Source of the DNA: Octopus bimaculoides
Taxonomy: Eukaryota
DNA length: 64,000 bases
NCBI RefSeq assembly: GCF_001194135.2
Contig: NC_068994.1
Span: forward strand, 1,315,767-1,379,766
Direction of reading: 5' to 3'
Program-made: the position numbers and the translations under genes
Notes under the pieces: model-generated
The model's database searches: none
Told to the model about the DNA's origin: nothing
What the model saw: the letters and a program-made list of their open reading frames with translations, nothing else
Shown: piece after piece, positions 1 through 64,000 of the stretch
How positions within the stretch are numbered: position 1 is the stretch's first letter
Layout of the letters: the number at the start of each line of letters is the position of its first letter

Positions 1-13440: not shown

Positions 13441-13477
13441 TCTTTCTGTTGAAGAGCGTAGCTCGAAACGTCAAAGA
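13441..13477 (+). ncRNA. Minimal type-I hammerhead ribozyme motif (Penelope-type), CUGUUGA core variant
   Basis: TCTTT-CTGTTGA-A-GAGC(GTA)GCTC-GAAA-C-GTC-AAAGA. Helix I TCTTT/AAAGA abuts the core on both sides, helix II is GAGC/GCTC, helix III is the palindrome ACGT, and the predicted cut is after GUC (C13472). Confidence 0.65.
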
Positions 13478-14884
13478 CTTTCCGTATTCCCAAGCGTCAT
13501 ACTAATACATCCTTTTGTCATTTACACCACCTGTCCTCGTCTGTTGTTNNNNNNNNNNNNNNNNNNNNNNNNNNNNNNNNNNNNNNNNNNNNNNNNNNNN
13601 NNNNNNNNNNNNNNNNNNNNNNNNNNNNNNNNNNNNNNNNNNNNNNNNNNNNNNNNNNNNNNNNNNNNNNNNNNNNNNNNNNNNNNNNNNNNNNNNNNNN
13701 NNNNNNNNNNNNNNNNNNNNNNNNNNNNNNNNNNNNNNNNNNNNNNNNNNNNNNNNNNNNNNNNNNNNNNNNNNNNNNNNNNNNNNNNNNNNNNNNNNNN
13801 NNNNNNNNNNNNNNNNNNNNNNNNNNNNNNNNNNNNNNNNNNNNNNNNNNNNNNNNNNNNNNNNNNNNNNNNNNNNNNNNNNNNNNNNNNNNNNNNNNNN
13901 NNNNNNNNNNNNNNNNNNNNNNNNNNNNNNNNNNNNNNNNNNNNNNNNNNNNNNNNNNNNNNNNNNNNNNNNNNNNNNNNNNNNNNNNNNNNNNNNNNNN
14001 NNNNNNNNNNNNNNNNNNNNNNNNNNNNNNNNNNNNNNNNNNNNNNNNNNNNNNNNNNNNNNNNNNNNNNNNNNNNNNNNNNNNNNNNNNNNNNNNNNNN
14101 NNNNNNNNNNNNNNNNNNNNNNNNNNNNNNNNNNNNNNNNNNNNNNNNNNNNNNNNNNNNNNNNNNNNNNNNNNNNNNNNNNNNNNNNNNNNNNNNNNNN
14201 NNNNNNNNNNNNNNNNNNNNNNNNNNNNNNNNNNNNNNNNNNNNNNNNNNNNNNNNNNNNNNNNNNNNNNNNNNNNNNNNNNNNNNNNNNNNNNNNNNNN
14301 NNNNNNNNNNNACATACTCATATGTACATATATTCCATTTACTACATATGTTCAGTTCCACTTGATACACTGTGGTTGCCCAAGGGCTGTTGGTATATAG
14401 CAAGGTATCTTATTTAAAATGAGACACACCCGACAAGATGCAGCCTGCATTGATAGATGTAACATACCTAGCTGTACAATATCCCACCCATAAGGGACAG
14501 ATGCAGGATGAATCAAAATCATTGCTTTTCTGAATAATGTCTCTTGCTAATTCCATTTTCCATTTTCCTCATTCATTATAAACTCAACAAACACTGCAGA
14601 ATCCCTGATGTAGATCCAGTGACATATCATAAATGTGGATGACATCAGGTAGCCTAAATGGTGAAAGTGCTTTAATCAGCATACCCAAAATCCAACTAAT
14701 TGCTTATATATACATAGTAAGGCATTTCCCCCTCCAGACCTCAAACACTGCTGGCCTAAGACCTCTTCAAAATATGAAGATACACCGTAAGGCTAAACCC
14801 CTTATGAGCGAGAAACCCAGGGTAACCCCATAAACCGGCTCCCCATTATAATATATATATATGGAAGCCAGACATTAAACATTG

Positions 14885-14934
<50 letters not shown>

Positions 14935-15031
14935 GTGTGTGTGTGTGTGTGTGTATAACACAAATATATATCTATAATTGAAAAAGTTGGAGTCAACAAG
15001 AAAGAGTACGGTTGCACATTTATTTTTTAAT

Positions 15032-15134
15032 CACTACAATTGTTTCCATGCAACGTAGTTCTCCAAGCTTGCAGGTAACTTGGTTATGCAACCATTTCCT
15101 TGCATTATGAGATCTGGTTGTGTTTCCTCAGGTG
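15032..15134 (-). ncRNA. Type-I hammerhead motif with long helix II (left arm, mirror copy)
   Basis: The reverse complement gives CAC-CTGAGGA-aacacaac...tggttGCATaacca...gttgcatg-GAAA-C-AATT-GTA-GTG. Confidence 0.5.
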
Positions 15135-15271
15135 GTATATAAATTTGCCCACAAACCTTCAGTGATGACACATCTCTTGATACCTTCAGTGCTACTACTA
15201 ACTCCAGACCACGACAGAGAGGATGTTCTTGAAGCTGAGAGTTTTACTTTACAGAAACAACATTTATATAC

Positions 15272-15373
15272 CACCTGAGGAAACACAACTAGATCTCACA
15301 ATGCAGGGAAACAGGTGCATAATCAAGTATCTGTAAGCCTGGAGAACTACGTTGCAGAGAAACAATTGTAGTG
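15272..15373 (+). ncRNA. Type-I hammerhead motif with long helix II (right arm)
   Basis: CAC-CTGAGGA-[~77-nt irregular hairpin]-GAAA-C-AATT-GTA-GTG. Helix III ACAATTGT is palindromic, the triplet is GUA, and helix I is CAC/GTG. Confidence 0.5.
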
Positions 15374-15748
15374 ATTGCAAATAAAAGTCCAGCAGTACTC
15401 CTTTTTGTTGACTCCAACTTTTTTAACAATCTATTCACACATGACAGAAGCCCAAAAGCAAACCTGGAAGTATGTATAATACTACTGCTTGATAGCTCTG
15501 GGTAAATCTGAAGGTGGACAAACTTTATACTGTACTCTACTAAGTTCTTAGGAGAATACAAATGTCTCACTTCATTAATGTGGTGTCTGAAACTAATTTC
15601 TCTGGAAACAAACAAACAAACAAAGATTGTCAACAGAACAAACTTTCTGGTTGTCTGTCTGTATTTCTTTCTTCACAATGAACGTTGTTCATTGACTAAA
15701 TATATCTGAAAGTCTCTGTGAAATATGTATGTATATATATATACATAC

Positions 15749-15795
<47 letters not shown>

Positions 15796-15848
15796 TATAT
15801 ATATACACATATATATATACATACATACATATATATANNNNNNNNNNN

Positions 15849-15897
<49 letters not shown>

Positions 15898-16222
15898 TAC
15901 ACATATATACACACACATATATACACACATATATACATACAAATATATATACATATATGCACACATACATATATATACATACATATATATTCATACATAC
16001 ATATATATACATATATATATACATACATATATATATACATATATATAAATAAATACACACACACACACACACACACACAGACACACATATATGTAGTCAA
16101 TTTGAGAATATAAACCTCTCATAGGGATGGTTCCATCCAAGTTAGGCTGGTTTAATATATTATACTATGAAGAGATATCTCTTTAATAAATATATTATGA
16201 ATATCAAATATTATTAAGCAAG

Positions 16223-16294
16223 AAAATGGAGAGATTTAATGGATAAAATTAATCTATTAATTATCTAACACTATCCATTAAATCTCTCCATTTT
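16223..16294. repeat. Perfect 23-bp inverted repeat, 26-nt loop
   Basis: AAAATGGAGAGATTTAATGGATA (16223-16245) pairs with TATCCATTAAATCTCTCCATTTT (16272-16294). Confidence 0.9.
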
Positions 16295-19200
16295 TTGGTT
16301 TNNNNNNNNNNNNNNNNNNNNNNNNNNNNNNNNNNNNNNNNNNNNNNNNNNNNNNNGAAACCATGTGGTTGGGAAACAAACTTCATATCACACAGCCACA
16401 CCTGTGCCATGCATATGTGTGTGTGTGTCTGTATGTGAATATGTGTGTGCATGAATAAATCAATATATATATATACATACATGCATACATACATATAGAG
16501 AGATAGGTAGATAAATATGTGTTATACACAAATATTTGTTCTTATTTTTATCTGTTGTTTGTGCACCTATAAGTGTGTGTGTATGTATGTGTGTGTGTGA
16601 TGTAATCTTAGAATGTTGGTACGGTTTGTTGGTGGGTGTAGTAGTGATGATGGAGGTGTTTATTGTGGTGGTGATGATGATGATATGGATGATGGGAAGT
16701 GTATACAAGTAGAAAAGTAGACAGTAAAAACAACAGCATTTACAACTGCAATAATAATGATGATGATGATGATGATGCTCTTAAACACAATTGTCAATAC
16801 CAGGAAACTCCAAGATATCGGAATTAGGATAAAATTGTTCTCCCTGTCAACTTGAAAATGCCCGATTTCAAATTCAACAGAATCTTATTTCTGAGATTTT
16901 GGTCTCACACAATATATCGTTGATAATCATTAACAGCACCCACAGTAAAGTGTTCAACATGTTGTTACTTGAGCTCTCTGATTGAGGACTTGGAGCAGCT
17001 CATATAAAACAAAGCAACAATAACATTATTATTATTATTATTATTAATAATAATAATCCTTTCTACTATATTAAAGACAATATAAGGATGAAATGTAAAC
17101 ACACAAACAGCAGAACGCAAGCTGTGGGGCCTCCATCAGTTGTGAAGAGGCTGGCAAAATTACAGGATAAACAAAATGTACCTGAAGAAGAAGAAGAAAA
17201 TTACCCAACTGTTAGATCATAATAATAATTTCTATAATTTCCACACAGTTGACAGATGAAGGGATAATAATGGGAGACTGGCAAGGGGACAGTTAAGGGA
17301 GCCAGTTGAAGGGACAATTAAAGGAAACAGGTGCTAAAAAGTGTGGTGCGTGCTTGACAGAAATCAGTTAAATGAATGAGAGGAATATGAAACAAGATCT
17401 GAAGGGTGGGGCACCACCACTAGGGGTCATAAAGTAAACCCCTCAGATCCAGAAATACGTTGATTGACAAGAGTATGTCTCCTTGTCCAGCTGTGATTCC
17501 CTGGCCCCTATCATGAAGATAGGTGGGTCTTAACACTGGGGCCATACATATCTGTTTCTGTACGTTCACTAAGGACAGACAGTACCACGCTCTATATTGT
17601 CATCACTCTCTGTACAATGTGATCAACAACAACAACACTGATGATGGTATCAAATTTTGGATGAAGGCCAGCAGGTTTTGTTGGTAGGGGTTTAGTTGAG
17701 ACACTTTGAAAAGCACTTTATTTCATCAGCTATGGGTAGGATTTGAACTCAGAATATTAGAAGCTGAAGCAAACACTGCAAAGGACTTTCTCTAACACTC
17801 AAGAGATTCTGCAAATCCACCACCTTGATGATGTCAATGATGATGATGATGACAATATGAGGACAATGATGATAAGAATTACAAAATTAATAATGNNNNN
17901 NNNNNNNNNNNNNNNNNNNNNNNNNNNNNNNNNNNNNNNNNNNNNNNNNNNNNNNNNNNNNNNNNNNNNNNNNNNNNNNNNNNNNNNNNNNNNNNNNNNN
18001 NNNNNNNNNNNNNNNNNNNNNNNNNNNNNNNNNNNNNNNNNNNNNNNNNNNNNNNNNNNNNNNNNNNNNNNNNNNNNNNNNNNNNNNNNNNNNNNNNNNN
18101 NNNNNNNNNNNNNNNNNNNNNNNNNNNNNNNNNNNNNNNNNNNNNNNNNNNNNNNNNNNNNNNNNNNNNNNNNNNNNNNNNNNNNNNNNNNNNNNNNNNN
18201 NNNNNNNNNNNNNNNNNNNNNNNNNNNNNNNNNNNNNNNNNNNNNNNNNNNNNNNNNNNNNNNNNNNNNNNNNNNNNNNNNNNNNNNNNNNNNNNNNNNN
18301 NNNNNNNNNNNNNNNNNNNNNNNNNNNNNNNNNNNNNNNNNNNNNNNNNNNNNNNNNNNNNNNNNNNNNNNNNNNNNNNNNNNNNNNNNNNNNNNNNNNN
18401 NNNNNNNNNNNNNNNNNNNNNNNNNNNNNNNNNNNNNNNNNNNNNNNNNNNNNNNNNNNNNNNNNNNNNNNNNNNNNNNNNNNNNNNNNNNNNNNNNNNN
18501 NNNNNNNNNNNNNNNNNNNNNNNNNNNNNNNNNNNNNNNNNNNNNNNNNNNTATATATGTATGTATGTATACTTATGTATATAAGATAGGCAGATAGATA
18601 GACAGATAGATAGACAGACACATTTTGTTAGAGCATGTATAGATATATATACATGTATGTTATATCCTGATCAGTAATATGAGAATGGTGTAGTTGATGT
18701 TGGTGGTGGTGTTAGTAATGGTGGTGGTGGTGATGGTGTCATAGACACACATATACACACACACACACACACTATAGACCAGTTTCCGAAAGCCACCCTA
18801 GCCTAACTGTGATAAGAACATCCATGCAGTTGTAGTAACACAGCTCTCTCCACTCGCTGACTGTTTTTACTGAATGAACAAATCTTCGCATCACACATCA
18901 CTCACGGCTCACACAGAAGAAACACACACACACACACACACATCACTGGACTACCACTCAAATACTCCCTCCCCACACTCTCTCTCTCTCTTATATCTCC
19001 ATTTCTCACTCAATTATTTCTCCCCCTCTCTCATTGTAGCTTGCTGTTTCTTTCTCTATCGCTCTCTGTCGCCGTTTTTATGTGCATTTATGCACTTCTG
19101 AGCACACATGTGATATGTGTGTGAGTATGTGTGTGAGTGTTTGTGCATGTACATGTATGTATGAACGTGTGTGTGAATGCATGTGAGTGTATGTTTGTGC

Positions 19201-19806
19201 ATGTATGTGCTCATATGTGTGAGCATGTGTGTGTGTGTGTCTCCCTCTTTGTGTGTCTAGGTTTGTATGTATATGTGTATATATACAAATATGTAAATGT
19301 GTACTTGTCACAATGACTTTGTGTGTGTGTGTGTGTGTGCATTTGTTTCTGTGTGTAGGATTATGTGCCAGCACCTGTCTGTGCAGAAGCGTATTTGCAC
19401 ATAGTTGTGTATATCTGGATGTGTGGCCTAAGTTTTTCTATGCATATCAAGTGTATATATATGTTTGACTATAAATCTGTGTGCAGGTATGTATATGTAT
19501 GCATGTATGTATATGTATGCATGTATGTGCATCCTTGTGCTTGTATTTCGGCACTTGTACTTGTGTGTGTATGTGTATAACTATCTGTGTTTGTCTGTAT
19601 GCATGCCTCTGTGTGTGTGTGTGTACGTAGAATATTTTTGCTGCTGTTTACAACCAGACATGTTACGCTTGAGTGTGTGGTTTCAGTGCTATTAGTGAGG
19701 TCAAATTGGAACTCACGATGTACAGGCTCACAAAGGGCTTCCATTCTTGCATATACACAAACACACATACACATATATATACATACACATATACATATAT
19801 ATACAC

Positions 19807-19844
<38 letters not shown>

Positions 19845-20772
19845 NNNNNNNNNNNNNNNNNNNNNNNNNNNNNNNNNNNNNNNNNNNNNNNNNNNNNNNN
19901 NNNNNNNNNNNNNNNNNNNNNNNNNNNNNNNNNNNNNNNNNNNNNNNNNNNNNNNNNNNNNNNNNNNNNNNNNNNNNNNNNNNNNNNNNNNNNNNNNNNN
20001 NNNNNNNNNNNNNNNNNNNNNNNNNNNNNNNNNNNNNNNNNNNNNNNNNNNNNNNNNNNNNNNNNNNNNNNNNNNNNNNNNNNNNNNNNNNNNNNNNNNN
20101 NNNNNNNNNNNNNNNNNNNNNNNNNNNNNNNNNNNNNNNNNNNNNNNNNNNNNNNNNNNNNNNNNNNNNNNNNNNNNNNNNNNNNNNNNNNNNNNNNNNN
20201 NNNNNNNNNNNNNNNNNNNNNNNNNNNNNNNNNNNNNNNNNNNNNNNNNNNNNNNNNNNNNNNNNNNNNNNNNNNNNNNNNNNNNNNNNNNNNNNNNNNN
20301 NNNNNNNNNNNNNNNNNNNNNNNNNNNNNNNNNNNNNNNNNNNNNNNNNNNNNNNNNNNNNNNNNNNNNNNNNNNNNNNNNNNNNNNNNNNNNNNNNNNN
20401 NNNNNNNNNNNNNNNNNNNNNNNNNNNNNNNNNNNNNNNNNNNNNNNNNNNNNNNNNNNNNNNNNNNNNNNNNNNNNNNNNNNNNNNNNNNNNNNNNNNN
20501 NNNNNNNNNNNNNNNNNNNNNNNNNNNNNNNNNNNNNNNNNNNNNNNNNNNNNNNNNNNNNNNNNNNNNNNNNNNNNNNNNNNNNNNNNNNNNNNNNNNN
20601 NNNNNNNNNNNNNNNNNNNNNNNNNNNNNNNNNNNNNNNNNNNNNNNNNNNNNNNNNNNNNNNNNNNNNNNNNNNNNNNNNNNNNNNNNNNNNNNNNNNN
20701 NNNNNNNNNNNNNNNNNNNNNNNNNNNNNNNNNNNNNNNNNNNNNNNNNNNNNNNNNNNNNNNNNNNNNNNN

Positions 20773-20826
<54 letters not shown>

Positions 20827-22204
20827 TACATATACAATGGGCTTCTTTCAGTTTCCATCTGCCATATCCACTCACAAGATATTGGTTAGCCTGAGTCTAT
20901 AGTAAAAGACTCTTGCCCAAGGTGCCATCCAATGGGACTGAACCCGGAACCATGTGGTTCAGAAGCAAGCTACTTACAATGAAAAAGGACATTGTTGAAT
21001 ATTTTTCCACTTGACTGATGCAAAGTTTAGGATTTTGGTGAAGGTGCAAGCAAAGAAATTGGTGATAATCACCAGTATTTGTAGTTACAAAAATGTAGAC
21101 ATGATCAGTCCTGGTTAGATCCACCCACAATAACTTCCACCCATATGATACATCATGGGAATAACAACCTTGACTTGCCATGGGAGACTGGATGAATTCA
21201 ATATACAATCTTATCTGTTTGGAAGTCAGATTTCATAGCCACTTGTCAGAACTATATCGAATCATTGGTGTCACATCTCTTATGTATGTTTTTAGCTTCA
21301 AGCTACTGTTAAGGGATTTGAGAAAGGGAGGAGCAAGAGGGCCATGTTGGCATTGCAGACAATGTCACTATAATGATGTCAGAAAGCATGGGAGTTAAGG
21401 TCATCGTCCCTGAACCAAAGGAATGACTACATCCTTTTATAGGATGATGGGTGATTGATGGACCAGTTAAGCTCTGTGGGGTCTGGTTCAGCCTGGAATA
21501 TACTTATGAGCAGGGTGGCCATCACTATTGCAAGCAACTTCCATTATTGGCTTCTTGTTGTCTTGTTTCAGCTATTAAGATTATCTCAATAACCACCAAC
21601 ACCACCACTACCATGATCACTATCATCACTACCACCATTCCCACCAACACCCTCATTAGAAGCATCAGAAGCAGCAACACGACCATAGAGGTGCTTCCAC
21701 CACCTCTATCATTACTGTTGTAGTTTAAAATATTTAATTTGTTGAAAGATATTTTCCTAATCATTATTAATTTGTTTCTATTTTTTCTATCGATTTTCCA
21801 TCTACCCCCTCCCCCGCTCCACTACCCATATATGGCCCTCCCTCCCAACATGCCCACCTCTCCCTAATATATATTTAAGATATCTCACTACTATTACACT
21901 TTTTTCAGTGTAAACTTGCACATATACATTCTTGCATACACACAGATATATCACACATGCAGAAAGACACACACATCCATCCATTCATACATACATATAT
22001 ACATGGACATATACACATTTTCATAGACATGTACATACACACACATGCAAGCAGATATACTTACATAAACACTCACACAAACTCACATACATATATATAC
22101 ATATACATATACATAGACACATACGAACATATGCATACATACACATACGTATGCATACATACTCATAGTATCTATATACGTATCTATATCTACATACATA
22201 TGCA

Positions 22205-22760
22205 CACAGCTTTGTGATAGAGCTGTTGCTTGTACGCTGTGTGGCAGTTATCAGCCATATCATCAGCAGCTGACCCAAAATGTCCGCAAGGTACAATGTT
22301 CCCATGAGACATGACATTGCTGCCAAAACCATTTATGCTGCTATCTACAGAGAGGATTGTTCTAGCGGTCATAGAAATGGTACAGCAAAGCCAGAATTTA
22401 TTCACACCTTTCAAAACAAGAAATAACATTCCAATAAAAACAATAATCCATGACAAACACAACAGACCTGATATTGTTAGCAGGGGGGACAGGGAACAAA
22501 AGTCATGCACTGTTGTAGAGGTCAATTGTCCAGCAGAAGCAAATATCAGTTTGTGGAAACAAGAGAACATCTGATGTGAACTTGTGACACAGATTTTGTA
22601 TCAGGCATACAGATTTTCTTTGGGTATATTGGGCTATGTAATAACAGATTTGCAGAAAAGACTCAAAGTGCTGTAGTTTTCCAGGAAAGAACAAATCAAA
22701 GTGACTTGCATTCTCCAAATCTAATTGATTAGTGGTGCACTGAAGATTTGTAAAGCATTT
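22205..22760 (+). mobile_element. R4/Dong-type LINE 3' fragment with decayed CCHC knuckle and restriction-like endonuclease
   Basis: A degraded C..C.......H....CP...RHD region is followed by IPIKT...HNRPDIV..D...SCTVVEVNCPAEANI, the PD..D...E catalytic motif. Confidence 0.8.
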
Positions 22761-23917
22761 TGAAGGTTCTGTATTTCAGTTTCCTGGAATGAACCTGATA
22801 TTATCACATCAGTATGTATGCCATAAAATTAGTCATTAGTGATGAGGAAAATTAATCACAAGAATTAAAACAACTAATTGTCATAGATAAAAATAAATTT
22901 AGATTAACTGAATATGGTATACAGTGGCAAGAGTGAGTGAAAGTAAAGGGGAGCAACTGTGAGCATGTTTATATGTTATTACACCTCATCAGCACAGCAA
23001 AATACTGAGTGTTAGGGGAGAACCCCTCCCCATGGACGCTTGCTGCTTGAAGATTTAATAGTAAAGTGGTACTGTCATACTTGATGGAGTGAGTCACCAC
23101 AACCAAAACACTACTACTACTGCTGCTGCTACTATTACTACTGCTGTTGCTGCTGCTACTACCACTACTACTACTGCCCTTACCACTATGACAACCACCA
23201 ACAGCATACCAATAGCCTTACCACTGCAACTGTAACAGCAATACTACTAACATCCCCACCACCACCACCACCACCACCACCACCANNNNNNNNNNNNNNN
23301 NNNNNNNNNNNNNNNNNNNNNNNNNNNNNNNNNNNNNNNNNNNNNNNNNNNNNNNNNNNNNNNNNNNNNNNNNNNNNNNNNNNNNNNNNNNNNNNNNNNN
23401 NNNNNNNNNNNNNNNNNNNNNNNNNNNNNNNNNNNNNNNNNNNNNNNNNNNNNNNNNNNNNNNNNNNNNNNNNNNNNNNNNNNNNNNNNNNNNNNNNNNN
23501 NNNNNNNNNNNNNNNNNNNNNNNNNNNNNNNNNNNNNNNNNNNNNNNNNNNNNNNNNNNNNNNNNNNNNNNNNNNNNNNNNNNNNNNNNNNNNNNNNNNN
23601 NNNNNNNNNNNNNNNNNNNNNNNNNNNNNNNNNNNNNNNNNNNNNNNNNNNNNNNNNNNNNNNNNNNNNNNNNNNNNNNNNNNNNNNNNNNNNNNNNNNN
23701 NNNNNNNNNNNNNNNNNNNNNNNNNNNNNNNNNNNNNNNNNNNNNNNNNNNNNNNNNNNNNNNNNNNNNNNNNNNNNNNNNNNNNNNNNNNNNNNNNNNN
23801 NNNNNNNNNNNNNNNNNNNNNNNNNNNNNNNNNNNNNNNNNNNNNNNNNNNNNNNNNNNNNNNNNNNNNNNNNNNNNNNNNNNNNNNNNNNNNNNNNNNN
23901 NNNNNNNNNNNNNNNNN

Positions 23918-23986
<69 letters not shown>

Positions 23987-24737
23987 ACATATATATATAT
24001 GTATGTATATGTATATGTATATATATATATATATACAAATATGCATATGTATATGTATATATATTATATATCTTTGTACATCTTCACACAACTTTATACT
24101 ATTATGTACAACTTTGTGGAACTTTATATATTTTTATATATACACTTCTTCATAAATTGTTATAGTTGTTATATATTTTATATATCATTATACTACATAT
24201 ATTCACACACAAACACATGTATATATGTGTCTGTGTGTATAAATGGATATCTTTGTACATGTATGCATATATGTGTGTGTATATATGCTCATTCATAGAT
24301 CTTTATGCATCATTATATGTCTTTATATAACATTCTTTCTATATCCATACTTCGTTGTTTCTTCAACGAACCCCACTTCCCCACTTTCTCCACTTCTCTT
24401 TAAAGCCATCATTACGTTTTCATTTTTTCTCATTTTCTTTTCTTTACCACCATCACCACCACCACCACCACTACTATTCACACTATAAGGACATCACCAC
24501 TTCCCTCACTACTACTACTTCTACCCACAGCATACTAAAGCATTCTACACTGTTGCGCAACAACCTATACCATTCTACACTTTTATACACAATTCTACAT
24601 TACTCCGTCTGATTCTTCATAGTTCTATACAATTCTAAAACATCTTATACAATTATACATCACTCTGCACTACACACACACACACACACACACATTTATA
24701 TTTAAGCATATAATTATAAATATATAATTATAATTAA

Positions 24738-25165
24738 GGGTGTTGGGGGGACAATGCCAATACACTAGAAGTAGATGTCAAATATCTACAAACCACGCTT
24801 AATTTGTTTTCCTAATGATTATATCCTCAATTTATATAATTTTGAGTTCCCTACTCATTATATTTGTTCTGGTACTCTTCTGACAATAACCGCATGGCTG
24901 AGAGGGACGATTAGATATAATGTATGTGTGAGAAATGTATGTATTTATTGGTATCTATATATATTTTTCATTTATATACTGAAGATTGTAAAGTAATTTT
25001 TATTACAAAACACGAAATCTTAAGATATAGTGTTGTCCAAAATTCTATAAATCTTCTGTCCATTTCCTCACATTCGGCCTTGTGCAAAACAAAAAACAAA
25101 TTTAGAGTGGTTTGTAGACATTTGACATCAACTTCTAGAGTACTGGCGTTGTCCCTCCAATTCCC
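24738..25165. mobile_element. Non-autonomous DNA transposon (MITE) with ~75-bp TIRs and TTAA target-site duplication; Kolobok-like
   Basis: TTAA|GGGTGTTGGGGGGACAATGCCAATACACTAGAAGTAGATGTCAAATATCTACAAACCAC ... GTGGTTTGTAGACATTTGACATCAACTTCTAGAGTACTGGCGTTGTCCCTCCAATTCCC|TTAA. GG termini with a TTAA TSD fit Kolobok rather than piggyBac (CCC termini). Confidence 0.8.
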
Positions 25166-25229
25166 TTAATTATACACACAGTCTTCTTGAGCAGAATTAA
25201 CACTGACTTAGTTCTGTCTGTCCAAAAAG

Positions 25230-25500
25230 CCAGTATAGTTTTAAGTCAGGTCAAGGGTCAATGGATATGATATTCAGTTTGTGGCAAGTTCAGGAGAAGG
25301 CCCAGGAGTACAATAAAGGCCTCTATGTAGTATTTGTTGACCTCGCAAAAGCCTTTGGCTCAGTATATAGGCAGGCTTTGTGGAAAGTATTAGCAAAACT
25401 TGAGATTCACAAGCATTATCCTGGAAATGTGTGGAATATCTGGTAGAGAGGCTTTCTTGATCAAATCTCAAATGTAATGCTGTGGACACAACCTTTGCAT
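25230..25500 (+). mobile_element. RTE-clade LINE reverse-transcriptase fragment
   Basis: Translation MDMIFSLWQVQEKAQEYNKGLYVVFVDLAKAFGSVYRQALWKVLAK matches the RTE/BovB RT motif DMIF..RQLQEK..E....LY..F.DL.KAFD.V.R..LW. Confidence 0.85.
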
Positions 25501-28017
25501 GAAGAGTGGTCAAATACAAAAACAGATCTTTTATGGTCAGCTTGTAAATTCACTCTGCAATGTGGACTGATTAAAAGATAACTTGAAATGCTTGAGAATT
25601 AGGAAAGAAAACTTGGAGAATCTTGTAAGAAACCATGCAAACTGGTGGAGAAGAGAGCATTTTTCCAGTTTCAAAATTTCAAAACCTGAAGTGTACAGCA
25701 TCAAGAGCATTTATGGGAAAACAAGAAGAGAAACTAACAGAACAACAGTCTTGCAGCAAATCACCATTGTCCAGATGGTGATTTCTTAGCAAGATCACCT
25801 GCTGGTATGATGAATCATGTCGATATCCATATTAGTTTTGGTAGCCTGAGGACTGACATGAGGAGGAGTCATCAGGTGAAGTGAATGAATCGTAAACATT
25901 GTTGAATAGTAATAAGAATGTGTGTTGTTGATTGTCTTTATTTGGTTGTTTTTCTTTTCTGTTTTCTCACTGAACTCTCATACGTTGTCTTCGTTGGAAG
26001 AGTGCACCGCATACACAGGCAGTGCTGAGTAGTTAAGAAGTTTGTTTCCCAACCACATCTTTCTGGTTCAGAATGGTAGTGTTCATGACCTTTTATTTTT
26101 AAGGGTTTCTGAGTAGAATGAAGTGAGAACACCTGGCTGAAATGCTTGCAAGAAAGTGGACTCCACTATAGGTACCCCAGGACCAGGTGGCAGAGTTAAG
26201 ATGAATAACAATAGAGTTGACTTGAATAAAGGTCTCCAGAGGCTATGTTAAACAAGGTGACAACAGGATAGACTAAAAGTACCCAGGGACCAGGTGGTGG
26301 TGTTAAACTCGGAGGCAACAGATTGAACTCTGCTAAAGGTACCCAAGGATCAGATGGTTATGTTAAACTGGACTCACTAAGGGTATTCAAGGACCAAGAG
26401 GTCGTATTAAATCAGAAGATGTATTAAATGTACTACCCAAGGACTTGGACCGAAAACAACTGTAACAAATACCACAAGGTATCCATCCCACCCTCTATCA
26501 ATTCACTTGCCTTGGATTGGTTCTGTTTTATTGATCCTCAAAGGAAAAATGTAACACTAACCTAACCAGGAATTGAACTCAAAGATATTTGAGATTTAAC
26601 AGATAATGAAGGTGGTGGGCTTTAAATCTGTTGATAATAATAGACACTGAGGTAAGATCCCACCAGCATAGATAATCTCAGCAACTGTTTGAAGGTGAAA
26701 GTGAACAAACTTGAGGAGAAGAAGAGAAGAGTGGAAATATTTAGCAAATACAAAAATAACATAAAAAAAAACAATAAAAAAACATCCCAAAACAGTGATT
26801 ATGAAGCCAGTATCCCAAGATATACTCTCTGTTCTATATTCCTTATCACTGGAATAACCATTTATGTTCCGACACACTGCATTCAAAATATAGGTGAACT
26901 TGGCTCCTTGCAGAAAGAACATTCCATTGTAATTCATGTTACAAGATTATTGTATCTGGAGCAAGGAAAGTTTCCTGCAGATTTAAATGTTAAATGTTTC
27001 CAGAGGAGAAAATGAAAAAGAAATAAAAAACAGGAAAAGATTCCATTATATTTGTTTATTTGTTATTTGTTTATTTTGCAATTATTTGTTTGTTCAGATT
27101 TATTTATTTTATTTATATCTTATATTATTTTATTTGCAATCTTGTAACCAAGTTGGTGACTTGATCAGATAATGCACGTGCACCCCCCACCCCACCACCA
27201 CACATACTCGTACATACATACATGCACACATACATATACATGCATGCACACACAGATGCATGCACATGCACTCATTAAACACTTTGCTGCATTTTGTTCC
27301 ATCTCTTGAAATTCTAAATACAAACCTTGCTAAGACCAACTTCGTTATGTATTCCTGGGTGCCCTGGAAATTATAGAATGCCAAAATAAGTCCTTGGGTC
27401 AACTATATCAGCTAAAACCCCTTGACACAATCTTCAAGTCCCTAAGCCTCTGTTAAAATCAATATTAAATATAAAATATAGTAATTATTTTCAGTATGCT
27501 TATAATTAGTATTAATTTATTAAGAAATCTAATTAGTTACTATTGTCCAATATTGTCCGTAGCACTTTTTCTGATTACTAAAAAATTTGCAAGGTTTGAG
27601 ATGACTTTGTGCATCTGATGAGGTTTAATAAGGTGGAAATATGTCCACTGACAAGAAGAGATTTTTTTTCCTCTAAATATGAAAATAAATAATTTACTAT
27701 AAAATTGAGAAAGTGGGTGGCTTGGGTATTGCACTTCCAATCACAAGGCATGGTTTCAATTCCAGAACTGGGCAGGCAGTGTGCTGAGTTCTTGAGCAAA
27801 ATATTTCATTCCATGTTGTCCATTCAGCTGTACATGAGTTATCCTGCAATGGATTAGCATCCTGTCCAGGGGTATGTTATGATCTTGGTCACTTATATAT
27901 TCTGGAAACTGGGAAAATGGCCACTGTGAACCCTTGGAGTAAAATCTTAATTGCTTGAAATTACCTACGCACTGACCACTTGGTAAAAATCATTAATGAG
28001 TTTTACCCTTTATTATG

Positions 28018-28068
<51 letters not shown>

Positions 28069-28958
28069 GCGTGTGTGTCCCATGCTGGTGGCACGTAAAA
28101 AGCACCATTTGAGCCTGGTCATTGCCAGTACTGCCTGACTGGCCCTCATGCCAGTAGTATGTAAAAAGCACCCACTACACTCTTGGAGTGGTTGGCATTA
28201 GGAAAGGCGTCCAACTGTAGAAACTTTACCAGGTCAGATTAGAGCCTGGTGCAGCCTTTTGGCTCGTCAATCCTCAGTCAAACCATCCAACCCATGCCAG
28301 CATGGAAAGTGGACATTAAACGATGATGATATATATACACACACATATATATATATATATGTTTGTATGCATGCATGTACGCTGGTCTTTCAGTATTTGT
28401 CTACCAAATCCACAAGTGTTTGGTCGGCCCGAGGTAATAGCAGAAGACTCCTGCCCAAGGTGTCACAGAGTAGGAGTAAACCCAGAACCTTGTGGTTGGG
28501 AAGCAAGCTTCTTACTACACACCGACGCCTGTACCAATGTTTCTATCAATCATTTCGTACATCATCATCATCATCTCCCTGATTCAGTGTAGGTCAGTGG
28601 TGTTTGCATTCACGGAAACAGTGTGACATATCTCAGAATCACCATCAGCCTCCTCATCATTGAAATCATCATTCGATGCAGCTGCACTGGTAGCTTCATT
28701 GTCATCATCATCATCATCATCACTACTACTATGACCTCCATGATTAATGTCATCATAATTGTCGTTGTCATCATCAACATCACCTTTGTTGTTGATGACA
28801 TTGTCATCATTGTCATCGACATCATCACCATTACCATCACCATCATCAACATCACAACNNNNNNNNNNNNNNNNNNNNNNNNNNNNNNNNNNNNNNNNNN
28901 NNNNNNNNNNNNNNNNNNNNNNNNNNNNNNNNNNNNNNNNNNNNNNNNNNNNNNNNNN

Positions 28959-28989
<31 letters not shown>

Positions 28990-29169
28990 TACATACACAC
29001 ACACACATCCACCATCACATCTCTCCCCCTCCCACTTTTTATTTTTGGTAGGGCGGCTGTTCAGCCATTGAAACTAGTCATCAAGGAGGTTAATTGATGA
29101 GTTCACATACTTTCGTGTTCATTATGGTTATACAGTATACTTTTCCTATACACCGACATACATATACAC

Positions 29170-29208
<39 letters not shown>

Positions 29209-29356
29209 ATATACATCTGATACACACACACGCACAAGTATATGTATGGTTTATTTCTTTATAGTATATTTTCTAATAGTTCTTGCTTGAATAATTTTTC
29301 ACCATTTTCTTCTTCATATCGTTCCATTAGATACCATCTTGAATGTATTCAAATGG

Positions 29357-29415
29357 CAAAGAAGAAGAGGAAGAAGAAAAAGAAGAAGAAGAAGAAGAAG
29401 AAGAAGAAGAAGAAG
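29357..29415 (+). repeat. (AAG)n microsatellite
   Basis: Direct reading. Confidence 0.95.
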
Positions 29416-29875
29416 ATGGAAAAAAAACTTGGAAGAAGAGGGGGAAATGAGCTGTGCAGCGGAGAGCAGTGCTGTGATGTGTGGGGGGTGCGTGCTATAA
29501 TAGCAGTGTGTGTGTGTGCCATTGGTGTCGTCTGTGCAGTGTGTGACATGTGATGTGCAAAGTGTGATGTGTGTGTGTGTGTATGTGTGTGTGAAGAGTG
29601 GTGACTGGGGTGGAGGATGAGTATCGATGCTGGCTGCCTAGATTCATGGTTTCCACCAAATATTCTTCAGCTATCAGATCCCATTAAATACACCAAAGAA
29701 TAAAGTGTCTCCCTCCATTTATACATACATGCATACACACACGCACACATATATATTTATATATATATATACATATATGTACACATATGTATGCATATAT
29801 ATGTATATATGCATATGTATATAATTATAAATATATATATATATATATGCATATATATACATATATACACATACA

Positions 29876-29908
<33 letters not shown>

Positions 29909-30483
29909 GTGTATATATGTTTTTATGTATGTATATATGCATTGTGTAGTTACCATGTATGTAGATATATCAAGTATGGCCCATATATGGCATGCATATA
30001 CGTATAATATATTTACATATGAATGCGTATATGTAATTATGCATGCGTCNNNNNNNNNNNNNNNNNNNNNNNNNNNNNNNNNNNNNNNNNNNNNNNNNNN
30101 NNNNNNNNNNNNNNNNNNNNNNNNNNNNNNNNNNNNNNNNNNNNNNNNNNNNNNNNNNNNNNNNNNNNNNNNNNNNNNNNNNNNNNNNNNNNNNNNNNNN
30201 NNNNNNNNNNNNNNNNNNNNNNNNNNNNNNNATATACATATATATATATGTGTGTATAAATATATATATTTAAGAAAGTATGTATATATATGTGTGTGTA
30301 TATATATATGTATATATGCATGTATATACATATGTATATATGCATATATATATACATACATGTATATACACACACACAATGATAAGGAGAGATACTTTTA
30401 TGCAACTCAACACATTCTGTGAATAGTACTTCATAGTGTCTATGTGAAGTTATCTTTCAGATCTCCTTACACGCACGCACGTG

Positions 30484-30532
<49 letters not shown>

Positions 30533-30988
30533 ACACACACACAACTGCATATTTCAAAGTTTATCTATATCACCATTTATGTAAGTATATCTAACATCAC
30601 TCTCACGCACTCACACAAAAACAAAATTAATGTCACCTCTATGTATATATAAATAAATATATATATATATATATATATACATACACACACACACACACAT
30701 ATATATATGTGCATGTATGTATATAGCTCTATTTAAGACTGATGTATATCTCTGAGCACTGAAAATGTTTCAATATTGAGTAGAGATATGACTACATATG
30801 CACTGAATTCTATATTCCTCCATGTGTGTATGTGCGCATGGATGTATGTACATACATATACATATGTGTGTGTGTGTGTATGCATACATATATATATGTG
30901 TGTATGTGTGTTTATAAGTGTGTGTATGTTGTAAAGTGAGAATGAGATATGGCAGTCAGATGTCTCTATAAAAAGACCATTATGGTGA

Positions 30989-31197
30989 AAAGATGTATAT
31001 CTTTAGTGGTGCTATATATATTATATACAAAATAAGTACACCTCACACTATACATATATGCAAACACACACACACACGTGTGTGTGTGTTTGTGTGTACA
31101 TGTGTGTGCGTGTGTGTATGTATATATATATATATATAGTTTGTACTGAACTGTTTTGCACATAATATATATGCAGCCACTAAAGATATACATCTTT
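30989..31197. repeat. ~55-bp imperfect inverted repeat enclosing a CA/TG/TA microsatellite; right arm repeated at ~31239-31298
   Basis: aaagatgtatatctttagtggtgc...agtaca is the reverse complement of tgtact...gcagccactaaagatatacatcttt. Confidence 0.75.
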
Positions 31198-31394
31198 ATG
31201 TTATCTATCTATCTATCCATCTATATATATATATATATAGTTTGTACTGAACTGTTTTGCACATAATATATATGCAGCCACTAAAGATATACATCTTTAN
31301 NNNNNNNNNTGATGTATAGATATAGATCATACCTACATACATACATATATGCATATATATTCTGGCGTGTATGTATGTGTGTGTGTATGCATAA

Positions 31395-31449
<55 letters not shown>

Positions 31450-31906
31450 GAGCAAAATGCATGGTAACAGTGAGCCAGTGTCAAAAGGACAGAGTGCTCT
31501 GTCGACAGAGTACTCTGTTGGCAGAGTACATTTCTTTGTTAACAAGAAGCAAGAGTTTCGTCAGTCGGGCATTTCTGCCCCTTTCACCATTTTGGAATAA
31601 ACAAATGATTTCTGATAGACAATCCTTGTTGGTCCCCTGTTTCCTTTTATGTAACGATGGTGGTGGGCACACATGATAGGGTCACTAACCTGCTATACTG
31701 TGTAACACACACACAAATAGAAACATACATAAACGCAGAGATACACACATGCATATAGTTATGTGGTAAGATGTGTGCTTTCCACCACATGGTTCTGGGT
31801 TCAATCCCACAGAATTGCACATTGGTCAAGCATTTTCTGTTAAAACCCTAAAGTATTGCAGGGGACTCAATTGACAGAAACTCAAAGGAGCCTGTCAATA
31901 TATATG

Positions 31907-32012
<106 letters not shown>

Positions 32013-32577
32013 TGCGTCTGTGAGCATGTGTGTGTGTGTATTTGTGGGGTGTATTTATTCAATGACACAGGCATGGAATATTTACATTTAGGAACCTGAG
32101 TTTCTCTGCAACAACTCTGTAATCAATTCTCTTCATCTGCAAGTCTGGTGCACATTCACTTCATGCTTAACATAGGAGCAAAAAGCACCACGGAAAGCCA
32201 ACAGTTTCTCTCGAGATTCTTAACCATTCAAGGGGAACAACATACATATATATATGTATGTAGATGTATGCAAGTGTGTTTATCTGGTTTCTTTGTTCCA
32301 AGTGTGTGTACAAGTATTGTTATTTCCTTGCCTGAGTTCTAAATAACCATTGTCCTTCATTCGTCTTCTGTAAAAACATGCTCGGCCATGGGGTGGGTGG
32401 TGGTGGTGGGGAGATACTAGCTTACTTGGATTCAGGTGAGGGTTGGTGACAAGAAGAGAATCCTGCTGAAGAAAATCCACCTTAACCAAATCCTGTCTGT
32501 TCTGTACAAACATGGACAGATGGTTGTTAGAAGGATGATGATGATCATGATCATGATGGCAATCAAGATCATGATAT

Positions 32578-32621
<44 letters not shown>

Positions 32622-33904
32622 TCATCGTCGTCCTCATTTAACGTCCGTTTTCCATGCTAGCATGGGTTGGACAGTTCAATTGGGGTCTGGGAAGCCAAGA
32701 GGCTGCACCAGGTTCCAATCGAATCTGGCAATGTTTCTACAGCTGGATGCCCTTCCTTATGCCAACCACTCTGAGAGTGTAGTGGATGCTTTTTACATTT
32801 CACTGGCACAGGGGCCAGAAGGGGCTGGCAATAACCACGATCAGTTTGCGCTTTTTACATGCCACCGGCATGGGAGCCAGTCAAGGTGGCGCTGGCATCA
32901 GCCATGTTTGGATGGTGTTTTTTACATGCCACCGTCATGGTGATCACAACTACAATTTCCATTTGATTTTGATTTTGATGTTGACTTGACTCAATAGGTT
33001 TCCTCAAGCACGGCATGTCACCCTACGATCGAAGGTACTTTTGAGTGGGCTGCCAAATGAAATCACACATCTTTATTTATCTAAAGAATGAAAGTAAAGT
33101 TGACTTCAGCAGGATTTGAAACTGTGCACAGCCAGAATGAATCTTGCAAAACATCCTACTGATAGCTTATTCTACCAAAATGGTATGTCTGCATTTGTTA
33201 ATGTAAATATGTACATTTGTAAATGCATGTGTGTATGTGAGTGTATTCAAATATATTCATACTATTTATATGTATACATTGGAATAAATAGATATATAAA
33301 TGTGTGTGTGTGTCTATATATATTTACATACATAAATAATATACATATCTGTGTGTGTGTGTGTGTTTAATGTATTTATGTATATGTGTGGATGTATGCT
33401 GTTCTGTATACCTATTGGAAAATATGCACATCTGTCTTCAAACACATACATACACCTACAAATACACACATATATACAAACAGGCACAAACAAATGCAGT
33501 AGCAAATACACACACACACACACACACACACATGCTCACATCTACATACACGCACCCACGCAGATCTACATCTATCTTCTAGCTTCAGCATCCACACATC
33601 TACACACATATTTTTAGAGACACATACACATCTAAGCTAGTATTCCCTCTCCCCTTCTCTACCATACACCTGCACAAAGACACATATGATCATCAATAAT
33701 ACAGCATGTTCCTCACATGCCCGTCTATATACCAACCTGCATAAACATGCATATTTCAACAAACAGTGCTGCCACCACCACCACCACCACCATATTGCTG
33801 TTTAAAAGATAAAGATCACAAGGTGAGGTTTACATCAAAGATGACCAGATCCAATCTGTTTCAGCCACACTCTTTCTCTCTCAAGTGGTTACATATGATC
33901 CAAC

Positions 33905-33955
<51 letters not shown>

Positions 33956-34499
33956 TACATACATATTTACACACATATATGCACACATACTCTCTCGTTG
34001 TCCCCTCATGCCTCTGGCTGTTCTGTAATTACATCTTACGTCCACCCAGATTCTACGTCCATATACCTTTCAGCTTTTCTCTCAACAAATTTTACAGATC
34101 TATATCTATGGGTGTATATGCATTCACATGCATATACACATGCTTATAAATCTTTGAGTGTAAGCATGTATGTAGAACGAGAGATAGAAAGATAAAGGGA
34201 TGCATATATAGATGCATAGAGATGTGTATATATATGCAATATGCTCATACACACACACACACACACACAAATATACGCATACATACACAGACATATGAGT
34301 AGATATATGCTTACTTCAAAGCATAAATTTATGCCTATACACCAAAGCATATACACACTTGTGTCATCATATACTCACATTCTGCAACAAATATACACAA
34401 ACATTAAACAAACGAAATATCAAAAAGATCATAAAAGCCATGCAGTGTATATACTGTAAGGTCTGAAAATCTCTCTCTCTCTCTGTTTCTGTCTCTCCC

Positions 34500-34530
<31 letters not shown>

Positions 34531-34621
34531 ATATATATATATATTCATTTGTATCTTTCTGTCAATCATTCTGTCTGTCTATCTATTTATATCTATCTCA
34601 TTTTCTATGTATATATATATA

Positions 34622-34844
34622 CAGCAATCCCTCACCATATTGTGGTTCACCTATAGTGGTTTATTATTCAAGCTTACGTCAGTTCCTCAATGGTGTTGTT
34701 TTGCATTTATAATAAAATAAATATATACAAATTATTAAGATAACAAAAACAAAATTTCAGTACAGTACTGTTTCTACTTCATGGATTTTCTCCTATTGTG
34801 GGGTGTTTTGGAATCTAACACCCATGATAGTCGAGGGATTACTG
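34622..34844. mobile_element. Tc1/pogo (Tigger-like) MITE with TA TSD
   Basis: TA|CAGCAATCCCTC ... GAGGGATTACTG|TA. CAGTAATCCCTCG-type TIRs, 223 bp, non-coding interior. Confidence 0.8.
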
Positions 34845-34868
34845 TATAAATATGTGTGTGTATGTGTT

Positions 34869-34944
<76 letters not shown>

Positions 34945-37156
34945 TGTGGGTGTGAGGATGCATGGCCTTGTGGTTTGGTTCATGAGCACAAGTTCAATGC
35001 CTGCAATGGGCAGCATGTTATATCTTTGAACAAGATACTTTACTTTATGTCACTCTAATCTACTAGAAGTGGTGCAGCTCCCTCTTTTTCCCTTCCTTCA
35101 ACTGGCTGTACTGGACTATATCTAAACTGAGCCATCTCTTATGAATGATCTGGTATGGTCTACTAGCTTGCATCCCACTTTCACAAACTATTTTAGGACA
35201 CTGCACTTCTACAAGTGGACAAAGACATCTGCTGAGCTCTTGATCCAATGGGACATCAAATATGTGAAAGGTGGAGGGAGACAGTGAGCTTCTTTGGTGG
35301 CTACTCATTTCCATTTCCAATTGAGCTGATGGGAGCAACATGAAATGAAGTGTCTTGCTCTAAGGAACAATGCACTGTCCAGTCTAGGGAGTGAACCTAT
35401 GATGTTAAGATCAACACCCTAGCAACACCATAATGTGCCTTCACACTATATACAAAAATATATATATATATATTTCACAGCTAAGTGGGCTAAGATCCTA
35501 AGAAGTTCACTTGATCTATGGGCCTTCGCAAATTCCAAAGTAAAATGTTTAGTTGGTGCCCTCACGAAGAATAATTCATATTGAAGATATGGACTTCTCC
35601 ACTTGCTGACTAGTGAACAGAAATTGAGCATAAACTGACACTTTTGGGACAAAACTGGAACTGCAGGAAGGTAAATAACTCCATCTTGCTCAAAAGGGGC
35701 TTTCACATCAAAGAATTTTGTTTCAGGGATTTTTCACAATCTTGCTGACCAAGACTGTATTCTTGCCTCCATTAGTAAAAAGGTTATGTGCCTCTGGTCA
35801 GCAGGTCTAATGAGTCACCTGTTTTGCTAAGAGCTGCGATAATAGATGTGAAACCAAAGATAGCTTTCTGACTGGTCATCACCAATGACTATATATGTGT
35901 GTGTGTGTGTCTGTGTGTGCATTTATATATATATAAATGATGTATTCCTAGATGTACTATGACAAAAAGAAGAGTGGGTGTCCAAAAGTCTGTTTAACAA
36001 CAATAACTACAACAACAACAATAGCATTAGTCCATAGGATTGACTTCGCTGTTATCACCAACACCGACACCATCAATATCACCACCAACATGACCACCAC
36101 CACCACCACCATCACTCCCACTGTCACCACCACCACCACCACCACCACCAATAGCACTACCAAAGACAACAACAGCAACAACAACAGTGATGACAGCAAC
36201 CTGAAGGACACCAGTGACAACAACAACATCTCTATGACAGAACGTGACTGAGATACTGTGAAGTGAATACTTGTGAGAAGTACCAACACACACACACACA
36301 TACACACACACACACCACACATACACAAACTGTGCTTATACATTGTATACACATCTGTATACACACTATATACAGACACTGTATATAGAGTGTATAAATA
36401 TATATACATATATATACACCAGACACTCTACACATTGTGCAGTACATATACATATGTATGCACCACACAGTTAAATTATGCACACAACATTCATACATAA
36501 ACATATACACTAGTTTTACATTATCAACACTATACAAACCACAAATACATTATACACACATAGTCTATAACACACAGATACTATATACACAGCACGCACA
36601 TACTGTAAATACACAGATACTATATATACAGCATATATACACAACACACACCTTATTCCATTGAAATTCTCTCAACGTTTGGAAAGTAGCGCCATGACAC
36701 AACAGAGAAAACAGCCAACGGCAGCATCAACAAGGTCAACAGAGAATTGGTAAAATTGAATGCAAAAATTTCGGGGAGCAAGAAGAGAAAGAAGAAGAAA
36801 AAATGCCTGAAGCACAGAGTTCTTTTATTGTATTTCGTTTTTCAGTGAAAATTGCTAGATTTTAAAGCCATTAACTCTTGCTACGAACTTGGCAGACGAT
36901 AAAGAATGGAGAGGTTGATGAAAATGGTGTTGTTTGATTGACACAGAATGTTATGTTATCGTGGTTGTCCAGTCACTGGGTGGTAAATGCAAAGCTGGAA
37001 CAATGACGGCAAATAATGGTTGATGCTAGACGCTGGAACAGGAAATTATTAAATGTAAATCTTTAACGAAGTTCTGAGACTAACTTCTGATTTAATCCAA
37101 TTCTTTCTCCCCCCCTTCCCCCTCTTTCACATTTTACTAATTTTCTTTCTTTCTGA

Positions 37157-37205
<49 letters not shown>

Positions 37206-38977
37206 GATGTATAATTCTTTGCTTCCTGCAGTCTGCTCTAAAACGATGTCTTTGGTCAACAGATAACAGCCGTTATTGACACCTCCACTCTCTCACTCCT
37301 CTTTTCTCTCTCCCTCTCTGTTGAGCGTGGGTGGGTGTGTTTGAGTGTTTGTTACTGTTTAACTTTTAGACATTCCATTACAGTTTGCAGCTCAACCGAC
37401 TCAGCTATTGTACCAACAACAGCTGTTTGTGTATAGTCTATATATACACTGTAACAAACAGTGTTATAACAATAGGGACCCCATCTGTTCTTGGTACCAC
37501 AACAAATCCCCTCAGTCAGGCAGTAAACTGGCAGAATTCAGTCCTCTGAAGTCAATGAAATATATTATCAGTAATAAAAAATGAACCCCTCTCACTTTGA
37601 GTTCCTCTTTTAAACAGTTGCCTCTTTTGGTTCACAACAAAGTCTCTTTGGCCATTTCCTTCTGTAGAATACTTAACCATTTCTTTTTATAGATTTTTAA
37701 GGTACACCCATTGCATCTGTGGCTGTTGCTCCCACTACTACTATTACTACAACCACCACCACTATTACTACTTTTGCTATTGTTGTATGTAGGGGTTTAA
37801 CTGAGTTCAGTGTTATTGTCAATACTGATGAAGCAGGCATATGATCAAAGCCATTCCAGCCATGACCATCCTTTTTAATGACACGTATCTATGATTAAAT
37901 TATCTGATGTGTTCTTTCCATCTTTAAGACATTGGCGTGTGTCTTGAGTGAGATTTGGCTGGTGTTTCTAGCAAGCACAGAAACCATACAGTAACTCTCT
38001 CTCTCTCATCACCTTAACTATTTTATATTATTGTTGTTGTTGTTGTTACTGTTATCATTAGTGTTATTGTTGTTGTTGTTGCTCTAGCTCCTCTCCTCCC
38101 TCCTATGCGTGTGTCTGTTATTTCTTCAGTAAACCCAGAATGTTCCACAGGATTCTAACCTTAGGCAGCAGTAGCAGCAGCAGTAAGCTGTTTATTGTGT
38201 TTTGCTGTTGAGCTCTGAATGTTTCCCTTTTGCATTTCCAACTTGATTTAACGAACACACACCTACAATTATTTAATTAAAAACAAACATTGTCTTTTCA
38301 TAAAATAAACTTGCAGTTTGTCTCTTATTTGAACTTTATTTGTATCTTTATTATTATTATTTTAATTTTTTTCCCCTTCATATTTGTCTCCGAGATTTAA
38401 GTTGTTTTTGTTGTTGTTTTTATTTTTATGGATGAAGGAAGAAGAGGAAGAAGAGTCAGAAAATAAACAAGGCAGGCTTTGCATTGCATCCTATGTTTTC
38501 TTTACTCTGTGCATGTGTGTGTATGTGTGTTTGATTTTCTGTTGGTGCATGATGAGGTTAGCAAATGTCTTACAGGCATTATATTTACAATTCAAGTTGA
38601 TTCAAGTTGAACAGTGTAAATGGTCACATGACTTGAAACTCAGAAAGCACAAAGTGTTTGGGTCCCTGTTATAGCAAAGTTAATCCCTTAGGGTATTCCC
38701 TCAATGTTTATCTAATCTTATTTAAAGAATATGTTTGTGTGAGTATGTTGTTTTCTTTTGTTCTAAGGGGCCTCCTGTCAAAAAGAACAACTGGAATGGA
38801 GACGTTGGTTGGTGTGTGGCTGTAATTGAGTTAAACAATGTCAGTTCTATGATATGAAGACTCCATGTAATCAATGAAGTCTTGGAGACATCAGAAGAGG
38901 AATTAGAAACTTGGCGTTGCAGAAGATAACCAGTCTCCAGTTTCTAAAGATTCTGGTTGTTATTCTGTTAGAATTGG

Positions 38978-39075
38978 TTGTGCTACACGTTTGGAAAGGA
39001 AGGTTATCACTTTAACTGTGCTACATGTTTTGATGGAGGAGGTCATCAGTTTAATTGTGCTACATGTTTGGAAGG
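38978..39075 (+). repeat. ~38-39-bp tandem repeat (about 2.5 copies)
   Basis: tgtgctaca(c/t)gttt recurs at 38979, 39017 and 39056. Confidence 0.7.
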
Positions 39076-39369
39076 GTGGGAAGCTTTCATTCTCATGTAC
39101 AACATCTGTCCAAGTTATAAGTGAAAACACTTATTTTCTTACATTATCAATCTAAACATGTTACATGTCTCCTATTTAGATTGCTAGAGTGTACATGTTG
39201 CATGTTTCAAGAACATTAAATTCTCTCATGTAGCATAGATGTGGTCTCTATGATTACTAATAGTACATGTTTCAGAATCAATAATTCTGACATATTTTAT
39301 GTATTTCTGACTGCTCATACAGGCAGATGTGACAAAAGCCCTAATTATACATGTTACATGTGTTGGGTA

Positions 39370-39560
39370 TCTATGACTATCCATGCCACTGCATATACTT
39401 CCAGGCCAGATTCCAAAAGTGGAATGTATGTTGGGATGGGTGTATTGCTGTGCAAGATGACTATTTCGAAGGAGATGATGTTAAAACTTACGTAAACAAA
39501 TTATTTTTGTTATCAAACATAACAAGTCAGGGATCATTTTGAAACCACTTCATACGATGT
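39370..39560 (+). mobile_element. Mariner transposase 3' remnant plus right terminus
   Basis: Translation FQARFQKWNVCWDGCIAVQDDYFEGD matches the mariner C-terminus FQ.W..RW..CI..QG.YFEGD. It is followed by a terminal-like sequence ending ...ttttgaaaccacttcata. Confidence 0.75.
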
Positions 39561-41477
39561 AGGTGTCTCTCTCTGACAATGCTACACCTTTGACAAACCA
39601 TTACTCAAGGTACTCTACATGTTTCCACGATGTCAGAAAACAAATAACACTTGTTTCCCAATTATTAACAAAAGCAGGAGACCCAGGAATTGGGCGAGGG
39701 GAATGGATGATATCATCAATCCCAGTATTTGACTGATGTTTTATTTTTTGGCCCCACAACAATGAAAAACAAGAGTTGATTATGGCAGGACTTGAACTCA
39801 GGATGTGAAGAGCTAAAATACTGGCAGAAACTTTATCCAAAGCCCCAATGTGATGCAGCAAGAGCTCTCCATTAGGAACATCTGGGTCTCCCTGACTACA
39901 GAAAAAGACATAATTTTAGGAGGGATTTGTTTTTGAACACAGCAGGATATTATAAGGGAAATTCAGGCAAATGAATCTCACATGTTCAAAGTTTATTCCT
40001 CATTTCGATCAATGGCCACCTCACTTAAATATATGGATTCTCCATGTATGTATGTCACATGACCTATTTATATTTTCTGCCTGTGTGTGCCACATGTTCT
40101 TCTTCATCCAAATCTGACTGTTGACGGGGGTGGGGTGGGGAAGGGAGGAGTTGCTAAAGCACCAGACAAAATGTCTTGTGGTATTTCTTTCAGTTCTTTA
40201 CGTTGTGAGTTCAAATCCTACTCAGGTCATCTTTGCCTTCCAACTCACTGGAGACGATAAAATGAAGAAGCACTCAAACGCTAGGGTCAGTGGTATCAAC
40301 TAACCCATCCATGCTGCTTGCTGGACTCAGTAAGCATGCATGTTTTTGTCACTTGTCTGTCCATGTAACCCCGTGTTAAGATTTATTACTCCATGGACAT
40401 GTGGTTGCTTTCATCAGCTGATTATTTTGTTTCTTAAGTTAAACCCCCCCACCCCACAAACATACACCCATGCACACACACAAGACCACACACATGCACA
40501 CAAGAAGTGTACACACACTTCACTTCTTTACTCACTCTACATGTACTACATGTCTGCACATGTAGTACATGGTCTGAATTCTGTGACTCTGAAATCAATA
40601 TCATCATGGCAAAAAAGGAGAATAGCAGTGATGATGATGATGATGATGATCATCATCATCATCATCATCATCATAACGACGATGACGGTGATGGTGACGA
40701 TGAAACCTTGTCTAAATTGCCATGCCATTATTCCTAAGCCAGGCCACAATCCAGTTTAGCACCAACTCCCCCACCTTTCCCTCCATCCACCACCACTGCC
40801 ACCGCCGCCATTGCCACCACCATATAAAATAAATTACAAATAATTAATTCTCTCCATTTTATTTTTTATTAAATTCTTTAAAATTGATTTCTGACATTTT
40901 CTTCTCCATTTTTTGAGTTTTTTAAAAAATATTTTCTTCTTCCATTTTAACCCACAAACCATACCTTTCGCCACCCCACCCCCGTGTGGTTGTCATCACT
41001 ACAGTGAAATGAGGGGGGAGAGGGGGGAAAAGGAGAGACATACAGACACACACATACATGCATAGACACACAGACACACAAAATCAAACTCATGCAATGT
41101 TATACACAGCCTCCCACACACATACACTTATGTGAACTCTCATGCACACACATATATATGTGAACAGTATCACACATATACACACACACACACACACACA
41201 AACACCACCACGTATGAAAATGTAAACAGACACTTCTGTACACATGTACACATGCAACCGCACAGAGACAACCTCATACACATATGCAAACACTCACATA
41301 CACACGCAAACACAGACAACCACACAAACACATTTAAATGCACAACCACACGTATACACACATAAATACACATTCGCACATAGACACACAAAACCTCACA
41401 ACCCTACAAAATGCACAGCTACTTAAACACACACACACACACATGTATATACACGACTACACAACCATACACACCTT

Positions 41478-41587
<110 letters not shown>

Positions 41588-41847
41588 CAACCAAATATAC
41601 TTGCACAAATATACACATGTATACACAACCATGCACACACACACACCACTACATTTATGTATATACACATGTATACACAACACACACACATATATACATT
41701 AGCATATATATACACACATTTACACACAATCACACATATATATACACACTTCTAGTTAGTGAATATCTAGAATATACTTAAAAAGTCAAAGTTGCTATTT
41801 GTTACTTCATTATTGGGGGGGGGGAGCAAGGTGTGTATAACAAGAAG

Positions 41848-41888
<41 letters not shown>

Positions 41889-42045
41889 GTGAGTAAGCAG
41901 ACGTTTATATGTATATACATGCAAACAAGCATACATATATGCATTCATGCACATTTACATATATACACACATGTAGATTCATATTTATACAAACTTATGT
42001 ACACACGCAATATATGTATGTGTATATATATTGTATAAACTTCTG

Positions 42046-42112
<67 letters not shown>

Positions 42113-42612
42113 CCATATAAGTACACATATGTGTGTATATATATATACACATACACCCATGCACATGTACATACATAGACAAATATATACATAGGTACAT
42201 GCACTTTTACCTTCATGTATGCATGTATGCATACATACATATATGAATATGCATACACACACACACACATACATATACAGACACATAGAGAAACACATTG
42301 ATGTGAATGTAGAATGATGATAGGAGTAGTCGTAATGGTGGTGGTGGTGGTGGTGGTAGTAGTGCTGGTGGTGTCATTGCTAGTGTTAGGGTGATAGATT
42401 TTGTTGCTCCGGCAGGGATATTGGTTGTGGTGTTGGTGTTGGTGGTGACAGCATTATTTAAAGTGATAATGTTCTTTGAATGCTTCTGGTGTGATGTTAA
42501 TAGTGATGATATTTAAAGAATGGCGGCGCCACTAGTAGTAGTGACAACATCATAGAAGCATTTCTGTCATCATCCTCTCCATATTTCCTTTTTGCTGTTT
42601 CATTCAACCCCA

Positions 42613-42671
<59 letters not shown>

Positions 42672-44220
42672 ATACCAGAGAACTGAATAAAGCCATGCAA
42701 ACAATTCTTGCCAACTTTATTTCAAAGTTCTCATTATTTTCTACCCCCATCTTACAAATATCCATTCAAGGTTTTTATTGGTTTTTAAAGGACTCTATAA
42801 AATATTCTATATATCTCTTATGCATGCATAATTCAAATNNNNNNNNNNNNNNNNNNNNNNNNNNNNNNNNNNNNNNNNNNNNNNNNNNNNNNNNNNNNNN
42901 NNNNNNNNNNNNNNNNNATCCCCATTGTTACAATATCATAAAGAAAATACAACATTGTAAACAACTCCAAACATGACCTCTCCTTCTCATTCACTCATTA
43001 CTGCCTTCCTTGATCTCCTCCTTCTCCTGGACTCTCTACACCCCTCCCTACAATGACCTCTCACCTCCTCCCTACCTCTTTACTGACCAATCAACTGCAG
43101 GCTCATTTNNNNNNNNNNCATTATACACATAAATATGTACATTATATTTGAATTATGCAAATGAAGCAGCTCTATAATTAAAAGAATGCATGCCACAAAC
43201 TTAATATATGTGTGTTGCTTAAACACCAGAAGCTGTCTTTTTTTTTGTTTTTGTTTTTGTAATGTATACACAAAGTTGATAAACTGCAACCACGAAGAAA
43301 TGCAGCATCTCCCTCTCTTTTGTGATCTTTTCTGGGGTGATTCTATTTCACCTAACTCTGAAGTATATCGTGCTTTTTGGATCATTGCCCTCCTAGCCAG
43401 GGGCCATACCATTCGCAGCCCTTTTCATTTGGTATAGTCTCTTTGCTGCTTTTGCTCCTGCTCCTACTGATGATGATGATAGTGGTGTTTCTGCTGCTAT
43501 AAACAACTCACAGGATTCAGAACAAGTTGCCAAGCGTTTTGGTGATGAAAATAAGAAAACAAGTCTTAATTTTATATCAACCCAGTAACACCACACAGCT
43601 ACATGTCTACACCTCTATATCACTACATGTCTACATGACTACATCCCTACATGGCTCTATTACTCATTACTACATGTTTATAGCAAATCCCCATTGTTAC
43701 AATATCATAAAGAAAATACAACATTGTAAACAACTCCAAACATGACCTCTCCTTCTCATTCACTCATTACTGCCTTCCTTGATCTCCTCCTTCTCCTGGA
43801 CTCTCTACACCCCTCCCTACAATGACCTCTCACCTCCTCCCTACCTCTTTACTGACCAATCAACTGCAGGCTCATTTCACACTTGAGGTGTTAGTGAGTT
43901 ATTAATCACGTGACACTTGAACCAATGGCTGATGGTCAGCAGGGATTTGAGCAGATGTATCCACTTCCTTAGTCTGTATCGTCAGTTGTCATTAGGAATT
44001 AGATTAGGTTTGGTAGTGACTGTCTGTGTGTCTCTCTGCAACGTGTGTGGGTCAGTAACAGTGTGTGTGTATGTAAGTCTGTATATGTGGTTCACGTGTT
44101 TTAGGTGTTAGTGTGAGTGTGTGTGTGTGTATATACATGTGTGTGTGTATGAGTATACAAATATATGCATACACACACACATATATATAAAAGCATAAAT
44201 ACATATATACATATAGGTAT

Positions 44221-44258
<38 letters not shown>

Positions 44259-44679
44259 GTATACATACATACTTTTGTGAGTGTATATTACACACACACA
44301 CACACAAAATTATGTGTGTATGCTGTGTTTGACAAAAGGAATGTGTATGTGTGTGTGTGTCTACTATATCTGAAAGTTTCCATGCTTGAGTTTTGAAGCT
44401 ACAGATCCCTAATAGGCTTGCTGGACACACAGACAGACATTTAGGCAGGCAAACAGAAAGGCAGATTGATAAAGAGATTGAAAGATAGTCAGATAGTCAG
44501 ATAGTTAGATAGGTGTCACAGTATGCGCACTGAAACAACAAGTACAAATGACGAACAACAACAACAGCAACAACACTAACAATGTGATTGCATATATTTA
44601 CATACAAACATACATACATACATATACAAACACACCTACATACATGCATGCATTCATACATACATACATATATATATCA

Positions 44680-45130
44680 TCATCAGCAGAAATATTCATT
44701 TAATGTCCACTTTCCATGCTGGCATGGGTTGGACAGTTTGACATGGAGCTGGTTAGCAGAGAGTTGTCCAGACTCTAACTCTGTTGCGGCATGGTTTCTA
44801 TGGCTGGATGCCCTTCCTAATGCCAACCATTTAACGGAGTCTGCTAGATGCTTTTTACATGCCTCCATCAGGTGTGCATTGATGCAGCACCAGCATGGAT
44901 GCATCAATACAGCACCAGCACAGGTGCCTTTTAAGTGGCACTGGCACCTGCAAAGGACAAACCTGTATGTGTGGAAGACAGGGATTTTACTTAGCTTGAT
45001 GCATCTTATCAAGTACAGCAAATTGCCACATCTCCTGGTCCCTTGTCGTTTCCTCAGTGAGGCCCAGCAACCGAAGATCCTTTCTCACCATTTCGTCCCA
45101 TGTCTTCTTGGGTCTACTCCTTCCGTGCAC
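44680..45130 (-). mobile_element. 5'-truncated RTE LINE: ORF end followed by the core repeat and (GAT)n tail
   Basis: The minus strand encodes GRSRPKKTWDEMVRKDLRLLGLTEETTRDQEMWQFAV and then runs into the repeat described at 12853. Confidence 0.8.
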
Positions 45131-45611
45131 ATGCATGTGCATGTGTGTGTGTGTGTGTGTGTGTGTAAGCATAGTTATGTGGTTAAGAAGTTTGCTGACC
45201 AACTATGAGATTTTGGTTTCAGTTCCACTGTATGGCACCTTGGGAAAGTGTCTTCTGTTAGGCGCCATGGACTGACCAAAGCTTTGTGGGTTGATTTGGT
45301 AGATGGAAACTGCTTAGATACAAATGTGGGTTGAAGGCAGGTAGGGCATCCTCCAGCTATGGAAAGTCTGCCTCCATAGACTTTGTTCAGTCAATGCAAG
45401 CATTCAAAGAACAGCATAATGTGAAATGGTCTCCAACCTTGCCTCCATGAGGCCCAACACTTGAAAGGTGCTTTCACATGCCACTGGCACGAGAGCCATT
45501 TGTGTGACACCGCTTTCTGCCATGACTGTGATTTTATTTGGCTTGCTGCATCTTCTTCTCAAGCCAAACTTAATGCCAATGGTCTCAATATATATATGTG
45601 TATATGCACTC

Positions 45612-45700
45612 ACACACACTCATGCCTCCACACACACTCATGCCGCCACACACACTCATGCCTCCACACACACTCATGCCTCCACACACACACACACACA
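45612..45700 (+). repeat. 18-bp minisatellite (CACACACACTCATGCCTC) x ~4
   Basis: Direct reading. Confidence 0.85.
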
Positions 45701-46511
45701 CATGAAAGAAAGGTTCTGTGGTCCTCATGACCGATGCTTCCAATCAATAAGACCACAGTTAGTAAAGACAGACTATTGACCAACAAGAATCAACAACGGA
45801 GCTTTTAGCTGCTCACATAATCTGCTTGAAATGGTACCCAAGTTGCCCTCAAATTACATCTTAATCACAGGAACAATACAGTGCGAGCACTTTCACAAAT
45901 ATAAATACACCTGATGGGAACTTTCATCTTCTAATCACAAGGCATTGGTCAGCCCAAGGCTGTAGCAGATGGCATTTACCCAAGGTGCCACACAGTGGAA
46001 CTGAACCTGAAACCATGTCATTGAGAAACAAGCTTTCTAACCACACAGTCATGCCTGCAACTGTTATATAAAAGGCAGGATGGTCATGGAAGAAATGCCT
46101 GTGATCACAAGTTAACTCAATCAGGTCCGAGCTAGGGTTATACAACTGCAACTACCATTAAGCAGCTAGAGTTCACACTGTAGCCAGTGAGTTGTCCCAT
46201 TTAATTAAATGTTGACCCAATAGTTAATTAGATTGTTAACCCACAAGTTGCCAGTTCCATCTCTATTCCCTTAAGTCCCACACATGTGTAAATTGAAGCC
46301 AATTTATAGCCAAATTAGAACTAATAGCTATTTACATACACCTTCACAGGCCTGCTTGTCTATATGTGGGTATATGGTTGTCTATGTGCATGTGTGTGTG
46401 TGTGTGTTTAAAGGCAGTATTGATATATGCGTACATACACACCTATGCACTATCTCTCACTCTCTTCAGACACACACACACATACACATACCTACACATA
46501 CATATACTGTA

Positions 46512-46556
<45 letters not shown>

Positions 46557-46639
46557 ACTTAAAGGTGATATTGATGAATGCATACATATATACTTATGCT
46601 CTGTCTCTCACTCTCTTCAGACACACACACACACACATG

Positions 46640-46680
<41 letters not shown>

Positions 46681-46776
46681 TGTGTGTGAGTGCATGTGTA
46701 CATGTCTATGTATGCACATATATGTATATTTATGTATATATGTACATATGTATATATATATTTTTATGTGTGAGTG

Positions 46777-46816
<40 letters not shown>

Positions 46817-46865
46817 TATGTATGTATATATATATATATGTATATGAGTGTGTATATAGATATAC

Positions 46866-46903
<38 letters not shown>

Positions 46904-47109
46904 GTATATATATATATATATGCACTACACAATCTAGTTAATCACAGTGAAATTAGTTAACCACTGAGAGTGCAAAATAACTCAACACGTAGTCGGTGCT
47001 ATGACTTTTAGTCTATGTAAATTAAGCAAACCTGAAGAATGGATATCAAATATATAACATACACTTATATATCACAGAATATTTATATTTACATACATAG
47101 AGACATGCA

Positions 47110-47186
<77 letters not shown>

Positions 47187-48727
47187 ACATTTCTATGCAT
47201 TAGCGGTTTGGCAAAAGAGACCAATAGTATAAATACTAGGCATATAAAGAATAAGTCCTAGGGTCGATTTGTTTGACTAAAGGCAGTGCTCCATCATGGC
47301 TGCAGTCAGTTGACTGAAACAAATAAAAGAATAGACGAAAAGAAAACATGACAGGATGATGCTGTCCTCGTCTCTGCCAGACTCTCAGATGTTGTTAAAC
47401 ATCGCTGGTCACAATGCACTTCACATCGTCTTAGGCTTTCAACGATGCCACTTCACTGGTAAGGTGAGGAGGGTGATGTTTCCCATGATCAGAGGGTAAT
47501 CCATCACAGGGGTGGACCCATTTACAACCCAGTGGACTGGAGCAATGTGAAATGAAGGGTTTTGCTCAAGAACACAACATGCCACCCATCCTGGGAATTG
47601 AACGCATTATCTAGCAATCATCAGTGCAACACTCTAACCACTAGGCCACATGCTTTCACATAAATGCACGTGCACACACACATACACACAAATATATAAG
47701 TGTGTGTATGTGTGTGTGTGTGTGTATCTGTAAAACCGTAGATAGTTAGTTGCAAACTAACAGCACAAGACTACGACAAGAGCCGTTCAATAGCTCATGG
47801 AGGAAACATTAAATCCAAAGATAAAATTTATGACAATCTAACTCCAACAACAACAACAGCAATCACACAGCCACAACAAATATGAAGATTTATTGGTCTC
47901 CCTTAGAGAAGACATCATGTGGCAGGACATCTGGTGTTACTATAGTAACCTACTAACAGTAAAAGATTGAGTGAAGGAAATTCTTGACCCCCACCCCTCC
48001 CCCACTGACCAAATGGTACAAGTCAAATGAAGCAAGTTGGAAATAGTGCTTAGTGGAGGTCACTTGGATTGGGAGTGTCGGTGTTTGATTGTTGACAGAA
48101 AAAATCTATGTGTTTGCCTGTCTGTCTGCTTGTTTGTCTGTCTACATATCTATCTCTTTTCCTCTCTCTCTCTCTCTACATCTCTCTCCATCCATCTATC
48201 TATCTACCTATCCATCCATCCACTCATCTATCTATCTATCTATCTATCTACCCATCCATCCATCCATTTGTCTATCAATCCATCTACCTGTCTGTCTATC
48301 TATCCATCTATCTATCTATATATGTGTATATATATATATCATAGACGTCCTCATATATATGCAGATGCATTGTGCATCTAAAACAGCCATATAGATAACT
48401 GTAGGTTTAGATGTATATAGATGAATGAATATTGGCACTATTACACACACAATTGTGCGTTCATATGCACACACACGATTGTGCATTCATATGCACACAC
48501 ACACATACGTTGCAATGTGAATAATAAGCATACATAGGAGTGCTTAAGCTCAACCACACACACATACACACATTTGCATACATACACACACACACACACA
48601 CATATTGAAAACGAATTTTTATGTGATGTCCATATAATGAAATTCATATTGTTTTATATTATGTTGTATAGAGTCAATAATATACATTAACGCTTCTAAA
48701 ATGTATTCATGTATACATGTGTGTGGG

Positions 48728-48763
<36 letters not shown>

Positions 48764-48781
48764 CATATGCACATATATACA

Positions 48782-48834
<53 letters not shown>

Positions 48835-48892
48835 GTACATATATATATATACATGTGTTTGTGTATATATACACACATATATATACATATAC

Positions 48893-48989
<97 letters not shown>

Positions 48990-49379
48990 AGATAGATAGA
49001 TAGATGTAATCTATATATGTATTTTTATATATGCATGAAACATTCAAAGTTTTGTAACTGTGTATAATATTATACATAATCATTTACATATATTAGAGAT
49101 AACAAAGAGAAACTTAATGTATCTGACTCACTCTAAACTGAGCATGCTTCTGTGTTTAAGATTATGATGGTGGCACTGGTGATGGTGGCACTGGTGGTGG
49201 TGGCACTGGTGGTGGTGAAGCAGGTGATAAAAATTACTCCCATGCCAATGATAATGTTGGTATTCCTATAAAATTCTTCGGTTATTATATTTCCTGATAT
49301 TCTCTGTCAAATATTTCCTTACCAAACCTTATATAACCCCATCAGTGCTTAAAGGCAACTGCTTCAAAACCTGCAACTC

Positions 49380-49565
49380 TGATTAGAAACTCATATTCAT
49401 ACCAGTAATTATTGGTGCACTTGGTTATTTTAGAAAATGACTAAGCCAAAATTTGGAGAAGCTAAAGTCTTCAAGCAAAGAAAGAGAGCAGCTAACACAC
49501 ACTTTACAGACACAATTTATAAGTGGAACAGTAAAAATATGCAAGACTTTCTTTAAGTTTGATTA
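49380..49565 (+). mobile_element. R4/Dong-type LINE C-terminal fragment
   Basis: Translation FIPVIIGALGY....NLEKL...LQTQFISGTVKICKTFLKF, with one stop. Confidence 0.75.
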
Positions 49566-49635
49566 TGTAACATTTATAGTTTTTATTTACATTATTTACA
49601 TTTGATGGAGATTTGTCCTCATCTTGTTTGTTGTT

Positions 49636-49678
49636 AACACGTTTCGGCTGATATACCCTCCAGCCTTCATCAGGTGTC
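49636..49678 (-). ncRNA. Decayed minimal hammerhead motif in a Penelope-type repeat (cleavage triplet missing)
   Basis: Minus strand: GACAC-CTGATGA-A-GGCTG(GAGGGTATAT)CAGCC-GAAA-C-GTGTT. Helices I and II are intact, but there is no GUH between GAAAC and helix I. Confidence 0.55.
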
Positions 49679-49814
49679 TTGGGGAAATTTCAAACCTGTG
49701 TTCTCATTCTTAAGGTATTTTTCAATGTTTTTATTATTATTATTATTACTATTATTATTCAGGTCACTGCCTGGAATCGAATTCAGAATCTTGGGGTTAG
49801 TAGCTCACGCTTTT

Positions 49815-50350
49815 AAACAAATTTTATTCACATCAATGTGTTCATATTGAATTAGCATTTGTCAAAATCAAGTGTGGAAAATAACATCCATCATGTGGTG
49901 TCCATTTTCATAGATCCATTTCTGAAAGCTTGCCGGACGCAATTCACATTTTCCGGGGTCCGTACCATTCATGACACCCTCACCAGTCTCTTATTCATTA
50001 GTGTACCTCGTGTACGAAGTGCATTCACCCAACATAAGATTGTGTTATGGGTGGGAACTGCCTGATTTTGGTGAATGTTGAAGTGGTACCGAAACTAATG
50101 CTGAACTGCTGTGACAGACTCATTATTCTTCACATAACTGTTAAAGGCAAACACACGATGCTCAATCGACCACAGCACCACGGCTTTACCTGAAAAGGGT
50201 TCAGAGAGCACAGACTGAATGGTACCTGTCAGACATATGTCCCTCTCCATGGGGCTGAGGAATAGCCATTTCCCAAACGTCTGTCCTCTCTGCCCAACCC
50301 TATAGCTGTAAAATTGTTTGAGAAAGAACATCCAACCGTGACAGAATGGA
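49815..50350 (-). mobile_element. Internally deleted Tc1/mariner-superfamily element (DUF4817-like N-terminal HTH joined to extreme C-terminus)
   Basis: The minus strand gives WSIEHRVFAFNSYVKNNESVTAVQH*FRYHFNI...VPTHNTILCWVNALRTRGT...VRTPENVNCVRQA, then almost immediately WIYENGHHMMDVIFHT*. No DDD/DDE core is present. Confidence 0.75.
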
Positions 50351-50802
50351 AAAATAGATATAAAGCAAATGATGATGATGATGGCAATGGTGGCAGCAAT
50401 GAGCAGAGTAAGGATGAGGATGATGGTGATGATGGAGACACCACTGAAGATGATGATGATGATGACAATGACTACAGCATCGATGATGATAATGTCATAT
50501 GTATATACATAATAGGTGTCACCAGAGTTCTTGTAGAGCAAACTTTGATTGAAAATTTTCGTTGTGTTAACAGTATGGAAAAAAGACACATGACAATGAC
50601 ACCACTCCTTTGGATTGAACCCAGCACTAGAGTCAAGCTTATACCCATGTCTAGAAGTACTTTGATAATAAACACACATACTCAGAGTTAGTAACATCCT
50701 ACCCTACTCTCCAACACACACACACACGCATTCACATCTAATCAAATATGTATTGTTGTCATGTTGAAAGATGTGCACAATTGCATTAATGTAATGCATA
50801 CA

Positions 50803-50883
<81 letters not shown>

Positions 50884-51333
50884 ATGTATATATAATACAG
50901 CTGTTTAATTCAGTAAAGAATGTACATAGACATATGTGTATTTGTGATGCGCAATATATGATGAGGTCTCAGAATGACTTTTGCATAGATAAAATGTGCT
51001 CATATAGCTAAGTGTGTGTGTATGTATAAAAATATATGCATTAATATTTATATATATATATGTATGTGTGTGTGTGTGTGTGTGTAGGTATTATGATTTT
51101 ATTTACAAATGTGCAAATATTAAAAAGTGTATCTATCTCTATATATATATCTATAAATATGCATACCAATACATATATGTATGTATATGGATTGGTATCT
51201 ATATATATATGCATATAAATACACACACACACACTATTTAATCGGGGCACATTTGTAAATTATAAGCGTAAAAAATATAAGTCTGAGATATTAGTTTAAG
51301 TTATATTTACACACAAAAAACACTAGCATATGG

Positions 51334-51411
<78 letters not shown>

Positions 51412-51564
51412 TTCTCTTTCTCATCCTATCCCCCTTTCTCTTTCTCCATATATATGTATACATATGTACAGGTATGTATATATACACACATATATTAATG
51501 CACTTATGTGTAACTTGCATAAAAGATTTTGTATATATGATGCAAATGTATAGATATATATATG

Positions 51565-51596
<32 letters not shown>

Positions 51597-51612
51597 TACA
51601 TATATATATGTG

Positions 51613-51683
<71 letters not shown>

Positions 51684-52349
51684 NNNNNNNNNNNNNNNNN
51701 NNNNNNNNNNNNNNNNNNNNNNNNNNNNNNNNNNNNNNNNNNNNNNNNNNNNNNNNNNNNNNNNNNNNNNNNNNNNNNNNNNNNNNNNNNNNNNNNNNNN
51801 NNNNNNNNNNNNNNNNNNNNNNNNNNNNNNNNNNNNNNNNNNNNNNNNNNNNNNNNNNATATATATATATATATATATGTATATGTATATATGTATATAT
51901 AATGCTGTGTATCAGTACACTGATGTTGGAAAGCGATTTGATTGACAGCTCAATAGAGACAAGGAATAAAAAAGAGGCGGAAGATGACGACGATGATGAC
52001 TATGATGAAGATAATGATGATTATGATGACGACGACATTGGTACTGTTGTTGTTGTTGATGATGTTGAACAACAAAAAGACAATGACAACATGTAACTTG
52101 AAACACTAAGTGAAATACTTATTACAGTGAAGAATGTACACCTATGTGTGCGTGTGTGTGTGTATGGAGGGATAATGTTATACACACACTTATACACATA
52201 CATGTGTGTGGATGTGTTTATACTCTTATATGCACATATATACATACACACACATGCACATATATTTGTTTATGGAACTTGTATACTTTTGCAATTTGCA
52301 CAACTTATAGGATTTAAACATATAAGTCTACTAACTATATATACACATA

Positions 52350-52390
<41 letters not shown>

Positions 52391-52471
52391 TCTATAGTTA
52401 AATATGCATGTATGTACTTATCTTTNNNNNNNNNNGCATGTATGTACTTATCTTTCTGTATATTCATATAT

Positions 52472-52524
<53 letters not shown>

Positions 52525-52915
52525 GGTCATCGCTAGCTCTCACTGTGCACACAACCGTGTGCTGCCATCTGTTGGTGTGCTACAGAATTAGTAGGGGAAC
52601 TTTTTGATACAACCTTGTCTATCACCTATCATGACCATCACTTAGTTCCCTCATTATACTCGATTGCATGATTCACATACAATTTTTTGAGGCAGATTTT
52701 TCTAAGGCCAGATGTCCTTCCTGTCACCAACCATCACATTTTTCAAACGAAGATAATGTTTTCACTGGGCCAGACATGTTTCCGTGAAAGATTGCAAATG
52801 AAGGACGCTATTAATACAATTTAGAAATATCACATGATGACAGGAGCAAGAAACACAAATACACTAACTCCAAGACACACATCCACATACCCCCACCCCT
52901 GCACACACACATATA

Positions 52916-52975
<60 letters not shown>

Positions 52976-52989
52976 AGTGTCAACCAGAC

Positions 52990-53285
52990 CCTCAGATACT
53001 GTTATATACCACTGGTCACAATGAACTTCCAATTCTATCTTGATTGCCCCATTCTTTTCCATCTTGACTGAATCGTCTTCCCATTGTCGTGGAGGCCTTC
53101 CAAGTGGAATTTTCTACTCTCTTGGATGTTCCACTCAGTAACCGCACTGGTCCACCTGTTTCCTGTGAATCTTGTGGCATGCCTGGCCCAGTGAATCTTG
53201 TGCTTTTAGTATTCTGCAGCCACATCATTCACTCCAATCTGTTCTCGAATGAATTCATTTTGAATGTATTCTCAAAACAATATTC
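52990..53285 (-). mobile_element. RTE LINE 3' ORF remnant (second RTE family)
   Basis: Translation IQNEFIREQIGVNDV...HWARHATRFTGNRWTSAVTEW resembles RIRNEEIR..T.V.D....W.WAGH..R..D.RWT..V..W. Confidence 0.7.
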
Positions 53286-53825
53286 CTAGCATGGTTTTAT
53301 ACACACACACACACACACACACACATGGAATGAGCTTCTTTCAGTTTCCATTTATGAAATACACTCAAAACTTTGCTTAGCCTTGGGCCATAGTGGAAGG
53401 CACATGCCCAAGGTACCATGTAATGGGATTGAACTTCTTAACCACACAGCCGTGCCTGCACTTATTACACGTGTGCACGCATGCACACACACTGACACAT
53501 ACATAAAGGCGTGTGTGTGTGTATGCACTTCCATGTGTGTTAGAATGTATAGAAGCATTCAAATAGGACCACCTCCACACACCCGGGTAGGTCCCCTTTC
53601 TCTCTCCTCCTCCCCACATCGATAAAATATGTATTATGGTGAATACAAATATCTGTAGACATGACAGTAATGCTGCAACATGGTCAGAGGCTAACAAATG
53701 AAACCAGGAAAATATATAAAGAATATAAAGAGACTGAATTCATATATAAAGACTTGATGGATCTTACCTCATCCCACCACCACCACCACAACCTCTACAT
53801 TATATCCTCCATCAAATCTATCAAG

Positions 53826-53860
<35 letters not shown>

Positions 53861-54772
53861 ATATATATATATATGTACACACACACACAAACATACATAC
53901 ATACACACATATATGAATATACATACATACATTGATATATATATATATATATATATATGCATAGATTTATGTACACACGCACACACGTGTGTGTGTTTGT
54001 GTGCATATAGGAACAATAAGTCTATGTTAAACAGTTCAGCTGCCAATCAAATGTTGTAGAACATCTAAACCCTGCTACACCCACCACCACCATCATCCCC
54101 CCACCCCCATACTACCTTCACCTCACTGTCTTCTGTCAAACATGTTATTTAGTTTCTTTATGTAAAACTACTTATATATACATACATAAAAACGTATATA
54201 CATGTATGTGTGCGTGCATGCATATATACATATATATAGACACACACCTATATATATATATATTTATGTACATATATATGTGTGTGGGTGGTGTATTCAT
54301 GTACATTCTATTATACATATACACAAGGGTGTATACTAAAAGATTTTATTAATTTTTTGCTAAATTTCTGTATTTAATGCGAATCAAAGATATTTTACTA
54401 CGTTCTCATTGTTTTTCATATTGTTCTTGTTCTTCTTATGGTTTTTGCTGCTGTTGTCTTTTCTTTGTTTGCTTTTTTTTTTACTTTTAATTTCTTCTAC
54501 AAAGTTCTGGAAACTTTGCAAAGTTGTGTTTCTTGAACACTGCTATTTTGATGCTAGAATATCACACACATACATACACACATGAACACACATGCACACA
54601 CACACACACACACACACACAACGAAAGGAGAGGGCAGTAGGATTGTAGTTAACTGAACCAACAACACCACCTCCAGCCCTCTACCACAGAATATAACTGG
54701 TATTTCATTTATTGTCTCTAGAATTAAAAGCAAAAACAACTTTTGAAGGATTTGAACTCATTATATTTTCAG

Positions 54773-54913
54773 GACTGTTTGACCCTCTATCATACCTACC
54801 AACTGTTATTCCAGTGAAGGAATCTCCACAGGGTCATCTGAGGGAATGTTGTGATTTTGGTCTCTCATATGCTGAAGAAACTGAGTTTGGTTTTGTAACT
54901 GCAACACATAAAC
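54773..54913 (+). CDS. Candidate internal coding exon (141 nt, phase 1-1), product unknown
   Basis: ttatattttcag| ... |gtaaga, with open frame GLFDPLSYLPTVIPVKESPQGHLRECCDFGLSYAEETEFGFVTATHK. No family recognised. Confidence 0.3.
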
Positions 54914-55024
54914 GTAAGATTTCAGTTGTGTCTCCCATTGTGTTCCATAGTGAAGGTTGCTTCAGGTGTAACACTCCAACACACAGATATCATGATGTAG
55001 AAGAAATCATCATCATCATTATTA

Positions 55025-55170
55025 TTATTGAAGCCGTTGCAGAGTATCCAATATTGTGCTGTTGTAGATTGAAGATTTTGTGTTGTGGGGATTTGTGCCA
55101 CCTGTCAAGTCACAACGAGGACCTCAGACAGTCAGTACTTTATGCAGTATGCATACAGTTCCAAGTATTA
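55025..55170 (-). mobile_element. Dong-like LINE 3' terminus with (TAA)n tail
   Basis: The minus strand reads LGTVCILHKVL*, then a short UTR and aataataataat. Confidence 0.55.
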
Positions 55171-57079
55171 TAATCATTCATCATCATCATCGTTTAACGT
55201 CTGCTTTCCATGCTGGCATGGGTTGAACGATTTGACTGAGGACTAGTAAAAAAGAAGGCTGCACCAAGCCCCAATCTGATCTGGCAGAGTTTCTACAGCT
55301 GGATGCCCTTCCTAACGCCAACCACTCTGACAGTGTAGTGGGTGCTTTTACGTGCCACCAGCACGAGGACCAGTCAGGTGGCTCTCGCAACGACCACACT
55401 CTAAAGGCGTTTTTTACATGCTACCTGCACGGAAGCCAGTCCGGCGGTATTGGCAACAATCACAACCGGATGTGCTTTTAACGTTCCACTGGCACGAGTG
55501 CCAATCAGGCGGTACTGTCATTGGCCATGTCAGCAATTTTGATTTTGATTTCCTCAATAGATCTTCACAAGCAAAGTTTATTGTCCAATACTGGCAGAGT
55601 AGTTAGCTTGGTGGGTTGGGTGATATGCTTAGCAGTATGTCATCTGTTGCTGTGCTCTGAGTTCAAATTCTGCTGAAGTCGATTTTGCCTTTCAGAGTTG
55701 ACAAATTAAGTATCAATAAAACATTAGGATCAGCGAAATCAACTAGTCCCCTTCCCCAAAATTTCAGGTCTTGCGCCTTTAGTTGAACGGATTATTACCA
55801 TTATTCAATAGTTTCATAGTTCTCACTCTAGTTTGTAAGTAGATAAGAAGTAACAGCTCACCTGGATAAGACACCACCCTAACACAGGTACCATTCCATA
55901 GATAATCGATGGTACCAAGTTATTCTTACATACAGCCATATGAGGTGAAGTAAGAGACAATAACGTCTTCTAATGTGCTTATAGCAGATTAGAATCCTTA
56001 ATCTATTGATATTTTAGTGACGGCGTTAATGGTTTGGTGTTGTGGTATCAAGGTGTTGTGTCTCTGGTTGTTGCAGACACTCTGAGAGTGGCGGCATCAA
56101 CAGGGGTGATGTTAGGGGTGAGGTGAGGTTAGTAAACACATCACATTCAGCCAATGAAGGGGACTCTATGGGGTTGCTTGAGCTGCAAGGAACCACAGCA
56201 CACACCCCTATATTGCATCATATCGATCACTACGCTCTTAATAAAGAGTGGGTACATTAGATACTGTAGTCCTGGATACACAAGGGCTAAATAGTAAGAG
56301 CTGGAATAGATCATATACCTTATTTCATCCAGACTGACCTGGGGTTAAATAACAACAACAATCTTGACATATTAAAGCAAGTGTTTTCTCCCAGCTCTTA
56401 TTACCCCTTTTGCTCTGCTATCCCAAATCTCCCACCACCACCACCATTCCACTAGAGACAACCTCTAGCAGACAGCAGGAACTTGGAAAGAAAGAATTTG
56501 TCAAAGACAAAAATCATTTATCCAGTTTTTAGAGGGGTGGGAGGTTGGGGTGGGGTGGGGAAAGGAGGGAGTTAATCCTTTAGGATTTACATGTTTTATC
56601 CTCAGTGTATTTCTTCTACTTTCAGAGTGTGTTTGATGAAGGGAAGTGTGTATATGTGTATGTATGTATGTATATATAAATGTGCACGTGTGTGTACATA
56701 CAAATAAACACACACGCACACACATATGCCAATATACATACATGTATATATTGTGTGTATATTTGTAACATGTCAATCACTTTAATCCAACAACTCTCTC
56801 ATGTTCTTGCTCTCTTTCTCTCTCCTCCTCACATAAATATATTACTTACAAACACACAGATTAATGTAGTTTTATTGATAGAATCAAGTCATACACTAAA
56901 GACATGTCGTGTTGATGTCCCATATACTAAACCATACATAGGGTTTCAATCCTAACCAACAGTTTTTGGTTAATCTTGACCCGGAAATGAAAATCTAAAA
57001 AATATACTGGAATGGGTGTAAAACAATGTGTAGTAAACGAATATGAAAAAAAAAAAAAAAGGAATGCAAAACAACGGGA

Positions 57080-57720
57080 GGGTAGGGAGAGGACTTCGGA
57101 AAATTCACAAGATCAGAACTTTTCCTTCTTAACTTTTAGGAAAATGGCGTTTTTTCCAACGAAATTTTATAGAAATACCTTTGAAATGGCATCTATTACG
57201 ATTATAAAGAAATTTGAGGGGAAAATCTTTTCCAAGAGGGTTGGAACAAGACTTCTCTCGTAACTTTTAGGAAAATGGGAGTTTTTTCAATGAAATTTTA
57301 TAGAAATACCTTTCAAATGGCATCTATTACAATTATAAAGAAATATGAGGGGAAAATATTTTCCAAAGGGATAGGAAGAGGACTTCGGAATATTCAGAAT
57401 ATCCAAGCTTTTCTCCGTAACTTTTAGTAAAATGGCGTTTTTTCCAACGAAATTTTATAGAAATACCTTCCAAACGGCATACATTTCGATTATAAAGAAA
57501 TTTGTGGGTTTCCGATTTTTCCCTCGTTATATTTCGAAACCCCATTCAACTTTCTACAGATACCCGAGAGTAGAACTATTACACTCCGTAGTGGTTTTTT
57601 CTACCCACTTTCAATAATTTTTAATGTTTTGGCTTCATTTTTGTTTCATTTTATCTTCAATTATTTTACGCTTTTTTAAACCTTTCCGTCGTTATTCTCA
57701 TTTATTTGTTATCACTTTCC
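57080..57720 (+). repeat. Left arm of large inverted repeat; outer part made of ~131-157-bp tandem units
   Basis: Reverse complement of ~59770-60615. The unit anchor aacttttag recurs at 57131, 57262 and 57419. Confidence 0.9.
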
Positions 57721-57783
57721 CCCCTCTTCCCCTCTCTCAATCTCCTCGCGACATCGACGAGAGTCTGTTGTTCTCCGCTCAAA

Positions 57784-57808
57784 ATGTCGGCGCTCAAAAT
57801 TGCTAAAG
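57784..57808 (+). CDS. Putative first coding exon (MSALKIAK, phase-1 donor)
   Basis: CpG-rich leader, caaaATG context and a consensus donor AAG|GTAAGT at 57809. Product not recognised. Confidence 0.55.
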
Positions 57809-58189
57809 GTAAGTGGAAACATTCGATGCCATTTGGAAACTGTTTTGCAGCTTAAGGCTCATATATCCCGAGAGATCTAGATATCCTGTCATTTCAGCAG
57901 GTATCTAAAAGATATTGTTTTAATACACTTTCACTTGTTTCAAACAAACACTAGCATGGTTTTTCTTTTTTTGTTGTCCAGACTTCGTTACCAGTAATTT
58001 TTATAACTTCAGCATTCGTTTATTATTCTTTTCAAACTCCTTTCATTTTTCAAGGTAATCCACACTCAAGGAAAGGTATTTCTGCCAAATGTCATCTTAA
58101 AATATGTGTAAAGAAAGGGGGCTGATGCGGTTTCGCAGCACCTCACCTTCCTTCAAAATTGCATTTTTAAAAAAAAGATTTCTTCGGAA

Positions 58190-59269
58190 ACATATCTGGG
58201 TGGACATTGGAATTAGACACTGAGGGAAAATGGCTGTAACTTTTTTATTTTTTTGTTTTGGCGATTTTCGTTTTCGATAATATGTTCTACATGTCACGGT
58301 CATGCGATTCCCCCTAAAAAAAATTTTGGACCAACACCCCACACCCTCACACACGAGGGGGGGGGGCGGTTTGGCGATTTTCATTTTTGACATTGTGTTC
58401 TACATGTCCAGGTCGTACGAATAGCCTTCTCGCAACTTAGATGTGAAAATGAACGGCTCAAAAAGGATTACATGTGGAGTCCCCACCACGAAACTTGATA
58501 TGCTAGAAATAACAGCTAAACGCGGACAATCCAAATCTTGCATTGGTCCAGATGGACTATATGTAATCTGAACCTTTCTCCCCCTTATTTACNNNNNNNN
58601 NNNNNNNNNNNNNNNNNNNNNNNNNNNNNNNNNNNNNNNNNNNNNNNNNNNNNNNNNNNNNNNNNNATGTTCTACATGTCACGGTCATGCGATTCCCCCT
58701 AAAAAAAATTTTGGACCAACACCCCACACCCTCACACACGAGGGGGGGGGGCGGTTTGGCGATTTTCATTTTTGACATTGTGTTCTACATGTCCAGGTCG
58801 TACGAATAGCCTTCTCGCAACTTAGATGTGAAAATGAACGGCTCAAAAAGGATTACATGTGGAGTCCCCACCACGAAACTTGATATGCTAGAAATAACAG
58901 CTAAACGCGGACAATCCAAATCTTGCATTGGTCCAGATGGACTATATGTAATCTGAACCTTTCTCCCCCTTATTTACGTGGGATTCCGTAAAAAAAAAAT
59001 TAAATAAGGGGAGTTAGGGTTAGGGTTAGGGTACGACCGGGACATGTGGAACACAATGTCAAAAATGAAAATCGCCTAAATAAAATAATAAATACCCCCC
59101 CCCCCGTGTGTGGGGGTGGGGGGAGTTGGGTCCAAAATTTTTTTAGGGGGAATCGCATGACCGTGACATGTAAAACACATTATCGAAAACGAAAATCGCC
59201 AAAATTAAAAAATAAAAAAGTTACAGCCATTTTCCCTCAGTGTCTAATTCCAATGTCCACCCATATCTG
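58190..59269. mobile_element. Inner inverted-repeat element (~230-bp arms at ~58190-58418 and 59031-59269)
   Basis: tgggtggacattggaattagacactgagggaaaatggctg... pairs with ...cagccattttccctcagtgtctaattccaatgtccaccca. The interior has a direct duplication across an N gap and (TTAGGG)3 at 59014-59031. Confidence 0.8.
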
Positions 59270-59283
59270 TACATATATATAAG

Positions 59284-59712
59284 GGTAATCTTCCAGTTTC
59301 GAGTGGTTAAAAAAGTAAATAAAATACAAGGGAAATAACTGAACATCTTACCAGTTTTATCCGTACTACTTTGTTTATAAATAAATCACGTGATTTGATT
59401 GGCGTTAACTGTTTATATGTAAATCACACACGTGATTGAATATCATAGTCTCTTACGAGAAATCGAAAATGCCTCGTGGAAGACCGGCTGCACAACATCT
59501 TATTGTTGCTGAAAACAATAAGATGTTGGAAAATTTTAAACTTTAATAAAAAAAAATTTCGTCACATGCTGTTAGATTCTTTTCTGCCTGTTAAAATTCC
59601 GTCGCATGCTGTTTTAGAGAAAAAGTAGTACGGATAATACTGGTAAGTGGTTCCGTTATTTCCCTTGAATATTTTTATTTATTTCTTTTAATCTCGAAAC
59701 TGGAAGATTACC
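59284..59712. mobile_element. MITE with ~95-bp TIRs (GGTAATCTTCCAGTTTCGAG...)
   Basis: The terminal 20 bp are perfectly inverted and the homology continues inward to ...ccgtactact / agtagtacgg. It is flanked by TA-rich sequence. Confidence 0.85.
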
Positions 59713-59769
59713 GATATATATATATATATATCCCCATATATATATACAGACAGATAGATAGAGAGAGAG

Positions 59770-60615
59770 AAGGTAATAACAAGTGAATGAAAATAACGAC
59801 GGAAAGGTTAAAAAAAAAGCGTAAAAATAATTGAAGATAAAATGAAACAAAAATGAAGCCAAAACATTAAAAATTATTGAAAGTGGGTAGAAAAAAACAC
59901 TACGGAGTGTAATAGTTCTGCTCTCGGGTATCTGTAGAAAGATGAATGAGGTTTCGAAATATAACGAGGAAACATTCGAAATTCCATAATTTTCTTTATA
60001 ATCGTAATACATGCCATTTGAAAAGTATTTCTATAAAATTTCATTGAAAAAACTCCCATTTTCCTAAAAGTTATGAGAGAAGTCTTGTTCCTACCCTCTT
60101 GGAAAATATTTTCCCCTCAAATTTCTTTATAGTCGTAATATATGCCATTTGAAAGGCATTTCTATAAAATTTCGTTGAAAAAAAATCCCATTTTCCCTAA
60201 AAGTTACGAGAGAAGTCTTGTTCCTACCCTCTTGGAAAATATTTTCCCCTCAAATTTCTTTATAATCGTAATATATGCCATTTGAAAGGCATTTCTATAA
60301 AATTTCGTTNNNNNNNNNNCTAAAAGTTACGAGAGAAGTCTTGTTCCTACCCTCTTGGAAAATATTTTCCCCTCAAATTTCTTTATAATCGTAATATATG
60401 CCATTTGAAAGGCATTTCTATAAAATTTCGTTGGAAAAAAATCCCATTTTCCCTAAAAGTTACGAGAGAAGTCTTCTTCCTACCCTCTTGGAAAATATTT
60501 TCCCCTCAAATTTGTTTATAATTGTAATATATGCCATTTGAAAGGTATTTCTATAAAATTTCATTGAAAAAAAAAAAAAAACGCCATTTTCTTAAAAGTT
60601 ACAAAAGAAAAGCTA
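59770..60615 (-). repeat. Right arm of large inverted repeat; 133-bp tandem array on the outer side (about 4 full units plus a partial one, with one N gap)
   Basis: The anchor ctaaaagtta recurs at 60064, 60197, 60320 (after the gap) and 60453. The inner unique part is the reverse complement of ~57500-57720. Confidence 0.9.
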
Positions 60616-60685
60616 GCAAGATGTAAACGTTAACCCAACTTGGTTTTTTGCTACATCGTTTTGCCAAAGACATGCAGTTAATTGG

Positions 60686-61176
60686 TTGACATCCCTGGAA
60701 TAGGATGAGTGATCATGGCCAAACTGTCAATCGAGAGTTCTACTGTAATGTTTTGAAGTGTCTGAGGGAGGACATTTGATGAAAGCAACCATATCTGGGG
60801 AGAACATAGAACTGGACTCTTCATGACGACAATGCACCCTGTCACCGAGCTTTCCTTACTCGTGAGCTTCTCACCAGAAACAGCATAGTATCCCTTCCAC
60901 ACCCACCCCACTCACCAGATTGAGCACTTGTGGACTTCTGTCTCTTCTCCAAGATGAAAATGCAGCTCAAAAGTCACTGCTTTAAAACCATTATCAAAAT
61001 TAAGAGTGAATCACAGAAGGTTCTCGATTCACTTACAGAAAACGACTTCCAGGCTGGATTTCAAAGTGGCAAAAATACTGGAACTGGTGTATTGCTGCAC
61101 AAGGAATGGTGTTAAAATTTTGCTAAATAAGTTATTTTCTCTTTAGCATAACTTGTCTGGGAACTTTCTGATATGT
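60686..61176 (+). mobile_element. Mariner transposase pseudogene, C-terminal half plus right TIR
   Basis: Translation GQTVNREFYCNVLKCLRE...WTLHDDNAPCHRA...PHPPHSPD*ALVDFCLFSKMK...FQ.W contains the mariner H.DNAP and HPPYSPDLAP.DF motifs, with stops and frameshifts. Confidence 0.9.
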
Positions 61177-63319
61177 ATATGTATGTATTTAAAACATACA
61201 CAGTAATTGAAGTGTACAGTATCATATATCCATTCCGGTCAATCTTACCAATTGGTTTCGCAATCAGGGTTCAATGATCATTAGATTACAGTCCAATTAT
61301 GTAACCCTACACTCTTCAAAGGTAGCTGTTATGGAATGAAATATGGTGACTGCTTTATAATACACACATATATCATCATCATCACCATTGTTTGAAGTCT
61401 GTTCTCCATTGCTGGCATGGATTGGATGGTATAAGAGGTGGCAAGCTGGAGGGCTGCAGCAAGAGTTAGTTGTCTGCTTTAGCATGCTTTTTATGGTTGA
61501 TGCCCTCCCTAATGCCAACCACTTTACAGAGTGAACCAGGGTGTTTTTACGTGGCCCCACCACAGTTACTTTTTACATGGTGTTGGCACAAACATACATA
61601 TAAATATATCATCATCATCATCATCCTTTAACGTCTGCTTCCCATACTGGTATGAGTTATCTTGTCTCTAGCAAAGGTCATTAGGCCAATTAAAATTTAA
61701 ATACATGCATTGGTTCACATGCTTGTTGAAACACACAAATGTTATTGAACATCATGAAGGAGATAAACATGAAAATCTGCCAATACCAAAAAAAAAAAAA
61801 CGAAGAAGAAGCCTGCTTCATGAACCTAAGGATACCATCACACCACAGAAAAAATCAAGACTCATGGAACTAATTCAACAGGAATACCAATACACAAGCC
61901 ATGCCTGTGACAGACGGACAGACACTTTAGCAACAAGCTACAGTGGATGAGGCAACAGCAACAACCACAACATCATAGAAACAAGGACAAATATAGAAAC
62001 AACATCAAAGGAATTATGTTTGTCTGGAAACAACTGGACAACTTTGTGGGCTGCTGAAAGTGTCTCTGCATAAGGAGTTCAGGACACTCTTGTGATAACA
62101 GGAAGCACATTTAATCTTAAGTAGAGGGTTAAACCAAATGTGATATCTTTGATGGCTTTGTGACATGTATTGTATTTCTCATGGAAACCACTCTTTTAAG
62201 ACATTATTATAGCAGTGTGAAGCATTGTTAAAGACTTCTCCGTCAGATGAAACTCTGATTGTGTAGTGGCTGTTATTACAGACTGGATTTTTTGATACTA
62301 TGTGAAAGTGACTTGAAGTCTACATTATGCATGCATGTATTTACGTATGTAAATATTTACTCATACATAATACATACATGCAAACATACATGCATGCATA
62401 CATACATATATGTTTGAATGTGCGCATGTGTGATGCTTGTGTGTGTGTGTTTTGTGGGTGTTACAATCTCTCTCTCTCACTTTCTCTCTCTTTTTCTATC
62501 TTTCTAATTATGTATATTGCTGAAGTTGTTGTTGTAGTCAATGTAAACGTTGTTGCTTTTGTACTTTTTGTTGTACATACGGAATACAGAGTAAACGAGG
62601 TGATGTGAGCCAGGTTTTGTAATGAAGTGATCAATCCCCATCACTACCACCACCACTACCACCCTCATCATTGCCCCACACCACTACTACCACAAGCACC
62701 ACTGCCACTGCTACTCCCCCTCCACCCCACCACCACCAATCTTGCCACCATCACAAAACCACAGTCCCTGGTTAAAAGAACTTCATTGAAGAGATTTAAC
62801 AAAAACCTCATCAGACCAATCTCACCAGTTGGCACCAGTTCACAAAGCTATATAATCTCCATAATCAAAACTAATTACTATAGAACCATTCCAATTGAGT
62901 TTGAGTCTATTAACCTCAGGTGAACTAGTGAAGATCACGGCCAGCAACCATAAGTAAGACACACAGACAGAATGAATATTTGAATAAAATATCACAAGTT
63001 AGATTCAAACCGTTTCCAGAATATTTCAAAAGAGAGGAAAGGTTTTTCTGGCAAATTTTAATTTTATATTTGTGGGTATTTTTTTTACCTTAAAATCGTA
63101 TTTCTTCTTCTTCTGGTGACAGTGGTTGTTGTTGCTGAGAGGATCATGTTGGAATCATGTAGACCTGGGATTAACCCACATGACACAGTACCATGGGCCT
63201 CTGTCGACCAATACATTATGGGGAGAACTGGGTAGATGGAACCTGTCAGCACACAAATGTTGAAGAGGAAGAAGAATATGAAGAGTATGATGGTTTCATG
63301 GCACTGACCAGACTCTCAA

Positions 63320-63830
63320 ATGTTATACATCACTGATCACAATACACTTTTCAAACAAATATTCTCTCAGCCACCTATTGTAGGCTTTAGATGGAATATA
63401 AATATAAGAGAAGTATTAACCTCTACTTCTGACTCCAAGAAAACTAACATTGGAGCTTCTGAACGCAGCACCTTGAAAAACGGCCACAAGAGGGCTAAGT
63501 CTTGTTCATTGTGCAATAACATGTGTCAAGTGAATTCCATCATGAATCATAACAGAAATGTCATGAGTTATACTGAAGGTGAGACATGTAAAGATTCCCA
63601 TTTGTTATCTGCAACAGAATGCACCAAACACAACTTGATTTATATAAGTTGTACAACAGAACAATTAAACAAAAGGTTCAATGGGGGCACAGATATGACG
63701 TCAAGCACAAAAGCATAGTTCGAGAGAACTTGCTGAACATTTTACATCAAGTGGCTGCAATTTTGAGGAACACCTGAAAGTGCACATTTTCAGAAAATAT
63801 TTTGAGACTCTGCTACACTTTCAGTCCTCA
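63320..63830 (+). mobile_element. Penelope-like element remnant: GIY-YIG endonuclease region
   Basis: Translation IFSQPPIVGFRWNINIREVL...CSLCNNM...C.....LSATECTKHNLIYISCTTEQLNKRF matches the PLE linker (P..P.V.FRR..NL), the C..C motif and a decayed IY.I.C...YIG.T...L..R motif. It continues after a frameshift as ELAEHF. Confidence 0.75.
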
Positions 63831-64000
63831 TGATGCATGGGGACAAATATATTTGTGAATTGCTAATGTCACAACAAGGAATTTTCAGCTTGCATTATAT
63901 ATATTCTATTACCTTTACACAGAATAGTTTTCTCTTCTGAATGGATGAACCAAATAGTATTTACTCTATTCATATAAGAATATATATATGTGTGTATACT

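What the first reader, a model, noticed from the sequence alone, without database searches (positions are those of the whole stretch)
57080..60615. Nested (matryoshka) inverted-repeat architecture: foldback-like element with modular arms enclosing two more TIR elements
Seen in sequence: the outer arms (57080-57720 and 59770-60615) are reverse complements. Each has a ~220-bp unique inner part and an outer tandem array of ~132-bp units, with unequal copy number left and right. Between them lie a CpG-rich exon-like segment, a second inverted-repeat element (58190-59269) and a third (59284-59712). The block retains visibly more CpG than the rest of the window. Established: Foldback/Galileo-type elements have long TIRs built from internal tandem repeats and can carry or rearrange host DNA. 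Inference: either one composite foldback transposon that captured or carries a gene 5' end, or two oppositely oriented copies of one element flanking a host promoter.
Basis: partly seen in the sequence, partly recalled or inferred. Interest (0 to 1): 0.75.

Follow-up and report, generated by a model that had tools for sequence, protein, structure and literature searches.

The report
Foldback-like inverted repeat, CpG-preserved island
A real 3.5-kb inverted-repeat block, most likely a decayed foldback-type transposon remnant with two small transposons inserted in its middle, stands out because it has kept all its CpG while the DNA around it has lost three quarters; it is otherwise an ordinary repeat nest.

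Summary
The outer arms (57080-57720 and 59769-60614) are inverted copies: a 205-nt unique inner domain (90.7% identical) plus arrays of 131-133-nt units. Corrections:
- Gap 58593-58666 is an unmerged contig overlap (311 identical nt on each side), so inner element 2 is about 678 bp, not 1063.
- Gap 60310-60319 lies inside the right array, so the unit count there (4 full units against 2 on the left) is a minimum.
- The two inner elements lie side by side in the spacer; they are not nested in each other.

The block has CpG o/e 1.0 against 0.27 outside, and the switch falls at the arm ends.

I could not decide between one foldback transposon, two inverted copies and a local inverted duplication. 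No target-site duplication flanks the block or either arm. The two outer ends stop 38 nt apart in unit register. No other copy lies in the 64 kb, and no tool here holds this genome.

Best reading (about 0.4): one decayed, non-coding foldback-type element that carries a promoter and first-exon-like core, later hit by two MITE-like insertions. It is either younger than its surroundings or kept unmethylated. Interest is modest.

The parts
57080..57720 (-). Left outer arm. Read from inside to outside on the minus strand: unique domain 57720-57516, partial unit 57515-57428, long unit (157 nt) 57427-57271, unit (131 nt) 57270-57140, terminal partial long-type unit 57139-57080.
59769..60614 (+). Right outer arm: unique domain 59769-59975, partial unit 59976-60063, units 60064-60196, 60197-60309 (cut by gap 60310-60319), 60320-60452 and 60453-60591, then terminal partial unit 60592-60614.
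   Evidence: The three inner full units are near-identical, which indicates recent local amplification.
57595..57667 (.). Core of the unique domain that is identical in both arms (partner 59824-59896). The middle 145 nt are 97% identical, against 90.7% for the whole unique domain plus partial unit.
   Evidence: P = 0.0016 for so long a run under random placement of the differences
57351..57364 (.). 14-bp perfect palindrome GGAAAATATTTTCC, one per repeat unit. The others are at 57220 (1 mismatch), 60101, 60234, 60357 and 60490. It occurs nowhere else in the window.
   Evidence: 6 matches against 0.01 expected
57721..58190 (+). Unique, asymmetric part of the spacer. With the inner elements removed the spacer is about 547 bp and shows no internal inverted symmetry apart from a TA microsatellite.
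   Evidence: no other copy in the window; no Pfam match in its open frames
57784..57814 (+). Exon-like start: CAAAATG, 8 codons plus 1 nt (MSALKIAK), then a consensus donor AAAG|GTAAGT (57809-57814). A CT-rich tract lies at 57716-57750 upstream.
   Evidence: Read directly from the sequence and from the translation. Use as an exon is inferred, not shown.
58191..59269 (.). Inner element 2 with its 8-bp target-site duplication (CATATCTG at 58191-58198 and 59262-59269). The element proper is 58199-59261. Its TIRs of about 240 nt each hold two sub-repeats of about 115 nt. True length is about 678 bp.
58593..58977 (.). Assembly artefact inside element 2: 74 N plus a second copy of the 311 nt that precede the gap.
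   Evidence: 311 of 311 identical, both copies abutting the gap
59285..59712 (.). Inner element 3: a 428-bp MITE-like element with TIRs starting GGTAATCTTCCAGTTTCGAG, inserted in a (TA)n tract. The size of its target duplication cannot be read.
59713..59768 (.). Microsatellite part of the spacer, (TA)n, (CAGA/TAGA)n and (GA)n, abutting the inner end of the right arm. The left arm abuts a comparable CT-rich tract.

Best explanation
Once the 385-bp assembly duplication and the two later insertions are removed, the original object is an inverted-repeat module of about 2 kb. Its arms measure about 640 bp and at least 845 bp, around an asymmetric spacer of about 550 bp.

I read it as one old, non-autonomous foldback-type DNA transposon copy.
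- The arms are its long terminal inverted repeats. Each is an inner unique domain plus an array of 131-133-nt units, and every unit carries a 14-bp perfect palindrome. By analogy with Galileo and Tetris, such an array would multiply the binding sites for a transposase, or now for a host factor.
- The spacer is what remains of the internal region. It includes a promoter-proximal CT-rich tract and a short first exon with a consensus splice donor.
- It encodes nothing, and it probably cannot move any more, because its ends are unequal and no target duplication is left.
- Two small TIR elements then landed 23 bp apart in the spacer, one with a clean 8-bp duplication.
- The right array later gained extra near-identical units.

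The whole block has escaped the methylation-driven CpG decay that marks the rest of the window. Either it arrived after most of that decay, or, as I think somewhat more likely given that the arms are 9% diverged and no target duplication survives, it is kept unmethylated in the germ line because it behaves as a promoter-like island.

Shown: the anatomy, the gap artefact, the 8-bp duplication of element 2, the CpG contrast, and the absence of coding capacity.
Inferred: the transposon origin, single-unit insertion, promoter activity, and the methylation state.
For: - Both arms show the same order of parts from the inner end to the terminal 'long-type' partial unit. The outer ends therefore fall within 38 nt of the same point, which is the natural end of the array. 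That is expected for defined element termini and unlikely (roughly 6%) for a random duplication breakpoint.
- The modular TIR design (unique domain plus tandem units of variable number, non-coding middle) is the design described for Tetris (PMC4079207).
- The 14-bp palindrome occurs once per unit and only in the arms.
- No protein domain is found in any open frame of the block.
- The compositional switch sits at the arm ends. CpG o/e goes from 0.85 to 0.40 and (TG+CA) o/e from 0.66 to 1.40 across 60615/60616; (TG+CA) o/e goes from 1.19-1.54 to 0.65 across 57080. The block thus behaves as one unit distinct from its flanks.
- All 9 CpGs of the right arm's inner 295 nt are also present in the left arm, which has 12, despite 9.3% divergence. 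The arms therefore did not diverge under methylation.
- In Octopus bimaculoides, 5mC is confined to the bodies of expressed genes, and transposons are unmethylated and CpG-dense (PMC9476566).
- The 8-bp duplication of element 2 bridges the two contigs, which supports the assembled inverted arrangement.
Against: - No target-site duplication of 4-10 bp lies at any plausible pair of boundaries beyond what chance gives. If one of 8-9 bp had existed and were as old as the arm divergence, it should still be recognisable in about 4 cases out of 5.
- The terminal nucleotides differ: the left arm runs 38 nt further in unit register, and nothing beyond the ends is homologous.
- There is no second copy of the arms, units or spacer in the 64-kb window, although another repeat family occurs about 7 times there.
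- There is no transposase and no known autonomous partner.
- Arm identity of 86-93% is low for a young foldback copy.
Confidence: 0.4

Rival explanations
1. Two copies of one repeat family that carries tandem repeats (a MITE or a Helentron-associated element of the kind common in molluscs) were inserted independently in opposite orientation, about 550 bp apart. One sits upstream of a host promoter and first exon, the other in its first intron.
For: - Each arm has the same internal order, and both begin at the same inner point next to a microsatellite-like tract.
- Mollusc HINEs have a flank with a microsatellite, then a tandem array, then a short flank, and make no target duplication (PMC7492417). 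The absence of a duplication around each arm fits that.
- The exon-like segment lies in unique DNA between the arms.
- DNA transposons favour open promoter regions (general knowledge), which would also explain elements 2 and 3.
Against: - No sub-terminal inverted repeats or terminal palindrome of the HINE kind were found in either arm.
- The sequence on the spacer side of the two microsatellite tracts is unrelated.
- Two independent full-length hits of a family that has no other copy in 64 kb would be a coincidence.
- It does not explain why the CpG-preserved domain ends exactly at the outer ends of the arms.
Confidence: 0.2
2. A local inverted segmental duplication with no transposon involved. 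The left arm and spacer are a host gene's upstream tandem-repeat region, promoter and first exon. A replication template switch or fold-back repair at a GA/CT microsatellite copied the upstream region in reverse into the first intron.
For: - No target duplication and no matching termini.
- Both inner junctions lie in GA/CT-rich low-complexity DNA.
- No other copy in the window.
- The island-like CpG state and the exon-like start fit a host promoter.
Against: - The duplication breakpoint would have to fall within 38 nt of the natural end of the array.
- The right arm directly abuts unrelated DNA, followed by a 5'-truncated mariner remnant, without signs of a reciprocal deletion.
- Modular arms with a palindrome in every unit are typical of transposon ends.
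Confidence: 0.2
3. The inverted arrangement is an assembly artefact of a gappy short-read assembly: a false join through repeats.
For: - Two gaps lie inside the block and 22 in the window.
- The two arms sit on different contigs.
- The contig joins run through repeated DNA (element 2 and the unit array).
Against: - The contig ends at gap 1 overlap by 311 identical nt, and the 8-bp duplication of element 2 is split across the two contigs.
- The arms differ by 9-14% and in unit structure, unlike the perfect palindromes that assembly artefacts produce.
- The CpG composition is continuous across both joins.
Confidence: 0.05

Closest known systems
Tetris (Drosophila virilis) and Galileo (D. buzzatii) foldback-type elements
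   Same: [quoted passage not shown]
   Different: - Tetris has an outermost unique flanking domain and 8-10-bp target duplications. Here the arrays run to the ends, the ends are unequal and no duplication is present.
- The unit is 131-133 bp, with no sequence relation tested or expected.
- Copy number in the genome is unknown.
Classical FB elements of Drosophila melanogaster and sea-urchin TU elements
   Same: Inverted arms made of tandem sub-repeats that reach the termini, with unequal arm lengths (my own knowledge; both are named as foldback examples in PMC4079207).
   Different: Their repeats are short (10-31 bp), they make a 9-bp target duplication, and all copies share their termini. None of these is seen here.
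Mollusc MITEs and Helentron-associated elements that carry tandem repeats (DTC84 of Donax; Cg_HINE of Crassostrea gigas)
   Same: Mollusc non-autonomous elements that carry short arrays of satellite-like units of about 130-170 bp next to a microsatellite and unique flanks. HINEs make no target duplication (PMC3879986; PMC7492417).
   Different: Those elements hold one central array between two different flanks. Here there are two arrays in inverted orientation at the outside, and no sub-terminal inverted repeat or terminal palindrome was found.
Unmethylated promoter islands within methylated gene bodies of invertebrates
   Same: A few kilobases with CpG o/e near 1 inside DNA that shows strong CpG-to-TpG/CpA decay. 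In octopus, methylation is confined to the bodies of expressed genes (PMC9476566).
   Different: There is no transcript, start-site or methylation data here, and the island coincides with a repeat structure rather than with a known gene start.

Membership tests
Foldback-type DNA transposon (FB / Galileo / Tetris) | Long terminal inverted repeats (hundreds of bp) | tested here: met
   Arms of about 640 bp and at least 845 bp; 86% identity over 567 nt, with pieces at 90-93%.
Foldback-type DNA transposon (FB / Galileo / Tetris) | TIRs contain tandem sub-repeats of variable number | tested here: met
   131-133-nt units: 2 full on the left and at least 4 full on the right.
Foldback-type DNA transposon (FB / Galileo / Tetris) | Both ends finish with the same terminal sequence | tested here: not met
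   The left arm runs 38 nt further in unit register, and there is no homology beyond 57080 or 60614.
Foldback-type DNA transposon (FB / Galileo / Tetris) | Target-site duplication of 7-10 bp at the two ends | tested here: not met
   A scan of 85 x 90 boundary pairs found only low-complexity or chance-level matches; the best was a 7-mer, where about 0.5 is expected.
Foldback-type DNA transposon (FB / Galileo / Tetris) | Several copies in the genome that share termini | not testable with these tools
   No second copy lies in the 64-kb window, and no collection here holds this genome. The protein-word search with an arm ORF found nothing. That negative means little, because the control search with the neighbouring mariner gave only 4 distant hits. 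Metagenome scans gave 0 hits.
Foldback-type DNA transposon (FB / Galileo / Tetris) | Transposase in autonomous copies (P/THAP-like or MULE-like) | tested here: not met
   No Pfam family was found in any open frame of the block. This is compatible only with a non-autonomous copy.
Helentron-associated non-autonomous element (HINE) carrying tandem repeats | 5' and 3' sub-terminal inverted repeats and a 3' palindrome; microsatellite in the left flank; no target duplication | tested here: inconclusive
   A microsatellite-like tract lies at each inner end and no duplication flanks either arm. No sub-terminal repeats were found within an arm.
MITE (inner element 2) | Short, non-coding, with TIRs and a target-site duplication | tested here: met
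   About 678 bp after the gap is collapsed; TIRs up to about 240 nt; a perfect 8-bp duplication CATATCTG; no Pfam match. Copy number could not be tested. The superfamily is open: 8 bp fits hAT, P, Merlin or Zisupton (my knowledge).
MITE (inner element 3) | Short, non-coding, with TIRs and a target-site duplication | tested here: inconclusive
   428 bp with TIRs of about 100 nt at about 84%. It sits in a (TA)n tract, so a TA duplication or a longer AT-rich one cannot be told apart.
Unmethylated promoter island | CpG o/e near 1 over more than 500 bp in a CpG-depleted context | tested here: met
   o/e 1.00 over 3452 nt against 0.27 outside; every sub-part lies between 0.68 and 1.69.
Unmethylated promoter island | Transcription start and spliced first exon in use; CpGs unmethylated in the germ line | not testable with these tools
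   Only sequence signals are available: CAAAATG, the GTAAGT donor and the CT-rich tract.

The most novel reading that the evidence does not exclude
The module is a domesticated, transposon-derived palindromic promoter or insulator inside the body of a methylated, expressed octopus gene. Inverted arrays of a 14-bp palindromic factor-binding site keep 3.5 kb unmethylated and drive an internal first exon. In read-through pre-mRNA the two arms pair into a duplex of about 550 bp (calculated -802 kcal/mol against about -275 for shuffled arms). Such a duplex would be a natural substrate for the heavy A-to-I editing of coleoid cephalopods, or for small-RNA production.
Probability: 0.1. Interest if true: 0.6.

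Novelty: new member of a known kind. Interest (0 to 1): 0.3.

Why it matters
As a repeat structure it is ordinary: TE-rich cephalopod genomes are expected to hold foldback-like elements and nested MITEs.

Two aspects could matter.
- Foldback-type elements with modular arms have apparently not been catalogued in cephalopods; my literature search for 'foldback', 'octopus' and 'transposable' found no paper. Such elements elsewhere seed satellites and cause inversions.
- The block is a sharp CpG-preserved island in DNA that otherwise bears the signature of long-term germ-line methylation. This gives a concrete, testable case of either a very recent composite insertion or a repeat-derived unmethylated promoter within a gene body.

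If the block is transcribed through, the arms would form a long RNA duplex, which is relevant to cephalopod RNA editing.

Tried and rejected
1. 'The block is an insertion into a mariner copy, so the flanks give the empty site.' The right flank is a mariner transposase remnant (PDB Mos1 residues 209-307, E = 1e-6; profile positions 213-346 at 60711-61111). However, a profile of six full-length mariner transposases and tblastn find nothing in the left flank. A DPE..K..W motif I had seen there by eye is not supported. Rejected.
2. Target-site duplications were sought around the whole block, around each arm, and of the retroposon type. None was found.
3. Homology beyond the arm ends: none.
4. Hidden symmetry in the spacer: none except the TA microsatellite.
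5. RNA genes. Rfam matches only microsatellite-derived microRNA look-alikes outside the block, all below their cut-offs. No tRNA was found.
6. Other copies elsewhere.
   - Window self-BLAST: none.
   - Exact look-ups of two block ORFs and ten window ORFs: not on record.
   - Protein-word search with the arm ORF: no hit.
   - Two metagenome DNA scans: no hit.
   - These negatives say little, because the collections evidently do not hold this genome's repeats. The mariner control gave only 4 hits at 46-59% identity.
7. Finding the host gene. No convincing conserved exon appears among 82 longer open frames. I left the third protein search unused because the control showed it would be uninformative.
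8. Pfam on the block's open frames: nothing.
9. HINE-type sub-terminal repeats within each arm: not found.
Full report
**Scope**

I could not verify the species, and I use the octopus literature only as context.

Yes.
- The repeat finder gives inverted pairs 57418-57667 / 59824-60073 (250 nt, 90%) and 57141-57343 / 59991-60193 (203 nt, 93%), plus many unit-to-unit pairs.
- BLASTN aligns 567 nt of the two arms at 86%.
- Tandem Repeats Finder reports period 131 with 2.0 copies on the left and period 133 with 4.5 copies on the right.
- Cutting both arms at the unit motif shows the same order of parts from inside to outside:
  - a unique domain of about 205 nt (57516-57720; 59769-59975);
  - a partial unit;
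  - full units: two on the left, one of which carries a 26-nt near-palindromic insert; four on the right;
  - a terminal partial unit of the 'long' type.
- The three inner units of the right arm are almost identical to one another. The outermost right unit resembles the outermost left unit. The inequality in unit number is therefore a recent local amplification in the right arm.

**2. The gaps**

- Gap 1 (58593-58666). The 311 nt before the gap are identical to the 311 nt after it, and each copy ends or starts exactly at the Ns.
  - These are two contig ends that overlap and were not merged. The sequence is continuous, and 385 positions should be deleted.
  - Inner element 2 is therefore about 678 bp, not 1063.
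- Gap 2 (60310-60319). It lies in the right array. The contig on its left stops at unit position 113 and the contig on its right starts at position 1.
  - About 20 nt of a unit, including its A-run, are missing where 10 N are written.
  - The alternative, that the two contigs overlap by 246 nt, needs 8 mismatches. Those mismatches are unit-specific and partly shared with left-arm units, so I take the units as distinct.
  - The right-arm count is a minimum.

**3. The inner elements**

- Element 2 (58199-59261). Its TIRs align over about 240 nt with one 13-nt indel, and each holds two sub-repeats of about 115 nt.
  - It is flanked by a perfect direct repeat CATATCTG at 58191-58198 and 59262-59269.
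  - That is a classical insertion with an 8-bp target duplication.
  - The two copies of the duplication lie on different contigs, so they also vouch for the join, and with it for the inverted arrangement of the outer arms.
- Element 3 (59285-59712). It has TIRs of about 100 nt (about 84%) and sits in a (TA)n tract, so its duplication cannot be sized.
- The two elements are 23 bp apart, side by side in the spacer. With them removed, the spacer is about 547 bp: 470 bp of unique DNA plus a TA/GA microsatellite. It has no internal symmetry.
- None of the open frames in the block matches a Pfam family. Rfam and tRNA scans are empty inside the block.

**4. The CpG contrast**

- The block has CpG o/e 1.00, TpG 0.90 and CpA 0.87. 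The remaining 55 kb has 0.27, 1.51 and 1.49. That is the signature of methylation-driven deamination outside the block and none inside.
- Every part of the block is CpG-normal: 0.68-1.69.
- The switch falls at the arm ends.
  - Across 60615/60616, CpG o/e goes from 0.85 to 0.40 and (TG+CA) o/e from 0.66 to 1.40.
  - Across 57080, (TG+CA) o/e goes from 1.2-1.5 to 0.65.
- The inner 295 nt of the arms are 90.7% identical. The left arm has 12 CpGs there and the right arm 9, and all 9 are shared; the extra left-arm CpGs read CpA on the right at two sites. The arms therefore did not diverge under methylation.
- For O. bimaculoides, a methylome study reports that 5mC is confined to the bodies of a set of expressed genes, and that transposons are unmethylated and CpG-dense (PMC9476566).
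  - On that background the flanks look like old gene-body DNA.
  - The block is then either a later arrival or a protected island.

**5. Tests of a transposon origin**

- I scanned all plausible pairs of outer boundaries for direct repeats of 3-10 bp. Only poly-A matches and chance-level matches appeared.
- The same holds for each arm treated as its own copy and for retroposon-type duplications beyond the microsatellite tails.
- The right arm ends at 60612-60614. The left arm continues for 38 nt more of unit sequence to 57080. Nothing beyond either end is homologous.
- No second copy of any part of the block lies in the window, while a SINE-like family occurs about seven times.
- The right flank is a 5'-truncated, stop-riddled mariner transposase remnant at 60711-61111. 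I tested whether the left flank carries the missing half, which would have given an empty site. It does not.

**6. Other features**

- Each unit carries a 14-bp perfect palindrome, GGAAAATATTTTCC. It has six matches, all in the arms, against 0.01 expected.
- The middle 145 nt of the unique domain are 97% identical between the arms, including a 73-nt perfect run (P = 0.0016). This points to gene conversion between the arms or to constraint.
- The spacer starts with a CT-rich tract, then CAAAATG, eight codons and AAAG|GTAAGT. That combination is unlikely by chance and looks like a short first exon. No transcript data are available here.
- Folded as one RNA, the arms give -802 kcal/mol against about -275 for shuffled arms, with 86% of the left arm paired to the right arm.

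**7. Interpretation**

Three readings survive.

(a) One decayed non-autonomous foldback-type element, about 0.4.
- For: the arms are collinear right up to the natural end of the array, the TIR design is modular, every unit holds a palindrome, and the compositional unit coincides with the arms.
- Against: no target duplication, unequal termini, no other copy seen, and arm identity of only 86-93%.
- The exon-like start would then be the element's own 5' exon, as in internally deleted P-type elements.

(b) Two inverted copies of a repeat that carries tandem units, flanking a host promoter, about 0.2.
- This resembles mollusc HINE or DTC84-type elements.
- The sub-structures of those families were not found.

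(c) A local inverted duplication of promoter-proximal host DNA at a GA/CT microsatellite, about 0.2.
- It explains the lack of transposon hallmarks.
- It needs a breakpoint that happens to fall 38 nt from the end of the array.

An assembly artefact is unlikely, about 0.05.

In all three readings the block is non-coding. Its present effect would come from its DNA and RNA properties: a promoter-like unmethylated island, arrays of a palindromic site, and a long potential duplex.

**8. Comparison and novelty**

- It works like, and looks like, the foldback elements Tetris and Galileo (PMC4079207). It fails two defining tests (termini and target duplication), and a third (copy number) could not be run.
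- I therefore describe it as foldback-like rather than file it as a member.
- It is most probably a new member of a known kind. Interest is modest, at 0.3.
- The CpG island-like state and the possible RNA duplex are the only parts that might repay follow-up, and all the decisive tests are simple once the full genome, long reads, RNA-seq and the public methylomes are at hand.

Noticed in passing
window 60711-61111 (+): A 5'-truncated mariner (Mos1-like) transposase remnant with many stops. It covers profile positions 213-346 of about 350 and starts about 100 bp from the end of the right arm. Its 5' half was not found anywhere in the window.
   Followed up: yes
window 59014-59031: Three perfect telomere-type hexamers, (TTAGGG)3, in the centre of inner element 2.
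   Followed up: no
window 61350-61660; also near 12166, 12832, 28161, 32601, 44658, 55173: A SINE-like dispersed repeat with about seven partial copies in the window (70-88% identity). Some copies are locally richer in CpG than their surroundings.
   Followed up: partly
window 57045-57060 and 60571-60585: An A16 run lies 20 bp outside the left arm, perhaps the tail of a retroposon to its left. An A15 run sits inside the outermost right unit, where other units have A6-A8. They are the only long direct match between the two ends, and both are low-complexity.
   Followed up: partly
whole window outside 57080-60615: Uniform strong CpG depletion (o/e 0.27, mostly 0.1-0.4 per kb) with TpG/CpA excess of about 1.5 over 55 kb. 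In octopus this would be typical of the body of a methylated, expressed gene, yet I could not recognise any conserved exon in the window.
   Followed up: partly
window 25207-25443 (+): A reverse-transcriptase fragment (Pfam RVT_1, E = 1.6e-5, below the curated cut-off). Open frames at 10596-11056 (-) look to me like a LINE C-terminal region but had no Pfam match.
   Followed up: partly
window 63308-63715 (+): A 136-residue open frame that reminded me of the C-terminal zinc-finger/GIY-YIG part of Penelope-like elements. Pfam gives only a weak DUF6398 match (E = 0.028), so this is unconfirmed.
   Followed up: partly
window 55960-56175 (-): Several mariner transposases give weak tblastn matches here on the minus strand (a PPYSPDLAPCDF-like motif, E = 0.5-1.7). 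The profile search did not confirm them. They are probably chance or a very decayed second mariner.
   Followed up: partly
window, 22 gaps (for example 547-1012, 7712-8517, 19845-20772): Most assembly gaps are bordered by TA/CA microsatellites. Gap 1 of the finding shows that at least some written gaps hide overlapping contig ends, so other gaps in the window may also carry duplicated flanks.
   Followed up: no
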